Shown here: positions 1 through 64,000 of the stretch, one piece after another
How the letters are laid out: each line of letters opens with the position of its first letter
Numbering within the stretch: the first letter of the stretch is position 1
Source of the DNA: a virus
Reading direction: 5' to 3' (one strand)
Virus record (IMG/VR): IMGVR_UViG_3300032307_000646
Span: 1-64,000 of that record
Length of the DNA stretch: 64,000 nucleotides
Program-made: the position numbers and the translations under genes
The notes under the pieces: generated by a model
What the model saw: only the letters and a program-made list of their open reading frames with translations
The model's database searches: none
What the model was told of the DNA's origin: nothing

Positions 1-410
1 ATAATAAAACCATGACATAATGGCATGAAGTGATATATAAATGGCAGTGTTTTACCACATATTCCCACCGAGATTGCGGCTTGCCGCAACTGGTTGGTAG
101 ACAGTGTGTTACACGACCCGTTTTTACGCTCACTGAATTCTTTGTAAGATATTGAATGTCAGGATGTTACATAGGGTGGTAGAAAGTGGAGAAAAGTGGT
201 AGAAAATGGTATGGTTTACCCTTTAGGAATGGTGGGGGGATTTGAGCCGTTCGTTAATTTTCTATTAAATTTTTTGAAAAATTTGGAAATGTGGGTAAAA
301 ATGACTATACCCCACCTAAAGGCGGGCCCCTCTGGTCTCGTGAATTCAGATCGTTTTATAAAAAAGTTTAATGAATTCGGGGGGTGAATGCACTTTGTTA
401 TTATGCGCAG

Positions 411-418
411 TATTTATA
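411..418 (+). promoter_or_regulatory. putative phage late-type promoter TATTTATA
   Basis: same motif recurs just upstream of many genes in 28-64 kb; 17 nt before ATG 436. Confidence 0.5.
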
Positions 419-435
419 TGTATAATATAAGAAAG

Positions 436-693
436 ATGGCATCTCAATTACTACAGTCGGTGAGCGACACCTTAACAAAAAAACCAGAATATGGTATTGT
501 TTCTTCCATGTTATCGATTAGTATGAGCACCACCGAAATGTTACAACTGGTGGGTGTGGTGATCGGTCTTTTTATAGCCGTGATTACCGCGGTTTTAAAA
601 GTTATCGAGCTTAAAGATAAATTAGCGGAGAGAAGAAAAGCTAAACGTTTAAAAAAACTGGTGGAAGATGCCAGACTGGATGAAGAGGAATGA
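436..693 (+). CDS. small membrane protein (holin-like topology)
   Basis: hydrophobic segment then basic/charged tail; start moved to ATG 436 downstream of TATTTATA. Confidence 0.55.
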   Translation: MASQLLQSVSDTLTKKPEYGIVSSMLSISMSTTEMLQLVGVVIGLFIAVITAVLKVIELKDKLAERRKAKRLKKLVEDARLDEEE

Positions 694-881
694 GAGACGC
701 CACTAAATTAACTGGGGCCACCCTGATTAAAGAGGAAACTGAATTCCAAATCGGTGATGTTTACCTGGCACCCAATGGTGAATTCTATATGGAAGTGAAA
801 AAAGACGGCGCCGTGTGTAATACCATGGTGAATTCTATTAAAGCTGATCTGAATTCTGGAAAAGCTAAGCTAAAAGTATAA
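690..881 (+). CDS. hypothetical protein
   Basis: ATGA overlap with upstream gene. Confidence 0.6.
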   Translation: MRDATKLTGATLIKEETEFQIGDVYLAPNGEFYMEVKKDGAVCNTMVNSIKADLNSGKAKLKV

Positions 882-1064
882 AAAAGTTTAATTGAATACA
901 AATAATAACCTCAGATGAATTCTGGGGTTTTCTTTTTTATGGCGCCGTATGAATTCTGGATCAGATATGAATTCTAAACCACGGGTGCCATTTGAATTCT
1001 GGAAGTTTTTTGGGGATTGCCTCTGGGTGAATTTGAATTCTGGAACAATTCTGGATTTGAATTC
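741..1064. repeat. cluster of TGAATTC(TGGA) palindromic repeats
   Basis: GAATTC at 741, 780, 830, 851, 917, 951, 969, 994, 1035, 1059 (also 75, 342, 373). Confidence 0.85.
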
Positions 1065-1206
1065 TGTTTTTTTAAGAATCAGGGGTGAATCCTGTGAACT
1101 CACCCCCAATATCTCAAATCAAATCAAAACAACATGCATTAATCATGTAGGCAATATAATAATAGGGATAAAAAATGAAAAAAGCAAGCGCTTTTTTAAC
1201 TTTTTT

Positions 1207-1557
1207 TTACAAAGATGAATTTAATTGATTCTTAATGTAATTCACCCCGTCTTTGAATCCTTCTTCATAGACCCCTTTCTCATATGTATTCAGTGCGGAT
1301 GGAGCTGAAGACAGAGCTTTCTGGCCCACCGTGCTCGCGGGGATGTCCGCGGCGTCCACCAGCTGATCTTTTTTATGTTTTGTCACCTTATATAGGTGAA
1401 ACCACATGGCCGTGGATGTGATCCAGACCGCCAGGTTAATATTCTGGTGCATTTCTGTTCCTTCAGAAGTCACCGTCAAGGTGATCGCGCCGATCAATGA
1501 CAAACCATAGATCCCCATCAGGATCAGGTCGCCTGTGTTATAAGTTATTTTCTTCAT
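1207..1557 (-). CDS. hypothetical membrane protein
   Basis: two hydrophobic segments. Confidence 0.65.
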   Translation of the reverse strand: MKKITYNTGDLILMGIYGLSLIGAITLTVTSEGTEMHQNINLAVWITSTAMWFHLYKVTKHKKDQLVDAADIPASTVGQKALSSAPSALNTYEKGVYEEGFKDGVNYIKNQLNSSL

Positions 1558-1795
1558 TCTGTTTTTTAATTTGTCGTATATGTGCTTTTAAATTATTGAT
1601 CATGTCTTCCATGTCCTCTATGGTGATCTCCACAGCAAACTTCGGGATCTCCACCATCTCTTCCTGTTCCTGTTTTACATTACCAGTGGTGAATACTGTG
1701 CGGCTGGTGCCGTCATCGATTATCCTGGTGTCTAGGTCAAAATACTGACTCCTGGATTTCAGGAATCTCTTGTGGTTCATAAAATGAGTTATCAT
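1538..1795 (-). CDS. hypothetical protein
   Basis: ORF overlapping next gene; start uncertain. Confidence 0.55.
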   Translation of the reverse strand: MITHFMNHKRFLKSRSQYFDLDTRIIDDGTSRTVFTTGNVKQEQEEMVEIPKFAVEITIEDMEDMINNLKAHIRQIKKQNEENNL

Positions 1796-1862
1796 ATTTA
1801 TAATACTAGCAAAAAAAAGTGGGGAAGTCAAGTCCCCACCTTCTTACGTGTGAACAATTTAT

Positions 1863-2075
1863 TTACTCAGTGGTGATGTAACTGATCCAGTATCCACCCA
1901 GGTCGATCTCCTGGTCATTACACAGGTCCATGAACTCGGAGAGCGCCAGTACAGCGGCGCCCTTGTCCCTCAATCCCTGAACCTGATCCTGAGTCAGGGT
2001 GTTATTCTCCAAGTGCTCGGCGTCTCTTCGTCTATCAAACTTATCGATCGGCAGCATTACAATCATTTTCTCCAT
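1863..2075 (-). CDS. hypothetical protein
   Basis: ORF directly after GP88-like gene, followed by a hairpin. Confidence 0.65.
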   Translation of the reverse strand: MEKMIVMLPIDKFDRRRDAEHLENNTLTQDQVQGLRDKGAAVLALSEFMDLCNDQEIDLGGYWISYITTE

Positions 2076-2078
2076 GGC

Positions 2079-2813
2079 TTACAATTGAATTACGAAACCT
2101 GAATTATCTTTTCTGGCTTTGCCTTTTGCTTTCAGGCCAACGATTACTCCATTGCCATGTAAAAAAGTTAAGTCGTGCTCATCGCCATTGATAACTGGAA
2201 AACCCATGTATTCAGCAGGTAGCTCGCTTTCATCCTTTACATTGAAGACCATTGCTACATTCAGACCTGAACTCAAAGCTGTGATAGCGTTAATTCTGGT
2301 AACAGGTCGTTCGTCCACACTATAGGTTAAGTGATAGTTAGGTGCCTGTGACTTCAACATTCTAGAGAAGTCTTTTGTGTAGTCGTAGAACTGAACGTCT
2401 GGAAATAATTCCATGATGTTTTTGTCGTCCTTGATTTTAATATTCTCATATGGAATATCTGATGTACCGTTTAAACGAACGGCCAAAGCTTTACCATGTT
2501 TTTTATAACCCTTGGCAACTTCATTGTATACCTGTTCCAGGAACAAAGCTTTCTCACGTAGAAAGTATTCAGTTTTGTTTAGACGGCCTGTCATTACATT
2601 ACTGAATGCTCCCCTGCCAGCTGTGAAGAGACACGCAGCCTTGCAACCTTCGCTAGCATGCGCGCATAAGTTTTTACCAGAGGTGTTTTGTTTCTCGGGA
2701 GACATGTACAGGATAAATGTAGTGTAACCCAATTTCTCGCCCTTAATAGTCTTGGCGTTTTGTGTACCGAACAACGTTGTTGGTCTTTTGTACTTGTAAG
2801 ATAAGTCGAACAT
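2079..2813 (-). CDS. GP88-family (radical-SAM-like) phage protein
   Basis: CxxxxxxCxxxCL, RLNGTSDI, QFYDYTK, GDEHDL motifs; start at MFDLSY after promoter 2840-2870. Confidence 0.8.
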   Translation of the reverse strand: MFDLSYKYKRPTTLFGTQNAKTIKGEKLGYTTFILYMSPEKQNTSGKNLCAHASEGCKAACLFTAGRGAFSNVMTGRLNKTEYFLREKALFLEQVYNEVAKGYKKHGKALAVRLNGTSDIPYENIKIKDDKNIMELFPDVQFYDYTKDFSRMLKSQAPNYHLTYSVDERPVTRINAITALSSGLNVAMVFNVKDESELPAEYMGFPVINGDEHDLTFLHGNGVIVGLKAKGKARKDNSGFVIQL

Positions 2814-2980
2814 AATTACTGTGTTATTTGATTTGATTACAAATATAATGTAAATGTTTTTCCTGTGCAAGTTTTTTATCGATTATTTTTTATAAAAAAT
2901 TTTATTGCATTTTTTTAATAAAAGATTTGGTTGGTAAATAAATTGTGCTTATCTTTGTACCAACAATAAAGATAAAGACT

Positions 2981-3208
2981 ATGGCTATTGTAATAGGAAG
3001 ACCAATCAACGGTATCAGTATCAACGGACTCGAATACTTGTTAGATGAGAACGGTGAGTATAAACAGTTTGAATCCAAGGAAGAGGCAAAGACCTTTTTG
3101 AATTCCATGTTCGAAGAACCGTTGACGGACGATCAACTTGAAGACAGCTTCATGTTCATGGACACTGAAACAGATTTTGAAAACCCCGAAGCTTTTAAAA
3201 ATGATTAG
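2981..3208 (+). CDS. hypothetical protein
   Basis: own promoter ending ~2957; start at MAIVIG. Confidence 0.7.
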   Translation: MAIVIGRPINGISINGLEYLLDENGEYKQFESKEEAKTFLNSMFEEPLTDDQLEDSFMFMDTETDFENPEAFKND

Positions 3209-3446
3209 GATGAATTCTTTGCTGTTGGGGCTATCTGTATTCTTGTTGGGCTCATGTTATGAATCCGTCAAGGGTGATGAAGTCAAACATAAAATTGTAA
3301 AAAAGTTTAAGCTCCCGCCTAGCGGGATACACGAAGAGATTTCACCCAGGTATCGCGGCGTACTGGAAAACGGGGACACCGTACCAGTCGGCGAGAATAC
3401 CAGAGTAGGTGACACGGTGAGCTACATCTATTATAAGATGAAGTAG
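3201..3446 (+). CDS. putative lipoprotein
   Basis: signal peptide with LLGSC lipobox. Confidence 0.6.
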   Translation: MIRMNSLLLGLSVFLLGSCYESVKGDEVKHKIVKKFKLPPSGIHEEISPRYRGVLENGDTVPVGENTRVGDTVSYIYYKMK

Positions 3447-3527
3447 CTGTGAAAGATGCATGGGTTTGTTCATGCTGTGTTTATTTGATTTATTGCAACG
3501 GGCCTGCTGAGAAGCGGGCCTTTTGTA

Positions 3528-3947
3528 TTATTTGAATTCTGGAAGAACTATGCTTCTGGCGTACATGATTACATCCTGGTGTTCTGTAACAATCTCATGC
3601 TTTAATTTATCCAGTTCTTTCTGGGCTGCTTCCCTGGTCTGGAAGTAACTGGACATGCGCTGTGAATTCTGGTGGAGCCAGGTAAGTTCACAGTGAATCC
3701 TTCTCACCTGCTCTTTGATCCTGAGTACCAGGTAAACTGGAATGAATAGATCCTTCACCTGGGCTGGTGATCCATGCAGCTTATGTTTTGTAATAAAGTT
3801 TAGAGCTGCTTCCTGATCTGTAAAAAACTTTGCTCTGTTGAACTGGACTTCCCAGACTGGATCGCCAGATGCCTTAAGGTCCACCAGAACCCTACCAGAT
3901 CCAGAAGCCACAATCCATTTCTCACCGTCCTGTAAACAAAAATCCAT
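3528..3947 (-). CDS. hypothetical protein
   Basis: 139-aa ORF. Confidence 0.55.
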   Translation of the reverse strand: MDFCLQDGEKWIVASGSGRVLVDLKASGDPVWEVQFNRAKFFTDQEAALNFITKHKLHGSPAQVKDLFIPVYLVLRIKEQVRRIHCELTWLHQNSQRMSSYFQTREAAQKELDKLKHEIVTEHQDVIMYARSIVLPEFK

Positions 3948-3994
3948 ACCAGTAATATAACCAGTATGGATTTAAAGTAAAGTGTATTCTGGGA

Positions 3995-4207
3995 TTAAAT
4001 CTCCCAGATGGTAGCCAGTGAATACCAGATATTTCCAGTTTCACCCTTCTCTTCGCATAACGCGTACAGCTCATCGTCTGTAAGCTCAGTGGTGTCGATT
4101 CCATGCTTCGCAAAGAAATCATTATTAATGTGAACTCTTTCCTGCGGCAGGAACTGGTCGACAACCTTTCTGATATGCTCTTGTCCTTTTGGTGTGATTT
4201 GTAACAT
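3995..4207 (-). CDS. hypothetical protein
   Basis: ORF in minus-strand early run. Confidence 0.6.
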   Translation of the reverse strand: MLQITPKGQEHIRKVVDQFLPQERVHINNDFFAKHGIDTTELTDDELYALCEEKGETGNIWYSLATIWEI

Positions 4208-4229
4208 GGTATAAAGATAAGAAAGTTTA

Positions 4230-4805
4230 TTACTTTGTCAAGATTACTTTACCAATTCTGTATGTCCAGTAAATATCACAGAACCCAAAGAACGCATCAG
4301 TAGAACCGTCATCGTTATCTGATTCTGTGAACAGCGTACCATAGTCCTCATCTTCCCAAGTTGACTGGTCGTTACGGTCAACTGGATTCTGATTCCTGTT
4401 ATGTGAATGTTGCATTCCAATCCCCTCGTTAACCATTTCATCATACCTCTTAACAGCATCCTGTTTGTTGAAGAACTTAATTATAACTTCATCCACATAT
4501 TCAGAAAAGTCAGCGATGAAGCATTCACAGTCATCTTCAACATCCTGTGTGCCGACCTTAAAGTAGTGGTCAACATCTCCCAAGAAATTTGACAGCGCTT
4601 CGTTGTTACCTGCGTTGAACCTTACAGCCCAATCATCCTCGCACCAGTAATCATTATCTTCTTCCAGATTCTCATCCAGTGCAAAGATTTCCTGTGTACG
4701 CTTTTGGAATTCAGCCTTCGCTTCCTCTACTGTTGGGAAGAAAAGAACTTCGCTGTCACTTGGTAGGTGAGTAGCGATAATTAAATAGTGAATTTGTTTT
4801 GCCAT
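4230..4805 (-). CDS. acidic hypothetical protein
   Basis: own promoter ~4825-4856. Confidence 0.75.
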   Translation of the reverse strand: MAKQIHYLIIATHLPSDSEVLFFPTVEEAKAEFQKRTQEIFALDENLEEDNDYWCEDDWAVRFNAGNNEALSNFLGDVDHYFKVGTQDVEDDCECFIADFSEYVDEVIIKFFNKQDAVKRYDEMVNEGIGMQHSHNRNQNPVDRNDQSTWEDEDYGTLFTESDNDDGSTDAFFGFCDIYWTYRIGKVILTK

Positions 4806-4894
4806 CTTATTTGATTTTATGTTTCAAATATAAGTAAAAGAAAATTACTGACCAAATTTTATTACAAAAAAAATGGGGATTGCTCCCCATTCTC

Positions 4895-5494
4895 TTACTC
4901 CGCAAAGTCAGGTTTAATTTCCTCGAACCCGTCAGGAACAGAATTGCTAACAGAAATTACATCTCTAGCCCACAAACCCACATAGTCATTCGAGCCTCTG
5001 AAATCTCCGCCACCTCTACCGTTACCCTCACAGGTTAACAAAGGTAGTGGGTGGATTTGCCAACCGTCACTATCTTTAGGACAGCTGTCCTTATCCACAA
5101 ACTCTTTTTTGCTGTGGTTAATCACATAGCGATGTGCTTTCCTACCCTTTTTAGGCTTAACCTTTGTGCTATCATCACATAGGGAATACAGGTTGACATT
5201 CTCGATTGTACCTCTGTCAGTTACACAGGTTTGGTCTGCTTCCTCATCCGCGTAATCACCCGCCCAAACCATGCGCTGCGGGTTATCCACTATCAGGGTT
5301 TCAAACGCCTTTACAAAAGGGTTCTTCATCCATGAATGCTCCATGAGTTTAAGCCCACTACCCGTAGTGAATTTAGACCCGTCATCCCTAGTATAGGTTG
5401 TTTTGATTTCGTGAGAATACACCCACGCTTTTACCTTTTCAGGCTCTCCTTGTTTTGCCTCGTCTAAAACGATTGGCTTGTAATACTGTCCCAT
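4895..5494 (-). CDS. conserved phage hypothetical protein
   Basis: MGQYY, GLKLMEHSW, WAGDYAD, HPLPLLT..GNGRGGGD motifs; own promoter and terminator. Confidence 0.8.
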   Translation of the reverse strand: MGQYYKPIVLDEAKQGEPEKVKAWVYSHEIKTTYTRDDGSKFTTGSGLKLMEHSWMKNPFVKAFETLIVDNPQRMVWAGDYADEEADQTCVTDRGTIENVNLYSLCDDSTKVKPKKGRKAHRYVINHSKKEFVDKDSCPKDSDGWQIHPLPLLTCEGNGRGGGDFRGSNDYVGLWARDVISVSNSVPDGFEEIKPDFAE

Positions 5495-5634
5495 GTCTTA
5501 TTTGATTTTGTTACCACAAAGATAATGTAAAATAATTTGCTGTGCAAGTTTTTCGCAAAATAATTTAAAAAAAAATGGGGGCTCTCTCCTTCCCCCATTC
5601 TTCGCTATTAACACCAGAACGTTATCTGGATTTT

Positions 5635-5847
5635 TTAATTGTCCGCTGCTTCCAGTTGTTCGCCACAGTCGGCACACTTGTAATCCGTTTCCTCATATGG
5701 TGGATGTTCCTCATCGTAAGCAAAACAGTTACCACGATCATCAGGACCATCTCCCAGATTGTTGAACATATCCAGAGCCTCTTCCTCGGAAGGTGCACAT
5801 GCCCTACAGAAATCTACAGGGATTGATTCTGATGTGTAGATTCTCAT
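5635..5847 (-). CDS. small Cys-containing (zinc-binding) protein
   Basis: CxxC...CxxC; overlaps stop of DUF932 gene. Confidence 0.6.
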   Translation of the reverse strand: MRIYTSESIPVDFCRACAPSEEEALDMFNNLGDGPDDRGNCFAYDEEHPPYEETDYKCADCGEQLEAADN

Positions 5848-6653
5848 TGTGCGTAAGAGTTTGCAAGTTGCCAAAGACCCTCGTTGATGTCCAAGTTCAG
5901 GGTGATGTTCTTGATAGGACGAGCCTGACGAACTTTGTTATCTGAACCTAGATGTTTGAATTGTCCATTCACTAACTTCTCCTGAACGCGATTGAAGACA
6001 GTCCAAAGGTTGTTAGGGGCGTCATCTGCACGCTGTGGAACAAGCAAGCCGTTAACATCAACCGACAAAGCGATTTGAGATAAGTCAGCCAAGTTGTTCT
6101 CCTTGATGTACTCGGGGTAGCGGATTGCGAAAGCTTTCATTGCGAAATCCTTGCGAGCCTCTTCGGTCATCTCGGTACGCTCGAATGTCTTGATTGTATC
6201 GAACACCACAGGTAACTTCTCGGTGATGTCTCCAATCATCTCACGAACATTCTCGAATGAGTATCCCATGTGACGAAGATTCAACTTACCGAAAGTTTTA
6301 TCCGCAACCACCAAACCGTTTGAACAAATGAGACGGAATAAACCAACATGAAAGTTCATTGAACGAGTTCTATCGTGTGAGTTGGTGAAAAGGATTTCAG
6401 GTACATTACCACCCACACCCACAGCACCGAAATCTTGGTGACGGAAACGAACTAGGTGACGAGTCGTGTCAGGGCTTGTCTTTGACTTTTGTTGGCCAAC
6501 ATCGTGGATGTTCCATCCGAACTTCGAAAGGTCATCGATAACATCGATTGTTGGGATGAACTGATAGTGCTTTGATGCACCTGCCTTCGCTCCTTCTTCT
6601 GCTGTGCGGAATACTGCGGGGGCTTTTGCTTTTAACTCTTCAACTGTAAACAT
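5844..6653 (-). CDS. DUF932 (TIGR03299-like) protein
   Basis: YQFIPT, HLVRFR, NSHD, GLFRLICSNGLV, LWTVFNRVQE motifs; start at MFTVEEL. Confidence 0.85.
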   Translation of the reverse strand: MFTVEELKAKAPAVFRTAEEGAKAGASKHYQFIPTIDVIDDLSKFGWNIHDVGQQKSKTSPDTTRHLVRFRHQDFGAVGVGGNVPEILFTNSHDRTRSMNFHVGLFRLICSNGLVVADKTFGKLNLRHMGYSFENVREMIGDITEKLPVVFDTIKTFERTEMTEEARKDFAMKAFAIRYPEYIKENNLADLSQIALSVDVNGLLVPQRADDAPNNLWTVFNRVQEKLVNGQFKHLGSDNKVRQARPIKNITLNLDINEGLWQLANSYAQ

Positions 6654-6714
6654 GATTTCTGATTTTTTTGTTGATACAAAGATAATGTAAAATAATTTAG
6701 TGCACAAGTTTTTT

Positions 6715-6816
6715 TTACTTTTTTTTCGGTTTTTGTTTTGGGACCGCTTTTTGCTTTGGTGTTACTTTAACATATTTGTATGTTGATTTACTGATTCTTA
6801 CTTTCTTTAAGGCCAT
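6715..6816 (-). CDS. small Lys-rich peptide
   Basis: MALKKVRISKSTYKYVKVTPKQKAVPKQKPKKK read by hand; fills an intergenic gap. Confidence 0.45.
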   Translation of the reverse strand: MALKKVRISKSTYKYVKVTPKQKAVPKQKPKKK

Positions 6817-6933
6817 ATTATAATTTTAAAAACTGAAAAAAAAGAACCCGTCAGCTGATACACTACTCCGTAAGTAGAGGTTCTCAATTAACTCCCCACC
6901 GAAATTCGGGGTACTGACGGGTTTAGGGGTTCT

Positions 6934-7551
6934 TTAGTTATGCATATCAATCATAACCGCGAAATATTCATCGACTTCCTCAAGCGCCTGAGTCGGATTA
7001 TTGGTTTCGTTTTCGATATCGTAAACATTACTTTCGAAACAAAACTCATCGTACCTTGCTTCAGCATATCGGTTGGCATAGTACGCCGACATATCGTGTT
7101 CGCTTTCAGGTTTCTTTGCCTCGAGCATCTTTGCCCAATAATTCTCGGCTTCCTGATTCAAATCCTTTGTCCACTCTTTTACCACATCGATACAAGTTGA
7201 TAAAGGAACTATGTCGTCATCGTTACCGAAGTCATCATAAGAACTACGAGCATACGGATTAGACCCAACACCCTCGAGGCTTTCCCAAATCAACTCAAGC
7301 GCCTGAGTTTGTTCCTGAACCATCTTGGTCGAAAGGAATTCACCCTTATCAGGATACATCTTTTTGAAGTGCGCTTCAGCTTTCTCAAAGAACTCCTTTG
7401 ACTTTGAATTAAGCGTTCCACTCCAGCGACCACCGATTACATACCAATCCCATACATCACCATCTCCGTGCTGAACCATAAAGGCTTGGGTTTTTTCTAA
7501 TACCTCATCTTTATCAGAGGCTTTCATTAATAAGATAACTCCTTTGTGCAT
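6934..7551 (-). CDS. conserved phage hypothetical protein
   Basis: WDWYVIGGRWSG motif; own promoter. Confidence 0.75.
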   Translation of the reverse strand: MHKGVILLMKASDKDEVLEKTQAFMVQHGDGDVWDWYVIGGRWSGTLNSKSKEFFEKAEAHFKKMYPDKGEFLSTKMVQEQTQALELIWESLEGVGSNPYARSSYDDFGNDDDIVPLSTCIDVVKEWTKDLNQEAENYWAKMLEAKKPESEHDMSAYYANRYAEARYDEFCFESNVYDIENETNNPTQALEEVDEYFAVMIDMHN

Positions 7552-7602
7552 ACATTTAAATTTTAGAATTCAAAGATAAGTATAAAAAACTTCCTGTGCA
7601 AA

Positions 7603-8178
7603 TTAATTTTCATTTTCTTCCCACTCATCCAAATCATCTTCCTCATTCATATCAATGAATACTACTCGGAAAGCCGCGTACTCACCATAGGCATCTTTGA
7701 TACCATACACATCGTAAGAACCGTCACCGAATCCTGAAGATGATACAACTCCGTTTGGAAGTACACCCCAACTTTCAGGGTGGTCTAGAGTAATCTTACA
7801 ACAAGCGTGATACCATATATCTGCGTCACGGTCGCTGTCGTCAGTCAGGAAGTCACCACCGAAGTCATACTTGGGCATATCCTTAACACTCGCTGATTTA
7901 CGGTAGTGGTCACGATCGAAGAAACCGAACTGTCCACTGTCCACACCAAAGGTTCCTGGAAGTTCTTCCCAATCACTTTCGTTGATTTTAATATCACTGT
8001 GGTGAATTGTCAGGTCAATATTCCGCTGTCCCCAATCTCCAACGGTTTCAATGTTGGAATGGGCTAACCAAGTACCTTTCCTTACATTGTTAACAGTACT
8101 CATACACCAAATGTCTGTGGTGTAGCAAGGGTCGCTACATACTAACGACCCTGAAGTAATCTCGAATTTTTGTGTCAT
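7603..8178 (-). CDS. DUF4241-like protein
   Basis: SDPCY, GVDSGQFGFFD, SSSGFGDGSY motifs. Confidence 0.75.
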   Translation of the reverse strand: MTQKFEITSGSLVCSDPCYTTDIWCMSTVNNVRKGTWLAHSNIETVGDWGQRNIDLTIHHSDIKINESDWEELPGTFGVDSGQFGFFDRDHYRKSASVKDMPKYDFGGDFLTDDSDRDADIWYHACCKITLDHPESWGVLPNGVVSSSGFGDGSYDVYGIKDAYGEYAAFRVVFIDMNEEDDLDEWEENEN

Positions 8179-8189
8179 TTGATTTTATT

Positions 8190-8435
8190 TTAAAGTGTTG
8201 GTAATACTCCGTTCTCGCCATAAAATAATACACCACCCTCGTTACCCTCATCATCTGCTGATAAGATACAACTAGTTCCATCATTCAGGAAGAAACAAAT
8301 TGGTCGTTTGTTCCAACCCATCATTTCCATTTCCTCATCATTCAGGTATCGTACCTCAACGATTGTCTTTCCCTGAAGAACTTTCTTCGCTTCAGTGTCC
8401 CAATACTCTTGGATGTCTTTTTGTTTTGTAGCCAT
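8190..8435 (-). CDS. hypothetical protein
   Basis: own promoter; DDEGN.GG motif. Confidence 0.7.
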   Translation of the reverse strand: MATKQKDIQEYWDTEAKKVLQGKTIVEVRYLNDEEMEMMGWNKRPICFFLNDGTSCILSADDEGNEGGVLFYGENGVLPTL

Positions 8436-8493
8436 TGCTTTGTTATTTTGATTTAGAATTCAAAGATAATATAAAAAAATTTACCAACCAAAT

Positions 8494-8892
8494 TTATTTT
8501 GAAAAATTATTTTTCCTGCATTCAGGACAAACTTTGGTTTCATATAGTGTCTTATCCTGAGGGTTGTTTTCATTCTCCAGCATCGCTGTTTTGAGTTCAT
8601 CCTCGTTACCAATCCAACCACATTCTTCACAATACAATTCCCACTCCTGTTCATCATCAACCACTGTGAACTCATTGAAATCATTTCTCTCGAACAATTC
8701 CGCTGCTAGTTCCTCGTTGGTGTAATCAGCATAACCTTTGTGCCCGTATTCTAACAGTGCGGCTGCGTATGAGTTATCACCGTCCTGGTGTCCTGTGTGG
8801 AATGAGTCAAGATCATCATCCACCAACCTGTCGATTGCATCCTGTCTTTTAATCGTTTCCATAGGGTGCTTCATTAAAGGTTCTGAAATCAT
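8494..8892 (-). CDS. hypothetical protein with C-terminal zinc ribbon
   Basis: CEECGW...CPEC. Confidence 0.65.
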   Translation of the reverse strand: MISEPLMKHPMETIKRQDAIDRLVDDDLDSFHTGHQDGDNSYAAALLEYGHKGYADYTNEELAAELFERNDFNEFTVVDDEQEWELYCEECGWIGNEDELKTAMLENENNPQDKTLYETKVCPECRKNNFSK

Positions 8893-9058
8893 CGTTGGCT
8901 TGATTTCTATAATAGTTCGCTAAGTTGATTACCTCATCAACCAACTGTTCATCGGACATCGCCGCAAATTTCTTCGCGTCCTGTACTGTTTCGATTTCAT
9001 CGCCTGCCATATCGAAGATAGCATCGATTAACTTTTGTCGCATTGTTTCCTGTGCCAT
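8849..9058 (-). CDS. hypothetical protein
   Basis: ORF in operon-like run. Confidence 0.6.
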   Translation of the reverse strand: MAQETMRQKLIDAIFDMAGDEIETVQDAKKFAAMSDEQLVDEVINLANYYRNQANDDFRTFNEAPYGND

Positions 9059-9065
9059 ATTGGAT

Positions 9066-9374
9066 TTAATTTAATTCGTAGTGAACATACTCATAGATTG
9101 CAAGCATATCATCGGTTTCCAAGTCGGTGAAGTCAACACACTCACCAACATCCGTTTTGATTACAACACCCGCGAAATCCATAAAGATTGAACTCGCTTT
9201 GCTTCTGCCGTCAAGTTCAGTTGGGTGAATGAAGTACAGCGGAACCTCTGCCTCTGAAATATCCAAAGGATTAGTTAATCCCCTGTTGTGTTCTTTTAAC
9301 TCTTGTGTAAGAGCATCATCTAAACCTTTTCGTAGTCCTACTAAGATTTCTTCAAAGTTGATAAAATGTGCCAT
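9066..9374 (-). CDS. hypothetical protein
   Basis: A-rich leader, 102 aa. Confidence 0.65.
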   Translation of the reverse strand: MAHFINFEEILVGLRKGLDDALTQELKEHNRGLTNPLDISEAEVPLYFIHPTELDGRSKASSIFMDFAGVVIKTDVGECVDFTDLETDDMLAIYEYVHYELN

Positions 9375-9625
9375 ATTATTTGTTATTGATTATTTTGTTC
9401 CATTCAAAAATTGCGATAGCGGGTGTGAATATACCACCATCATATTGATAGTAATAATCCTTTGGGTTCAGGTTCTTGTCAAGCAAACGAGTGATGTCGT
9501 GCTTCTCATTCTTAACGAAATCCCAATCCTTTAATCGCTTCGGTTTTTTCATAGTACAAAGATAAGTATAAAAAAGTTTCCCACCAAATTTATTTTTGAA
9601 TGCAAAAAGAATTTGCTAATTGAAT

Positions 9626-9937
9626 TTAATCACAAATGTATTCTTCGTATTCATCTTCCCACGCTTCAGGTGTAATCAGGTAGCCCAAACGATTGACGAA
9701 GTGAAAGCCCGCGATGATGATTAACTCACCATCCTCGTTGTCCACGATTGTCCAGATGTTCTTGTTAAGTTTCTGTTTAACATACTCAACCTCTTTACCA
9801 AAGGTTTCGTACATACAGCCGCCGAATGAACACATATCTTCAGGTGATAGTCCATCTTTCAGGGTTGGTAAAAGTACCTGATTAAATTCAGGGTTATACT
9901 TTTCGTAGAAGTTGTCTATTGTCATTTGCTTTTCCAT
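9626..9937 (-). CDS. hypothetical protein
   Basis: YETFG, IWT, GFHFVNRLGY motifs. Confidence 0.7.
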   Translation of the reverse strand: MEKQMTIDNFYEKYNPEFNQVLLPTLKDGLSPEDMCSFGGCMYETFGKEVEYVKQKLNKNIWTIVDNEDGELIIIAGFHFVNRLGYLITPEAWEDEYEEYICD

Positions 9938-9961
9938 AATCCAAATGTAAGTATAAAAAAG

Positions 9962-10156
9962 TTACCCCGCAAGTTTTTCTACAAAATAATTACTTTTGTT
10001 TATTCTCTCTAGCGCGTAGATGAATTGTTCCTCACTGGCGTTCTCGTCTAACGCCACCTGTAATTTATTCACGTCCCCGATCGTTAGGTCTAGGTGGTGC
10101 AGGTCAAACTTGTTGACCATATCATATACTTTTTGAACAGTTATCTTACTACGCAT
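9962..10156 (-). CDS. hypothetical protein
   Basis: overlaps end of SprT-like gene. Confidence 0.55.
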   Translation of the reverse strand: MRSKITVQKVYDMVNKFDLHHLDLTIGDVNKLQVALDENASEEQFIYALERINKSNYFVEKLAG

Positions 10157-10616
10157 TTGGGTTCAGTTTAAATTCTAGGATATACTTTGATTGAAACACA
10201 CCCTTGCAGCATGTACCACAAGCGGATGTTCTAGTTGGTTTGCGGTGTCTTTTATGTGTACGACCACAGCCATTGCATACAGCAACATACTTTGACTCGG
10301 GGGTAACTGTATTCTCTGATGTATAGCAACGCTTTCCATCACAGCCAATCTCTAGTGCCTTTGAACGCCACACCCAATCGTGTCCATGTCCACCACCAAC
10401 AAGCGCGTGGGCAATCTCGTGTAGTATTGTATTCTTAACCCTTGCTTCATCGTTGATTGATACCAACGCCTTTGACAAGGATATCTTACGATACCTATGA
10501 TTACAGCAACCAAACCTACGCTTTGCGTTATCAAACTCAAAACGCCATCCCTTTGAGGTGAGGTCGTGCTTGCTCATTAAAATCTTTGCTAGTTCTTGTG
10601 CTCTGTTTAAATCCAT
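10149..10616 (-). CDS. SprT-like zinc metalloprotease
   Basis: RRFGCC, TILHEIAHAL, GHGHD..W and C-terminal CxxC..CxxC ribbon. Confidence 0.85.
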   Translation of the reverse strand: MDLNRAQELAKILMSKHDLTSKGWRFEFDNAKRRFGCCNHRYRKISLSKALVSINDEARVKNTILHEIAHALVGGGHGHDWVWRSKALEIGCDGKRCYTSENTVTPESKYVAVCNGCGRTHKRHRKPTRTSACGTCCKGVFQSKYILEFKLNPNA

Positions 10617-10741
10617 GTCTAATTGTTTTGTTATGCAATATTAAACATAAAAAAGTTCTCGTGCAAATTTATTTACACTTTTTTGCAAAAAAAAATGGGG
10701 AACCTTTCGGAACCCCATCTTAATAACGTAACAGTTACCTA

Positions 10742-10891
10742 TTACTTTGCAGTATCCGCAGATACTGTATCAACAACACAGGTATCAGATACCATAGTGG
10801 TATCAGTTGTAACCGTAGTTGTTTCGGTCGTGGTTTCGGTTGAGCAAGAAGCCATCATGACTACTAAGCCCAGGATAAGAAGTTTTTTCAT
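10742..10891 (-). CDS. small Thr/Asp-rich lipoprotein
   Basis: MKKLLILGLVVMMASC lipobox, read by hand; not in ORF track. Confidence 0.7.
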   Translation of the reverse strand: MKKLLILGLVVMMASCSTETTTETTTVTTDTTMVSDTCVVDTVSADTAK

Positions 10892-11019
10892 GCTACAAAA
10901 GTAAGCATGCATCCTAGTATTGTCAAGGGGTTCAGAAAAAAAATTAAAAAAACTTTGTAAAAAAGTTGCGTGGTAAATTCTTTTACATTATCTTTACACC
11001 ATAATCAAAAACCACTTAT

Positions 11020-11367
11020 ATGACAAAAGAACAAGTTATTAGCAAGGTGAATGAATCGGCGGGTTCATTGTTCACCAAGGAAGATGTAATCAGATTGATT
11101 GAGAGCATCGAAGGTACAACCAAAATCGACTTTGAGGAGTTGGCGAACCGCCTTGAGTCAATCGTTGATGATGCCGACAACGATGGGATTGAAGTTAATT
11201 CAAGACGATGTGAGTTCAGCATCTGCAACGGGAATGAAATCGAGATTGAGGACGTTCACTTTGAAACCGAAGAGTGGAAGAGCAATATCAACCACGATAT
11301 CCGTCAGTTGATTGAGGCCACCGAAAGAGGAGAGGCTTGTCAGTTAGAAGAGGAGACCGCGGAATAA
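11020..11367 (+). CDS. hypothetical protein
   Basis: first gene of + early arm; promoter upstream, terminator ~11373-11400. Confidence 0.75.
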   Translation: MTKEQVISKVNESAGSLFTKEDVIRLIESIEGTTKIDFEELANRLESIVDDADNDGIEVNSRRCEFSICNGNEIEIEDVHFETEEWKSNINHDIRQLIEATERGEACQLEEETAE

Positions 11368-11460
11368 TTAATCGGGGGAAAGAAATTTCCCCCTTTTTTT
11401 ATAAAATAATTTGGTCAGTAACTTTTTTACACTTATATTTGTATCATAAATCAATTAGAC

Positions 11461-11976
11461 ATGAGAAATTTATTTACAGAAGAAGAGTTATCAATTAACA
11501 TAGCTCGCAGACAAGAAAACAAAATCGCTTTGACGATCAGTTCGGACTATTCGGGTTCAAGCCGTAAGAGTGAACTATATGTCAACGAGGAAAGATTGGC
11601 AACCATGTTGGAATCTTTTTGGAAGGGTATCAAAACCAAGAAACTATTGTTGGCGAATGTATCGTTCAGCGAGATTGATTGGTACGATGATATGTGCGAT
11701 GTGTATGAGACACCAAGCATTACCATTAAGAGAGGTTTGAAGAAGGCGAAGGTAAGCCACCAAGAGCATGGTTCAATACCAAAGGATTGGTCGGTTGACT
11801 TGTTTTGTGTATTCGCAGACACCACAACCAATACACCAATACTTGAAGTGGTTAAGAGCGCGTTGGGTGGTTTCTTTGATGCGGAGTTTGAAAAGAAGTT
11901 TATTAAGGAACTTAAACCATTCTTGCAGAAGAAGGAGAATTACATTAATGTTCATTCAGCGAAATACCAATACTAA
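11461..11976 (+). CDS. hypothetical protein
   Basis: own promoter. Confidence 0.75.
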   Translation: MRNLFTEEELSINIARRQENKIALTISSDYSGSSRKSELYVNEERLATMLESFWKGIKTKKLLLANVSFSEIDWYDDMCDVYETPSITIKRGLKKAKVSHQEHGSIPKDWSVDLFCVFADTTTNTPILEVVKSALGGFFDAEFEKKFIKELKPFLQKKENYINVHSAKYQY

Positions 11977-11977
11977 T

Positions 11978-12208
11978 ATGGCAAGGTTTATATTAGATGT
12001 GGCAAACTTAGATTCCAAAGGTATTGCAGAGGTATTAGATGTGATTGAGAGAGACCCCTTTTTAGCTAAAGGGGTCACCTCTATCCGATGTATTGACGAG
12101 ACCAATAATAACCAATTCTATTCTTGGGACACTGGCACCACACCAATGATGAACGCTTTGAGTGAGAAGCAAATTGAGGAAGATAAAAAAGTTCTTTCAA
12201 AATATTAA
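11978..12208 (+). CDS. hypothetical protein
   Basis: start at MARFIL right after upstream stop. Confidence 0.6.
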   Translation: MARFILDVANLDSKGIAEVLDVIERDPFLAKGVTSIRCIDETNNNQFYSWDTGTTPMMNALSEKQIEEDKKVLSKY

Positions 12209-12250
12209 AATAAATTTGGTTGGTAAAGTTTTTTATATTACATTTGTATT

Positions 12251-12496
12251 ATGGAACAAACAAAGTTAAAGTATACGGAGCAAATCAAAGACATTTTGGT
12301 TGCCATGGCAATGGACGATACCTTGCCATTAGATATGACCACACTCGATTCAAGTGTATTCGACAAGGTTGTTGAACCATTGATAAGTGCATTGAATACT
12401 TTGCGTGAGGACGCGGAAATGGCATTGAATGGAGAATGGGATAGAACGGACGGGGGTTTTGAAGCACAAATCATTTTAATTGACGATGTACTATGA
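12251..12496 (+). CDS. hypothetical protein
   Basis: own promoter. Confidence 0.65.
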   Translation: MEQTKLKYTEQIKDILVAMAMDDTLPLDMTTLDSSVFDKVVEPLISALNTLREDAEMALNGEWDRTDGGFEAQIILIDDVL

Positions 12497-12741
12497 GTAA
12501 GGCAATGTTCTATCAAGCGTGTTTAGTACCTATTGAGGGTGATGTTATTAAGCATGTTTACCCACACCTTAAGGAAGGTCAGATGACTTTGGAAGAAAGA
12601 TTACCCAATGACGCGTTGTGTCCCGAGTGTGATGATTCCAGGAGAGAGTGGTATCTTTTACCCATGGAGAGTATCCAGGTGAAGGAAGGTGGTAAACCTT
12701 ATTGTGAATGTATGAATTGTGGATACACCACACATTTATAA
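12493..12741 (+). CDS. zinc-ribbon protein
   Basis: CPEC...CMNCG; ATGA overlap. Confidence 0.65.
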   Translation: MSKAMFYQACLVPIEGDVIKHVYPHLKEGQMTLEERLPNDALCPECDDSRREWYLLPMESIQVKEGGKPYCECMNCGYTTHL

Positions 12742-12782
12742 AAAAATTTGGTCAGTAACTTTTTTATGTTTACATTTGTAAT

Positions 12783-13082
12783 ATGAATAAAGCGACATTA
12801 GATTATTGGCACCCAAGAAACGAAACGGTTGTAACTGAAAGCGGTTTTCGTTACCTTGATAGAAATTCGGTCATCACCATAACAAAAGATATTGAAGACG
12901 AGACCGAGATAGGATTGTTTGAGCAGTTCTACAAACTTAATAATAGTTTGCGGTATTGCAATGGCTCATACTATACGTTCCAAGATAAACAATGGGATAA
13001 AAAGTATAAAGAGTGGTTGCAGTCGGATGACTACAAAAAGAAAAGTTTTAATCTTTACTACGGAAACGGAGTTGTTGATTAA
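12783..13082 (+). CDS. hypothetical protein
   Basis: own promoter. Confidence 0.7.
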   Translation: MNKATLDYWHPRNETVVTESGFRYLDRNSVITITKDIEDETEIGLFEQFYKLNNSLRYCNGSYYTFQDKQWDKKYKEWLQSDDYKKKSFNLYYGNGVVD

Positions 13083-13122
13083 AAAATTTGGTCAGTAAAC
13101 TTTTTTACATTACATTTGTATT

Positions 13123-13341
13123 ATGGTAACGGTCTATTACAAAAACGAGAAAGGTGAAAACAAGATTGTACTTGTGAGAACCTATAAAGAAGTTAAGCGT
13201 AGAATGAATGCTTTCATGCTCAATAGTTTTGATGAGAATGTAAGTGTGTTCAGACGCAGACGCGGACAATGGGGTGAGTGGTACGAGAATTGGGCAAAGG
13301 TAGGTAGTAAGTGTCAAATCATTAAAGAAGGGTGGCAATGA
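13123..13341 (+). CDS. hypothetical protein
   Basis: own promoter. Confidence 0.65.
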   Translation: MVTVYYKNEKGENKIVLVRTYKEVKRRMNAFMLNSFDENVSVFRRRRGQWGEWYENWAKVGSKCQIIKEGWQ

Positions 13342-13502
13342 TAAACATTTGGGTAGACAATAACACAGGGATCATTTACGAAGGTGATGATGCAATGGTA
13401 GAGTTCTTACGCTCACAAGGTGATAAGACATACAACGATGCCAGTGATGAGTATTTAATTAACGAAGCACATACGCAAGGTTGGATAAAACTTTTAGAAT
13501 AA
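13338..13502 (+). CDS. hypothetical protein (54 aa)
   Basis: ATGA overlap, read by hand. Confidence 0.5.
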   Translation: MINIWVDNNTGIIYEGDDAMVEFLRSQGDKTYNDASDEYLINEAHTQGWIKLLE

Positions 13503-13554
13503 TTTGCACAAGAACTTTTTTATACTTATCTTTGTAATCTAAATAAATAAACAA

Positions 13555-13821
13555 ATGGACAAGTTCAAAAACAAAAAAACCTTGTTGGTTGGTGAGGGTA
13601 TCAATCAACACACATTGTATGGCGACTTTATGGTTGCCGACACAATCAATGACTTTGCCGAAGTAAAGGTAAAGGACACAAGTTTCTTAAAGCACGAACA
13701 ACCGAATGGTGCTTGGAGTAACGAACACAAGACCTTACAAGTTGAGAAAGGTGATTGGGTAATGGGTAAACAAGTTGAGTACAACCCATTCAATCAGCAA
13801 GTATCACGAGTTTGGGATTGA
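13555..13821 (+). CDS. conserved small beta protein
   Basis: GEG..HT, LKHE..EH, G.QVEYNP motifs. Confidence 0.7.
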   Translation: MDKFKNKKTLLVGEGINQHTLYGDFMVADTINDFAEVKVKDTSFLKHEQPNGAWSNEHKTLQVEKGDWVMGKQVEYNPFNQQVSRVWD

Positions 13822-13937
13822 GTATTTTGTTTAATTGTTGAGAAGTGGGGAAAGAAATTTCCCCATTTTTTTTGTAAAAAAGTTTGGTGGGTAATTTTTT
13901 TATACTTACATTTGTATTAACATTAAACAAAAACAAA

Positions 13938-14333
13938 ATGGCAAATCCAGAAATTCATTCAAAAAGTTCAGTTAAGCGTTGGGGTGGTAAGATAGAAGAT
14001 TATATCGCAATCCACGAACTGATTGATAGCCCAAAGGCTACTATGAACAACAATTCATCACGAGCATTAACCCACAACACTTGGTTTGCTTACACAATCA
14101 TTCCAAAGATATTTGGGTACAACATTATCAATTCAAGTGGTAAGAGTGTGGACACTATTGATATTGCTATGTTGCATATCGCAGAGGACTTTCGTATGAA
14201 GTTTGTCCCGACACCACAAGATTATCTTAAACACTTGCAAGTTCAACCTTGGTTTAACAATGGGGTAAAGGATATTGAGAACCCCGAAGCCACAAAGGTA
14301 GCAGAAGAATTATTAGAAAGAATTAGAGAATAA
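13938..14333 (+). CDS. DUF6915-like protein
   Basis: MANP..HSKSSVKRWGG..EDY..IH..ID, H..ED motifs. Confidence 0.7.
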   Translation: MANPEIHSKSSVKRWGGKIEDYIAIHELIDSPKATMNNNSSRALTHNTWFAYTIIPKIFGYNIINSSGKSVDTIDIAMLHIAEDFRMKFVPTPQDYLKHLQVQPWFNNGVKDIENPEATKVAEELLERIRE

Positions 14334-14385
14334 TTTGCACAAGAACTTTTTTATACTTATCTTTGAAACATAATCAATAAACAAA

Positions 14386-15039
14386 ATGGAAAGCGTAGAA
14401 AAAATTATCCAACTTTGGAACGAATTAGAAATCACCCACATTGACTTTGAGTTTACTTGTGGTGGTGATAGTATGAATGACACAACCCTTAATATCCACA
14501 AGGGCGAGGAAATCATTGAGAACGATGTTATCTCAACCTACTTTGACCACGAGGTCTATAACCGAGTAGAGTTCTATGTAAATTCCGATGGACACTATAT
14601 GGGTGAGAGTGGGAATGTACTGATTGAACTAAACGATGAGGGTGATGAGTTTAACTATATGAAGTCGGCTCAATCGGAGTGGTGTGAGAGAATTACAACT
14701 GATGTTGAAGTGGAACTTACTGATGAGGAAATTGAGTTCGTTAAGGAGTTCGTTAGGGATATAAATGGTGGTGATAACGAGAACCCAAACTTTAACTACA
14801 AAATGGACTTTATCATTAACCAAAAGCGTAAGGAACTGATTGATAGTATTGGTAGTAAGGTTAGTGAAGTTTGCGATAATTTCACACCCGAAATTGAGGG
14901 TGATGGCGAGGTGAATGATTGGTATTCATACACAACAAACGAAGATGATATTACCGATAGCGAAGTGGTTATCAAAGGTAATAAAATTATCGTGAGTGTA
15001 TCAAACGAATACTATGTCTATCAAGATAGTGATGATTAA
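14386..15039 (+). CDS. acidic protein, DUF6878-like
   Basis: F.CGGDS motif; follows DUF6915-like gene. Confidence 0.55.
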   Translation: MESVEKIIQLWNELEITHIDFEFTCGGDSMNDTTLNIHKGEEIIENDVISTYFDHEVYNRVEFYVNSDGHYMGESGNVLIELNDEGDEFNYMKSAQSEWCERITTDVEVELTDEEIEFVKEFVRDINGGDNENPNFNYKMDFIINQKRKELIDSIGSKVSEVCDNFTPEIEGDGEVNDWYSYTTNEDDITDSEVVIKGNKIIVSVSNEYYVYQDSDD

Positions 15040-15090
15040 ATTTGGTCGGGAACTTTTTTATACATATCTTTGAATTAAACAAATAAACAA

Positions 15091-15780
15091 ATGCAGATAG
15101 TAATTAACAATGTACCAACCGAATTTAATTTAGGTTGCCGTATGCTCAAAACCAAAGGTGGTGATTGTCCCTTTGATGAGTTACAAGATTTTTGGGAAGA
15201 AATCCAACCCTTAAACTTTAACGAGATAGCACAAATTCCTAACTTGGAACAAAGGCGAATTGCTTTATTGTTTCTTGGCTTGGAAAAAATGGTTGCAGAA
15301 GTGAAACCAACCTTGGTAAGCACCAAAACAATTAAGAAACAAACCACTTGGATAAACGAGCAAGGTGAGTTAGTTGAACACAAGTTTGATGATACCTACG
15401 AACTTTACAAAGTGAATGGTGAATACTTTAATCAAGGGGTGGATAATTGGCGAAAAATGGGTGATGCCTATTATGTTCGTTGCAAGGACACAAGCACCGA
15501 TAGAGAGTATCTTATTTGGGTGGACTTGAATAGTGTATGGAACATTAAATGTGAAAACGATAAAGAATTAAATCGTTGGAACTTTGATGCCAAAAAGATT
15601 GATGCTATTGATTGTATTGCTTGGACTATTCAAACCAATATCGCACAAGGTGGAATTGAAAAGATTGTAAGACAAGGTGATTGTATTATGATTAAACCAA
15701 AAGCGAAGTACGAAACACTTGGTAGAGAAAGACATTTGAGTAAACAAGAATATCTTAAACTACTTGTAGCAGAGAGTTAA
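15091..15780 (+). CDS. DUF6745-like protein
   Basis: N.EQRR, C..TST.R.Y...V, AI..IAWT, RQGD motifs. Confidence 0.55.
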   Translation: MQIVINNVPTEFNLGCRMLKTKGGDCPFDELQDFWEEIQPLNFNEIAQIPNLEQRRIALLFLGLEKMVAEVKPTLVSTKTIKKQTTWINEQGELVEHKFDDTYELYKVNGEYFNQGVDNWRKMGDAYYVRCKDTSTDREYLIWVDLNSVWNIKCENDKELNRWNFDAKKIDAIDCIAWTIQTNIAQGGIEKIVRQGDCIMIKPKAKYETLGRERHLSKQEYLKLLVAES

Positions 15781-15886
15781 GGGGTGGGGAGAAATCCCCA
15801 CTTTTTTTTCGCGAATTTTGATCAATTTATTTGCACAAGAACTTTTTTATACTTATCTTTGAAGTATAATTAAACAAATAGATATT

Positions 15887-16183
15887 ATGAGTGTAACTAC
15901 ACAAACCCAAGCAAAGGAAGTGGTACAAAATGTAACCGACTACCTAAACTCATTCAGCAACAAGAACAAAGAGTTTATCGCTGAAATGAATCGCGAACAC
16001 CGAACTTTACAACAAGGCTTTACCAAACTATGTATTGAGTGGTTGGAGAATTGTGCCAGTGAAGATTATAATTTTGACGGCAGGAACGAAGCGAGTCACA
16101 ATGTATCGAAAGAACTTGTTGAGGGCTTTCGTGATGCCAAAGGAACGATGAGTAACCCGAGCGAGTGGTTACCTTGTATTTAG
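15887..16183 (+). CDS. hypothetical protein
   Basis: EHRTLQQ, DGRNEAS motifs; own promoter and terminator. Confidence 0.7.
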   Translation: MSVTTQTQAKEVVQNVTDYLNSFSNKNKEFIAEMNREHRTLQQGFTKLCIEWLENCASEDYNFDGRNEASHNVSKELVEGFRDAKGTMSNPSEWLPCI

Positions 16184-16346
16184 GAATCTGTTTTGTTCAT
16201 ACATAAAGAGGGGATGCAGAAATGTATCCCTTTTTTTATGGTCCATAGATCCCTAGTAAAAAAAATCGAAAAAAAAACTATAGAAAACTTGCACAGTAAA
16301 CTTTATTACATTACATTTGTACTATAAAACAATTAAATAATTTATT

Positions 16347-17189
16347 ATGAAAAAACCTAATGTATCTATCAAGAGTGTGAAAATGGTAAACGGTTTGCCA
16401 GAGTTCACTGTAATCATCAGACCTACCACATGGAAAGGTTTACTTTATTGGGGTATCGGACAAACCGATGACATTCGTAACCTAACCCACGTTAACGAAG
16501 ATTTTAAGGGGTTAAACCGAGATGCTGTACAGCCACATAAAGGAGTTGTTGGAAAGGCAATCATGAAAAATGGTTTTGCGGGTGGTATCGCGGTCGTTAT
16601 CTACAAAAACAAACTTTATCGTATCGATGGTAATCACCGAGCAGAGTATTTAGGAGACAGCAAATATCCTATCAGATTTTCTTATCGTTATGTTGAAACT
16701 TTTGAAGAGTTGGTGAGCATCATGATTGAGTTTAACGACTCAGCAAAAAATTGGAAACTTGAGCGTTACATCAGCACTTACGCATCAACAGGTTCTGAGG
16801 CTTACACTTTGGTTCAAAAGTTGAGCAAAGAGCAAGGTATCACACCATCATGCACAGCCGCGTTAATTGCTAACGTACCAATCGGAACAGCAAAAACGCA
16901 AATCAGACGCGGTACTTTGAAATTAAATGGTAGCGAAGATGCCGCAACCGAAAGAGTTACACAAGCAGCACTATTCTTAGAAGCGTTTGGACAAAAAGAC
17001 CAAAGGTCAGCAGAAGGTTTTATCCGCTTCATCAGAACTATTCCGTTTGTTGAGTTTATGGCAATATCCAAAAAGTTGGCAAAGAGAGCGTATAAACTTC
17101 GCCACGAGGAGAACTTCTTTATCTCAAAGGGTACAGCAGATGCCAAAGATTTTGATGAGTTGTTCACCGAAGCGTATAGAACAATCTAA
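16347..17189 (+). CDS. ParB/Srx-like N-terminal domain protein
   Basis: YRIDGNHR motif. Confidence 0.65.
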   Translation: MKKPNVSIKSVKMVNGLPEFTVIIRPTTWKGLLYWGIGQTDDIRNLTHVNEDFKGLNRDAVQPHKGVVGKAIMKNGFAGGIAVVIYKNKLYRIDGNHRAEYLGDSKYPIRFSYRYVETFEELVSIMIEFNDSAKNWKLERYISTYASTGSEAYTLVQKLSKEQGITPSCTAALIANVPIGTAKTQIRRGTLKLNGSEDAATERVTQAALFLEAFGQKDQRSAEGFIRFIRTIPFVEFMAISKKLAKRAYKLRHEENFFISKGTADAKDFDELFTEAYRTI

Positions 17190-17297
17190 TTGAAGAAAGG
17201 GGATGGAAACGTCCCCTTTTTTATTTTAAAGAAATTGATCAATTTACTTGCATGGTAAAGTTTTTTACATTATCTTTGAATTAACAAATTAAACAAG

Positions 17298-17561
17298 ATG
17301 AAAGTATTAAACAGAGACGAGATGATGACATGGCTTACTAGCAAAGGAGTTAATGTTATCGGCACCACCGAACAATTCTATGGTGAAGGTGAAGGCAAAG
17401 GTATATGGGTATCAGGCGAGGATAGTCCCTTGTTCAGTTACTACCGCGAAAGCTGGTACAATTCACATGGGGTTGAACCTAAACTGAATGAACAAACCGA
17501 AAAGCGTGGTTGGTATTATGAATGGCATGATGCGGGCACAATGATGATTTGGCCAATATAA
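17298..17561 (+). CDS. hypothetical protein
   Basis: GWYYEWHDAGT motif; own promoter. Confidence 0.7.
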   Translation: MKVLNRDEMMTWLTSKGVNVIGTTEQFYGEGEGKGIWVSGEDSPLFSYYRESWYNSHGVEPKLNEQTEKRGWYYEWHDAGTMMIWPI

Positions 17562-17634
17562 AAAAAACTTGTAGAAAAGTTTGGTCAGTAATTTTTTTAT
17601 CATTACATTTGATATAACAATTAAATTAGTAGTT

Positions 17635-18174
17635 ATGAAAAAGAAAAATCTAAATGCTTCGATTTTAAAATCGAGATATCTTTTGCACCAAACAAAAGAT
17701 TTACGTCAGTACCGAGTTGCTGATTACAGACCTTTATTCTTTATCTCATTGTTCGTTAACACCATTGTTCTTTTAAGTGCTTTCAGTTCAGAGCCAAAGG
17801 TTGTAACCGAATACAAGACCATTGTAAAGGAGACACTCATAAGTGATAAGGTTGATGATATTGAATTGAATGATGATGCTATCCTTAAAGAGTTGATAGA
17901 CCAAGGTTGTGTATTGCCGAATGTTGCACTTGCTCAATTTAAGATTGAGAGCCAACACTTCAAATCATCTATTTGCAAGGAGAACAAGAACATCGCTGGT
18001 ATCAAGACAAGCCGAAGCGAATATGTTGCAGGAAAGAATCGCGAACATTGTGTTTACAAGACCTATCGTGATTGTATTAAAGATTACATTCGTATTCAGA
18101 ATCGCTACCTTGAAAACATAGACGGGCGATATGCCGAGGACGGGCAATATGTTGCTTTGGTAAAAAAAATGTAG
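17635..18174 (+). CDS. membrane-anchored glucosaminidase (GH73-like) protein
   Basis: TM segment, ALAQ..IES, N.AGIK, YAED..Y motifs. Confidence 0.7.
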   Translation: MKKKNLNASILKSRYLLHQTKDLRQYRVADYRPLFFISLFVNTIVLLSAFSSEPKVVTEYKTIVKETLISDKVDDIELNDDAILKELIDQGCVLPNVALAQFKIESQHFKSSICKENKNIAGIKTSRSEYVAGKNREHCVYKTYRDCIKDYIRIQNRYLENIDGRYAEDGQYVALVKKM

Positions 18175-18230
18175 AAAAGTTTGGTCGGTAACTTTAATAT
18201 ACATATATTTACAATAACAAATTAAACGTT

Positions 18231-18527
18231 ATGAAAAAGTTAGTATTATTAGTTGCTTTGTCTTTGTCGGGTTTATCGTATGGACAAGCGTGGGAAAATT
18301 CGGGTGCGAACAATACCGTCTACATGGGACAAGACGAGAACAACTACCCAATCTATAAGAATGTCAATCCATTCGAATCGTTGGGTTCAAAGATTGCGAT
18401 GAGTACCCTTGTAAGCGGAATTGGCGCTTTCATTACTTATATCATTGTTGATAGGAGAAAGGAGCGCAAGGCACAAGAGTTGGAGCAAGAGCAACACCCT
18501 TTAATTCAAGAGAACGTGGAGATTTAA
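18231..18527 (+). CDS. exported/membrane protein
   Basis: signal peptide plus TM helix. Confidence 0.65.
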   Translation: MKKLVLLVALSLSGLSYGQAWENSGANNTVYMGQDENNYPIYKNVNPFESLGSKIAMSTLVSGIGAFITYIIVDRRKERKAQELEQEQHPLIQENVEI

Positions 18528-18604
18528 TCCACGTTTTTTTTTTGCAAAAAACTTGCATGGTAATTTTATTTATATTATCTTTGAAGTAACAAAAACAATT
18601 AAAC

Positions 18605-18850
18605 ATGAATATAGTAGATTTTTTACAAGCAAAACCAAAGGTTAGTTACCGCTACGAGGACGGGACAACCAAAGAGTGGGAGTTTCGCTGGAGTGGAATG
18701 TTCGGACAAGGATATTACCGATTGACCAAGAATGGTCGCAGACACCCGATGAGTTATTTTAGAGTACCAAGACAAGTGTACAATGACTACATGGACGGCT
18801 ATTGTAAGTTGGTGGAAGAAAAAAAAGATATAGAAAAATTTGCACAATAA
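18605..18850 (+). CDS. hypothetical protein
   Basis: own promoter. Confidence 0.65.
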   Translation: MNIVDFLQAKPKVSYRYEDGTTKEWEFRWSGMFGQGYYRLTKNGRRHPMSYFRVPRQVYNDYMDGYCKLVEEKKDIEKFAQ

Positions 18851-18889
18851 CTTTTTTATACTTATCTTTGAAGTAACAAAATAAACAAT

Positions 18890-19270
18890 ATGAACAATCC
18901 ATTTTCAAGACCGCAAGCGGGAGCCTACAAACCATATTTGGTAGAGGCATTAAACAAAGTAGGTAGAACCACTGAAGCAGATGAGTTCGCCAAAGGTAAT
19001 ATGAAACTTGCAATCTTGTCAAGTGTTACGGGTGGAGTACGATTATTCCCCGAGTTGAATGAAGTTTGTGCCAACGCACTTAACGAACTTGACACTATTG
19101 ATGAGAATGTGCGTTACTACTTTTGGGGTTTGTCCAACGGACAATTCGGAGTGGCTTCAAGCAACGGAGCATATGTCTATGACCCAACCGATGTGAAAGC
19201 AGTTGAGTATGTCAAGACCCAAGTTGAGTTGAGTGATAATGAAATCATCCAACCATTTTTTAGCAATTGA
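18890..19270 (+). CDS. hypothetical protein
   Basis: own promoter and terminator. Confidence 0.7.
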   Translation: MNNPFSRPQAGAYKPYLVEALNKVGRTTEADEFAKGNMKLAILSSVTGGVRLFPELNEVCANALNELDTIDENVRYYFWGLSNGQFGVASSNGAYVYDPTDVKAVEYVKTQVELSDNEIIQPFFSN

Positions 19271-19366
19271 TTTGTTTTTCATAATTGGAAAGTGGGGGGC
19301 GAAAGTTCCCCATTTTTTTTTGTAAAAAAATTTGGTCAGTAAAGTTTTTTATACTATCTTTGAATT

Positions 19367-19576
19367 ATGAAAAACAAAACAAGATACGATGTAATCAGTC
19401 CCGATGGGTTCAGCATTCATCACAGCGACACCTACGCAACCAAAGAGGATGCAAGGAACGCGTTTTTTGATTGGAAGAAACGATTTGAATCACAAGGGTA
19501 TTATTCATCCAACAACGGACGAATCCCTTTGAGTGAGTTAGAAAATCATTGTAGAATTATAGAAGTAGAGATATGA
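19367..19576 (+). CDS. hypothetical protein
   Basis: SPDGF, QGYYSS motifs; own promoter. Confidence 0.65.
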   Translation: MKNKTRYDVISPDGFSIHHSDTYATKEDARNAFFDWKKRFESQGYYSSNNGRIPLSELENHCRIIEVEI

Positions 19577-19770
19577 AAAATTATTATGTGACAATTATGT
19601 CAATTGACCCGAATGACCACTATGGTCGTGAGCAAGGTGATGATAGCCAGAAGTATGGTTATGATGTTCAAGCCAGAGATAAGAACCATGCCAGCGAGGT
19701 TGGTGTTGAGCAGTTCAAAAATCAGCATGGTGATTTACCAATCTTTTGGGTAAAAGTTTCTGAAGATTAA
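19573..19770 (+). CDS. hypothetical protein
   Basis: ATGA overlap. Confidence 0.6.
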   Translation: MKNYYVTIMSIDPNDHYGREQGDDSQKYGYDVQARDKNHASEVGVEQFKNQHGDLPIFWVKVSED

Positions 19771-19821
19771 TTTGGTCAGTAAAGTTTTTTATGTTATCTT
19801 TGAAGTAACAAAATAAACAAG

Positions 19822-20034
19822 ATGAAAAAAATTATTGCTTTTTTTAAACGTGGGTTCGAGGACTTGGGTTATGCTTACTACAACCAACTTTATTTATATG
19901 ACTGCAAACTTTATTTGGGTTATGTAGTTGTAAGAAACGAGAGGTTTTTTTGGATACCAACATACAAACGTGTAGCGGTTTGTTGTGACAAAGAGGAGTT
20001 AAATCAAACTTTAAAATTTTTGCGAGAAAATTAG
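19822..20034 (+). CDS. hypothetical protein
   Basis: own promoter. Confidence 0.65.
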   Translation: MKKIIAFFKRGFEDLGYAYYNQLYLYDCKLYLGYVVVRNERFFWIPTYKRVAVCCDKEELNQTLKFLREN

Positions 20035-20081
20035 GTCAGTAAACTTTTTTATGTTATCTTTGAAGTAACAAAATAAACGAG

Positions 20082-20294
20082 ATGAACGAAGCAATAGAAT
20101 TAAAGCACCGCCTTGCAATGATCGAGGACGACCTAAAAGTTATTAGAGCATTTATCTATGAGCAGGGGTTGAATGAAACATTCCAAAAGCCGACACCAAT
20201 GGCTGACGAGTGTTGGACGCACCTAAACAATATAGAGATTGCTTGTGACCTATCAAATGAGGAATGTTTGAGTTGGAAATTATTTTCAAAATAA
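20082..20294 (+). CDS. hypothetical protein
   Basis: own promoter. Confidence 0.65.
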   Translation: MNEAIELKHRLAMIEDDLKVIRAFIYEQGLNETFQKPTPMADECWTHLNNIEIACDLSNEECLSWKLFSK

Positions 20295-20350
20295 TTTGGT
20301 CAGTAAACTTTTTTTCATTATCTTTGAAGTAACAAAATAAACAAAGAGTT

Positions 20351-20683
20351 ATGGCAAAGCGAATCCAATTTTCAGAAGTAAAGACCCGTCTTGAAGTTTC
20401 AAGTCGTGGTGGTGGAATAGAAATAGACCTAACGCGTTTCGGGTTCAAGGGTGAATTTATGTCAGCGTATCAAAACTATTTGGGTGGTGGCTTGTTGGGT
20501 AAAGTTTGTGCCAACGATACAATCCGAGCGTACAACAAACCTTGCACACCAAAACAAGCGGAGAAGTTAGACAAGATAGCGGAGCGTTTAAAACAATACT
20601 ATCATTTGTTGACTAACCCCGACACCGAGTGGGAAGGTAGCAGTTACGAGGCGAATCAATTAAGACCCGAATCAAGTTTTTAA
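20351..20683 (+). CDS. hypothetical protein
   Basis: AYQNYLGGG motif; own promoter. Confidence 0.7.
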   Translation: MAKRIQFSEVKTRLEVSSRGGGIEIDLTRFGFKGEFMSAYQNYLGGGLLGKVCANDTIRAYNKPCTPKQAEKLDKIAERLKQYYHLLTNPDTEWEGSSYEANQLRPESSF

Positions 20684-20755
20684 AAAAAAGTTTGTAAAAA
20701 ACTTGCGTGGTAAATTTATTTACCTTATCTTTGAAGTATCAAAAAACAATTAAAC

Positions 20756-21061
20756 ATGGCAACAAAATCACAAGAAATTAGAACAGCGTTCGGGTTACTA
20801 ATCTATAAGGGTGACTACGAGGGAGCACAATGGTCAATCACTGGGTTTCCAAAGGACGAGCAGTTAGCACGTCATTTTGAATCAGCATACGACTTTGAGG
20901 ATTGTATCAAACGCAATGTAAATTGTAGTGGTATAGAGTTCGATAGCGAGTTTAGTCAGTTCTTTGCATACGCCAAGACCAAAGCGAGATTGGTATCGTT
21001 CGCCAAGCAGATTGAGAAGCACTTTGCAAAGGCGAAAGCGATGACAGAAAAAATGTATTAA
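20756..21061 (+). CDS. hypothetical protein
   Basis: own promoter. Confidence 0.7.
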   Translation: MATKSQEIRTAFGLLIYKGDYEGAQWSITGFPKDEQLARHFESAYDFEDCIKRNVNCSGIEFDSEFSQFFAYAKTKARLVSFAKQIEKHFAKAKAMTEKMY

Positions 21062-21118
21062 AAAGTTTGCACAAGAACTTTTTTATACTTATCTTTGAAG
21101 TATCAAAACAATTAAGCG

Positions 21119-21439
21119 ATGGAAAATTTTAATCAAGTATGTGTTTGGGAAGGCACGGTTGTCGGAGCAGACGATATCAAAACTTTTGAAGATTGGGTTC
21201 AAGATGTTTGGGGAGTACGCGCAAAGTATTGCGAAGAAGTATTAACCTTACCAACACCAGGAGTAGAGGGAACAGGTGGAAGAAACGATTTGTTCTTTCG
21301 TATCCACGATGAGGATATCCAAAAGTTCGCAGTACCACGCATCAGTATCGGTGTTCGTTGGTGGGAAGATGTTTTGGGTAATGGTAATGAGGAATTGTAC
21401 CCACAAGGAATTTTGGAAAAATATCCAAAAACTTGGTAA
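21119..21439 (+). CDS. hypothetical protein
   Basis: GGRNDLFF, RWWED motifs; own promoter. Confidence 0.7.
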   Translation: MENFNQVCVWEGTVVGADDIKTFEDWVQDVWGVRAKYCEEVLTLPTPGVEGTGGRNDLFFRIHDEDIQKFAVPRISIGVRWWEDVLGNGNEELYPQGILEKYPKTW

Positions 21440-21499
21440 AAAAGTTTGGTTGGTAAATAAATTTGTTTTATCTTTGTTCAACACAAAACAAACAAGTAT

Positions 21500-21811
21500 A
21501 TGCAACAAATGTTTTTAAACATCAGAAAGAAAATGGGGTATGTTCCGATGGAAGAATACCTACGAGAAAAAGAAAATGCTCAAATTTCAAGTATAAGAGA
21601 TTTTGAGAGAGTAATTCACATATTGAGTTCATCAGTACACGAAGCCCATATCCAAACGGCAGAGAAGTGTTTTGAGGTATTCAAGAACAAGTGGAACGGC
21701 TTATCTTCGGAGATAATGTCCTATAACACCCTAATCTTTGAAAACGAGAGAGAAAAGGTGTTAAACCGACTACCGAAGATTAAAGAGAGTGTTAGGTTGT
21801 TGCTGACTTGA
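21500..21811 (+). CDS. hypothetical protein
   Basis: own promoter and terminator. Confidence 0.65.
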   Translation: MQQMFLNIRKKMGYVPMEEYLREKENAQISSIRDFERVIHILSSSVHEAHIQTAEKCFEVFKNKWNGLSSEIMSYNTLIFENEREKVLNRLPKIKESVRLLLT

Positions 21812-21904
21812 TACTTGTTTAATTGTGGAGAAGGGGAGCAGAAATGCTCCTCTTTTTTTTGTAAAAAACTTGGTCAGTAACTTTTTTACACCTACCTTTG
21901 TACT

Positions 21905-22195
21905 ATGGAAAAGAAAGAAGGACGTATTCAGTTTATCGAGAATCAGTTGGAACTGATTAAGGATAGAGTTTGTGAGATTAAGGGAGAATTAACGACACTT
22001 GATTTCCAAATGGAGTTGAGCAAAATTGATGCTAGGTTGTATCGTATGAAGCGTAAAACCTTTATGTATGAATTGGAGTTGCTTGACAAGAAAGTTGGTA
22101 ACCTAAACGCAGAGATTGAAATCTTAAACCTATTTAGAGAAATTGGTATTGAGGTGGAAGAACATTCGGACGAAGAAGAAAGAATCGCAAAATGA
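21905..22195 (+). CDS. coiled-coil protein
   Basis: heptad pattern; own promoter. Confidence 0.65.
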   Translation: MEKKEGRIQFIENQLELIKDRVCEIKGELTTLDFQMELSKIDARLYRMKRKTFMYELELLDKKVGNLNAEIEILNLFREIGIEVEEHSDEEERIAK

Positions 22196-22560
22196 AAAAA
22201 TATATTGTATCCTTATTAATGTTAATGGGGTTGAATGCTTTTGCCCAATCACCTAAACTGAAAATAGTATTGTATCCAAACACCGACCTTGAATACGAGT
22301 ACGCGGTGAAGTTAATGAATGATACTACATTCAGCAAGGACTTTTGTTTTGATATTGTTCGTAAACATAAAGACCCATCGTTCCCAGCGCAATACGGAGT
22401 TGTTAAAGTTGATTTCGTTTCTTGTGAGGGTGATATCATGGTTGCCAGTTGTCAAGCGAATACAATGCCCAATAAGAAAGAATTAACATTGTATGCAAAT
22501 ATGTCCTTGACAATTGCCGATGATCCGAAATTAAGAAAAACTACAAAAATATTGTATTAA
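22192..22560 (+). CDS. exported protein
   Basis: signal peptide ending AFA-Q (Bacteroidota Q-rule). Confidence 0.7.
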   Translation: MKKYIVSLLMLMGLNAFAQSPKLKIVLYPNTDLEYEYAVKLMNDTTFSKDFCFDIVRKHKDPSFPAQYGVVKVDFVSCEGDIMVASCQANTMPNKKELTLYANMSLTIADDPKLRKTTKILY

Positions 22561-22622
22561 AAATTTGGTCGGTAAAGTTTTTTATAGTATATTTGAATTA
22601 TAAATCAATTAAACAATATACT

Positions 22623-22931
22623 ATGGCAAGCGACAAAATCACAGACGCACTTGGAATCAAAGAGGAATGGTGGGATAACAAGGTTGACTCGGTTAAGAAA
22701 ACTTGGAACAACCACAACGCTATTTCCGATGTTATTCTAACTGAAGCAGAGAACGAGAGAACCGAATCTTTCGGAGATACGGGAATCAAAGTTTCGGAGT
22801 ACGAGATTAAGTTGGTCACTATTGGATACATTATCGGTATGGCTAAATCAATTTCGGAAGAACAATCAGCACCCGAAGCAGAGTTCATAAAGTTTCTTAT
22901 TGAAATGGCAAAAAAGAAAGGGGGAAAATAA
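22623..22931 (+). CDS. hypothetical protein
   Basis: start at MASDK after promoter. Confidence 0.65.
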   Translation: MASDKITDALGIKEEWWDNKVDSVKKTWNNHNAISDVILTEAENERTESFGDTGIKVSEYEIKLVTIGYIIGMAKSISEEQSAPEAEFIKFLIEMAKKKGGK

Positions 22932-22978
22932 CCCCCTTTTTATTTGGTCAGTAAATTTTTTTATATTATCTTTGGGGT

Positions 22979-23176
22979 ATGGAAACAATTAAAAGTTTAG
23001 CCCTTATCATCGCAGCGGTTTTAATGGGCGCGTTTGCTTTCAGAGTTGCAAACAATTGGGATATACCAGTAGACAATCAAATCGCAATGGCTTTGTTCGG
23101 TTGCTTCTTTTATACCATTGCTTTTATTATAGCAGTTATTGATATTAAAAATTATTTGAAGAAAGTTGTAAAATAA
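22979..23176 (+). CDS. two-TM membrane protein
   Basis: two hydrophobic helices. Confidence 0.65.
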   Translation: METIKSLALIIAAVLMGAFAFRVANNWDIPVDNQIAMALFGCFFYTIAFIIAVIDIKNYLKKVVK

Positions 23177-23234
23177 TTTGGTCAGTAACTTTTTTACACT
23201 TATATTTGTATCATAAATCAATTAAACAAATAAT

Positions 23235-23543
23235 ATGAAAAAAGTAGTTTTAATTTTAGCAATGTTCTTAATCGGTGGAGTAGCAATGGCACAAACAACC
23301 ACAAACGAAGAACCGAAGAAAGAAACCAAAGCACCGAAGTTGCCTGACGGAATCGAAAAGGGTTTATCTATTACCTACAATGAAATCGGAGAGTTGATAT
23401 TCGTTACCAAGAAGAAATCAATCTATTCAGACATTGAAGAGATTAAAAAGTACATTGGTGCAAACTATCGAATCTACAACGCATCAGCACCCGAAATTCA
23501 ACACGAGGGTAAGAAGTGGGTACTTACCTTTAAGAAAAAATAA
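23235..23543 (+). CDS. exported protein
   Basis: signal peptide AMA-Q. Confidence 0.7.
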   Translation: MKKVVLILAMFLIGGVAMAQTTTNEEPKKETKAPKLPDGIEKGLSITYNEIGELIFVTKKKSIYSDIEEIKKYIGANYRIYNASAPEIQHEGKKWVLTFKKK

Positions 23544-23665
23544 TTCTTGTTTAATTAGTTGTGAAGTGGGGAGCGAAAGTTCCCCATTTTTTTTTGAATA
23601 AATCGATCAATTTATTTGCACAATAAAGTTTTTTATATTATCTTTGATATAACAAATTAAACAAG

Positions 23666-24091
23666 ATGAAAAAGTTATTCCATTACATTATTATATTTTT
23701 AGTTATCTATTGGTGTTTTAATAACATTAAGGGGTGTAGTGTACCAGAAGTGGCGAAAGTCCCGCAAATCGAAGAACAAGAGCATTTTTGCGGGGATTGT
23801 ACCGAACCAATAGAAGAGGTTCCACAAGAGCAGTTGGATAGCACAAACGCGAATCTTTGTTACCGACAATTAAAGAGTTCAATAATAAGAAACGAAGCCA
23901 AAGGAAATACATTTGTTGAGTTAAGAAAAGAGATAGATGTTCAGTCCCCAAGGAGTATTGTTGTTACAATATATTACACTATTGTTAATGATAAGAGTGA
24001 GAGGGTGAGCAGAAAATGTGTTGGCGTACATAAATTCAATGGTGAGGGTGAGATGAGTATTGTTGATATAAAGGATGAAAGAATTTTGTAA
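23666..24091 (+). CDS. membrane-anchored protein
   Basis: N-terminal hydrophobic helix. Confidence 0.65.
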   Translation: MKKLFHYIIIFLVIYWCFNNIKGCSVPEVAKVPQIEEQEHFCGDCTEPIEEVPQEQLDSTNANLCYRQLKSSIIRNEAKGNTFVELRKEIDVQSPRSIVVTIYYTIVNDKSERVSRKCVGVHKFNGEGEMSIVDIKDERIL

Positions 24092-24146
24092 AAAACTTGC
24101 ACAGTAATTTTTTATATATTATATTTGTATCATAAATCAATTAAAC

Positions 24147-24362
24147 ATGAAAAGAGAATTTAAAGTTATCCCGTTTATCCTATCAGTATTAGGGTTGGTT
24201 GCAGTAGGTCTTTGTTTGGGTTCATTGTATGAAGTTGGACCAACAACCGAAGTTTTGGTTGGGGTTGTGTTTGGGTTCATCGCCTTTACATTCATTCTAT
24301 TATTATCAGTTGGGTTCCCCTTAACAAAAGAGGAAAGAAAAGAAACTGAAATAAAGTGGTAA
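24147..24362 (+). CDS. two-TM membrane protein
   Basis: two hydrophobic helices. Confidence 0.65.
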   Translation: MKREFKVIPFILSVLGLVAVGLCLGSLYEVGPTTEVLVGVVFGFIAFTFILLLSVGFPLTKEERKETEIKW

Positions 24363-24645
24363 AAAAGTTTGATTGGTAAAGTTTTTTATAGTATCTTTGA
24401 TATAACAAATTAAACAAAGGTATTATGAAAAACTTTCCCAACATTCTAATGGTGATACTAGTATTAGTTATAGGTGTCATATTGGTTAATCTTATCATTG
24501 AGTTCGGTCTTTGGTTGTTATTACTTATATTCGTTTATCCAATACACGTTCTTATTGTTTTAGTTATTTTAATGTTTATTTTAAATAAACTTGCACAATA
24601 AAGTTTTTTTCATTATCTTTGATATAACAAATTAAACAAATAAGT

Positions 24646-24891
24646 ATGGCAACGAAATTATGGAAGTCCGAGTATCATTCAGGTGGCTCAATTAGAGTAA
24701 CAACCGATGAAAAGAAAAAGAAAGTAACCTTTTTAGTAAGCGACCACGAGTATTCATTTGATACAAGTGATAGTCGAGCAGAAACGAAGATAGACGCGTT
24801 CTTATTTGAGGTAACAAGTTCTTACTACGCCGATGAAATAATGAAGTGGGTAAAGAGCAAGATAAACATTGAAACCCCAAGTTTTTGGTAA
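24646..24891 (+). CDS. hypothetical protein
   Basis: own promoter and terminator. Confidence 0.65.
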   Translation: MATKLWKSEYHSGGSIRVTTDEKKKKVTFLVSDHEYSFDTSDSRAETKIDAFLFEVTSSYYADEIMKWVKSKINIETPSFW

Positions 24892-25016
24892 AGAGGTTTA
24901 ATTGTGAGAATCGGGGGCGGAAACGTCCCCTTTTTTTATTTAAAAAAATCGATCGAAATACTTGCACAATAAACTTTTTTACATTATCTTTGATATACAA
25001 TTAAACACAAAGGGTT

Positions 25017-25232
25017 ATGTATAAAATCATTCAAGCAAAATTTTCAAGCAAGTGTGCCAAGAGTGGCAAACGAATCAAGAAAGGTGATACAATCTTATAT
25101 GATATCTATAAGAAGTTAGCCTACATTCCTGGCAACGAGCCAAAGGATTATACTTACCAAGACGATGGTAAAATGGTACAGGCACAGGAGAACGCGTACT
25201 TTGATAATTTTTGTCGAGAAAATAATATATAA
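25017..25232 (+). CDS. hypothetical protein
   Basis: AKF.S.C..SG..IKKGD motif; own promoter. Confidence 0.65.
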   Translation: MYKIIQAKFSSKCAKSGKRIKKGDTILYDIYKKLAYIPGNEPKDYTYQDDGKMVQAQENAYFDNFCRENNI

Positions 25233-25287
25233 AAAACTTGCACAATAAAAAATAATATATTATCTTTAACATATCAAATTAAACGAG

Positions 25288-25485
25288 ATGAAAAAGTTAG
25301 TATTATTATTAGTGATAGCGACCACAACATTAGAAGTGAGTGCAAGTGTTGACCAATTCAACAAAGGTAACGACCCAGGTTTCAATTACAAAAAACATTA
25401 TAGAAAGGTTAAAAGAACAAAGTTTCTTAATCGTGTCTTTAATTTAAACAATTGTAGACAATACCGAAGAAACGGATATCTTTAA
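25288..25485 (+). CDS. exported cationic peptide
   Basis: signal peptide plus K/R-rich mature part. Confidence 0.65.
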   Translation: MKKLVLLLVIATTTLEVSASVDQFNKGNDPGFNYKKHYRKVKRTKFLNRVFNLNNCRQYRRNGYL

Positions 25486-25561
25486 AAAAAAGTTGTAAAA
25501 AACTTGCACAATAAAATTATTTATATTACTTTTACTCTATAACCAATTAAACAAAAGCAAA

Positions 25562-25753
25562 ATGAAAAAGTTAGTATTATTATCAGCAGCAGTTTTAGTA
25601 GCAGTAGGAACAAGTTTTGCCAACGATGGCGGTAAACTTAAAAGACACAAAAAGAGAGTTAGATACCACCAATGCGATGCGTACAAAACACACTACGCAC
25701 CAATCAAACCCGAGAGACACCGCGGTCATGGTTCATGCGATGCGTATAACTAA
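25562..25753 (+). CDS. exported cationic peptide with two CDAY repeats
   Basis: signal peptide; HQCDAY and GSCDAY. Confidence 0.65.
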   Translation: MKKLVLLSAAVLVAVGTSFANDGGKLKRHKKRVRYHQCDAYKTHYAPIKPERHRGHGSCDAYN

Positions 25754-25847
25754 AAAGAATTAAAAGAGAGGGGACAAAAAAAGTCCCCTTTTTTTTTGTG
25801 ATAAACTTGCACAATAAATTTTTTTATATTATCTTTGATATACAATT

Positions 25848-25970
25848 ATGAAAAAGATATTATTATTAATCGGAATCGTGGCAGTGCTTATGGCATCTTG
25901 CGGAAGTGTTAACCATTCTTGCAGTAAAAGAAGTAAAAACTATTGGCACAACCAACACGCAAATTTTTAA
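25848..25970 (+). CDS. small cationic lipoprotein (40 aa)
   Basis: MKKILLLIGIVAVLMASC lipobox, read by hand; own promoter. Confidence 0.6.
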   Translation: MKKILLLIGIVAVLMASCGSVNHSCSKRSKNYWHNQHANF

Positions 25971-26044
25971 AAAAAAGTTTACAAAAAACTTGCACAATAA
26001 AAAATAATATAGTACATTTACATTATACAATTAAACAAAGAGTT

Positions 26045-26227
26045 ATGAAAAAGTTAGTTTATTTATTAGTAGTTGTTTTCGCAGTGTCATTAACAACAAC
26101 AAGTTGTGCAACAAGCAAAGGATGTGGTTACACCAAAGCAGTAAAGTTTAACAAGAAACAAAGCAAGAAAGCACACAGATACCACAAACGCAGTAGCAGA
26201 GGTAACGGAGTTTTCTTAAACTTCTAA
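26045..26227 (+). CDS. small cationic lipoprotein
   Basis: MKKLVYLL...TTSC lipobox; own promoter and terminator. Confidence 0.65.
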   Translation: MKKLVYLLVVVFAVSLTTTSCATSKGCGYTKAVKFNKKQSKKAHRYHKRSSRGNGVFLNF

Positions 26228-26355
26228 CAAAGGGAATCAATCAACAAGAGAGGGGGCGAAAGTCCCCTTTTTTTATTTTAATAATTTCGATCAAATTATT
26301 TGGCGGATAAAGTTTTTTATATTACCTTTGAAGTACACAATTAAACAAATAAGAT

Positions 26356-26625
26356 ATGACACAATTTGAACAAGCAATCGAACAAGTGAGACAAGGTACA
26401 TTAAAAGCACCATCAGTTTCCATGGGTAACCAATCAATTAATTATTTCAGTTACCAATTATCAGTACACCACTTTAACCTTAAAATTATGGCTAGTGGAA
26501 TGAAGTTTAAAGGTATTACTTTTACTCAGATTAAAAAGTATTACGGACTCAAAGGAAAGAGCGCGAAAGATTGCTTACCACAATTTGAGCAGATTATGAA
26601 CGACTACAAACAAGGGGTGCTTTAA
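26356..26625 (+). CDS. hypothetical protein
   Basis: own promoter and terminator. Confidence 0.7.
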   Translation: MTQFEQAIEQVRQGTLKAPSVSMGNQSINYFSYQLSVHHFNLKIMASGMKFKGITFTQIKKYYGLKGKSAKDCLPQFEQIMNDYKQGVL

Positions 26626-26900
26626 GCACCCTTTTTTATTATATAAAATAATTTAAAAATAATCTATAATAAATTTGGTGGGGAAAGTTTTTTATATTAC
26701 CTTTGAATTGTCGTTAGGGAACAACGAAGGGCGGGGGTAAAACCACGAAGTAAATCAGAGGTAACTTGCCCTATATTTTTTTGTTTAACTTTTGCCCCTA
26801 AACATTAAACAAAAAAAAATAAAAAAAACTTTACTCAGAATTTGGTGGGAAAGAAAAAAACACTATCTTTGTATTGTTAAACAATTAAACAATTAAACAA

Positions 26901-27548
26901 ATGGAAAATTTAAGCAACAAACAAGAAGTGATTTTAGCAATCCTAAACACTTACACTAACTTGTCAGTAGAACAAGTAGAAAACCTAATCAAAGCAACCA
27001 ACGGCATTGGTGGGGTATCTTTCGTATCGGTTAACGGCTATTCAAGTGATAAGTCAAGCAATACCGAAGTAGCAAATCAAGTAGTTAACATTGGTGCAAG
27101 TTACGGCAATATGTTAACAAAGGATAGCGACATTTACGCTAACTTTGATGTTGCAAGTGTTGATGTAGATAAGTTTAACTACGAAACTATTGATACAAAC
27201 GGCTTGACATTGGAACAATTCAAACAAGCAGTTAAGGAAGCGTTACCAACGGCATTGGAAGAACTTAACCAACCGAAAGCGAAAAAAGATACAAGCAACG
27301 ATGTTTGGTTAAACAAAGCGTTAGTGTTTAACTTTAATACTATGCGTTTGGGTATCTTTGGGCAAAGCGTTAACAAGGTAGTGGAAACGAAAGGTACTTT
27401 TAAGGTGGTTAAGTCAGCACCCAAAACAATCGCAAAGCGTTTGATTGAGAAACAAGCAAAGGGCAAAGCACAAACCCTACGCCGTTTCGCATTGGATAAC
27501 TTAATCGGAAGTGTTAAGGTATCGGGCGAAGTAGTGGAAATCGGATAA
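26901..27548 (+). CDS. hypothetical protein, last gene of early arm
   Basis: 215-aa ORF with promoter 26841-26871. Confidence 0.8.
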   Translation: MENLSNKQEVILAILNTYTNLSVEQVENLIKATNGIGGVSFVSVNGYSSDKSSNTEVANQVVNIGASYGNMLTKDSDIYANFDVASVDVDKFNYETIDTNGLTLEQFKQAVKEALPTALEELNQPKAKKDTSNDVWLNKALVFNFNTMRLGIFGQSVNKVVETKGTFKVVKSAPKTIAKRLIEKQAKGKAQTLRRFALDNLIGSVKVSGEVVEIG

Positions 27549-27565
27549 CCTACAACGAAGATAGG

Positions 27566-27590
27566 AAAGGGGCGAAAGCCCCTTTTTTTT
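27566..27590 (+). terminator. intrinsic terminator
   Basis: AAAGGGGC-GAAA-GCCCCTTT plus T tract; similar hairpins near 11373, 13845, 15784, 16208, 17197, 21832, 23566, 24912, 26250. Confidence 0.85.
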
Positions 27591-28158
27591 GCCCTATACG
27601 GCATTATCTTATATAAGTGGTATATTGTTATAGGTGGATAGGTTACAACGCGTTAAAACGGCTTAAAATGATTATGTTAATATGTGGATAACTATATTTG
27701 GTCAGTAAATCTATATAGTGCTATTTGGTCACCAAAGGGGTATAAAGACCCCCCCCCTCACCATTAGCCCCCCATATACCCCCCCTCTCCCCGTCAAATG
27801 AGGGGCTCAAATATCTATGTGAACTTTTTCCAAAAAAAAATTTCCAGGTATTTTTTTCCAAAATTTCGGACCCCCTATGTCGAGGGTGTGATCCGTCTGG
27901 AAAACATGACCCCCTTTTTATTTCAAAACCATTTTTCAAAAAAATTTCTGGGGAATTTTTTATTCCAGAATATCGGCTTTTTAAACGATATCTTAAATTA
28001 TCGGCTATTTGCACGATATTGTTTACAGTAAACTCTAAACTGTAAACATATAAGGCCACAACCTTATAATGGGTGATTATTAGACTACAACCTTATACCA
28101 AATAAAAAACCCCCTTATTTCTAAGAGGGCTACATGCTCTGCCTACATGTTACGATCT

Positions 28159-29814
28159 TTATAGGCCAATGATGGATTTCATTCTCTGGATTGTCTCATT
28201 AAGTTGCATATCTTCTTTTGCCTTCTTGTTGTAGTCTCTGGCAATTCCTTTGTTTGTGTCTATGCATTCCTCTGGTGACATCTCATCCAGTTGTTCCAGT
28301 GTGAAGAATTTCTTCCCTGTATGTTCTTTCTTATCCAACTTAATATTCTCCGTGTCAAATTCGTTTGTATAGAATACGTTTAATTGAACATCATCCAATT
28401 CGTATGTCTTTAATTTCTTGAAGGATCCCAGTTCAACCCCCGCTTCTTCTTTGATCTCTCTTCTCAATGCTTCCTCTGGGGTCTCACCTTTCTCAATGTG
28501 ACCGCCAAGCATTCCGTACTTGCCAGGGTTTGTTGTTTCCTCTGGGCTTCTCTTAAATAACAATACCTTATTGTCGATCACGATGAACAACAATGCTATT
28601 CTCTTTTTTTCTTTTCCTTCCGCTTCATTCATAATATCGTAAGACTCTTCTTTTGTCTTTCCCCATTTCTTTCCTTTCCCTGGTGTTCCGCAAGATGCTG
28701 GCGTTGGTCTGCATGAAGGGTACTTTGATCTCTCTTCACCAGCTTGTCTTCCGCAGGCCTTGCATTTCTTTTTGCCATCGGTTTTTCTGCATGTGTTGCA
28801 ATCAACCCATCCTTTGCTTCCGCCACCACCTCTTCTTGAGAACCATCCGTGCAATCCGTCTTTTTTCTCCTTTGAGTAGTCGGTCTTCTTCGCTTCATCG
28901 ATATCATCGTCAAAATCTGGATCATAGTTAGGATCCTCTTTACCCACTCTACTCCATTTCTTTTTCTGTATGAAAGGGTCGTTTTTCAATGCGTGTGGTG
29001 TACCATAATGATTTTTCGCGTTATCTTTGAATTCGATATAGTCTGGGTCGTCCAACAAATCCGTTTGAAATTGTTGTCTTGCCGTGGAAATTTCTTCGTT
29101 TTGTTGACCATCCAAATACTCATCCACCCATGCTTGCAATTCGTGAACGTCTGGAGCGTAGTCCTTTCCTTTTCTTCTTGTGATTGCGTCATGCGCTTTG
29201 TATATGAGTTCCTTAACATCATCTGGCGCGTCATTAATATCTTCTTCCTTAAGATCCTTCCAGATCTTTCCTCTTCTGCACTGAACAATGGCACCTGATC
29301 TGTATGCTGATGGTTTGTCGTATTTTCTTCTTGCTATTCTAAGACAACGGTCCGCTTTCTTTTCTTTCTCGTTGATGGCGTCAAAAGACTCCACAACAAG
29401 ATCATCATTGATCAAGCCCATCACTTCCACAAGTCTGTTTAAATTTAATTCATCCATGTTATTTATAAATATATTGTTTTCGTTCAAACCTCTCGGAGAT
29501 CTGTACATATCTTCCCTGTGTGAGAAATCCCTGTTCTGTCCTTTGTTCTCTATGAACCCGAATCCTTTGTAGAAGCTTCTTAATCTTGTCACATTGCCAC
29601 CGTAACTGCTTGATGGTGTGAGAGTTATGGTCCACCCATTGTCGTCCGCGATCTTTGTCAAATCTTCCATGAAAGATGAGCCAACACCTTGTCCCCTCAT
29701 TGTGTAAGGTACGATGAACCCAGTAAGGTAAACTCTCTTTGCCTTATCATTCGGGTATAGCTCAAATCTTATGTCTGGATACTTCTGATCCAGTACGTCA
29801 AAAGGACTGCTCAT
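28159..29814 (-). CDS. multidomain protein: GNAT acetyltransferase + Cys-rich domain + NUDIX hydrolase
   Basis: RGQGVGS...LRSFYKGFGF (GNAT); WVDCNTC..CGR..YPSCRP; GGHIEKGETPEEALRREIKEEAG (Nudix box). Confidence 0.85.
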   Translation of the reverse strand: MSSPFDVLDQKYPDIRFELYPNDKAKRVYLTGFIVPYTMRGQGVGSSFMEDLTKIADDNGWTITLTPSSSYGGNVTRLRSFYKGFGFIENKGQNRDFSHREDMYRSPRGLNENNIFINNMDELNLNRLVEVMGLINDDLVVESFDAINEKEKKADRCLRIARRKYDKPSAYRSGAIVQCRRGKIWKDLKEEDINDAPDDVKELIYKAHDAITRRKGKDYAPDVHELQAWVDEYLDGQQNEEISTARQQFQTDLLDDPDYIEFKDNAKNHYGTPHALKNDPFIQKKKWSRVGKEDPNYDPDFDDDIDEAKKTDYSKEKKDGLHGWFSRRGGGGSKGWVDCNTCRKTDGKKKCKACGRQAGEERSKYPSCRPTPASCGTPGKGKKWGKTKEESYDIMNEAEGKEKKRIALLFIVIDNKVLLFKRSPEETTNPGKYGMLGGHIEKGETPEEALRREIKEEAGVELGSFKKLKTYELDDVQLNVFYTNEFDTENIKLDKKEHTGKKFFTLEQLDEMSPEECIDTNKGIARDYNKKAKEDMQLNETIQRMKSIIGL

Positions 29815-30007
29815 TACTTATAAATACTTCATCATTTTGGTTTGTACCCCTTACGGAATAATACGCTTTATGTACCAAATCATGGTGAGGTAGTTTATGG
29901 TGATGCAGGCATCTCTTGAGTCTGTCGATCTCAGCGCGCAATTCGTCTATAAAGCCTTGGGAATGAGCTTCATAGTAGATTTCTTCGGTGTACTCTTCGT
30001 TTGTCAT
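29798..30007 (-). CDS. hypothetical protein
   Basis: start at MTNEEY. Confidence 0.55.
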   Translation of the reverse strand: MTNEEYTEEIYYEAHSQGFIDELRAEIDRLKRCLHHHKLPHHDLVHKAYYSVRGTNQNDEVFISNEQSF

Positions 30008-30094
30008 GGGGCTCTGGGGTTTTCTTATATATATCGCCAAAACTAATAAAAAATCCCGCTTTTGGCGGGATTTAATGACCTTGTGAAAATTATT

Positions 30095-30919
30095 TTATTT
30101 TGCTTTTAATAATTCAATTAATTGTTCCTTTGTGAGTGATTGCAAAAACTCTTCTGTGGTATCTCTTTTACCCAGATTCTTTTCACCACACTCAGGACAG
30201 AACTTATGATTTGATTTTAACTTGGTGTTGCATTTCGCGCACTTCTCAACCAGATCCTTAGCAACCTTCGGTTGATAACTGTGTGGCATGATTTGCCAGT
30301 CATCTATCCATGTGTAGAACCATTCGAAGTCTCCGTTGGTTGATTTTAACTCCTGATTACTTAGACCACCTTTTTCAACAGAACCAGTTTCCATCTTTCT
30401 GTTGCTGTTGGAGATGTTTACATCTGAAACACAGTTTGTTAAGAAAGTGTTATTGACACCGTTAAAGTTAATAGATTTATTGTAGTCGGTGTAAGTGATC
30501 TCACTCCAACCAAATCCAGATGAACCATTATAGATTGTACCGTAACTTAAACTTCTTGGTCTTTCTTTAACTTCTCTGTAGAACTTAACTGTAACCTTTC
30601 CGTTGTCAACGATGGCATCTTTGGTTTCGTTATTATTATTCACCACATAAGTTTCATAAAGGAATTTCTTCTCATCGTCCAGGAATCTTTCGAGGAATAC
30701 TCGTTGACCTGGTTTTAGAATGATACCAGAATTTGAAATGGGCGTACCATTCAAATCGATCATTGCCATTATTTTTTCTTTTGTGGGATTGTAAAGTTCG
30801 ATCTCGAACTCTGTTTGGTCTTTCATGTAGACCAACTTTCCGTTTTGACGGAGTCTTTGTTTGTTTACTGTGACGAACGCACTAGGCGCAGGTACAGTGT
30901 TAATGTACGTGTATAACAT
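30095..30919 (-). CDS. protein with C-terminal zinc ribbon
   Basis: CAKC...FCPECG; terminator hairpin downstream. Confidence 0.8.
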   Translation of the reverse strand: MLYTYINTVPAPSAFVTVNKQRLRQNGKLVYMKDQTEFEIELYNPTKEKIMAMIDLNGTPISNSGIILKPGQRVFLERFLDDEKKFLYETYVVNNNNETKDAIVDNGKVTVKFYREVKERPRSLSYGTIYNGSSGFGWSEITYTDYNKSINFNGVNNTFLTNCVSDVNISNSNRKMETGSVEKGGLSNQELKSTNGDFEWFYTWIDDWQIMPHSYQPKVAKDLVEKCAKCNTKLKSNHKFCPECGEKNLGKRDTTEEFLQSLTKEQLIELLKAK

Positions 30920-31105
30920 TTTTCCTTATATTTTTTTTTGTATTTGGTGTCCATATCGTTGGCATCAATTCCAACTCAAACGCATCCAGTACGCATGGAA
31001 CCCAATCACAAGGTCTCCAATAAATATAGCTTACTTTAAAAAAGTTTCAACTATTTATATGTAGAAAAGCATATAATTTTAATTATATGTGAAAAAACAT
31101 ATATT

Positions 31106-31525
31106 ATGGAAAAAAATGTATTAAATGAAGTTAACAAGATCCGTAAGATGATGGGTCTTAATGAGAGCAGCAACGGTGAAATGGGGTATAACCCAAGTCC
31201 ACTTGGTGAGGCTAATGGCTCTGATAGCGTTGGTATTATCACAAGCAATGGTAAATTAATGGCTGGTTACTTCCAGGAGTTTGGTTTAGTTTCAGCTGGT
31301 GACACCATTCTATTCGATAACGAAGGCAAGTTGGTTAAAAAGGGTGGTGGTTATCCATCAAGCGGTTTTAAAAACCACGAGGACACCAAAGAACTTGAAA
31401 AAGATATTTGCAATAACTACGAGGAGATATTGGATATCTTCAGACAAAGTGCCCCAAAAGTGGTTAACCTTAATGAGGGTTATAACGTAATAAAAAAAGC
31501 TGTTGAATGCGATTTAGTTTATTAA
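31106..31525 (+). CDS. hypothetical protein with LNEVNKIRKMMGL motif
   Basis: TATTTATA at 31052; shared helix motif. Confidence 0.75.
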   Translation: MEKNVLNEVNKIRKMMGLNESSNGEMGYNPSPLGEANGSDSVGIITSNGKLMAGYFQEFGLVSAGDTILFDNEGKLVKKGGGYPSSGFKNHEDTKELEKDICNNYEEILDIFRQSAPKVVNLNEGYNVIKKAVECDLVY

Positions 31526-31526
31526 T

Positions 31527-31925
31527 ATGAAATCAACAAAAGTAACCGTAAGAGCGAATGGTGGTACCTGGATGGTAAACGCCAATGGTTCGGATTATAA
31601 ACAAATAGGTGGAAGCGAAACTTTCACATACACCGATTCCAAATCTAGCGATGTGGATGTTGCTGGTGAATTTTATAACGATAACATCGTTATCCAATTT
31701 GAAATGAACAATCCATGGATCGGTTCACCATGGGCCGCGGTTGGTCAAGCAATGGGTGACAGCGGTTGGGATAATGATAGAACGAGTATGGATGAGGGTG
31801 ACTCACATGTATTCTCCACAACCATATACAACGATGATGATGAGTACACCTTTAAAACAAGGGTGTTAAGGTTATCAGATACAGATACGAAAAACTTCGA
31901 GGTTTGGCCTGGATGGTACGAATAA
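31527..31925 (+). CDS. hypothetical beta-rich protein
   Basis: tightly coupled ORF. Confidence 0.7.
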   Translation: MKSTKVTVRANGGTWMVNANGSDYKQIGGSETFTYTDSKSSDVDVAGEFYNDNIVIQFEMNNPWIGSPWAAVGQAMGDSGWDNDRTSMDEGDSHVFSTTIYNDDDEYTFKTRVLRLSDTDTKNFEVWPGWYE

Positions 31926-31946
31926 AATTATAATTTTTTATCCATC

Positions 31947-33050
31947 ATGTCAAGACGTCCGATAGCATTTAATAACTCAACAAAAACCAACAATTCTATC
32001 AAAAAAAATAAGATAGAGATTGGTGTGGCGTCAGATAATTACGCGAACAACCCAGGTGGGTTAACCTGGTTTAACGGACCAGATTCAACAAATCAATATG
32101 TAATATACTCTGACACATATAGCCTCGGTATGAGTACGTTGGCGAATTCTAAACCAGTTTGTTGGGGTAGCGGCGACATGACCGATGCTAATGTGCTTAG
32201 AATGATTAACGGGTTACCAACAAGGAATAACCAGGCACCGTTTACAACTATCGCATCGGCTTTAAGTTGGGTCGCGTCCAGTTCTGTTTTTAATGTTGTT
32301 TCTGGGGTTTTACCCGACATTGTAACCAACGGGTTAATCCTAAATTTAGATGCCACACAAAAAGCTTCATACCCAGGGTCTGGTACAACTTGGTACGATC
32401 TGAGTGGACAAGATAATAACGCGACTATTAATACCGCAAATTATAATGCTTCTGGTTACTTTACATCAGTGGTTTCACCAGGTTACGCTTCCTTATTAGA
32501 ATTCACAACACAAATCACGGGTAGCTTGGCCACAGCTTTATCCGTAACCTCTGGTGGGTGGTCAATAGAGGAATGGGTGCTTACTAATGATACCACATAC
32601 CCAGAAGCTGCCGCTGGTAGCGTTGTTTCTAATAGTGGTTACGGTGCTGGTGAAATAGGGTTTGACTGGAATCACGGTCAAACTGGGATGTCGCAATTTC
32701 AAATGGGTGCTAGCTGGAATGTTGGTCAACCCGCCACTTACGATGTTAGGGGGTACATAACATTAAACGCCTCGTTTAGTAACTACGGATCATGGTATCT
32801 TAGACATATGTTTTGGAATCGAGACACCGCTAAAATGGGCGTGTATTACAATGGGGTTTTTCAAGGTGATATTAATATGTCGGTTTTAAACGGTTACCCT
32901 ATTTGTGATGGGGGTGTAATATCATGGGGGCAACTATATGGTTGGAGACATGATGGGGCGAGAGCTGGTATGAAGGTGTATAACAGAGTATTATCCGCTA
33001 GTGAGGTTTTACAAAACTTTAACGCACAAAAATCAAGATTCGGTTATTAA
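31947..33050 (+). CDS. LamG/ConA-like domain protein, probably virion-associated
   Basis: IVTNGLILNLDA..SYPGSGTTWYDLSG, YNRVLS..EV.QNF motifs. Confidence 0.8.
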   Translation: MSRRPIAFNNSTKTNNSIKKNKIEIGVASDNYANNPGGLTWFNGPDSTNQYVIYSDTYSLGMSTLANSKPVCWGSGDMTDANVLRMINGLPTRNNQAPFTTIASALSWVASSSVFNVVSGVLPDIVTNGLILNLDATQKASYPGSGTTWYDLSGQDNNATINTANYNASGYFTSVVSPGYASLLEFTTQITGSLATALSVTSGGWSIEEWVLTNDTTYPEAAAGSVVSNSGYGAGEIGFDWNHGQTGMSQFQMGASWNVGQPATYDVRGYITLNASFSNYGSWYLRHMFWNRDTAKMGVYYNGVFQGDINMSVLNGYPICDGGVISWGQLYGWRHDGARAGMKVYNRVLSASEVLQNFNAQKSRFGY

Positions 33051-33061
33051 AAATATAGGTT

Positions 33062-34081
33062 ATGTCAAGACGTCCAATAGCATTTAACAATTCCAGTAAA
33101 AGCAACAACTCCATTAAAAAAAATAAAGTGGAGATAGGGCTTGCAACTGATAACTACGCCAGCAATCCAGGTGGGTTGACTTGGTTTAACGGCCCAGATT
33201 CCACTAACCAGTATGTGATTTATTCAGATACCTATAGCTTAGGTATGACAACACTAGCAAACGCTAAACCAGTTTGTTGGGGTAGTGGTGATATGAGTGA
33301 CGCGAACATACTTAGAATGATAAACGGGTTACCAACAAGGAATAACCAAGCACCGTTTACAACCATAGCCTCAGCATTAAGCTGGGTAGCATCTAGTTCT
33401 GTTTTTAATGTTGTTAGCGGAGCTCTGGATAATATCGTAACAAATGGGCTGGTTATTAATCTGGACGCCTCACAAAAAGCATCATACCCAGGATCTGGTA
33501 ACACCTGGTATAATTTAGCTGGTAGTGAAAACGGGACAATTATAAACGGTACAACATACGGGAGTTCAAATAATGGTATCATAACATTTGATGGTGTTGA
33601 TGACGCTGTTGAAATATATGGTTATAACTGGTCGCATACACAAGTTACGGTATGCGCTTTTATAAAACCAGCAACCGATTGCCCTTCTGGTGATAACAAT
33701 ATCGTGACAATTGAAAATAGTTTTGAGTATCGATATAATAACCGTGGTGATGGGACCGCAAGCGTATGGTACGCATCAAATCCATGGGCTTGGTTTGGTT
33801 CTGGTACGATAACTTTAGGTCAGTGGCAAATGGTTACGTTTAGACACAACACAACAACAAACATAGGTGATATATGGGCTAATGGTTCACAAATATTTTC
33901 ACAAGCGATAAACGGTGGTATCGCAACAAGAACTGATAATATAAAAATAATGGGGAGATATTGTTGTGCTGGTAGTCCAGCTAAAGGTGATTTAGGTGCT
34001 ATTTTGATCTATAATAGACCTTTAAGTAATAGCGAAATAATACAAAACTTTAACGCCTTAAAAACAAAATACGGATTATGA
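33062..34081 (+). CDS. LamG/ConA-like domain protein, paralog
   Basis: near-identical N-terminus to 31947 gene; FDGVDD, YNRPLS..EI.QNF. Confidence 0.8.
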   Translation: MSRRPIAFNNSSKSNNSIKKNKVEIGLATDNYASNPGGLTWFNGPDSTNQYVIYSDTYSLGMTTLANAKPVCWGSGDMSDANILRMINGLPTRNNQAPFTTIASALSWVASSSVFNVVSGALDNIVTNGLVINLDASQKASYPGSGNTWYNLAGSENGTIINGTTYGSSNNGIITFDGVDDAVEIYGYNWSHTQVTVCAFIKPATDCPSGDNNIVTIENSFEYRYNNRGDGTASVWYASNPWAWFGSGTITLGQWQMVTFRHNTTTNIGDIWANGSQIFSQAINGGIATRTDNIKIMGRYCCAGSPAKGDLGAILIYNRPLSNSEIIQNFNALKTKYGL

Positions 34082-34323
34082 TGAAATATTTAATAATCAA
34101 CGCTTCGGAAATTAATTTAATTGACTTTGAAACGATACAACAAACGTCAGCTGAAAAACTTAGGAAATCAATAGACGGTCAAAAAACTGTTGTAAAATGG
34201 TTAGGTGCTACGCCTGAGTGGGTGAACAATTTAACAGTTAAAGAAGGCCCTTACAATGAGAGTGAAATATTGGTGATAATGGCCACACCATATTGGTGGT
34301 TTGTTGATGGTGGTGAGGAGTAA
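34078..34323 (+). CDS. small conserved phage protein
   Basis: IDF..I..TS...LRKS.DG..T.VKW motif. Confidence 0.7.
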   Translation: MMKYLIINASEINLIDFETIQQTSAEKLRKSIDGQKTVVKWLGATPEWVNNLTVKEGPYNESEILVIMATPYWWFVDGGEE

Positions 34324-34391
34324 AAATTATTACCATAAAAGGTGTTTTATATAACCTTTATGATATTTATATAAGTAAAACATATTAAAGA

Positions 34392-35204
34392 ATGAAAAAA
34401 CCCCTATTAAACGAAGAGATCACTAGAATCCGTAAGATTATGGGCCTTAATGAAAGTGAAGAATTGGATTTATCTAAAATGGATAACCCAAACGCTTATA
34501 CCGATGATATCATTAATCATAACGCTGAAAAAGAATACGTTGATTTTGAAAAGGATTATGATTTCGACTTTGAGAAAGCTGCAATAGAATCCGCTTCTGG
34601 TGAAGAAGTTGTACAAAGAGAATTTGACGATTATGACAGACCACTATATTATAGTGTTAAGGACGATAACGTACACTACTTTATTGGTGATGGGGATAAT
34701 GGTCCTATGATTGTTAAGTATAACGCTGAGACTGGTGAGAGATACCCTATTGGTGACCTAAGAGATTATGACGCACCTGAACTTTCTGAAGGTGATGACG
34801 AAACTGAAGGCCCGATTGCAATATACAAAATGTACAAAAAAGGTGAAGTAAGTCAAAAAGATCTTAACGCTTTAATGGGTATTTGGGATAGAGCTGATAA
34901 AGAGAAATTGATGGCTTATATAAGATCACAAAAAGAAGAAGGTATTAACGAAATAGATGAATCGGAAATTTCTGAAGGTTCTATGGAAAGCGGCGTGTAC
35001 TACGATACAACAGTTGCACACGAAATAAAAAGCAAAGTAGGTAATCTACATAAAATAGCACCTTATGTTCTTGAGATAGGTGATAGAGTTATTGAAGACA
35101 TTTCTGGTAAAATATCAGTATATGACGGCGGTAACTTAGTTGAGAAGTTTAACGATGTTGATGCTTTCTTAATTGGAATAAAATACGGGGCAACACCAGT
35201 TTAA
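34392..35204 (+). CDS. acidic protein with LNEEITRIRKIMGL motif
   Basis: TATTTATA at 34364. Confidence 0.8.
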   Translation: MKKPLLNEEITRIRKIMGLNESEELDLSKMDNPNAYTDDIINHNAEKEYVDFEKDYDFDFEKAAIESASGEEVVQREFDDYDRPLYYSVKDDNVHYFIGDGDNGPMIVKYNAETGERYPIGDLRDYDAPELSEGDDETEGPIAIYKMYKKGEVSQKDLNALMGIWDRADKEKLMAYIRSQKEEGINEIDESEISEGSMESGVYYDTTVAHEIKSKVGNLHKIAPYVLEIGDRVIEDISGKISVYDGGNLVEKFNDVDAFLIGIKYGATPV

Positions 35205-35205
35205 T

Positions 35206-36126
35206 ATGAGTAGAAAACCAACATTAACTGAAGAGTTATTTAGAATCCATGAGATGATGGGTCTGACTGAAAACCAGTTGGATATGTTTGCTGGTACAGA
35301 GGACGCGGCGCCAGAAGAGAGTGCTGAAGATTCCCATATCGGTAAAAGAGTCATGGTTTATTATAACCTTCATAAAAAAACTTTCTCAATACAATATAAA
35401 GGTCTTGTGATCGCTCATGCTGACTATGTTAAACTTAATAACGTTGAGTTTAGAGTTAGACAAGGTGGTATGGAAAAAGTTAGGGCTGAGATGTCAAAGA
35501 ATGTTCATGCGTTCGTTATTGGCGATTTAGTTGATTTCATTGCTTACCCATCAACTGATATACCATCAGCAACTAGTTCAAAATCAATAACATACGATCC
35601 ATATAAATACGATACATTTGTTTACAGAGACACAGAGGAACCTGTAACCAATGCTCGTGAGGTTGAAATGATCAACCAACCAGGTGGGAAAATTTTCCAG
35701 ATAAATGAAGTTCTTTCAGAAAACTGGTCTTATGATGACAATAAGATAAATCAATTCGTTGTTGAGGCGGAAAAGGATGTGCAAATGGCTGATAACCTAA
35801 TTAATAAATTTGGTGTTAACGTTGTTAACATGACGTTAAAAGATATTCACGATAACATAGCACAAATGGAGTCCGCAAAAGAAAAATTAGAGGCTAGTAA
35901 AGACTATATCACCCGTAAATACGAAAAGTTTTATGATATCGTTGAGACTTACGAGGTTGGGGAATACCCCGATAACGTTTCTAAATTATATGATTTATCG
36001 AACAAATTAGACAACCAAAAGGAATCTTTATCAGATCTAGCCGAAACATTTAATACATTAATTGATGCAGCTAAATGGTTGGGAAAATACAATAAAGAAA
36101 TTTTCGATATACAGAACATAAAATGA
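35206..36126 (+). CDS. multidomain protein with LTEELFRIHEMMGL motif
   Basis: central VYYNLHK...KNVHAFV domain, helical C-terminus. Confidence 0.8.
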   Translation: MSRKPTLTEELFRIHEMMGLTENQLDMFAGTEDAAPEESAEDSHIGKRVMVYYNLHKKTFSIQYKGLVIAHADYVKLNNVEFRVRQGGMEKVRAEMSKNVHAFVIGDLVDFIAYPSTDIPSATSSKSITYDPYKYDTFVYRDTEEPVTNAREVEMINQPGGKIFQINEVLSENWSYDDNKINQFVVEAEKDVQMADNLINKFGVNVVNMTLKDIHDNIAQMESAKEKLEASKDYITRKYEKFYDIVETYEVGEYPDNVSKLYDLSNKLDNQKESLSDLAETFNTLIDAAKWLGKYNKEIFDIQNIK

Positions 36127-37388
36127 ACAAACCAACAGCAGTAAACTACACAGGTACACAAACGCCTTATGGTACTAAACACGACAACATTGAGATCGGG
36201 GATGCTTCGATTGATTACAGAGATAACGACAGTGGGTTAGTATGGTATAATTCACCAGAGACTACTGGTAAATATATAATATTTTCAGCCGCAAATGATA
36301 ACGGTTATATGACAGCCACACCATTATTTTGGGTTTGTGATCAGACTGATAGTGAGTTGTTAAGGTTGGTGAACGGTTTACCAAATAGACGCGGTGAGAC
36401 ACCTTTTACTACAGCTATACAAGCAACCGACTGGTTAAATTCTGAAACTAATTACTATTTATTAACTGGTGAAGGTGGTGGTGGAAACCCAACTGGGTTT
36501 ACAATCACTATAACACAATCTGGTAGTGATGTTGTTGTGAATGCTTCTGGTACACTTAATCTAGCTGATTTAAATTATATCGGTCAATCACAAGGTATGG
36601 GACCTGGTGGGCTCGGCGGACCAACATCAACATTCATAATCGGTGGCAGCCTTGGTTATTTTGATCAATATACTGGATCAACATTTAACACACCAGCGTC
36701 CTTTGGTATGTTCAGTGGACCAGCCAATTCTGGTTCTGGTGATACGGTTGGTGTTATTATGAATGGGCAACCACCATATATATTAGCTGTTCCGACAGGT
36801 TACACATCTAACCAAAGTATAACAAGTACAATGACATTTACAAACACAAGTATAGCGACAATGGGGTTAACCGAAGGTACGTTTACATATACTTGGGGAA
36901 CTGGTGGAAACGCTGATGCGATAAATATGGTTATTGGTGGAACTAGCGGTACATCTGGTACTTCAGGCACTGGTGGAACTGGTGGCGGAGCTGGATGGTT
37001 CTTCTATAGTGATGAGGGATCTTTAAATGCTGGTCCACCGTCAAGTAATGGTAATGCCATATTTGTTGATAATAGTGGTATGGGTGGTAACACCGAAACC
37101 TTTAACCCGAATAAAGTTAACGGAAGAACACTTTATTTCCACCAATACGATAGTACTGGGGTGGATTACGCAACACAATTTGCCGCTTTACAAACTAATG
37201 GTGGAACATTAAGTATTACACAAAATGGGCAAACAGCGACATATACAACAGCCAACCCTAATATGTTTGTGTATACCGCTTTATCTGGTAACAACAGTTT
37301 GTTGGTTAATACGGGTATGTTAACACAAACCTCAACAACGGTTAATCCATTTGTTTACGGTGACCCAATAACACTTTCATTTAGTTAA
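36123..37388 (+). CDS. Gly/Thr-rich beta protein with shared N-terminal module
   Basis: N-terminus related to 31947/33062 proteins; Gly linkers. Confidence 0.75.
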   Translation: MNKPTAVNYTGTQTPYGTKHDNIEIGDASIDYRDNDSGLVWYNSPETTGKYIIFSAANDNGYMTATPLFWVCDQTDSELLRLVNGLPNRRGETPFTTAIQATDWLNSETNYYLLTGEGGGGNPTGFTITITQSGSDVVVNASGTLNLADLNYIGQSQGMGPGGLGGPTSTFIIGGSLGYFDQYTGSTFNTPASFGMFSGPANSGSGDTVGVIMNGQPPYILAVPTGYTSNQSITSTMTFTNTSIATMGLTEGTFTYTWGTGGNADAINMVIGGTSGTSGTSGTGGTGGGAGWFFYSDEGSLNAGPPSSNGNAIFVDNSGMGGNTETFNPNKVNGRTLYFHQYDSTGVDYATQFAALQTNGGTLSITQNGQTATYTTANPNMFVYTALSGNNSLLVNTGMLTQTSTTVNPFVYGDPITLSFS

Positions 37389-37406
37389 AAAAAATATTAA
37401 TATATC

Positions 37407-38258
37407 ATGGCAACAGCAAGACCTTACGCATATAACCCAGGGGCACCGATATCTGGGACACAACAAGTCGGTGATTTGGCAATCGGAACACCCGATTCTG
37501 GTTTCACAAATAACCCACAATTTTGGAACGGGCCTGACGAGGAGTTGGGTTATGTAATAGCATTACCAGTTCCAGATAATAGTCAACCAACACCAATACC
37601 TGGTGTAACAGCTTCCGTTCGTTTTCTGAGATCTGGGGCTTTAACAGAAGAATCATTTGTTGGTTTAGTTAACACACAATTCAATCAGAATCATCAAAAC
37701 GCTTTTGATGCTAAAGATTGGCTAACCGCACAGGGATATTTCAGTACTTTTTCAGCTTTTGGAAGTTCTGGATTCCAATGGATGACAATGACTGAGATTA
37801 ACGAAAGTGATGCACATGGAATAGGACAAAATAACATCACAATTAATATTGCACAATCAGGTGGTGGTATGGCTATTGAGCCTGGTATGTATAGTGCAGA
37901 CACATTCCCTGAAGAATATGGTGTACCTATTGTTGGCGACCAAATTCAAAACAGCCAGGATGGTATATTTACCGCAACATTTAGTCAACCTGTGACAGAT
38001 CCTTTGGTCGCGTTTGCGAGTGTTGGTAATCCAAGTCTATATGTCCCAGTTATTGTTTCAGCACCATTCACACCAATTTGGGGTCAAGATACAACATACC
38101 AAAACCCATCTGGATTAACCCAATACACACAGTTTACTGGTAACGAAGGGTTTAATATTATCCGTATAGATGGTACTCACACGTCAATTAGTTTTAACTA
38201 CACTGTTGCTGAGTACTACAGTACAATTTGTTTTGGTTTTGTTGATCAGAACCCTTAA
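37407..38258 (+). CDS. beta-rich protein with shared N-terminal module
   Basis: RP.AYN, WNGPDE..GYVI, A..WL motifs. Confidence 0.75.
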   Translation: MATARPYAYNPGAPISGTQQVGDLAIGTPDSGFTNNPQFWNGPDEELGYVIALPVPDNSQPTPIPGVTASVRFLRSGALTEESFVGLVNTQFNQNHQNAFDAKDWLTAQGYFSTFSAFGSSGFQWMTMTEINESDAHGIGQNNITINIAQSGGGMAIEPGMYSADTFPEEYGVPIVGDQIQNSQDGIFTATFSQPVTDPLVAFASVGNPSLYVPVIVSAPFTPIWGQDTTYQNPSGLTQYTQFTGNEGFNIIRIDGTHTSISFNYTVAEYYSTICFGFVDQNP

Positions 38259-38268
38259 TTATTTTTAA

Positions 38269-39327
38269 ATGGTATATAACGCTATATATAACGCTGGACC
38301 AGCAATAGGTGGTACAACTCAGGTTGGTAATATTGCCGTTGCAACTGGTACACCAGATTACGCTGTCGGTGATTGGGTTGGTGGTGTTGATGACACTGGG
38401 TGTTATGTTATCATTAGTGAGACAACAAACACTGGTTTAGCTGGTAGATCAGCTGGTGGTAGTTCGGAAATAATTCCAGCGGAAACCCCAGTTTTTTGGC
38501 GAACAACAAGTAATACTGACCAAGCCTTTCTTGATTTGGTTAATGTTTTACCAGGTTCACCTGGTACTATAACCGATGTTGGGGTGGCGACAGACTGGTT
38601 AGCGGGTCATAATTTTTGGACATCGTATGGAACAGCTCTGGCGGTCACAGCACAGATATATTTTGATCCAGCTAATACGTTATCTTACCCTGGTAGCGGT
38701 AACACTTTAACCAATATTGGTACATTGGGTAACATTACTGGTACATTGGGGAATATGTCGGGTGTTGTTTACGATAGTAACGCTGGTGGTGGATCCCTTA
38801 ACTTTGACGGTGGTTCGGATACGATACAGTTCGGGCAATTCAATTTTGGTAATAGTATATCTGTTAGCGCTTGGGTTTATCCGAGAAATGAGGCTAGTAT
38901 AAACTGTTTAGTTTCTAACTGTGGTGCAAACACGGCGACAAATGGTTTTAAAATGGCTTGGAATAACTGGACAACTGTAAATTTAACCATGAACTTTGAA
39001 GCGGGTAATGGTGGCGCTGGCGGTACTCAGTCAACGGCTAATAATACAGTTACTGAGAACGCTTGGCAAATGTTAACTTATGTTTTTGATAAAACAAACC
39101 AAACAATACGTTTCTATAAAAATGGGGTTGCTATTCCTACTAATAACGGTGGATCACCAGTTGCTAATATAGGTACAAACAACTCAAATTGGTGGATTGG
39201 TTCCATTGGCGGTAGTTCATACCAGATGGACGCTAATTTGGGTGAATTTAAGGTTTGGATGAGTTTAATGTCTGACGGGGATGTGTCAGCTGAATTTGAC
39301 GCGACTAAAGCTAGATACGGTTTGTAA
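38269..39327 (+). CDS. LamG/ConA-like domain protein
   Basis: SYPGSG, FDG.SD, WQMLTYV, FY.NG motifs; shared N-terminal module. Confidence 0.8.
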   Translation: MVYNAIYNAGPAIGGTTQVGNIAVATGTPDYAVGDWVGGVDDTGCYVIISETTNTGLAGRSAGGSSEIIPAETPVFWRTTSNTDQAFLDLVNVLPGSPGTITDVGVATDWLAGHNFWTSYGTALAVTAQIYFDPANTLSYPGSGNTLTNIGTLGNITGTLGNMSGVVYDSNAGGGSLNFDGGSDTIQFGQFNFGNSISVSAWVYPRNEASINCLVSNCGANTATNGFKMAWNNWTTVNLTMNFEAGNGGAGGTQSTANNTVTENAWQMLTYVFDKTNQTIRFYKNGVAIPTNNGGSPVANIGTNNSNWWIGSIGGSSYQMDANLGEFKVWMSLMSDGDVSAEFDATKARYGL

Positions 39328-39329
39328 TA

Positions 39330-39839
39330 TTACTGAGGTTTTTCAGAATCTTTGATGATTAACTCACCCAAAACTTCCATCTTACCAAGGAGTTCCTGGA
39401 AAGCTATTTGTTCAATATCCATATCATTTTTTGTTGATGAATAAAGTTTTTCAAGAAGATCTTTATATTCTTTTTTAGCATCTTCCATATCTAAGTCACC
39501 CTTAGCAGCTTTTTCGTAATATTCTAACTTAACCTCGAAGTGATGGTAAGTTAATAATGCCGCGCCACCTTTTTCTTTTGCGTTGTCGGCAATTTTTTCG
39601 GCACCACCTAATCTTGTCTCAGCAAATGATTCGAGTTTATCACCCTCTTCTAAAGGATTACCTGGGCCCCTAGTTATATTGGATTGCCATGTTGTGTTAC
39701 CAACTGGATTACCTGGACCTCTTTTAACACCAGAATCCCATAGAGATCCAGTTGAAGTTGACGTTGATGAGGTTGAGGTTGAATCCTCATTCAATCCCAT
39801 CATCGTTCTTATTTTTAATATTTCCTCAAGGTATGTCAT
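39330..39839 (-). CDS. protein with LEEILKIRTMMGL motif
   Basis: also carries two W..xxRGPGNP repeats. Confidence 0.75.
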   Translation of the reverse strand: MTYLEEILKIRTMMGLNEDSTSTSSTSTSTGSLWDSGVKRGPGNPVGNTTWQSNITRGPGNPLEEGDKLESFAETRLGGAEKIADNAKEKGGAALLTYHHFEVKLEYYEKAAKGDLDMEDAKKEYKDLLEKLYSSTKNDMDIEQIAFQELLGKMEVLGELIIKDSEKPQ

Positions 39840-40101
39840 GATTGTTGCGTTTATCCTCTTCGTGTTTATAGTTATAATGGTTACATTCTATGTCAATGAA
39901 TTCATCGTCTTCGGTTGAAGCTTTGTAACTCGTATACATTATAAATAACACAAATTCAAAAAATAAGGTGTAGATTACTGGGTGCCAATCCAAAGGATTA
40001 ACTTTACCTATTATTAATAGTAGAATACCGTATATGAAACCACACTGGAATAACACTAAAACCAAAAAAGGTATAACAGTTAATCTAATAAAATCCTTCA
40101 T
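39826..40101 (-). CDS. two-TM membrane protein
   Basis: two hydrophobic helices. Confidence 0.6.
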   Translation of the reverse strand: MKDFIRLTVIPFLVLVLFQCGFIYGILLLIIGKVNPLDWHPVIYTLFFEFVLFIMYTSYKASTEDDEFIDIECNHYNYKHEEDKRNNHDIP

Positions 40102-41000
40102 TACATTATATAGTTAGTTAATTCATATTTACCAGAAGGCATTCTGTATAATGAAATTTGTAACATTTTTTTAAGCGGTTTACCATCTTTTAATAACTCA
40201 ACATGGTACTGAACAGTTTTTTCATAAGCAACATGTTCTGGGGTGATACTTTCCCAGTTAACCGTAAAACCTTTATGGTTAGCGTATTCTTCGGCAGATT
40301 CTAAAGCACCAGCTTGTGTATCAAAATAATTTTCTTGTTGGAATCCTCTACCTTCGAAAACTTTACCATCTTTACCAGCTCTCATAGCCATCCAAGAACC
40401 TTCCTCTTCTTCAAGCTCTTTTTGAAGTTCGTCCAGACTTTCTAATTTAAGATCACCCAAAGCGTCCATTGTGTCGTCATAACCAGGCATTTTATAATCT
40501 GGTTCTTCTTCTGGTTCTCCGAACATATCATCAATTAGTGATTGGGCCATTGATTTTAAATCAATTTTATTATTACCACGACCCATATTCCAAACACTCC
40601 CTAAAGCGTTCTCAAGGTAATCAACCCTATTATCGGAGCCAACCTTCGCATCTTCCATAGCAAGATCCCAAGATTCCTCAACGTCTTCATTTTTCTCAAA
40701 AGTTTCTGGGTCTCTATCTTGTTTATTAGCGGTTGCGTAATAAACCTCTTCACCCTTTTTATCACCGTATTGGTCTTTGAATTTATTAAGAACTTCAGTG
40801 TTCTCATCAGTTTCCTCTTCTCTCATTGAACCAACAATATCCGATGGAGATAACTCTTCTATCGCGTCTTTACCGTAATTGATTTCATAATCATCATCCT
40901 CTGGGGACATGTTTGTAATTTTACCGCTTGGGCTAACATGATTTACACCCATCATTTCTTGTATTCTAGAAAGTTCTTCGTTTAAACTGGATTTTTTCAT
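40101..41000 (-). CDS. acidic protein with LNEELSRIQEMMG motif
   Basis: TATTTATA at 41021-41014; K.QYG..KGE.VYYATANK domain. Confidence 0.8.
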   Translation of the reverse strand: MKKSSLNEELSRIQEMMGVNHVSPSGKITNMSPEDDDYEINYGKDAIEELSPSDIVGSMREEETDENTEVLNKFKDQYGDKKGEEVYYATANKQDRDPETFEKNEDVEESWDLAMEDAKVGSDNRVDYLENALGSVWNMGRGNNKIDLKSMAQSLIDDMFGEPEEEPDYKMPGYDDTMDALGDLKLESLDELQKELEEEEGSWMAMRAGKDGKVFEGRGFQQENYFDTQAGALESAEEYANHKGFTVNWESITPEHVAYEKTVQYHVELLKDGKPLKKMLQISLYRMPSGKYELTNYIM

Positions 41001-41067
41001 AAAAACATTTATTTATAAATACTTTTATAAAAAGAAAAAAGACTATATTGGTAATTAAAATGTGAAG

Positions 41068-41141
41068 TCGTCCTAGCTGGACTCGAACCAGCGGCCTTCT
41101 GCGTATCAGGCAGACGCTCTAACCAACTGAGCTACAGGACG
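41068..41141 (-). tRNA. trnI: tRNA-Ile(GAT)
   Basis: cloverleaf; anticodon arm TCTGC-CTGATAC-GCAGA. Confidence 0.92.
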
Positions 41142-41201
41142 ATAAATTAGATTTTGCACAATAAACATTGTTCGTTTATCGTAGCAAAAACGGGTTTATT
41201 G

Positions 41202-41275
41202 TACCTTCAGAGAGACTCGAACTCCCAACCTTTTCGTTCGTAGCGAAACGCTCTAATCCATTGAGCTATGAAGGT
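41202..41275 (-). tRNA. trnR: tRNA-Arg(ACG)
   Basis: TTTCG-CTACGAA-CGAAA. Confidence 0.92.
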
Positions 41276-41280
41276 AAATA

Positions 41281-41393
41281 ATAGGCCATTGTTACAATAT
41301 CTCTCACCCACTTTCTTGGCAGGGTATCCATCATGGGTTCCGTTAACTGATATCTATTTTATAACCCCTGACGGAACAAACGGGGTAACCTAT
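41281..41393 (-). ncRNA. candidate structured RNA in tRNA operon
   Basis: closing helix ATAGGTTA/TGGCCTAT, inner GTTCCGT/ACGGAAC. Confidence 0.45.
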
Positions 41394-41394
41394 T

Positions 41395-41472
41395 TGGGGT
41401 GACTGATGGGACTCGAACCCACGACCTCTTGAATCACAATCAAGCACTCTAACCAACTGAGCTACAGAAACC
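41395..41472 (-). tRNA. trnH: tRNA-His(GTG)
   Basis: CTTGA-TTGTGAT-TCAAG, G-1, encoded CCA; acceptor mismatches. Confidence 0.88.
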
Positions 41473-41477
41473 ATATA

Positions 41478-41552
41478 TGGTAGCGAGAGGGAATTTCGAA
41501 ATCCCGACCTTTCGGATATGAGCCGAATGCTCTTCCTCTGAGCTATCTCGCC
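41478..41552 (-). tRNA. trnM: tRNA-Met(CAT), elongator-type (Ile2 not excluded)
   Basis: TTCGG-CTCATAT-CCGAA, encoded CCA. Confidence 0.88.
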
Positions 41553-41581
41553 ATTTTCTCGCCAATATGGCGAGATATTTG

Positions 41582-41652
41582 TTGTCCCTTCAGGACTCGA
41601 ACCTGAATTCTCTGGCTCAAAACCAGATGTGCTGCCATTACACCAAGGGACA
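41582..41652 (-). tRNA. trnQ: tRNA-Gln(TTG)
   Basis: TCTGG-TTTTGAG-CCAGA. Confidence 0.9.
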
Positions 41653-41655
41653 ATA

Positions 41656-41731
41656 TGGTGGAGCTAATGGGACTCGAACCCACATCCTCTTCCTTGCAAG
41701 GGAAGCGCTCAGCCAATTGAGCTATAACCCC
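41656..41731 (-). tRNA. trnA: tRNA-Ala(TGC)
   Basis: CTTCC-CTTGCAA-GGAAG, G3:U70, encoded CCA. Confidence 0.93.
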
Positions 41732-41732
41732 A

Positions 41733-42194
41733 TTAATTTTGTCGAAAAGTTATCTGCCTTAAACAATGGTCTAGCAGATACTGTTCAACATTTGGTATTT
41801 TCCTCAAGAAGTCATACTCATATGAATAACAAAGTATTTCTTCTCTTGGTGATTCTTGGACACCTCTATATCTAAGATAAAGGTGTAAAGATTCATGTAC
41901 AATAACAGCCGCGAGATTGTTTAGGGATTTTGCCCTAGCGTCTGTTGACGATATTACTATACTACCCTTTGCGTCTTTAGAACCCTCATTTGTTGAGTAG
42001 TTACCAGACCAAAATGTTATTTTATTACAAACACGTAAAACGAGTTTATAAGCGGTGGTATCTGTTTGTCTGATAATTGTTAAAGCACTATCAGCTCTCA
42101 GATCCCAACCATCCCCAGCTTTATCGATTACAATTTGTGATTTACAAATCGTTGTGGATAAAACCATTACGATCATTAATATTAGTTTCCTCAT
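41733..42194 (-). CDS. exported HExxH metallopeptidase-like protein
   Basis: signal peptide MRKLIL...KS-Q, IVHESLH and downstream EE; TATTTATT at 42205-42198. Confidence 0.7.
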   Translation of the reverse strand: MRKLILMIVMVLSTTICKSQIVIDKAGDGWDLRADSALTIIRQTDTTAYKLVLRVCNKITFWSGNYSTNEGSKDAKGSIVISSTDARAKSLNNLAAVIVHESLHLYLRYRGVQESPREEILCYSYEYDFLRKIPNVEQYLLDHCLRQITFRQN

Positions 42195-42206
42195 ATTAAT
42201 AAATAG

Positions 42207-42288
42207 TGCCAGCAGGTGGACTCGAACCACCGAACCCGTAAGGGAGCAGATTTACAGTCTGCCGCAATTGCCGCTATGCGATACTGGC
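42207..42288 (-). tRNA. trnY: tRNA-Tyr(GTA)
   Basis: GCAGA-CTGTAAA-TCTGC, long variable arm. Confidence 0.92.
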
Positions 42289-42293
42289 AAGTG

Positions 42294-42426
42294 AGGTAAG
42301 AGGAAGATGGTTCAGTGGACATCCTCTTTTACGATCGGCATTACTTGGGTGAATACCTGCAAACTCCGATCACACCAGTCAGTATTCACTCTCGAACTAT
42401 TGATGTGATCATTCCCCGATCAACCT
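42294..42426 (-). ncRNA. candidate pseudoknotted RNA in tRNA operon
   Basis: four helices including a 10-bp pseudoknot pairing. Confidence 0.65.
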
Positions 42427-42429
42427 TTG

Positions 42430-42502
42430 TACACCCTATAGGACTCGAACCTATGACATCTGCCATGTAAGGGCAGCGCTCTACCAACTGAGCTAAAGGT
42501 GC
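42430..42502 (-). tRNA. trnV: tRNA-Val(TAC)
   Basis: CTGCC-CTTACAT-GGCAG. Confidence 0.92.
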
Positions 42503-42604
42503 ATGTGTCCCTTCGTAGGTACTTGCCGTTTCTTAAGTCGACACTTTCCCCGTTGCGTGTTTTATTTAAGTGTACTTCCCTACTGGGACTTGAAGCCAAC
42601 ACAT
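42503..42604 (-). ncRNA. candidate structured RNA in tRNA operon
   Basis: nested ATGTGT/ACACAT, GTCCC/GGGAC, GTAGG/CCTAC, CTTAA/TTAAG. Confidence 0.5.
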
Positions 42605-42606
42605 TG

Positions 42607-42687
42607 TACCCAAAGAGAGACTCGAACTCTCACGCCTTTCAGCCACGGTTTCTAAGACCGTTATGTCTACCATTCCATCACTCGGGC
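42607..42687 (-). tRNA. trnL: tRNA-Leu(TAG)
   Basis: ACGGT-CTTAGAA-ACCGT, long variable arm. Confidence 0.92.
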
Positions 42688-42694
42688 ATTTTAG

Positions 42695-42765
42695 CACGGA
42701 TACAAGGATTCGAACCCTGAACTGTGGTTTTGGAGACCATTATGATACCATTTCACCATACCCGT
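42695..42765 (-). tRNA. trnW: tRNA-Trp(CCA)
   Basis: TGGT-CTCCAAA-ACCA, G73. Confidence 0.9.
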
Positions 42766-42774
42766 GTATATTTG

Positions 42775-42844
42775 AGTATAAGGTTGGAATCGAACCAACA
42801 CCGTTGGTTTTGCAGACCAACTGACCACCACGATCAACTTATAC
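42775..42844 (-). tRNA. trnC: tRNA-Cys(GCA), short D-arm
   Basis: TTGGT-CTGCAAA-ACCAA, U73. Confidence 0.82.
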
Positions 42845-42849
42845 GTTTG

Positions 42850-42923
42850 TGTCCCCGACAGGACTCGAACCTGTGACTCCCTCATTAAAAGTGAGGTGCT
42901 CTAACCAACTGAGCTACGAAGAC
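42850..42923 (-). tRNA. trnK: tRNA-Lys(TTT)
   Basis: CCTCA-CTTTTAA-TGAGG. Confidence 0.92.
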
Positions 42924-42929
42924 ATTGTG

Positions 42930-43005
42930 TCAGGATAGCTGGATTCGAACCAGCGATCCCCCGCGTCCAAGGCGGGTAGGGACGACCTGACTCCCCCATA
43001 TCCTG
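42930..43005 (-). tRNA. trnP: tRNA-Pro(TGG)
   Basis: CCCGC-CTTGGAC-GCGGG. Confidence 0.85.
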
Positions 43006-43012
43006 AATTAAG

Positions 43013-43087
43013 TAGCGTAGACAGGACTCGAACCTGCACTATGTCCTCATCCCAAATGAGGCGGCCTACCAATTGGCCAACTACGCT
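43013..43087 (-). tRNA. trnP: tRNA-Pro(TGG), second divergent copy
   Basis: CCTCA-TTTGGGA-TGAGG. Confidence 0.85.
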
Positions 43088-43106
43088 ATTTTAAAATTAC
43101 CAATAC

Positions 43107-43116
43107 GTCAAAGAAC
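43107..43116 (-). promoter_or_regulatory. boxA-like antitermination element
   Basis: GTTCTTTGAC between attenuator and first tRNA; resembles rrn boxA. Confidence 0.65.
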
Positions 43117-43119
43117 TGC

Positions 43120-43151
43120 AAAAAAAAACCCTGAACTTGTTGGTTCAGGGC
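43120..43151 (-). terminator. intrinsic terminator/attenuator upstream of tRNA operon
   Basis: GCCCTGAAC-CAACAA-GTTCAGGGT plus T tract. Confidence 0.9.
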
Positions 43152-43187
43152 TTCGTTTTTCTTAGTTTTAGTTTTATTTCTACAACA

Positions 43188-43286
43188 TCATGAAAATACT
43201 TGGTCTGAACCCGATACGGTACGAGGATACCACTGGCACACTGCCATCGGTTTAATCACTGCGATATGTAGGTTCATATTTTTCAT
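43188..43286 (-). CDS. leader peptide of tRNA operon attenuator (32 aa)
   Basis: MKNMNLHIAVIKPMAVCQWYPRTVSGSDQVFS read by hand; lies between promoter and terminator. Confidence 0.8.
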   Translation of the reverse strand: MKNMNLHIAVIKPMAVCQWYPRTVSGSDQVFS

Positions 43287-43313
43287 TTTAATGTTATTGT
43301 TAAATAATTAGTA

Positions 43314-43344
43314 CAAAATTAAGCAAAGTTTTCTAAAAAACAAA
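43314..43344 (-). promoter_or_regulatory. Bacteroidota-type promoter of tRNA operon
   Basis: TTTG-N19-TAATTTTG. Confidence 0.8.
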
Positions 43345-43371
43345 CTTTTTACGATTTTTTTTTAAAAAAAA

Positions 43372-43755
43372 TTATCTTTTACCAGTTTTTGTTGGGTTAA
43401 CACCTTGATTTCTATCAATATAGATCCAGTCACAAGATGTTAAATCAAATTGATTTAAGTGATCTAAGACAACATCTATATCATATTCTTTGCAAGAATA
43501 TATATCAAACTGCACTAAAGATGGGGTCTCGTTATCCCAAACGTGTATCGATGCGTGTGATGTTGCTAATGTTATCGTACCCGTAACACCTTCGTTACCT
43601 GGCTCGTTTACATATACGGATGTTGGGCCAGCCACAACTACCATACCAACTTTATCAACTAACTCTTTTAACCAAGTGTTAAGCGATTCTTCTGTTCTTG
43701 GTGGGTTATTTACAAACCCCCTAACAATTAAATGTACGTGATTAGGTTTAAACAT
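43372..43755 (-). CDS. speD: S-adenosylmethionine decarboxylase-like proenzyme
   Basis: HLI, GVTG...LATSHASIHVW, DIYSCK motifs (class 1b pyruvoyl fold). Confidence 0.75.
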   Translation of the reverse strand: MFKPNHVHLIVRGFVNNPPRTEESLNTWLKELVDKVGMVVVAGPTSVYVNEPGNEGVTGTITLATSHASIHVWDNETPSLVQFDIYSCKEYDIDVVLDHLNQFDLTSCDWIYIDRNQGVNPTKTGKR

Positions 43756-43759
43756 GGTT

Positions 43760-44026
43760 TTAAAATTCTTCTTCTAAATCATCATTATCATCATCATCGA
43801 AGGTTCTACCATCGTAGTAACCGTCATCTGTGTCAGATATTATTGTTTCTATTTCATATAACACATCACTTATTCGTTCAATAACGTTATCGGTTACATC
43901 ATCCCTAAAATTCTCAGGATCAATCATCTCTAACTTATTTTCGGCATCTTCCTTGAGATCAATTATTTGTCTCTGTAAGTCTTTAAGATAATTTAAGGCT
44001 AATTTGCTCATGTTGTTTTTTTTCAC
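43760..44026 (-). CDS. acidic hypothetical protein
   Basis: TATTTAT upstream. Confidence 0.6.
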   Translation of the reverse strand: MKKNNMSKLALNYLKDLQRQIIDLKEDAENKLEMIDPENFRDDVTDNVIERISDVLYEIETIISDTDDGYYDGRTFDDDDNDDLEEEF

Positions 44027-44138
44027 ATAAATAGGTTCGTTTATAGTAAAAAACAGATTTTGTTTAATAAAATTTTTTTGAAAGTAAAGGGTCTTTTTTG
44101 TGATTTTTATCTATTTATAAATATCAAAACAAAACAAC

Positions 44139-46037
44139 ATGAAAAATTTATTTTTAACGCTAGTGCTGGCGTTATTAGCCATTACTGGCTATGCACAAAC
44201 AACTGCGCCGTCAGGTGGTAATTGGGTTATCGTTGACTCATCTTACAATGTCGGACCGCAGTCACAAGGTTTCACTTTAGCTAACCTTTATTATGACAAC
44301 ACAACAACGACTAAAATTGCTGGTTTACAGTTCCGTGTATTCTACGACAAAGTGGCTTTCGGTGGTGCAAAACCAACCGTAACCTTGTTATACAGTAGTA
44401 CTGACCAGTATATGCAATATGTTGCAGATTCGGTGAATGGTAACATTACCGTTACGTTAGCTTATACGGGTACCAACAACTCATTCACATATGCTGACGG
44501 TGCGGCGTTCCAGATTAAGTTCTTTCACCAAGCTGCAACCGCTTTCCAAGCTTTAACTAGTATTGATAGTTTGAAGGTTACTGGTACTTTAACGTTCCCT
44601 TCATATGCATCAACAATAGCTGGTATTGATACAACATTATCTTTACATAGTTATGGTGGTGAATTTAAAATGAACAGATTGAAATACCACGGTAGATTTA
44701 CAAACGTAACTGGTTCTGGATCTAAAGATATTACAATTGCTTTAGAGAAAAGACCTAAAACATCAACAGGTGCTTGGACTCAGGTTAAACTTGATACCAC
44801 TGACGTTACGGGTTATTTCGCTTTTGATGAGATCTTAGATACAACTTATTGGGATGCTCACTTATACGTTAAAGGTGATACGATGGCTGTGGGTAACACA
44901 GTATCTGTTGCCGATGCACAAAAGGTTAATAAATTCGTTATAGGTGAAGAAACACCAACAGGTTTTGATTTCTACGCGTCTGACGTAAACGGTTCTTACG
45001 GTATTACAATTGCTGACGTATCAGCTATATACGGTCGCTTAGCGGGTAGATTCTCAGTGTGGCCAAACTCTATTCAGGACGTTAGATTCTTCTCAGCTTC
45101 ACAGTATGCGACAATCAACGGATCTTCAACTAACTATACATCAACTATTGCTGGTGTAACTAACTTAACATTTGATATTATCGCTGGTCAACCTGACTCA
45201 GTAACATTCTACGTATTAGGTGGTGGTGACGCGAACGGTACTGGTTTCCATATGGCTCGTACAATCCCTATTGAAATCTTAAATCCTAGTAAAACTCCTC
45301 AGTATATCATCGATGAGACAGTTGAGTACGATTTCCCTACATCGACAATCGAAATTAATTTACCAAAAATTGAAATCACTGAGGGTAGTTTAGTAAACGT
45401 ACCAATGAAAGTTTTAACACAAGGTGACCAAGTTGGTTCAATTCAATTGGCTTTGGCTTACGATAACACTTTATTGGAGTTTAAAGGTATTAAAACAGAA
45501 CAAAAATTTATGAACTGGATGTCATTCTTAAACCCTAATAACGGTGTTGTTGAATGGGCTGGTGCTGATATGAGTAAAAACGAATATCTGGCTAATAACG
45601 GTGACGCTGTTTTAACATTACAATTTACAGCGTTATCACCACAATCAACCTGGGGTAATAGCGCTTTATATGTTATAAGAAAATACGCTGGAGACGCTTC
45701 CGCAACTGATTTAAGAATAACACCAACAAACGGCGTTGTTAAGATATTCAAAGTAAATGGTGGTGGTACTTTAACAAAGGATTGTGAAATAATCGTTACC
45801 CCTAACCCAACAGATGGTTTAGCTTTTGTAAGCTTTAGTGTACCAGAAGATGGAGAAATTTCGGTTGGGTTTTATGATGCTAGTGGTAAATTAGTGTATA
45901 GTGTTTATAAGGGTAAAATGTATAAAGGTAAATATCTTTATCCAGTTGACTTGACTAACGTAACACCTGGCACATACTATGGTATTCTACAAACAGGATC
46001 TCAAATCAAAACAAATAAAACAATAAAATTAAACTAA
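44139..46037 (+). CDS. exported cohesin/dockerin-like protein with T9SS C-terminal sorting domain
   Basis: signal peptide; AGLQF...YD and SIQL...YD cohesin-like; DVNGS..ITIAD dockerin-like; PNPT...YDASGKLV...GTYY tail. Confidence 0.75.
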   Translation: MKNLFLTLVLALLAITGYAQTTAPSGGNWVIVDSSYNVGPQSQGFTLANLYYDNTTTTKIAGLQFRVFYDKVAFGGAKPTVTLLYSSTDQYMQYVADSVNGNITVTLAYTGTNNSFTYADGAAFQIKFFHQAATAFQALTSIDSLKVTGTLTFPSYASTIAGIDTTLSLHSYGGEFKMNRLKYHGRFTNVTGSGSKDITIALEKRPKTSTGAWTQVKLDTTDVTGYFAFDEILDTTYWDAHLYVKGDTMAVGNTVSVADAQKVNKFVIGEETPTGFDFYASDVNGSYGITIADVSAIYGRLAGRFSVWPNSIQDVRFFSASQYATINGSSTNYTSTIAGVTNLTFDIIAGQPDSVTFYVLGGGDANGTGFHMARTIPIEILNPSKTPQYIIDETVEYDFPTSTIEINLPKIEITEGSLVNVPMKVLTQGDQVGSIQLALAYDNTLLEFKGIKTEQKFMNWMSFLNPNNGVVEWAGADMSKNEYLANNGDAVLTLQFTALSPQSTWGNSALYVIRKYAGDASATDLRITPTNGVVKIFKVNGGGTLTKDCEIIVTPNPTDGLAFVSFSVPEDGEISVGFYDASGKLVYSVYKGKMYKGKYLYPVDLTNVTPGTYYGILQTGSQIKTNKTIKLN

Positions 46038-46048
46038 AATTTAAAACA

Positions 46049-46384
46049 ATGTCAGAAGAAACAAATGTACCTGAATCAGACGGAACGTGGTCAGGTTTAA
46101 AGAAAACGATCATCGGGGTTATCACGACAGCTGTCATGGCTGGTGGTACCTATTTCACAACTACCTTATTTGGTGGTGGTGAGGAAGAGACAAAAACGGA
46201 ACAAGCGGCCCCAGCTGCACAACCCGCGATTAACATAAGTGTTGACAACTCTTCTAAAAATAACGCAGCTGCTGGTGGTACTAATACCATCATCAAAGAA
46301 AAAACAACTGTTGTTGAAAAAGCGGCGCCTGTTAAAGAGGAAAAACCAGCTAAAAAATCAGAAACTGAAGATAGTCCTTGGTAA
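46049..46384 (+). CDS. single-TM protein
   Basis: TM helix and low-complexity tail. Confidence 0.7.
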   Translation: MSEETNVPESDGTWSGLKKTIIGVITTAVMAGGTYFTTTLFGGGEEETKTEQAAPAAQPAINISVDNSSKNNAAAGGTNTIIKEKTTVVEKAAPVKEEKPAKKSETEDSPW

Positions 46385-46425
46385 TGAAAAAAGAAATAAA
46401 AATAAAAAAAGAGAAAAAGAATAGT

Positions 46426-46782
46426 ATGAAAATTAAAGAAACATTAAAAAGTTTTACTAGCGCACCTGCGCCTGTACAAGTTGAGGATAAAAACAGATTT
46501 TATTACATGTTGCAACAAATGCAAGCTAATAGATGGAGAATAACTGGAATCGTATTATTCCTATTCTTTTTCATCGTAGCTGGTATCAATTCAGCTGTAT
46601 TTTTTGGGGTATCGATCGGTGAGGATTGGAAAGAAATGTTATTAATCTTATTAGGTGCCTTTGTTGGTAACTTAAATAAGGTTGTTGATTACTGGTTTAA
46701 TTCAGAAGATCGCGATAAAATGTTAATCCAAAAAGTTGATGAGGAAGATGGTGTTTCTTTATCAAATACAACAGAAGTTTAA
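46426..46782 (+). CDS. two-TM membrane protein
   Basis: two TM helices, VVDYWF; start uncertain. Confidence 0.65.
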   Translation: MKIKETLKSFTSAPAPVQVEDKNRFYYMLQQMQANRWRITGIVLFLFFFIVAGINSAVFFGVSIGEDWKEMLLILLGAFVGNLNKVVDYWFNSEDRDKMLIQKVDEEDGVSLSNTTEV

Positions 46783-46783
46783 A

Positions 46784-47509
46784 ATGAAAAGATTATTATT
46801 CATATTATTGTTAATTGGTTGTTCTTGTGTTTACGCACAGGGACAACCAGTTACTATTGGTAGTGTTAAAACTGAGGAGTATAAAGCTAGTTTTGAGCAA
46901 ACGCAATCTATCGATGTTGTGTCAAACTACACTGATACAATCAAATACCCGATCCAATTACTAAAGATTGGTTTCACTGAGGAGCTTTATGAGATGTACC
47001 CTGAATTAAAAGATAAAAGGGTTGGTCTTGGTGTTACTAATATTGTTATTGAGTTTCTTGAAATGACAAACCGTTTTGAGTTTACTGAAGACAAATTAGA
47101 GATTAAAGAGCGAATGGTTAACCAATTTAAAGCCTCTGACAAAGGTTTTACCGAAAATAAAATGGATGGTAGAGGTAAAGTTAAATTAGCAAAATACTTT
47201 GTCTACATCGAAGTTTATGATTTTAGCGTATCTGAGGACGAGGTAGTTAAAGTTTCTGGTAAAGCAACAGCAACCCAAACGACTAGATTAGGGTTACAAG
47301 TTAAATTTGTTGACGCTGAGACTGGTGAAATTATGGTTGGTAGTGGGCTTGGTGAGGCCAAGACAGTTAAAATGTCCACGATACTTGATGATGTTGATGA
47401 AATTAAATTTAATCAGTCAACCATCGGTACATCAACAAAAAAAGCTTTAGAAACAGCATCATCAAGAGTTGTCTCTAAAATGATTAAAAAAGGTTTGTTC
47501 AAGAACTAA
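46784..47509 (+). CDS. CsgG/HfaB-family protein
   Basis: signal peptide; LGV.NI..E.L..TNRF, RLGLQVKFVDAETGEI..GSG.G motifs. Confidence 0.7.
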   Translation: MKRLLFILLLIGCSCVYAQGQPVTIGSVKTEEYKASFEQTQSIDVVSNYTDTIKYPIQLLKIGFTEELYEMYPELKDKRVGLGVTNIVIEFLEMTNRFEFTEDKLEIKERMVNQFKASDKGFTENKMDGRGKVKLAKYFVYIEVYDFSVSEDEVVKVSGKATATQTTRLGLQVKFVDAETGEIMVGSGLGEAKTVKMSTILDDVDEIKFNQSTIGTSTKKALETASSRVVSKMIKKGLFKN

Positions 47510-47516
47510 AACGTGC

Positions 47517-49049
47517 GTGAATTTAAAAATAACGATATTATCATTTTTCCTCTTACTATCGGGAATAGTAAGTGCACAGTCGTTTAATTATTCGTACACT
47601 GACCCTTGTAATGGGAAAGTTTACAATTTATCAATCCCTTATGGGCAAAATCAAATAGCTGTAACGTACTACGGTCAAGTAGGTACGTTTACGGCTAATG
47701 ATTTTAATAATGGTGTGTTCGACAACTGGGCAGCTGGTGTTTTTAATCAATTCCAAAATGCTTCACCGTGTGGTAGTATTGGTACGACCGTTACCGTATC
47801 ACAAACCCAAAGCACAGCTTTAAACGTAGTTAGTATATTTGGGGCCTTATCGGCTATTAGTGATATGGCATCTAGTGGTACTGGTAATATAATGGCGGCT
47901 GCTGGTTCTGTTAGTAATGTTAGCGGGGGTAGCGGTGGTAATAAAGATGATAAAGATAATAAAAACTCCTCTGGTGGTGGTTCTCAGGGACAATCTCAAG
48001 GACAAAGTGTCTCTGGCGGAACAAACCAATCTGGCGGGGGTTCTCAAGGACAAACACAATCTAATGGGAATAATTCAAATGGATCCAGTTCATCTGGTAC
48101 TACTACTGGAAATAATAATAATGGCGGTGGTAGTTCGGAAACTACTTCTGGTACAACCGCAAATACTGGGGGTTCTACAGGATCTGGTGAAACGGGTGGA
48201 ACAGGTAGCACCAACACTGGTGGTGGTTCTACTGGTGGTTCAGGTGGTACCACCACAAGCTCTACAGGGTCTGGCGGATCTGGCGGGAATGGTTCAACAA
48301 ATAATCAAACACAAACTACCGAAGAAAAAAAATCAGACGCCATAGGTGGTACAACAAACGCCGTAAAAAGTGGTAGCGGTAGTGGTAACGGTAAAGGGTC
48401 GGCGACTAGTAAAAACGGTGGGAGACCATCAATACTTATGAGCAGTGACCTGGTAGGTTTTCAATTCAATGAAGGGGAAGTTAGTAAAGGTTCAAAAGTT
48501 AACGCTGGTTATTCGTCTGTAAGATATGATGGTTTAAGATCACATGGTGTTATGGTTGATTACACATCGTCAATACAAGGTGGTAATATTACTGGTTATT
48601 ACGCTTGGATAAACCCCAAAGCTATTACATTACTTTCCAATACAGTAACAATTGGTTTTGCTGGTAGCGGATCAATTTATAACACTGTCGCTTTTGGGCA
48701 GATGAGGAGTATTAAAAAGTTTAAAGCTGTTTATATGCTTACAGCTTCAGGTGGTCAAATTTATAAAGAACCTTATTATGGTTCAGCCGCGATTGTGGGC
48801 GGTAATAGGGATTTTAAAGTGGGTAAGCGTCTTGATATTAAAACAATGGCTTTATTTGTTTACGCACCATTTGTTAGATACTACGATGATGCGGTTTTAA
48901 AATCACCGTTTGTTATCTTACCAATTGTTGGGGTGAATCTAGGCGTTACAAAAACATTTAAATTAAACTTCAATTTTGGTGGGGCATATTCTATAGGGGA
49001 TAATGTATTAAACTATACGGTAATGATGGGTACTAGATTAGCGTTATGA
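47517..49049 (+). CDS. exported protein with Gly/Ser/Thr linker and C-terminal beta-barrel-like domain
   Basis: signal peptide, low-complexity middle, alternating-residue strands. Confidence 0.7.
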   Translation: MNLKITILSFFLLLSGIVSAQSFNYSYTDPCNGKVYNLSIPYGQNQIAVTYYGQVGTFTANDFNNGVFDNWAAGVFNQFQNASPCGSIGTTVTVSQTQSTALNVVSIFGALSAISDMASSGTGNIMAAAGSVSNVSGGSGGNKDDKDNKNSSGGGSQGQSQGQSVSGGTNQSGGGSQGQTQSNGNNSNGSSSSGTTTGNNNNGGGSSETTSGTTANTGGSTGSGETGGTGSTNTGGGSTGGSGGTTTSSTGSGGSGGNGSTNNQTQTTEEKKSDAIGGTTNAVKSGSGSGNGKGSATSKNGGRPSILMSSDLVGFQFNEGEVSKGSKVNAGYSSVRYDGLRSHGVMVDYTSSIQGGNITGYYAWINPKAITLLSNTVTIGFAGSGSIYNTVAFGQMRSIKKFKAVYMLTASGGQIYKEPYYGSAAIVGGNRDFKVGKRLDIKTMALFVYAPFVRYYDDAVLKSPFVILPIVGVNLGVTKTFKLNFNFGGAYSIGDNVLNYTVMMGTRLAL

Positions 49050-51328
49050 TGAAAAGGTTTTTTTTATTCTTGGTTATTATTTTTAGTGTGGTAAAATTAA
49101 ACGCACAGGCGACTTCTATTACATTGGGTGGTACAACGTCTAGTTTATCGGTCTCATATAATACAGCCACTGTGGTTGACCCCAATCTAACGATAACCGC
49201 TAACGGTAACATAACTGGTTTTAGGGTACAAATATCACAAACATACACATCTGGGGATGTATTAACTTATACAGGGACTTTACCGACTGGTGTAACAGCG
49301 AGTTGGAACTCAACAACAGGTATATTAAGTTTTAATGGTACGACAACAGCGGCTAATTGGCAAACTCTCTTAAGAACGGTAACTTTTAAATCAACAACGA
49401 CAACCTGTTACGCTAATTTAAGAAGGGTTACTTTTGTTGCGGGTACAGTTTTTTATAACCCATTAACAGAGCATTTTTATGAGTATGTTGCGTCATCTGG
49501 GTCTTGGACAAGCGCTAAAAGCTCAGCTGAAAATCGTTCATATTTTGGTAGGGTTGGTTATTTAGCGACAATGTCATCTGAGGCGGAGAATAATTTTATC
49601 TGGAAATTAATGTCTTCAGATGGTTGGTTTGGTGGTTCGGATGAGGTTTCACAAGTTAACACGGCAAAAGGTACAACAGCTTTCGCGTCACAAGCGGCGG
49701 TGGAGCAAAAATGGCATTGGGTGACTGGTCCTGAGAAAGGGACGCAGTTTTCTAATGGCAGCACGGCGGTTACGGGCCAATACTCAAAGTGGGCTGGTGG
49801 TGAACCAAACAATGCGGGTGGTGAACATTATGCACAATTCTATTCAGCGAACAGCGGTTCATGGAATGACTTACCAAATACAAATTTACCTGGTTATATT
49901 TGTGAATACGGTGATATGCCTGGTGATTTAACATCCAGTGTAACAATATTCACAAGACAAATTAATGTCGGTAATGGATCAACTGGCACAATTAGCGGGG
50001 GTAATATAAACGTTTGTTCTGGCTCAAATAGCACGGTGTTAACTTTAAGTGGTATGACTGGTAGTGTTGTTAGATGGGAATCATCTTTCGATAACTTCTT
50101 TACAGCTGGTACAACAATATCTAGCACATCAAGTAGTATAACAATATCAAACATAACTAAAACAACTTATTACAGAGCAATCGTTAACTCAAGCAGTCCA
50201 GTAACTTGCTCATCATTAGCTTCTTCTAGTGTATTTTTATCAGTTAAACCAACTAATTCTGGTACCGTATTTGCGGCAAACAATACTATATGTGCTGGTG
50301 GTGTTGTTGAGTTAACCTTATCTGGCCAACAAGGTAATATTAATAAATGGCAAAGATCTACAAATAACGTTAACTGGACCGACATCAGTAATACAACCGC
50401 ATCTTTAACAGAAACAATATCATCCGCTGGGACATATTATTATCGAGTTGAGGTTCAGACACCCAATTGTGGTAGTGCGGTTTATTCTACTAGTAAGATT
50501 ATTAGTGTTATAACAGGTACCCCACCCACAGGTGGTTCTGTATCATCAGCGGTACATACTAGCACAACTAATTCAGGTACACTAACATTAAGCGGGTATA
50601 CAGGTACAATAGTTAAATGGCAAAGATCGATAAATAGCGGTGTTACTTGGACCGATATTGTAAATACCGCGGCAACCTACACATACAGTAATCAGACTGA
50701 CGCAACTTTATTTAGAGCCCAACTACAAAGCGGTACATGTGGTTACACATATTCAAATGCTGGTGTTATAATTGTAAACCCATTTGCGTATTCTGGTTAT
50801 GTATATAATGCTGAAAATACTGGTGTATCTGGTATATCTGTAAAACTATACTATAAGGTTAAAACCCAAACAACCTACACATTATATGGGACGTATACAA
50901 CAGATGCTAACGGAAAATATACGATAACAACAAATGAAAGCGTTAACCTTAATGATTTTAGGTTGGTTGCTGGTGAAAATACTAGTGTTTTATTACCTAG
51001 TACGACCGATGCCCAGTTTTTTAACCAAAAATTACTAACACAATCCTTCAACGCTAAAGATTATTACAGAATGGACGTAAATGGAAACGATATTTTAACT
51101 ATAACGGATATCGTTTTAGTATTCCAAAGAAACAACAACATATTACCAAGTTGGTTAAATTCAACACCGAATTATAGATTATTTACATCCGCGCAGTGGT
51201 CAGTAATCAACGGATCAAATAGTAATCTAAAAACAACCTATACTGGGGCTCAGTCACTTATGGTTGATAATTTAACCCATAACGGGACTTCAAATTTTTA
51301 TATAATAAAAACAGGTTATAAACAATAA
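49046..51328 (+). CDS. exported adhesin-like protein (C-type lectin + Ig-like repeats + dockerin-like)
   Basis: HFYEYV, GYLAT..SEAEN, W..GEPNN, WNDL, GYICEY; WQRS repeats; DVNGND.LTITD. Confidence 0.8.
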   Translation: MMKRFFLFLVIIFSVVKLNAQATSITLGGTTSSLSVSYNTATVVDPNLTITANGNITGFRVQISQTYTSGDVLTYTGTLPTGVTASWNSTTGILSFNGTTTAANWQTLLRTVTFKSTTTTCYANLRRVTFVAGTVFYNPLTEHFYEYVASSGSWTSAKSSAENRSYFGRVGYLATMSSEAENNFIWKLMSSDGWFGGSDEVSQVNTAKGTTAFASQAAVEQKWHWVTGPEKGTQFSNGSTAVTGQYSKWAGGEPNNAGGEHYAQFYSANSGSWNDLPNTNLPGYICEYGDMPGDLTSSVTIFTRQINVGNGSTGTISGGNINVCSGSNSTVLTLSGMTGSVVRWESSFDNFFTAGTTISSTSSSITISNITKTTYYRAIVNSSSPVTCSSLASSSVFLSVKPTNSGTVFAANNTICAGGVVELTLSGQQGNINKWQRSTNNVNWTDISNTTASLTETISSAGTYYYRVEVQTPNCGSAVYSTSKIISVITGTPPTGGSVSSAVHTSTTNSGTLTLSGYTGTIVKWQRSINSGVTWTDIVNTAATYTYSNQTDATLFRAQLQSGTCGYTYSNAGVIIVNPFAYSGYVYNAENTGVSGISVKLYYKVKTQTTYTLYGTYTTDANGKYTITTNESVNLNDFRLVAGENTSVLLPSTTDAQFFNQKLLTQSFNAKDYYRMDVNGNDILTITDIVLVFQRNNNILPSWLNSTPNYRLFTSAQWSVINGSNSNLKTTYTGAQSLMVDNLTHNGTSNFYIIKTGYKQ

Positions 51329-51332
51329 AATT

Positions 51333-51791
51333 ATGAAACAGTTTATTTTAGCGCTCATATTTGTACTAATAGTACCAGTATCAGCTTTTTCTCAAACTTG
51401 TGTTAAGGTAGATTCAGTTTACAGCACAATGAAAATAAAAGAATTTAAAGATAGGAACATTCTATTCGGTGTTAAACAAATCACCGAAGAGGTTCTATCT
51501 GAAAAATACTCCTTATGTGAACAAAACGCGATACCAGTTATGGTTGAGATCACCAGAGTTGGTACACCATCAAGTAGTTTTAGAATCGCTGGTGTTGGGG
51601 CGGCCACAGAGACAACGCAAATATTATTAAAAGTTCATTTTGGTGACACTATTGTTGATGGTATTGGTGAGTCGGCAACAACAGCTAGCTACGCCTTTAT
51701 CGAACTGAAGGAAGGTAAGGTACCGTTTAGTAAATCATCAATAGGTATCGCAATGAAAAAAGCTATAATTGACGCGGTAAATAAATTATAA
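51333..51791 (+). CDS. exported protein (CsgG-accessory-like)
   Basis: signal peptide; C-terminal helix resembles that of the CsgG-like gene. Confidence 0.65.
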   Translation: MKQFILALIFVLIVPVSAFSQTCVKVDSVYSTMKIKEFKDRNILFGVKQITEEVLSEKYSLCEQNAIPVMVEITRVGTPSSSFRIAGVGAATETTQILLKVHFGDTIVDGIGESATTASYAFIELKEGKVPFSKSSIGIAMKKAIIDAVNKL

Positions 51792-51792
51792 T

Positions 51793-52530
51793 ATGAAGTA
51801 TTTTGTAACAATAGTATTGATGTGCTTATTTGGCCATTTAGAGGCTCAAATAAAGAGTTTTGACCTTGGTGGGGTGCTACTCACTGGAAACAACAAAAAC
51901 GTCCAAATAACGTCTAAAATGAGCTATGAATTAAATAATAAAAAAAAGGACATTGGTGTTAGTTTAAACCCCTATTATTTTCTATTTTATGGTCAAAAAA
52001 ATAACGATTTTATTAAACAATCGGAAGATGCTAGATTAAATGTGTTTTCTTGGAAAGAGATTAAAAATGGTTATAGCGCAATACTATTCTCAACTGTAGA
52101 ACATTCTTTAGTTAAAGAATTAAATTTGGGTGTTTCTGGTGGGTTAGGTCTTAAAAAATCTTTTAAAGGAAGTAAATTAACAGGTAGCGTTTCACTAGCT
52201 TATGTTTATGATAGGTCTGAGATAACTAAAATTTGGTTGGGTAGTAAGCGCGTATCTTATAGACATCAATTAAAATACAAGGTTAAGGATGTCACAATTG
52301 AGAATAACGTTTTGATGCAACCAGCGGTCGCATCAACAAACGATCTAATATGGGCTAGAAACACTGTGGGTAATTACAATTTATCTGTAACTAAATCCAT
52401 AGCTAAAACAACATCAATAGGTTTTATATATGAGGGTTATCTATCTACAATCAGTACGGAGTTTAATCAAAATATAAAACCGTTAGATCAAAGATTTAGT
52501 CTCATATTCAAATATTCTATCCCTAATTAA
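51793..52530 (+). CDS. outer-membrane beta-barrel protein (DUF481-like)
   Basis: signal peptide, TGN near N-terminus, amphipathic strands. Confidence 0.6.
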   Translation: MKYFVTIVLMCLFGHLEAQIKSFDLGGVLLTGNNKNVQITSKMSYELNNKKKDIGVSLNPYYFLFYGQKNNDFIKQSEDARLNVFSWKEIKNGYSAILFSTVEHSLVKELNLGVSGGLGLKKSFKGSKLTGSVSLAYVYDRSEITKIWLGSKRVSYRHQLKYKVKDVTIENNVLMQPAVASTNDLIWARNTVGNYNLSVTKSIAKTTSIGFIYEGYLSTISTEFNQNIKPLDQRFSLIFKYSIPN

Positions 52531-52746
52531 TTCAAACTCTTCATTTAAAAATAAATCGTATATTTCTTTTGAGAATTCATCGCTAAAAAAATATACATCT
52601 ATTTTATCTGTGAATAAATTATTCAGGTTATCTTTATATATTAAAATTTTACGATAATCAACAAATCTTTTATTAAAACTCATACTCCCTATAATAATAA
52701 AAAAGGCCTGGTAAAAACCAAGCCTTTTAATTAATTTTAATCAATA

Positions 52747-53010
52747 TTAGATTGAAACTTCAGTGCCGTCTAAGAAAAGACAACCAACTGTTTTGATTGC
52801 GTTTTTAGCTTCAGCAACAGTTGAAACTTCCGAACCGTTAATTGTTGAACCTATCGGTAACAAACCATCCTCATCAGAAGCTCCGAAGAAAAGTATTTGA
52901 TTATCTAAGACCGCAGCTGCGATATAACCAGCTTCAGGTACCATTAAATCACCCTCAAGTTCACCTGTTGCAATAACAGCTTTTCCGTTTAAATTTTTTA
53001 CAAATGCCAT
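52747..53010 (-). CDS. hypothetical protein
   Basis: 87-aa ORF followed by terminator-like hairpin. Confidence 0.7.
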   Translation of the reverse strand: MAFVKNLNGKAVIATGELEGDLMVPEAGYIAAAVLDNQILFFGASDEDGLLPIGSTINGSEVSTVAEAKNAIKTVGCLFLDGTEVSI

Positions 53011-53039
53011 TTTTTTTTTAATTTAATTTTTTAATTTTA

Positions 53040-53636
53040 TTATTTTATATCACTAGATTCTATTAGTGTGTAAGTGAAACCATTACCGTGTATTTTTGAA
53101 GCCTTTCTACAGATTGCCATAAATTCTTCAAAATCAGCGGCTTTCTTAAATACTTGACATCCTTCTGACCAGTTTTCAACATAAGTTGAATCAGCACCAG
53201 CTTTGTGAATGTTAATACCGAAAATACCTTCAGCGATTTTATTCTCGTCATACTCCATATCTTTGTCAGCATCACGATAAACTTTAACTGGTTTAGCTTG
53301 TTTAAGGGCTTCGTATTTACCTTGGTGTAATCCTAACGCGTGAGACCCTCTATATTGACCTTCAACCAATCTAGCAACGCCAGCTGCGTTATGATATTCC
53401 ATAACACCTTTTTTACCTGGATCTGTTGTAGCGGGCCAGATGTGGAATTTCTCCTCACCATTTTCTTTGTAAGAAACCGTAATATGGTCATCGAATACGT
53501 TTGTAACTTTTTGACCCGTACTTGAATTTCTAACACCTACAATGTTAACATCGTAACCTTTATTGTTCTCATCTTCAAACCACGCGTAACCTTTACTTTT
53601 AACCGCGGTTTCTATTTGCTCTCTTGTGTAACTCAT
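53040..53636 (-). CDS. putative peptidoglycan peptidase (L,D-transpeptidase-like)
   Basis: ATTDPG, GINIH, WSEGCQV (His/Cys) motifs; in lysis cluster. Confidence 0.6.
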   Translation of the reverse strand: MSYTREQIETAVKSKGYAWFEDENNKGYDVNIVGVRNSSTGQKVTNVFDDHITVSYKENGEEKFHIWPATTDPGKKGVMEYHNAAGVARLVEGQYRGSHALGLHQGKYEALKQAKPVKVYRDADKDMEYDENKIAEGIFGINIHKAGADSTYVENWSEGCQVFKKAADFEEFMAICRKASKIHGNGFTYTLIESSDIK

Positions 53637-53666
53637 TTTTTTTTGTTTTGATTTAAATTTTTATTA

Positions 53667-53906
53667 TTAATATCTTGGGGGGTAAACACCTTCCACGCAG
53701 ATCATGTAGTGCATTCCATCAGGTGCTTTATCTTTTAAATCTGGTATTTCAAATGTTGTAACACCATCACCGCCGTATGTAGTACCTAATATACTAAAAA
53801 GCGCCTCATTACCTCTGATTGGTAACTTTCTACCATCGCAAAACATAAATCCTCTAACTTCGTAATAGCCAGCGAATAGTTTTACCATACCTATAATTTC
53901 GTCCAT
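53667..53906 (-). CDS. phage tail-collar domain protein
   Basis: IG.VKLFAG, CDGR.L, ALFSILGTTYGGDG..TF.IPDL. Confidence 0.85.
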   Translation of the reverse strand: MDEIIGMVKLFAGYYEVRGFMFCDGRKLPIRGNEALFSILGTTYGGDGVTTFEIPDLKDKAPDGMHYMICVEGVYPPRY

Positions 53907-53917
53907 AATTTTTTTAT

Positions 53918-54745
53918 TTATTTTAATAGATTATAATATTCTTTAAAATGTTTGATTCTATCTGCTAAACCGATTGTACCACCATTAACTCTTTTTGTAA
54001 CAGCTGTCACAGTTGCATCATCAGCACCTTTATCGCATATAGACCAAAGTTTATTTGAATCAAAGAAAAACGCCGCTGAAGCTAAGGGGTATTTAGTTGC
54101 AACTAAGTCTGGGTTTTCAACGATATTTTCTTCAACCATTTTATCAAATGATGTGTAATTAGCCTTACCAGTTAATTGGATGTAACCGCGGCCTCTAAAT
54201 TTAAAACCTTCTCCAGAAGCTTCGTCACCATTACCCATACGAGATGAATAAACACGGTTAGCGATTTTTTCTGGCTGGCGAGAATAAGACTCATTTAAAT
54301 TACCAGGGAAATATTTAGGGAAAATTTTCTTAAGACCATCAGCGCTGTAATTTAAATTCTCACTAACAGCTTTAAAACCACCAGATTCGTGACCACATTG
54401 TGCCAAGAAATGTGCTAGTCTTAATACGTTTGTAATGTTGAATTTAGCGGCTGTGTCGGGAATCTGAGCGATAACCGCATCAGGGATGTGACCTTTTAAT
54501 GCTTCTAGTTTAAAACTAGATGGCGGGATAGCTACTGGAGCAGCAGCAGGTGCAGCACCTTCGTTTAGACCCATCTTAGCCCAAGTCGCATCACCAACGA
54601 TACCGTCAGCTGTTAAACCATTAGCTGTTTGCCATTCTTTAACTAATTTTTCTGTACCTGGACCGAAAGAACCATCGGCGGTAGTACCCAATTTTGCTTG
54701 GAGTTTTTTTACGTCATCTCCTTTTGAACCTACTTTTAATAACAT
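53918..54745 (-). CDS. endolysin: peptidoglycan-binding domain + GH19 glycoside hydrolase
   Basis: DG.FGPGT..WQ...L.ADGIVG; HFLAQ..HESG, FRGRGYIQLTG, VNGG..G..DR. Confidence 0.9.
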   Translation of the reverse strand: MLLKVGSKGDDVKKLQAKLGTTADGSFGPGTEKLVKEWQTANGLTADGIVGDATWAKMGLNEGAAPAAAPVAIPPSSFKLEALKGHIPDAVIAQIPDTAAKFNITNVLRLAHFLAQCGHESGGFKAVSENLNYSADGLKKIFPKYFPGNLNESYSRQPEKIANRVYSSRMGNGDEASGEGFKFRGRGYIQLTGKANYTSFDKMVEENIVENPDLVATKYPLASAAFFFDSNKLWSICDKGADDATVTAVTKRVNGGTIGLADRIKHFKEYYNLLK

Positions 54746-54770
54746 GTTTTGCTTTTAATTTTTTGATTTA

Positions 54771-54926
54771 TTATTCTTTTTCTACAGTAAATAGTCTTAA
54801 AAAGTCTTTAAGTCCTAAATTTTTAATTTTAGCAAAATGTTTTGCCGCGTTTAATCTTGAGCTGTATAATGACGTTCTGCCAATAGCTTCTTTTGTTTTA
54901 TCGGATTTGCTATAAAAAATGATCAT
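54771..54926 (-). CDS. small hypothetical protein (51 aa)
   Basis: read by hand; TATTTATT upstream. Confidence 0.5.
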   Translation of the reverse strand: MIIFYSKSDKTKEAIGRTSLYSSRLNAAKHFAKIKNLGLKDFLRLFTVEKE

Positions 54927-55003
54927 AACTTGGTTTTAATAATAAATATTATGATTATAGGATAATTTTTGTGAATATCAAGATATTTATCTAAAAACAT
55001 ATT

Positions 55004-55639
55004 ATGAGCATGAAAGAAGATTTTACACCAGAAGTTAACGATGTCATCGTAGGAAAAATTGGTGAGCTTAAAAAAATACAAGCCCAGTTAGATGAAGCGT
55101 TAAAACTCTATAAGGAGTCAATAGCTGATCTAGAAGCGGCTAAAGCTAGTTTAGTACCAGAAGTGATGGAAGCTTTTAAAGGCCAAAAAGATGGTGCTGA
55201 GAAATTAAAGTTTGAATTGGATAACATGGTTGTTGAAATCGTTCAGGAATCTGAGAGATTAACAACATCTTATAAAGACGCTTTTGATACAGCTTTAACT
55301 AAAGTGAACGAGAACACTAAGAAAGTTTTACAACAAATTTTAGAGAGTTCTAAAGTTGCTTCTAAAGTTAAAGGTCAATTAAAAATCGATAGCACAAAAG
55401 TTTACGAAGGCGCTATGATGGATTGGCTTGGTTCTGTAAAGGATTGGTTAACCACAGCTTTCAATAAAGTTAATGTCTTCTCAAGTAGAGCCGAAGAAGG
55501 TCTAGATGAAATCAGCGCCATGATTAAAAATTATGACGAAGAGCAAGAAAATATGTACGCTAGTAAAAACATGGATGATGTTGAGTCTGGGGCTATTTAC
55601 GAATCTATTGATAGAATGAAAAAAATAATAAATTTTTAA
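55004..55639 (+). CDS. helical protein with C-terminal ESIDRMKKII motif
   Basis: TATTTAT at 54984. Confidence 0.75.
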   Translation: MSMKEDFTPEVNDVIVGKIGELKKIQAQLDEALKLYKESIADLEAAKASLVPEVMEAFKGQKDGAEKLKFELDNMVVEIVQESERLTTSYKDAFDTALTKVNENTKKVLQQILESSKVASKVKGQLKIDSTKVYEGAMMDWLGSVKDWLTTAFNKVNVFSSRAEEGLDEISAMIKNYDEEQENMYASKNMDDVESGAIYESIDRMKKIINF

Positions 55640-55651
55640 TAATTAATTACA

Positions 55652-55804
55652 ATGGCGGCACCAAAAAAAGGTAGTTCATCTAACGTTAAGGTTTTTAAAA
55701 GTAACCCTAAGAAAAGTAGAAAGGGTATACACAAAAAATCTAAAGCTAGTAAACACAAAGGAAGTAAAAACTACAAGAAGGCTTACAGAGGCCAAGGTAG
55801 GTAA
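55652..55804 (+). CDS. small basic protein ending YRGQGR (50 aa)
   Basis: read by hand; Lys-rich. Confidence 0.65.
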   Translation: MAAPKKGSSSNVKVFKSNPKKSRKGIHKKSKASKHKGSKNYKKAYRGQGR

Positions 55805-55940
55805 GATAACCGTAGAGGGTAGGTAAAGAAGTAACTTTAGAAGTAATTTTAACCTGGTAGGGATCTAACTATGAATAAATCGTGGATTTTCCCAAACCAA
55901 TACGTATAGAAGCGTAAAGTCGTCATTCAATAACCTCTAT

Positions 55941-55973
55941 AAAAAAACCACCCAATGGGTGGTTTTTCTTTTT
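55941..55973. terminator. bidirectional intrinsic terminator
   Basis: A7-CCACCC-AAT-GGGTGG-T5 between convergent genes. Confidence 0.8.
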
Positions 55974-57372
55974 ATATCTCGTCAAATATCATAAAATACA
56001 ATTCTTCTTTTGGGCGAGTAACGGCCACGTAGTGTATATTACGGCCTTCTTCATCAACGTCACCATCATCTGTGATAAAAGAGTACTCGGAAAGATCATG
56101 CGTCATACTACCGTATTTAATTAACATCTCTGGGTCAGATGAATTAACAACAACACATCTTGGGAACTCCCTACCCTTACTTTTATGTATTGATGTGATG
56201 AACACATCGGATCCAGAATTTTCCTCGATAAAATCGATAAAATCTTGGTTGTTGATGAAGTATGGTAAAACCTCGTTTAACTTTTTCTTGAGCGCATCGG
56301 TTATGTTAGATTTCTTAACATTCTCCAAATCGGTTTTGGTTATGTAGTTAAAATACCTCATAGGTATTTTTTTCTTCAACGCCTGTCTTTCAAGTTCCTT
56401 GATAACGTTATTTGTTCTAACTAAAACGGTAAGCGGTTTACCGTCAACCATCATTTCAAATAAACGTTTCTTTGAGATATATTTCTCATCGACAAAACCA
56501 TCATGTTCCGATTCTGGGATAGCCCTTAGTGAGCTAAATTTATTGGCATTTTCAACGATATTTCTATGCGACCTGAAATTTTTTGTTAGTGTCAACTCAA
56601 CAACCGTTTTCTTTTGTTTAAGTAATGACTCAATTTTTTCACAGTTAGCCCCAGAAAATCCGTATATGGATTGGTTTTTATCACCAATTAAGTAGTATTG
56701 TTTAGCGTTAATCGATGATAATATCTTCATTTGAAGTGTTGAAGTATCTTGATATTCATCAATAAAAATGTAGTCATACATACCGTTAAAAAAATCACGG
56801 TGTTTGGGATCCTTTGATAATTTCTCAGTGTCAATTAACATATCGGAGAAATCTCTACTATTAGTTTCTTTTAAGAAAGCAACATAGTGATCGTAGTAAT
56901 TTGGTTTGGGTGCTTTAACACCATCATAGAATTGTAATTTGTATGCTGAAAAAGATGAGGAAATACTCGCCCCTTCTTCGTAGAACTTTTCAATGGTTTT
57001 ATAGTAATCCTCTCTAATCTTCCTCGGATCTTTAAAAGAAGGTTTTTTCTTATCGCGATACCAGTTAATAAAATCGTAGAAGGTTACAATTGGTTTGAAC
57101 TTACCCAACTTACCCAAAACGCTACTTGTAAAACTATGTATTGTTGTTATCTTCACCTCACTATCAATACGGTTACGTAATTCGTTAACCGCATCATTAG
57201 TGAATGAGAAAAATATTATTTTACTTGGGTCGACACCGATTTCAAGTAAATGATTCAACCTACCCACTGTGGAGTGTGTTTTACCGCTACCAGCTGTCGC
57301 TGACAATATTATGGACTCTGGTCCACTAAACTCAATAAAATCAAGTTGTTCCTTAGTATATCCTTTTTTCAT
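55972..57372 (-). CDS. UvrD/Rep-family (SF1) helicase
   Basis: ATAGSGKT, FTN.A, DEYQD, GD.NQSIYGF, NFRS, SIHKSKGREF, YVAVTR. Confidence 0.92.
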   Translation of the reverse strand: MKKGYTKEQLDFIEFSGPESIILSATAGSGKTHSTVGRLNHLLEIGVDPSKIIFFSFTNDAVNELRNRIDSEVKITTIHSFTSSVLGKLGKFKPIVTFYDFINWYRDKKKPSFKDPRKIREDYYKTIEKFYEEGASISSSFSAYKLQFYDGVKAPKPNYYDHYVAFLKETNSRDFSDMLIDTEKLSKDPKHRDFFNGMYDYIFIDEYQDTSTLQMKILSSINAKQYYLIGDKNQSIYGFSGANCEKIESLLKQKKTVVELTLTKNFRSHRNIVENANKFSSLRAIPESEHDGFVDEKYISKKRLFEMMVDGKPLTVLVRTNNVIKELERQALKKKIPMRYFNYITKTDLENVKKSNITDALKKKLNEVLPYFINNQDFIDFIEENSGSDVFITSIHKSKGREFPRCVVVNSSDPEMLIKYGSMTHDLSEYSFITDDGDVDEEGRNIHYVAVTRPKEELYFMIFDEI

Positions 57373-57430
57373 ACCACAAAACTAATAAATTATTTGTTCG
57401 TAAACAAATTTTTTTCTAATTTTGTGACAT

Positions 57431-57985
57431 ATGGGTATTCTAACATTTAAAGATGCTTTTGATAAGCACAGAAAAAAATTCAGTGTTATTCGACTGAATG
57501 ATAAAGAGATTCACAACTGTGTTCATTACATCAGGTCTGTTGTAAAACAACAATGTAACACCGCAAAATTAACACAAAATAATCAGAAATATAAGGATAT
57601 GTTTCTGGAGATATGCGCGATAACCGCCATATCGAATAGAGTTGATTACCCTTTTATTGATTACAAAAACACAAAAACACCCCCTATAGATCAATTTAGA
57701 AGTGTTGTTGGTAAGTGGTTTGACATCATTATTTTCAACTATAACGAGTTCCCGATCTTTTACCACCCAATGCATAAAAAAGCGATATTCGTTTGTAAAT
57801 TAAGTGATACCGAGTTTGTTATATGCGGATTCGGTACGAGATACGTGATAAACAGCTTCCATTCAAAATCTTTAATTCAGAATCATGTTATAAGGGAGCA
57901 ATCAACTATGAGCGCCTTCTATGGCTTTGAACATCTTAGAGGTATACCAAATAATATTTACGATTTTAAGAACTTAACCCAATAA
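57431..57985 (+). CDS. hypothetical protein
   Basis: TTTG...TAATTTTG promoter divergent from helicase. Confidence 0.7.
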   Translation: MGILTFKDAFDKHRKKFSVIRLNDKEIHNCVHYIRSVVKQQCNTAKLTQNNQKYKDMFLEICAITAISNRVDYPFIDYKNTKTPPIDQFRSVVGKWFDIIIFNYNEFPIFYHPMHKKAIFVCKLSDTEFVICGFGTRYVINSFHSKSLIQNHVIREQSTMSAFYGFEHLRGIPNNIYDFKNLTQ

Positions 57986-58011
57986 TTCGATATTTATAAT
58001 AAAACAAAATT

Positions 58012-58707
58012 ATGGGTAAGAAAGTTTATAAAATGACTGAAGATCAAGTTGCTTCTGTTTTGAACAGAAAGAAAGAGGGTGTTATCGCTGATATGCCAGC
58101 ACCAGGTTTAAAACTAAGTAATGAGGGGTCAGATAAGAAAACAAAATATAAAATCACTGAGGACCAACTAAAAAGAATCTTTAATGAGTTAGGTAAAAAA
58201 GCTGTTGATGAGATGGATAACTACAACTATCCAATGGGTTCCGATACACCTGACGCGCCATGGAATCAAAATGATGATAATATTAAACAAGGTGAATCTG
58301 TTGGTGGTGACTACGTTGGTGTTTTTACCGCTCAAGGTGAATTCTTATTGAAGAATAAACAAACTAATGAGTTGCTTTATAGTTTAACTGATGTCTGGTA
58401 TGATATATATGCTGAATTAGAAGACTATTTAGATGTTCCACAAGAAGAAGAAGAGGACGAGGATGGTAGATATATGACAGCGGCTAGCGACTGGAAAGAT
58501 CATATCACAAATGATGAGTTATTAGAAGCTTTGGCTAGTTACATTAATGACAAGGCTAAAAGAAATCAGGATTTAAAAATCACCGATACTATCGAGTCAT
58601 GGGATAATGCTGAACATGAGTTTTTATTAGTTAAGCCAGAAACTATCGAAGCGATAGGGTCAAAACCAGTTGTTGAAAAAGCAAAAGCTCTGCTTGGTTT
58701 AAATTAA
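58012..58707 (+). CDS. acidic protein with two K(M/I)TEDQ motifs
   Basis: TATTTATA at 57991; NYPMG.D...APWN motif. Confidence 0.75.
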   Translation: MGKKVYKMTEDQVASVLNRKKEGVIADMPAPGLKLSNEGSDKKTKYKITEDQLKRIFNELGKKAVDEMDNYNYPMGSDTPDAPWNQNDDNIKQGESVGGDYVGVFTAQGEFLLKNKQTNELLYSLTDVWYDIYAELEDYLDVPQEEEEDEDGRYMTAASDWKDHITNDELLEALASYINDKAKRNQDLKITDTIESWDNAEHEFLLVKPETIEAIGSKPVVEKAKALLGLN

Positions 58708-59048
58708 AATATTTCTTTATATTCATGGGGTACCTCAACATAGATATGGGTGTACCCCATTTTTTTTGCGGCAATTATTCTATGTCTACCATCAATAACA
58801 CCTATTTTATTACCTTCAAGACCCAACAAGACTGGTTCAAAATAACTCTTTCTATGTAGATTTCTTTTAATAAAGCTAACAGCATCTTTAATTCTTTTAA
58901 CACTGACATCGTTTTTAGTGTCAGGGTTAACGAAATACTCTGGCGAATCTTTTTTTAAACGAGTTATCAATGAATCAACCCCAACTAACACTAATTGGTT
59001 ATTATCCGAATCAACTAAAACGTATTGGTCCTCTTGTAAGTATTTCAT
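58704..59048 (-). CDS. ParB/Srx-like protein
   Basis: VIDGRHRIIAA; start at MKYLQE after TAnnTTTG. Confidence 0.7.
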   Translation of the reverse strand: MKYLQEDQYVLVDSDNNQLVLVGVDSLITRLKKDSPEYFVNPDTKNDVSVKRIKDAVSFIKRNLHRKSYFEPVLLGLEGNKIGVIDGRHRIIAAKKMGYTHIYVEVPHEYKEIF

Positions 59049-59127
59049 AGGGCAAATATATAAAATTAGTTTACTAAAACCAAAATTTTTACTAGATTTA
59101 ATGATATTTATTATTAAAAGAAATGTT

Positions 59128-60180
59128 ATGATTGTTACTAAAAAAGATATTATGGAAACCATGGGAGAAAAAAGTTTTTCCGAGGATAGTTCAGGGACAA
59201 GTGGTGTTGATAGTACTTCTGGTTCGTCATTACCAAGACGTTTAATTAACAAGGGTTTTGACTGGCTTAACAGTAAAATCAAAAAAGTTGGGGATGCTAT
59301 TGCGTCAAGAAACGAAAACTTAACCATTGAGGTTATTGATGAATTGTTTAGTATACATGAGGAATGTGAGAACCCTAGTTTTTTTATATCAAAAGACATA
59401 AAAAATTTTGGTGAGCCTATGATGGAAAAATCTGGTGATTGTTACCAGGTCGCCGTAAACCCAAAATATAAAGACTTATCTTTTGTTTTTGAAACTATTA
59501 AAGAGATGTATGATAACAACGAATTCTCTGGTATGTTATCAGAATCAGAAGTTGTTTGCGAAGAATGTTTAGAAATAAACGTTGAGAAAAAATTACTAGA
59601 GAACATGGATGTTTGGATGAGTAAATACCAGATATCTGAAGATGTTATGCACCATTTAAATAACAGTGTTCCTTTGTTAGAGAATATTTACAGACCAGGT
59701 AGTCCAAAACACGCCATGGTAATTAAAGAAACCAGAGAGTTGTGGGAAAAGGGTGCTTTAAATGTTTCTGAGTTAAGTAAAAAATTATTCGAGAATACTG
59801 ATTTGGGTAAATTTGATTTGTATGAAGGTGCAATGGTACCATTAGATTTACCATTTACAGTGGATATGACAGAGGAAGAGATTCTTGCTGAGGCAAAGTA
59901 CCAAGGTAAGGAAGTTGAGCTCGGAAAACCCAAAAGAGGGGGTTCTAAAAAATTCTACGTTTATGTAAGAAAACCAGGTGGTGGTGTTAAAAAGGTCTCA
60001 TTTGGTGACACAACTGGTTTATCTGTTAAATTAAACAACCCAGAAGCCCGTAAATCATTTGCTAAAAGACACGATTGTGCAAATAAAAAAGATAGAACTA
60101 AAGCGTCTTACTGGTCATGTAGATTACCTAGATACGCTAGTTTGCTTGGTTTAAAATCTAAGTTTGGTGGGTACTGGTAA
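59128..60180 (+). CDS. multidomain protein with basic Cys-containing C-terminal domain
   Basis: TATTTATT at 59105; VKKVSFGD...ARKSFAKRHDC...YWSC. Confidence 0.75.
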   Translation: MIVTKKDIMETMGEKSFSEDSSGTSGVDSTSGSSLPRRLINKGFDWLNSKIKKVGDAIASRNENLTIEVIDELFSIHEECENPSFFISKDIKNFGEPMMEKSGDCYQVAVNPKYKDLSFVFETIKEMYDNNEFSGMLSESEVVCEECLEINVEKKLLENMDVWMSKYQISEDVMHHLNNSVPLLENIYRPGSPKHAMVIKETRELWEKGALNVSELSKKLFENTDLGKFDLYEGAMVPLDLPFTVDMTEEEILAEAKYQGKEVELGKPKRGGSKKFYVYVRKPGGGVKKVSFGDTTGLSVKLNNPEARKSFAKRHDCANKKDRTKASYWSCRLPRYASLLGLKSKFGGYW

Positions 60181-60442
60181 ACCATATTCGGATATCGCGA
60201 TATACGATAATTGTGTTATAAGAGAGTTTGGTGAGGATATCGATCCGATTGAACTTATGTGGCATAGGGATAATGAGGATAGAGTTGTAGAGGTTTTAAA
60301 CCAAACTGATTGGCTTTTTCAGTATGATAATGAGTTACCTATCCCGTTAAAAGAAAATGTCTCACTAAAAATAGCGAGACATGACTGGCATAGGGTTATA
60401 AAAGGTACTGGTAACCTAAGGTTAAAGATAACTAAAAGTTAA
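60164..60442 (+). CDS. cupin-like protein
   Basis: WHRD.EDR...HRVIKG.G.L. Confidence 0.6.
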   Translation: MVGTGKPYSDIAIYDNCVIREFGEDIDPIELMWHRDNEDRVVEVLNQTDWLFQYDNELPIPLKENVSLKIARHDWHRVIKGTGNLRLKITKS

Positions 60443-60821
60443 TTCTACAAGTACCGTAAACATTTTTAGAACCATCTTCTTCACCTAAATCATCTAACCA
60501 CTGAAGACTAGAGTTTGGCCCACCATAAAATATAAAGTTTGAGTTATCGTCCATAAATTTTTCCTCACCGCCTTCTGGTACGATTATCTCAACACCCTGT
60601 AATTGTATGGGTTGATCTTTCCTTTCGTAATTTATTACACCACCGTAACTAAAAACGTATAAGGGTTTATACTTAGCAAACCTTCTAAATAACTCAATAT
60701 TGATTTTCCTATCACACTTTATGTCCCTGCTAAAGGTGTAGCATAACATTTCAGCTGTAGCCCTATCAACTTTAAAATTGTGTACTGATAATATCTCAGC
60801 TACGGGATTTTCGTAAATCAT
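60432..60821 (-). CDS. hypothetical protein
   Basis: overlaps end of kinase gene. Confidence 0.65.
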   Translation of the reverse strand: MIYENPVAEILSVHNFKVDRATAEMLCYTFSRDIKCDRKINIELFRRFAKYKPLYVFSYGGVINYERKDQPIQLQGVEIIVPEGGEEKFMDDNSNFIFYGGPNSSLQWLDDLGEEDGSKNVYGTCRINF

Positions 60822-61365
60822 TCACCAAATTATCTATCTTATCGTACAGATCATGTAAAGTACGATCGTTTATTATTTCGGTTGTAATACCAACAATAGA
60901 ATCCATTTCTTTTTCAGATGCGTGCTCATCACCAGTACTTAGATTTGGTCTTTGCACTGACAATATTGTGCCACCCATCTTTAATATCGCATCAACTTCA
61001 TGTTGAAATCTAACATCGCAAATAACGACATCCAGATCTTTATTTTGGTTATACCATTGTTCAAAACGTTTAACCCAAAAACTTCTTCCAAATACTTGTA
61101 ATTCTGGTATGTATTTTGGCATATCATATTGGAAAACTTCAGTACCCATTATCTGTAGTACTAATCTTGGGGTTATCCCCCAGGTTGGGTCAATTTCATC
61201 TTTAGCGTCACCAAAAACTTGGTCTTCAGTGAAACCAAATAATTCCATGGCCCCACGTTTAATTGGGTTGGCGAAACTATATTTTACAAAATTTTTGTTA
61301 GCGACAAGGTAATCACCTGTGGTGTCTTTACCCGAACGTTTTTTTCCTAGAACTCCTATTATCAT
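60796..61365 (-). CDS. deoxynucleoside monophosphate kinase (T4 gp1-like)
   Basis: GKKRSGKDT P-loop, SFA.PIK, TPR..LQ.MGTE, DVRF..E, H.SE. Confidence 0.9.
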   Translation of the reverse strand: MIIGVLGKKRSGKDTTGDYLVANKNFVKYSFANPIKRGAMELFGFTEDQVFGDAKDEIDPTWGITPRLVLQIMGTEVFQYDMPKYIPELQVFGRSFWVKRFEQWYNQNKDLDVVICDVRFQHEVDAILKMGGTILSVQRPNLSTGDEHASEKEMDSIVGITTEIINDRTLHDLYDKIDNLVNDLRKSRS

Positions 61366-61431
61366 ATTAACTTATTTGTACAAATATAATAAAAACGTTT
61401 TAAAAAAACAAATCCCCTTTCGGGGATTTTA

Positions 61432-62354
61432 TTATCTTTTTAAAAATTCGTCCATTACGGATTTTTGTATTCTTCTTAGATATTCATTTGGTTGCTCTTG
61501 CATTGGCTCCTCTGGAGCTGTGTCAACTGGGGCCTCATCTGGGGCTGGTTCCGCATCTGTTGTATCCTCGGAGTCTTTGTTTTGAAGTTTACTTAACATG
61601 TCAGCCATATCCTCTTCATTAACCTTTGTCATGTCGATTGCCGATAAAATAGAGTTAACAACATATTTGTAATCCTTAGATTCCAATTCTTGTGCACCGT
61701 CTCTCATTTTTTGTGTCAACTTACCAGTTAATTTTTGAACTGTTTTTAAAATCGGTTCGTCTGGGTTTTCATCACCTTCTGGTGCTTCAGCTGGGGTATC
61801 AACTGGCGCGTCACCAGTTGTGTCAACACCCATATCTTCTGGCATTTCGGCCGAGAAATCTGTTGCCATATCGGTAGGTTCTTCTGTTGGCGCGGAAGCC
61901 GACATGTCATCACCTGTATTAACAGAAGAAGCTGGCTCCGTATTAGCAGAACCAGCTCCTTTTAATTTAAGAATGTAACGCTCAGTTAAGCTTTTTTTTT
62001 TAAAACATCGATGTTTTCTTTATAATCAACTGACTCGTTGATTTGTTTGAACATCATATTTAAATGCTTAAGAGCTTCGGCGTATGATCTATAAGAATGT
62101 TCGTGTATGTTTTGAACACCAGACAAATACTCATAACCATTTTCATTTTTTACCTTGATGTAAACGTGTTTTTCCTCTTGTACAATACCATATTCAGTAC
62201 CATCAGCTGCAACAGCTTCGTGTAGAACATTGGACAAGTGACCAACCAATTGTTTATTTTCGTTGATTGATTCTTTAGACACACCAGCGATTTCAAGAAT
62301 TCTGGCTAATTTTTGGTCTACGTCTTGTATTTTTTCTGAACCTACTGGTCTCAT
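61432..62354 (-). CDS. single gene split by a -1 frameshift at an A10 tract (ORFs 61986-62354 and 61432-61905)
   Basis: -1 frame is open from the A tract into the downstream ORF. Confidence 0.65.
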
Positions 62355-62412
62355 ATCTTTGTTTTTTAAAATTCTTATTATTCTTATAAATATACGGAGT
62401 TTTAGTAAAAAA

Positions 62413-63156
62413 TCAATATTGCTCGTTTTCTAAAGATAAAAACTCATCTTTTATATCAACCCCAAGATCTGCTAATTCATCCATATACCCAGATCTTCTT
62501 AGGTATTTAAAAACTAGATTTTCTGTACTATATTCACCAGTTGCATTTAAACCACTTTTTCTGTAAGCTCTTATTTTTTCTTTTAGTTTTTTTAGCTTAA
62601 GTAATTTAGCGTCTGGTTCTTCTTCTTTTTTAATGTCGTTTAGTTTTTTTACAAACTCCTTAACCTTTTTAATGATATCAGATTTATTAACTGGCGCTTT
62701 ATCTTTACTAGGTTCTCTTCTCCATTTATTGTAGAGTATGCTATATATACCGTCAGAAGCGTCTAACTCTTCTTTAATATCTTGAACGTATAACTCAACA
62801 TCAAAACCCTTAACCTTTATATTATGTTTTAAGTTATAAACTTCCTTTTTAGCTGTAAAAAACTCATCAACTAAATCAGTATCTTCATTAACCTTTTCTT
62901 TGTCAATTACGATATGTAAATCCACGTCTGAATATTCGGACCAATTATAATTAGCTAAACTACCAACAAATAAGATATCTTCAATAACAAAACTGTCTAT
63001 ACCAAAACTTTCAATAAAATCTTTCGCTATTGAGATGAGGTGTTCCCTAACATCTTTGTGTAATTTGATTGTCTTAAAGTTATCTGATGAGGCATTATCC
63101 CATATATCCGAATATAGGCTTGCTCTAACAGTAAAACTTTTAATAATATTGTCCAT
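62413..63156 (-). CDS. nucleotidyltransferase (Pol-beta superfamily)
   Basis: GSLANYNWS.YSDVDLH, VELYVQ motifs. Confidence 0.8.
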   Translation of the reverse strand: MDNIIKSFTVRASLYSDIWDNASSDNFKTIKLHKDVREHLISIAKDFIESFGIDSFVIEDILFVGSLANYNWSEYSDVDLHIVIDKEKVNEDTDLVDEFFTAKKEVYNLKHNIKVKGFDVELYVQDIKEELDASDGIYSILYNKWRREPSKDKAPVNKSDIIKKVKEFVKKLNDIKKEEEPDAKLLKLKKLKEKIRAYRKSGLNATGEYSTENLVFKYLRRSGYMDELADLGVDIKDEFLSLENEQY

Positions 63157-63192
63157 ATCTAATAAATATCAGTATTTTAAATAAAAAACACT

Positions 63193-63855
63193 TTAAATTA
63201 GATAATCGTCCTCAAATTCTTCAGAAATATAGTGTTCATCAGCTTTTTCGATCCAACCAGTGATAATATATTTGTATTGACCATTTTTTGGCGGGTTACC
63301 ACGATGCTTATGTGTCCATAAAGCTGGTGCGATAACTAATTTACCAGCTTCAGGTTTAACTTTAAGTGGGTTAAATTTAAATTCAGTTTCACCACCATCA
63401 ACATCATTAAGGTAGTAGATAAAAAATAATTCTCTTTTAATTGTGATACCACCCTCGTTCTCATGGTGCCAGGCGTAATAGCCTTGGTCATCTATGTATC
63501 TTTGCATTTGCATGTGCGGTTGCCCGTTATTAGCGGCCATATAACATGATTGAGCTGTTCTTACGGCTGAAGCTTTAGTACTAAACCCACCAGTCATCGT
63601 CATAAAACTGTTGTGTTCAATATAATCAACTAAGTTACCTAGTAGATTTTCTCGTAAATAATCATAGATGTATAACCAATTTGGGTTATCTAAATTAAGG
63701 TGGATCATTAAATCTGTTGATGATTTAACTAACTTATTAACACCAGCACCACTAATACCTTCCATTTGGTTATTTGATGTCTCAAATTCGTTTATAATAA
63801 GATTACAAACTTCTTTAGAGATAGTATTTTCGTAAATTTTAATTAAATTATCCAT
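63193..63855 (-). CDS. 2OG-Fe(II) oxygenase (prolyl-4-hydroxylase-like)
   Basis: WHHE, YLNDV.GGETEF, H.HRG, KYIITGW. Confidence 0.88.
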   Translation of the reverse strand: MDNLIKIYENTISKEVCNLIINEFETSNNQMEGISGAGVNKLVKSSTDLMIHLNLDNPNWLYIYDYLRENLLGNLVDYIEHNSFMTMTGGFSTKASAVRTAQSCYMAANNGQPHMQMQRYIDDQGYYAWHHENEGGITIKRELFFIYYLNDVDGGETEFKFNPLKVKPEAGKLVIAPALWTHKHRGNPPKNGQYKYIITGWIEKADEHYISEEFEDDYLI

Positions 63856-64000
63856 TATAAATTTTTTGTATAAATAATTTTAAACGTTTCAACCCTGTCA
63901 TTTAATCTTAGTGGCTTAACTTTAGTATTAGTAAAATCACATAATTCAGAATTTTTAAAGAAAACGTAAACATTACAACCAAAATTTTCCGCTATTTGGT

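What the first reader, a model, noticed from the sequence alone, without database searches (positions are those of the whole stretch)
43107..43344. tRNA-sensing attenuator: a leader peptide that lists the codons of every tRNA in the downstream operon
Seen (minus strand): promoter 43344-43314, leader ORF 43286-43188 (MKNMNLHIAVIKPMAVCQWYPRTVSGSDQVFS), intrinsic terminator 43151-43120, boxA, then 14 tRNAs. Codons 6-22 (CTA CAT ATC GCA GTG ATT AAA CCG ATG GCA GTG TGC CAG TGG TAT CCT CGT) encode L,H,I,A,V,K,P,M,C,Q,W,Y,R. That is exactly the 13 amino acids of the operon's tRNAs and no others, in matching codon boxes (CTA/Leu-TAG, CGT/Arg-ACG, two Pro codons/two tRNA-Pro). Just downstream, GGTTCAG (43211-43205) can pair with CTGAACC in the terminator 5' arm (antiterminator) or with TGAACC at codons 4-6 (protector). 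Known: this is the 1:2/2:3/3:4 logic of trp/his attenuators, and host defences cleave tRNAs. Inference: ribosome stalling on any depleted or cleaved host tRNA allows read-through, so the phage makes replacement tRNAs on demand. I know of no described multi-tRNA attenuator for a phage tRNA operon. Caveats: the antiterminator is 7 bp, and stalls at the last sensor codons may partly cover it.
Basis: partly seen in the sequence, partly recalled or inferred. Interest (0 to 1): 0.96.

Follow-up and report, generated by a model that had tools for sequence, protein, structure and literature searches.

The report
Leader-peptide switch gating phage tRNA genes
An uncultured phage of Bacteroidota-type hosts puts a tiny translated test gene, spelled in exactly the 13 amino acids whose tRNA genes follow, plus a switchable transcription stop in front of its 14 tRNA genes, so it probably makes these tRNAs only when ribosomes read those codons slowly.

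Summary
On the minus strand lie a Bacteroidota-type promoter, a 32-codon ORF (43286-43188), an intrinsic terminator (43154-43120) and 14 tRNA genes. Codons 6-22 spell exactly the 13 amino acids of those tRNAs and no others. This is the only such run among 30,167 in the window; chance expects about 5e-5 at this site.

The ORF belongs to a family: 57 loci and 22 distinct peptides, always ORF plus terminator directly before a tRNA cluster.
- All eight 50-53-aa leaders hold all 20 amino acids; five sit before clusters with tRNAs for all 20.
- Protector, antiterminator and terminator helices are kept by compensatory changes (0 of 500 shuffles).
- Leaders match their own clusters (4 of 5,040 permutations).
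- Cultured Cellulophaga phage phi17:2 has three such leaders, each matching its own tRNA block.

Co-variation is imperfect: L241, L211, L185, L199 and L188 are counter-examples. Nothing is shown at the bench.

Best reading (about 0.72): a trp-style ribosome-mediated attenuator that senses how fast these codons are decoded and feeds back on tRNA synthesis. A link to host tRNA-cleaving defences is untested.

I found no paper describing this. The scan had already noted the same device on other phage DNA (at least 15 earlier notes).

The parts
43314..43344 (-). Promoter of Bacteroidota type: TTTG (43344..43341), 19-nt spacer, TAATTTTG (43321..43314)
   Evidence: Sequence. The block is conserved in close relatives although they sit in three different upstream contexts. 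The consensus is recalled, not tested. The sigma-70 scan does not list it, as expected for this promoter type.
43188..43286 (-). Leader ORF, 32 codons plus TGA: MKNMNLHIAVIKPMAVCQWYPRTVSGSDQVFS
   Evidence: It was found in 22 window-type copies with 8 distinct DNA sequences. The other two frames of the family's leaders carry 101 and 69 stops in 953 codons.
43270..43276 (-). Region 1 (protector), TGAACCT in codons 4-6; pairs with region 2
   Evidence: Duplex -9.5 kcal/mol. This helix is in the minimum-free-energy fold. Codons 1-5 are invariant in the 8 distinct window-type DNAs.
43221..43271 (-). Sensor codons 6-22 (L H I A V I K P M A V C Q W Y P R): one or two codons for each of the 13 amino acids of the downstream tRNAs
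   Evidence: H7, K12, C17, Q18, W19 and Y20 are invariant. Arg codon 22 was lost twice, and each time a new CGN Arg codon appeared elsewhere (L248, L245).
43205..43212 (-). Region 2 (antiterminator strand), GGGTTCAG in codons 25-28
   Evidence: Pairs with region 3 at -11.8 kcal/mol, and at -12.3 to -12.8 in relatives. Codons 26-27 are invariant.
43120..43154 (-). Intrinsic terminator: 5' arm 43154..43143 (holds region 3, CTGAACC 43148..43142), loop, 3' arm 43136..43125 (region 4), T-run 43128..43120
   Evidence: 12 pairs, 5 G-C pairs, T-run. (3:4 duplex -16.1). A 241-nt contig of an RNA library ends at 43120 (X15 record 7).
43107..43116 (-). boxA-like motif GTTCTTTGAC between terminator and first tRNA
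   Evidence: It occurs once in the whole window, counting both strands. An 8-nt core is present in 11 of 29 distinct leader-to-tRNA spacers: 10 of 11 window-type spacers and L179. The likeness to boxA is recalled, not tested.
41067..43087 (-). Array of 14 tRNA genes (Pro, Pro, Lys, Cys, Trp, Leu, Val, Tyr, [ORF 42230..41733], Ala, Gln, Met, His, Arg, Ile)
   Evidence: ARAGORN and Rfam RF00005. These are the only tRNAs in the 73,368-nt record, which CheckV rates 25% complete.

Best explanation
This is a ribosome-mediated (leader-peptide) transcription attenuator that gates a phage tRNA operon.

Proposed mechanism:
1. Transcription starts at the Bacteroidota-type promoter, and a ribosome translates the 32-codon leader.
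2. If it reads the sensor codons (6-22) quickly, it covers region 2 while region 3 emerges, or has already left so that regions 1 and 2 pair. In either case the terminator (3:4) forms and transcription stops at 43120.
3. If any sensor codon is read slowly because its aminoacyl-tRNA is scarce, the ribosome stalls upstream of region 2. Region 2 then pairs with region 3, the terminator cannot form, and RNA polymerase runs into the 14 tRNA genes.
4. The new tRNAs speed up decoding and shut the switch again. This is a negative feedback that holds tRNA supply at the level translation needs.

What is shown: the parts, their conservation, the compensatory changes, and the match of codon set to tRNA set.

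What is inferred: that the leader is translated, that stalling occurs, and that read-through is conditional.
For: 1. Set match in the window is far beyond chance.

2. The device is a family: 57 loci and 22 distinct peptides, always an ORF plus intrinsic terminator directly before a same-strand tRNA cluster.

3. Coverage. In the 16 rows whose locus shows at least 12 tRNA amino acids, 11 leaders contain every amino acid that has a tRNA downstream.
- All 8 distinct 50-53-aa leaders hold all 20 amino acids.
- 5 of them sit before clusters with tRNAs for all 20.
- Only 182 of 7,077 52-residue windows of phage proteins hold all 20.
- The stretch between regions 1 and 2 holds 20 of 20 amino acids in 37-40 codons (iid chance 0.002-0.004), and 13 of 13 in 20 codons for the window type (1.2e-5).

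4. Specificity. With 7 leader/cluster units, 4 of 5,040 permutations reach the observed Jaccard sum, and 5 of 7 leaders fit their own cluster best.

5. Events that match.
- tRNA-Ile is absent in L068 and L102, and both Ile codons are gone.
- tRNA-Tyr is present in L213, which has a Gly-to-Tyr change in the leader.
- tRNA-Ser(ACT) goes with an AGT codon in L154; both are absent in L068.

6. RNA structure. In 12 medium/long relatives, helices 1:2 and 3:4 are 98.4% paired with 6 pairs changed on both sides. Helix 2:3 is 99% paired with 4 of 8 pairs changed on both sides. In both tests 0 of 500 shuffles reach the covariation score. The window type has the same four regions in a different sequence, with energies -9.5, -11.8 and -16.1.

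7. Cultured Cellulophaga phage phi17:2 has three leader-plus-terminator units, each before its own tRNA block.
- 79%, 92% and 79% of sensor codons match the leader's own block, against 0-29% for the other blocks.
- An 11-codon run covers all 7 tRNA species of block 1 (expected 1.3e-5).

8. Controls. Three phages of other host phyla (Bacillus, Providencia, Erwinia) show no upstream run that covers the full set.

9. RNA libraries. One contig ends at the last T of the terminator, and another bridges it into the tRNA-Pro genes. This is a weak hint only.

10. The his leader has been used to measure the reading speed of single codons (PMC4046918; only the start of the abstract seen).
Against: - There are no bench data: translation of the leader, termination at 43120 and conditional read-through are all unproven.
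- Each amino acid has only one or two sensor codons, not the tandem runs of classical attenuators, so sensitivity is uncertain.
- The window-type antiterminator has only 7-8 pairs.
- In equilibrium folds with a masked 'ribosome', the terminator stayed intact at all 6 stall positions in all 6 sequences tried. Any switch must therefore be kinetic.
- The last sensor codons lie within about 10 nt of region 2, so a ribosome stalled there would partly cover it.

Co-variation is loose:
- L241 has lost tRNA-Ala and gained tRNA-Ser(GCT) with an unchanged leader.
- L211 and L185 lost several tRNAs without leader change.
- The L199 leader holds F, K, N and V without such tRNAs.
- The L154 leader holds H, F and V without such tRNAs.
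- L188 has tRNA-Tyr, tRNA-Asp and tRNA-Glu without matching codons.
- Short leaders lack a Glu codon although tRNA-Glu is present.
- The medium leader ranks 4th of 7 against its whole cluster. It does cover 9 of the 10 amino acids of its first block.

Other limits:
- Family members are related, so counts of loci are not independent.
- The family was collected with a peptide pattern that fixes the first 7-8 residues.
Confidence: 0.72

Rival explanations
1. The attenuator is real but senses general translation capacity (ribosome supply, coupling to RNA polymerase, overall elongation rate). It does not sense the particular tRNAs; the varied codons are simply a broad sample.
For: The long leaders sample all 20 amino acids. 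Each codon occurs only once or twice. Several leaders hold codons without a matching tRNA (L154, L199).
Against: Leaders of partial clusters lack the amino acids that have no tRNA: the window core holds 13 and no other, and short leaders lack F, V and Y. Within one genome the three phi17:2 leaders each match only their own block. Arg codon choice follows the block's isoacceptor: CGT with ACG, AGA with TCT.
Confidence: 0.12
2. The attenuator senses amino-acid starvation (uncharged tRNA), as classical leaders do. It would tie tRNA synthesis to nutrient state rather than to tRNA abundance.
For: A ribosome cannot tell lack of a tRNA from lack of its charging. The design is the same as in amino-acid operons (knowledge recalled).
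Against: Making more tRNA does not relieve starvation, so the feedback would be useless. The codon sets follow the tRNA genes behind them, not a biosynthetic pathway.
Confidence: 0.06
3. The ORF is not translated. The conserved stretch is a structured RNA (a small RNA ending at the terminator, or a processing or pause element), and the coding look is incidental.
For: The region folds well (z = -4.8). The terminated product would be a stable RNA of about 190 nt. Liberated attenuator RNAs can act in trans (PMC6614838; only the start of the abstract seen).
Against: Open frames of 50-53 codons are kept in 8 diverged long leaders, while the other frames carry about 9% stops. The stop codon keeps its place relative to region 2. 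Amino-acid sets, not nucleotide sequence, are what is conserved; for example, a lost Arg codon was replaced at another position twice.
Confidence: 0.05
4. Chance: an open frame that happens to list the 13 amino acids, picked out after the fact.
For: The run's borders (codons 6-22) were chosen after seeing the data, and the scan reads very many windows.
Against: Chance expects about 5e-5 at this site, or 4e-6 at codon-box level. The feature recurs in a family and in an unrelated cultured phage.
Confidence: 0.01

Closest known systems
Multivalent leader-peptide attenuators of enterobacterial amino-acid operons (thrL with Thr and Ile codons; ilvL and ivbL with Ile, Leu, Val codons) - recalled, not from a call
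   Same: A short translated leader holds codons for more than one amino acid. It sits between a promoter and an intrinsic terminator and has mutually exclusive 1:2, 2:3 and 3:4 helices.
   Different: Here the regulated genes are tRNA genes, not biosynthetic enzymes. There are 13 to 20 different amino acids, mostly as single codons, instead of runs of 2-3 kinds. The host is a phage of Bacteroidota. There is no sequence likeness: the best Rfam leader match is Thr_leader at 22.8 bits against a cut-off of 55.
trp and his operon attenuators (trpL, hisL) - recalled
   Same: The four-region logic and the order of helix strengths match (here -9.5, -11.8, -16.1). In the short-type relatives region 2 starts right after the stop codon; as I recall, the trp leader is laid out the same way.
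   Different: Those have one amino acid in tandem codons. In the window type, region 2 lies inside the ORF, 5 codons before the stop.
pheST attenuator of E. coli (leader with Phe codons before the Phe-tRNA synthetase genes) - recalled
   Same: Leader-peptide attenuation controls a part of the translation machinery, and it responds to supply of a charged tRNA.
   Different: It controls a synthetase for one amino acid, not the tRNAs themselves.
T-box riboswitches
   Same: They sense tRNA status and switch a terminator against an antiterminator.
   Different: A T-box binds one uncharged tRNA directly, with no translation. No T-box match was found in the E-value scan of 40800-43800.
boxA-dependent antitermination of rRNA operons - recalled
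   Same: A boxA-like GTTCTTTGAC follows the terminator, ahead of untranslated RNA genes.
   Different: It is present only in window-type spacers and L179. Binding of Nus factors was not tested.

Membership tests
Leader-peptide (ribosome-mediated) transcription attenuator | Short ORF with start and stop between the promoter and the regulated genes | tested here: met
   ORF 43286..43188. It is kept in 22 distinct peptides of the family.
Leader-peptide (ribosome-mediated) transcription attenuator | Intrinsic terminator between leader and regulated genes | tested here: met
   (43154..43125 plus T-run). A terminator was found in all 19 representatives analysed.
Leader-peptide (ribosome-mediated) transcription attenuator | Antiterminator helix that excludes the terminator, placed so that a ribosome at the end of the leader covers it | tested here: met
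   Helix 2:3 is -11.8 kcal/mol in the window. In relatives it is 99% paired, with 4 of 8 pairs changed on both sides.
Leader-peptide (ribosome-mediated) transcription attenuator | Upstream helix 1:2 that holds region 2 when the leader is not being translated | tested here: met
   (-9.5 kcal/mol). Helix 1 is 96.4% paired in relatives. It is weak or absent in phi17:2.
Leader-peptide (ribosome-mediated) transcription attenuator | Regulatory codons that match the product of the regulated genes | tested here: met
   13 of 13 amino acids in 17 codons. Family and cultured-phage tests are, with exceptions listed.
Leader-peptide (ribosome-mediated) transcription attenuator | Leader is translated, and read-through rises when the cognate charged tRNA is scarce | not testable with these tools
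   Only contigs of RNA libraries are available. One ends at 43120 and one bridges the terminator.
Curated Rfam leader families (Thr_leader, Trp_leader, His_leader and others) | Score at or above the family's gathering threshold | tested here: not met
   Best match is Thr_leader, 22.8 bits against 55, E = 0.32, covering the spacer and terminator (43120-43191).
T-box riboswitch | Match to the T-box covariance model | tested here: not met
   Not among the 30 matches at E up to 10 in 40800-43800.

The most novel reading that the evidence does not exclude
The leader is a counter-defence sentinel. Each sensor codon reports the loss of one host tRNA to an anticodon nuclease or similar defence. A ribosome stalled on that codon opens the attenuator, so the phage supplies replacement tRNAs only when attacked. 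Leaders that list all 20 amino acids would guard the whole decoding set, and the device would be a general strategy of Bacteroidota phages.
Probability: 0.25. Interest if true: 0.95.

Novelty: new variant of a known kind. Interest (0 to 1): 0.85.

Why it matters
- Why phages carry tRNA genes has been debated for decades. The main ideas are codon compensation and escape from tRNA-cleaving defences (PMC10264068, PMC11555353, PMC12409363; only search listings and the starts of abstracts seen).
- A switch that turns tRNA genes on when their own codons are read slowly would show that the phage measures decoding speed and regulates tRNA supply by feedback.
- It would extend leader-peptide attenuation, known for amino-acid operons, to tRNA genes themselves and to leaders that list up to 20 amino acids.
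- Cultured Cellulophaga phage phi17:2 carries three such units, so the idea can be tested directly at the bench.
- Practically, the small 'hypothetical proteins' annotated inside phage tRNA arrays may be such leaders. One example is phi17:2 gp077, whose annotated CDS overlaps leader 2 and its promoter.

Tried and rejected
1. The idea that the leader stretch is a decayed tRNA or a known RNA: ARAGORN and Rfam find nothing there above threshold.

2. Equilibrium folding with a masked ribosome footprint never opened the terminator. My masking also allowed pairing across the ribosome, so this test cannot decide the matter.

3. My first automatic search for region 2 in window-type leaders picked an inner hairpin at codons 12-20.

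4. Strict codon-anticodon matching adds little for big clusters. For example, 48 of 50 codons are decodable in L202, but I computed no baseline.

5. Whole-leader sets do not discriminate for the window type, because 19 of 20 amino acids occur once the tail is counted. Only the stretch between regions 1 and 2 is informative.

6. RNA libraries:
- All four runs laid are contigs, so depth, strand and transcript ends are not reliable.
- Parts without cover, such as the gene upstream of the promoter, are not evidence.
- The small shares of the RNA runs say nothing about habitat.

7. An ORF before tRNA-Ser in phi17:2 (gp078) is not a leader. The third leader lies before tRNA-Tyr.

8. Whether the diverged leader L245 (no Ala codon, new AGT Ser codon) sits before a cluster like that of L241 (no tRNA-Ala, tRNA-Ser GCT) could not be settled. 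The L245 contig ends after five tRNAs.

9. Papers' supplementary files were not opened.
Full report
THE OBSERVATION. On the minus strand the window holds, in order:
- a promoter of the Bacteroidota kind: TTTG at 43344..43341, a 19-nt spacer, and TAATTTTG at 43321..43314 (sequence; the consensus is recalled);
- a 32-codon ORF at 43286..43188;
- an A-rich spacer;
- an intrinsic terminator, with stem 43154..43125 and T-run to 43120;
- a boxA-like GTTCTTTGAC at 43116..43107;
- 14 tRNA genes at 43087..41067 for 13 amino acids.

Codons 6-22 read L H I A V I K P M A V C Q W Y P R. These are exactly the 13 amino acids and no other, and each codon lies in a codon box of one of the tRNAs.

CHANCE.
- Among 30,167 maximal runs of in-set residues in the six frames of the window, this is the only one that covers all 13. 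The next best cover 12 and 11.
- At codon-box level it is the only one of 31,221 above 10.
- An independent-trinucleotide model expects 0.021 such runs per window at amino-acid level and 0.0015 at codon-box level.
- By my arithmetic that is about 5e-5 and 4e-6 for the 300 codon positions beside the cluster.
- Given how many windows the scan reads, this alone would be suggestive only. The comparative data carry the case.

A FAMILY OF LEADERS.
- The gene just upstream encodes an AdoMet-decarboxylase-like protein. It led to 72 related viral loci.
- Patterns from the leader led to more loci in viral and metagenome contigs.
- I selected loci with a peptide-start pattern and the rule that the ORF ends within 400 nt of a same-strand tRNA. 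This gave 57 loci with 22 distinct leader peptides.
- In every case the ORF is followed by an intrinsic terminator and then the tRNA cluster.
- Close relatives keep the promoter-leader-terminator-tRNA block although it sits in three different upstream contexts.
- There are five size classes: window type (32 aa), short (22), medium (29), one of 38, and long (50-53).

SETS FOLLOW CLUSTERS.
- Sixteen rows show at least 12 tRNA amino acids. I left out six truncated rows: L102, L218, L066, L245, L236, L200.
- In 11 of the 16, the leader holds every amino acid that has a tRNA downstream.
- The misses are Glu in L159 and L213; Asp, Glu and Tyr in L188; a distal Ser in L068; and Asp in L205.
- All eight distinct long leaders hold all 20 amino acids. 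Five of them (L197, L198, L201, L202, L207) precede clusters with tRNAs for all 20.
- Only 182 of 7,077 52-residue windows of proteins from these phages hold all 20.
- Short leaders and their clusters both lack Phe and Val, and lack Tyr except in L213 and L188. The window type has its 13.
- The stretch between regions 1 and 2 holds 20 of 20 amino acids in 37-40 codons in the long type, 19 of 20 in 26 codons in L205, and 13 of 13 in 20 codons in the window type.
- I compared 7 units: window, short, medium, L205, long, and two blocks of phi17:2. Only 4 of 5,040 permutations of leaders against clusters reach the observed Jaccard sum, and 5 of 7 leaders fit their own cluster best.

CHANGES THAT MATCH.
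- L068 and L102 lack tRNA-Ile, and both Ile codons of the medium leader are replaced.
- L213 has tRNA-Tyr at the head of the cluster and a Gly-to-Tyr change in the leader.
- tRNA-Ser with anticodon ACT goes with an AGT codon in L154; both are absent in L068.
- Among the 8 distinct window-type DNAs, the single codons for His, Lys, Cys, Gln, Trp and Tyr never change.
- Amino acids present twice swap among themselves.
- Arg codon 22 was lost twice, and each time a new CGN Arg codon appeared elsewhere.

CHANGES THAT DO NOT MATCH.
- L241 has lost tRNA-Ala and gained tRNA-Ser(GCT), but keeps the usual leader.
- L211 and L185 lost several tRNAs with no leader change.
- The L199 leader has F, K, N and V, and the L154 leader has H, F and V, without such tRNAs.
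- L188 has tRNA-Tyr but no Tyr codon.
- The medium leader fits its whole cluster poorly (rank 4 of 7). It does cover 9 of the 10 amino acids of its first uninterrupted block.
- So the leader follows the cluster over long time scales but loosely over short ones. In big arrays with inner promoters, which tRNAs are gated is uncertain.

RNA STRUCTURE.
- In the window, region 1 (codons 4-6) pairs with region 2 (codons 25-28) at -9.5 kcal/mol. Region 2 pairs with region 3 (terminator 5' arm) at -11.8. Regions 3 and 4 pair at -16.1.
- The 1:2 helix is part of the minimum-free-energy fold, with z = -4.8.
- In 12 medium, L205 and long relatives aligned, helices 1:2 and 3:4 are 98.4% paired, with 6 pairs changed on both sides.
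- The antiterminator 2:3 is 99% paired, with 4 of 8 pairs changed on both sides.
- In both tests 0 of 500 shuffles reach the covariation score, and sliding the partner by one column drops pairing to 42-66%.
- The four regions differ in sequence between classes but stay complementary.
- This also explains the conserved N-terminus of the peptide (MKTLT against MKNMN): it encodes region 1.
- Equilibrium folds with a masked footprint keep the terminator. As with classical attenuators (recalled), the choice must therefore be kinetic.

A CULTURED PHAGE.
- Cellulophaga phage phi17:2 (NC_021798.1) has three leader-plus-terminator units, the first two behind near-identical promoters.
- Leader 1 (MKIQRLHLQELEQPIISGGTGV) precedes Pro, Glu, Gln, His, Leu(TAG), Leu(TAA) and Arg(ACG). 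An 11-codon run covers all 7 tRNA species by strict wobble, where 1.3e-5 is expected in 300 positions.
- Leader 2 lies inside the annotated gp077. Its run TKTGITVIDKTKGARA precedes Ala, Lys, Ile, Gly, Met, Asp, Thr, Val, Arg(TCT) and Met, and it uses AGA for Arg.
- Leader 3 (with the run YNNSNWSFSY) precedes Tyr, Ser, Asn, Trp and Phe.
- The share of sensor codons whose amino acid has a tRNA in the block is 0.79, 0.92 and 0.79 for a leader's own block. It is 0 to 0.29 for the other blocks.
- This within-genome contrast is free of composition and ancestry effects.

CONTROLS. I scored the regions upstream of tRNA blocks in three phages of other host phyla (Bacillus, Providencia, Erwinia). None has a run covering the full set; the best were 12 of 14, 11 of 16 and 11 of 15. 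This is a small control.

RNA LIBRARIES.
- Six metatranscriptome runs hold small parts of the stretch. I laid four of them.
- A 241-nt contig (X15, record 7) covers 43120-43330 and ends at 43120, the last T of the T-run.
- A 430-nt contig (X17, record 21) covers 42934-43330 and so bridges the terminator into the tRNA-Pro genes.
- Both the terminated form and the read-through form may therefore exist as RNA. Contigs cannot show transcript ends or exclude DNA carry-over, so this is only a weak hint.

MECHANISM AND COMPARISON.
- The anatomy is that of the trp, his, thr and ilv attenuators (recalled). Three things differ: the target is tRNA genes, the codons cover 13 to 20 amino acids mostly once each, and the host is a phage of Bacteroidota.
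- The host phylum is supported by a phage protein with a T9SS sorting domain and by the promoter type.
- No Rfam leader family or T-box reaches threshold.
- The his leader has been used to measure the reading speed of single codons (PMC4046918; only the start of the abstract seen). Single sensor codons are therefore not implausible.

LITERATURE.
- Six full-text searches found no paper on leader-peptide control of tRNA genes.
- Two papers on phage tRNAs (PMC13015707, PMC10264068) hold none of the words attenuat-, leader, terminator or promoter.

EARLIER NOTES OF THIS SCAN.
- Two look-ups returned at least 15 notes describing the same device on other phage genomes, several naming cultured Cellulophaga phages, and one archaeal case.
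- These are unchecked AI notes and not independent support.
- I reached phi17:2 through my own search before reading them, and tested it myself.

VERDICT. The trigger remains open: ordinary shortage of these tRNAs, or cleavage of host tRNAs by a defence system. Nothing has been shown at the bench.

Noticed in passing
window 41733-42230 (-): A 165-aa ORF lies inside the tRNA array, between tRNA-Tyr and tRNA-Ala. Its N-terminus is hydrophobic and looks like a signal peptide. It has no Pfam match.
   Followed up: partly
window 43372-43755 (-): An AdoMet-decarboxylase-like gene (PF02675, E = 3.5e-12) sits just upstream of the leader promoter. Relatives of it occur in 72 viral loci.
   Followed up: partly
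window 44139-46037 (+): A phage protein carries a cohesin domain and a type-IX secretion sorting tail (Por_Secre_tail). This points to a Bacteroidota host.
   Followed up: partly
L075-L080, L218, L236, L278 (for example L078 8236-8388): Some close relatives carry a tRNA-Cys and a tRNA with anticodon CTA (an amber reader; ARAGORN labels it Pyl) just upstream of the leader promoter. The window has the AdoMet-decarboxylase gene in that place. The window-type leaders I saw end in TGA or TAA, never TAG.
   Followed up: no
L154, L144, L159, L197 and others: Several relatives carry a tRNA-Ser with the unusual anticodon ACT. Their leaders use the matching AGT codon.
   Followed up: partly
L098 about 9930-10000; L102 (reverse strand) just after the terminator: Where relatives have tRNA-Asn, these two loci have a tRNA-like stretch that ARAGORN does not call. 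It may be a broken or interrupted tRNA gene.
   Followed up: no
L038, L040, L048, L068: about 150-250 nt upstream of the leader start: A stretch of about 50 nt is conserved just upstream of the leader promoter in these loci but absent from L036 and L041. Its role is unknown.
   Followed up: no
L291 (Cellulophaga phage phi17:2) 5813-5932 and 7754-7855: The annotated gp077 overlaps leader 2, and its annotated start lies inside the promoter. gp078, between tRNA-Tyr and tRNA-Ser, is not followed by a terminator, and its role is unclear.
   Followed up: partly
L038 near 8017, L048 near 8697 and other long and medium loci: A lone tRNA-Met lies 1.5-2 kb upstream of the leader. It has its own Bacteroidota-type promoter and no leader, so not all tRNA genes of these phages are gated.
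   Followed up: no
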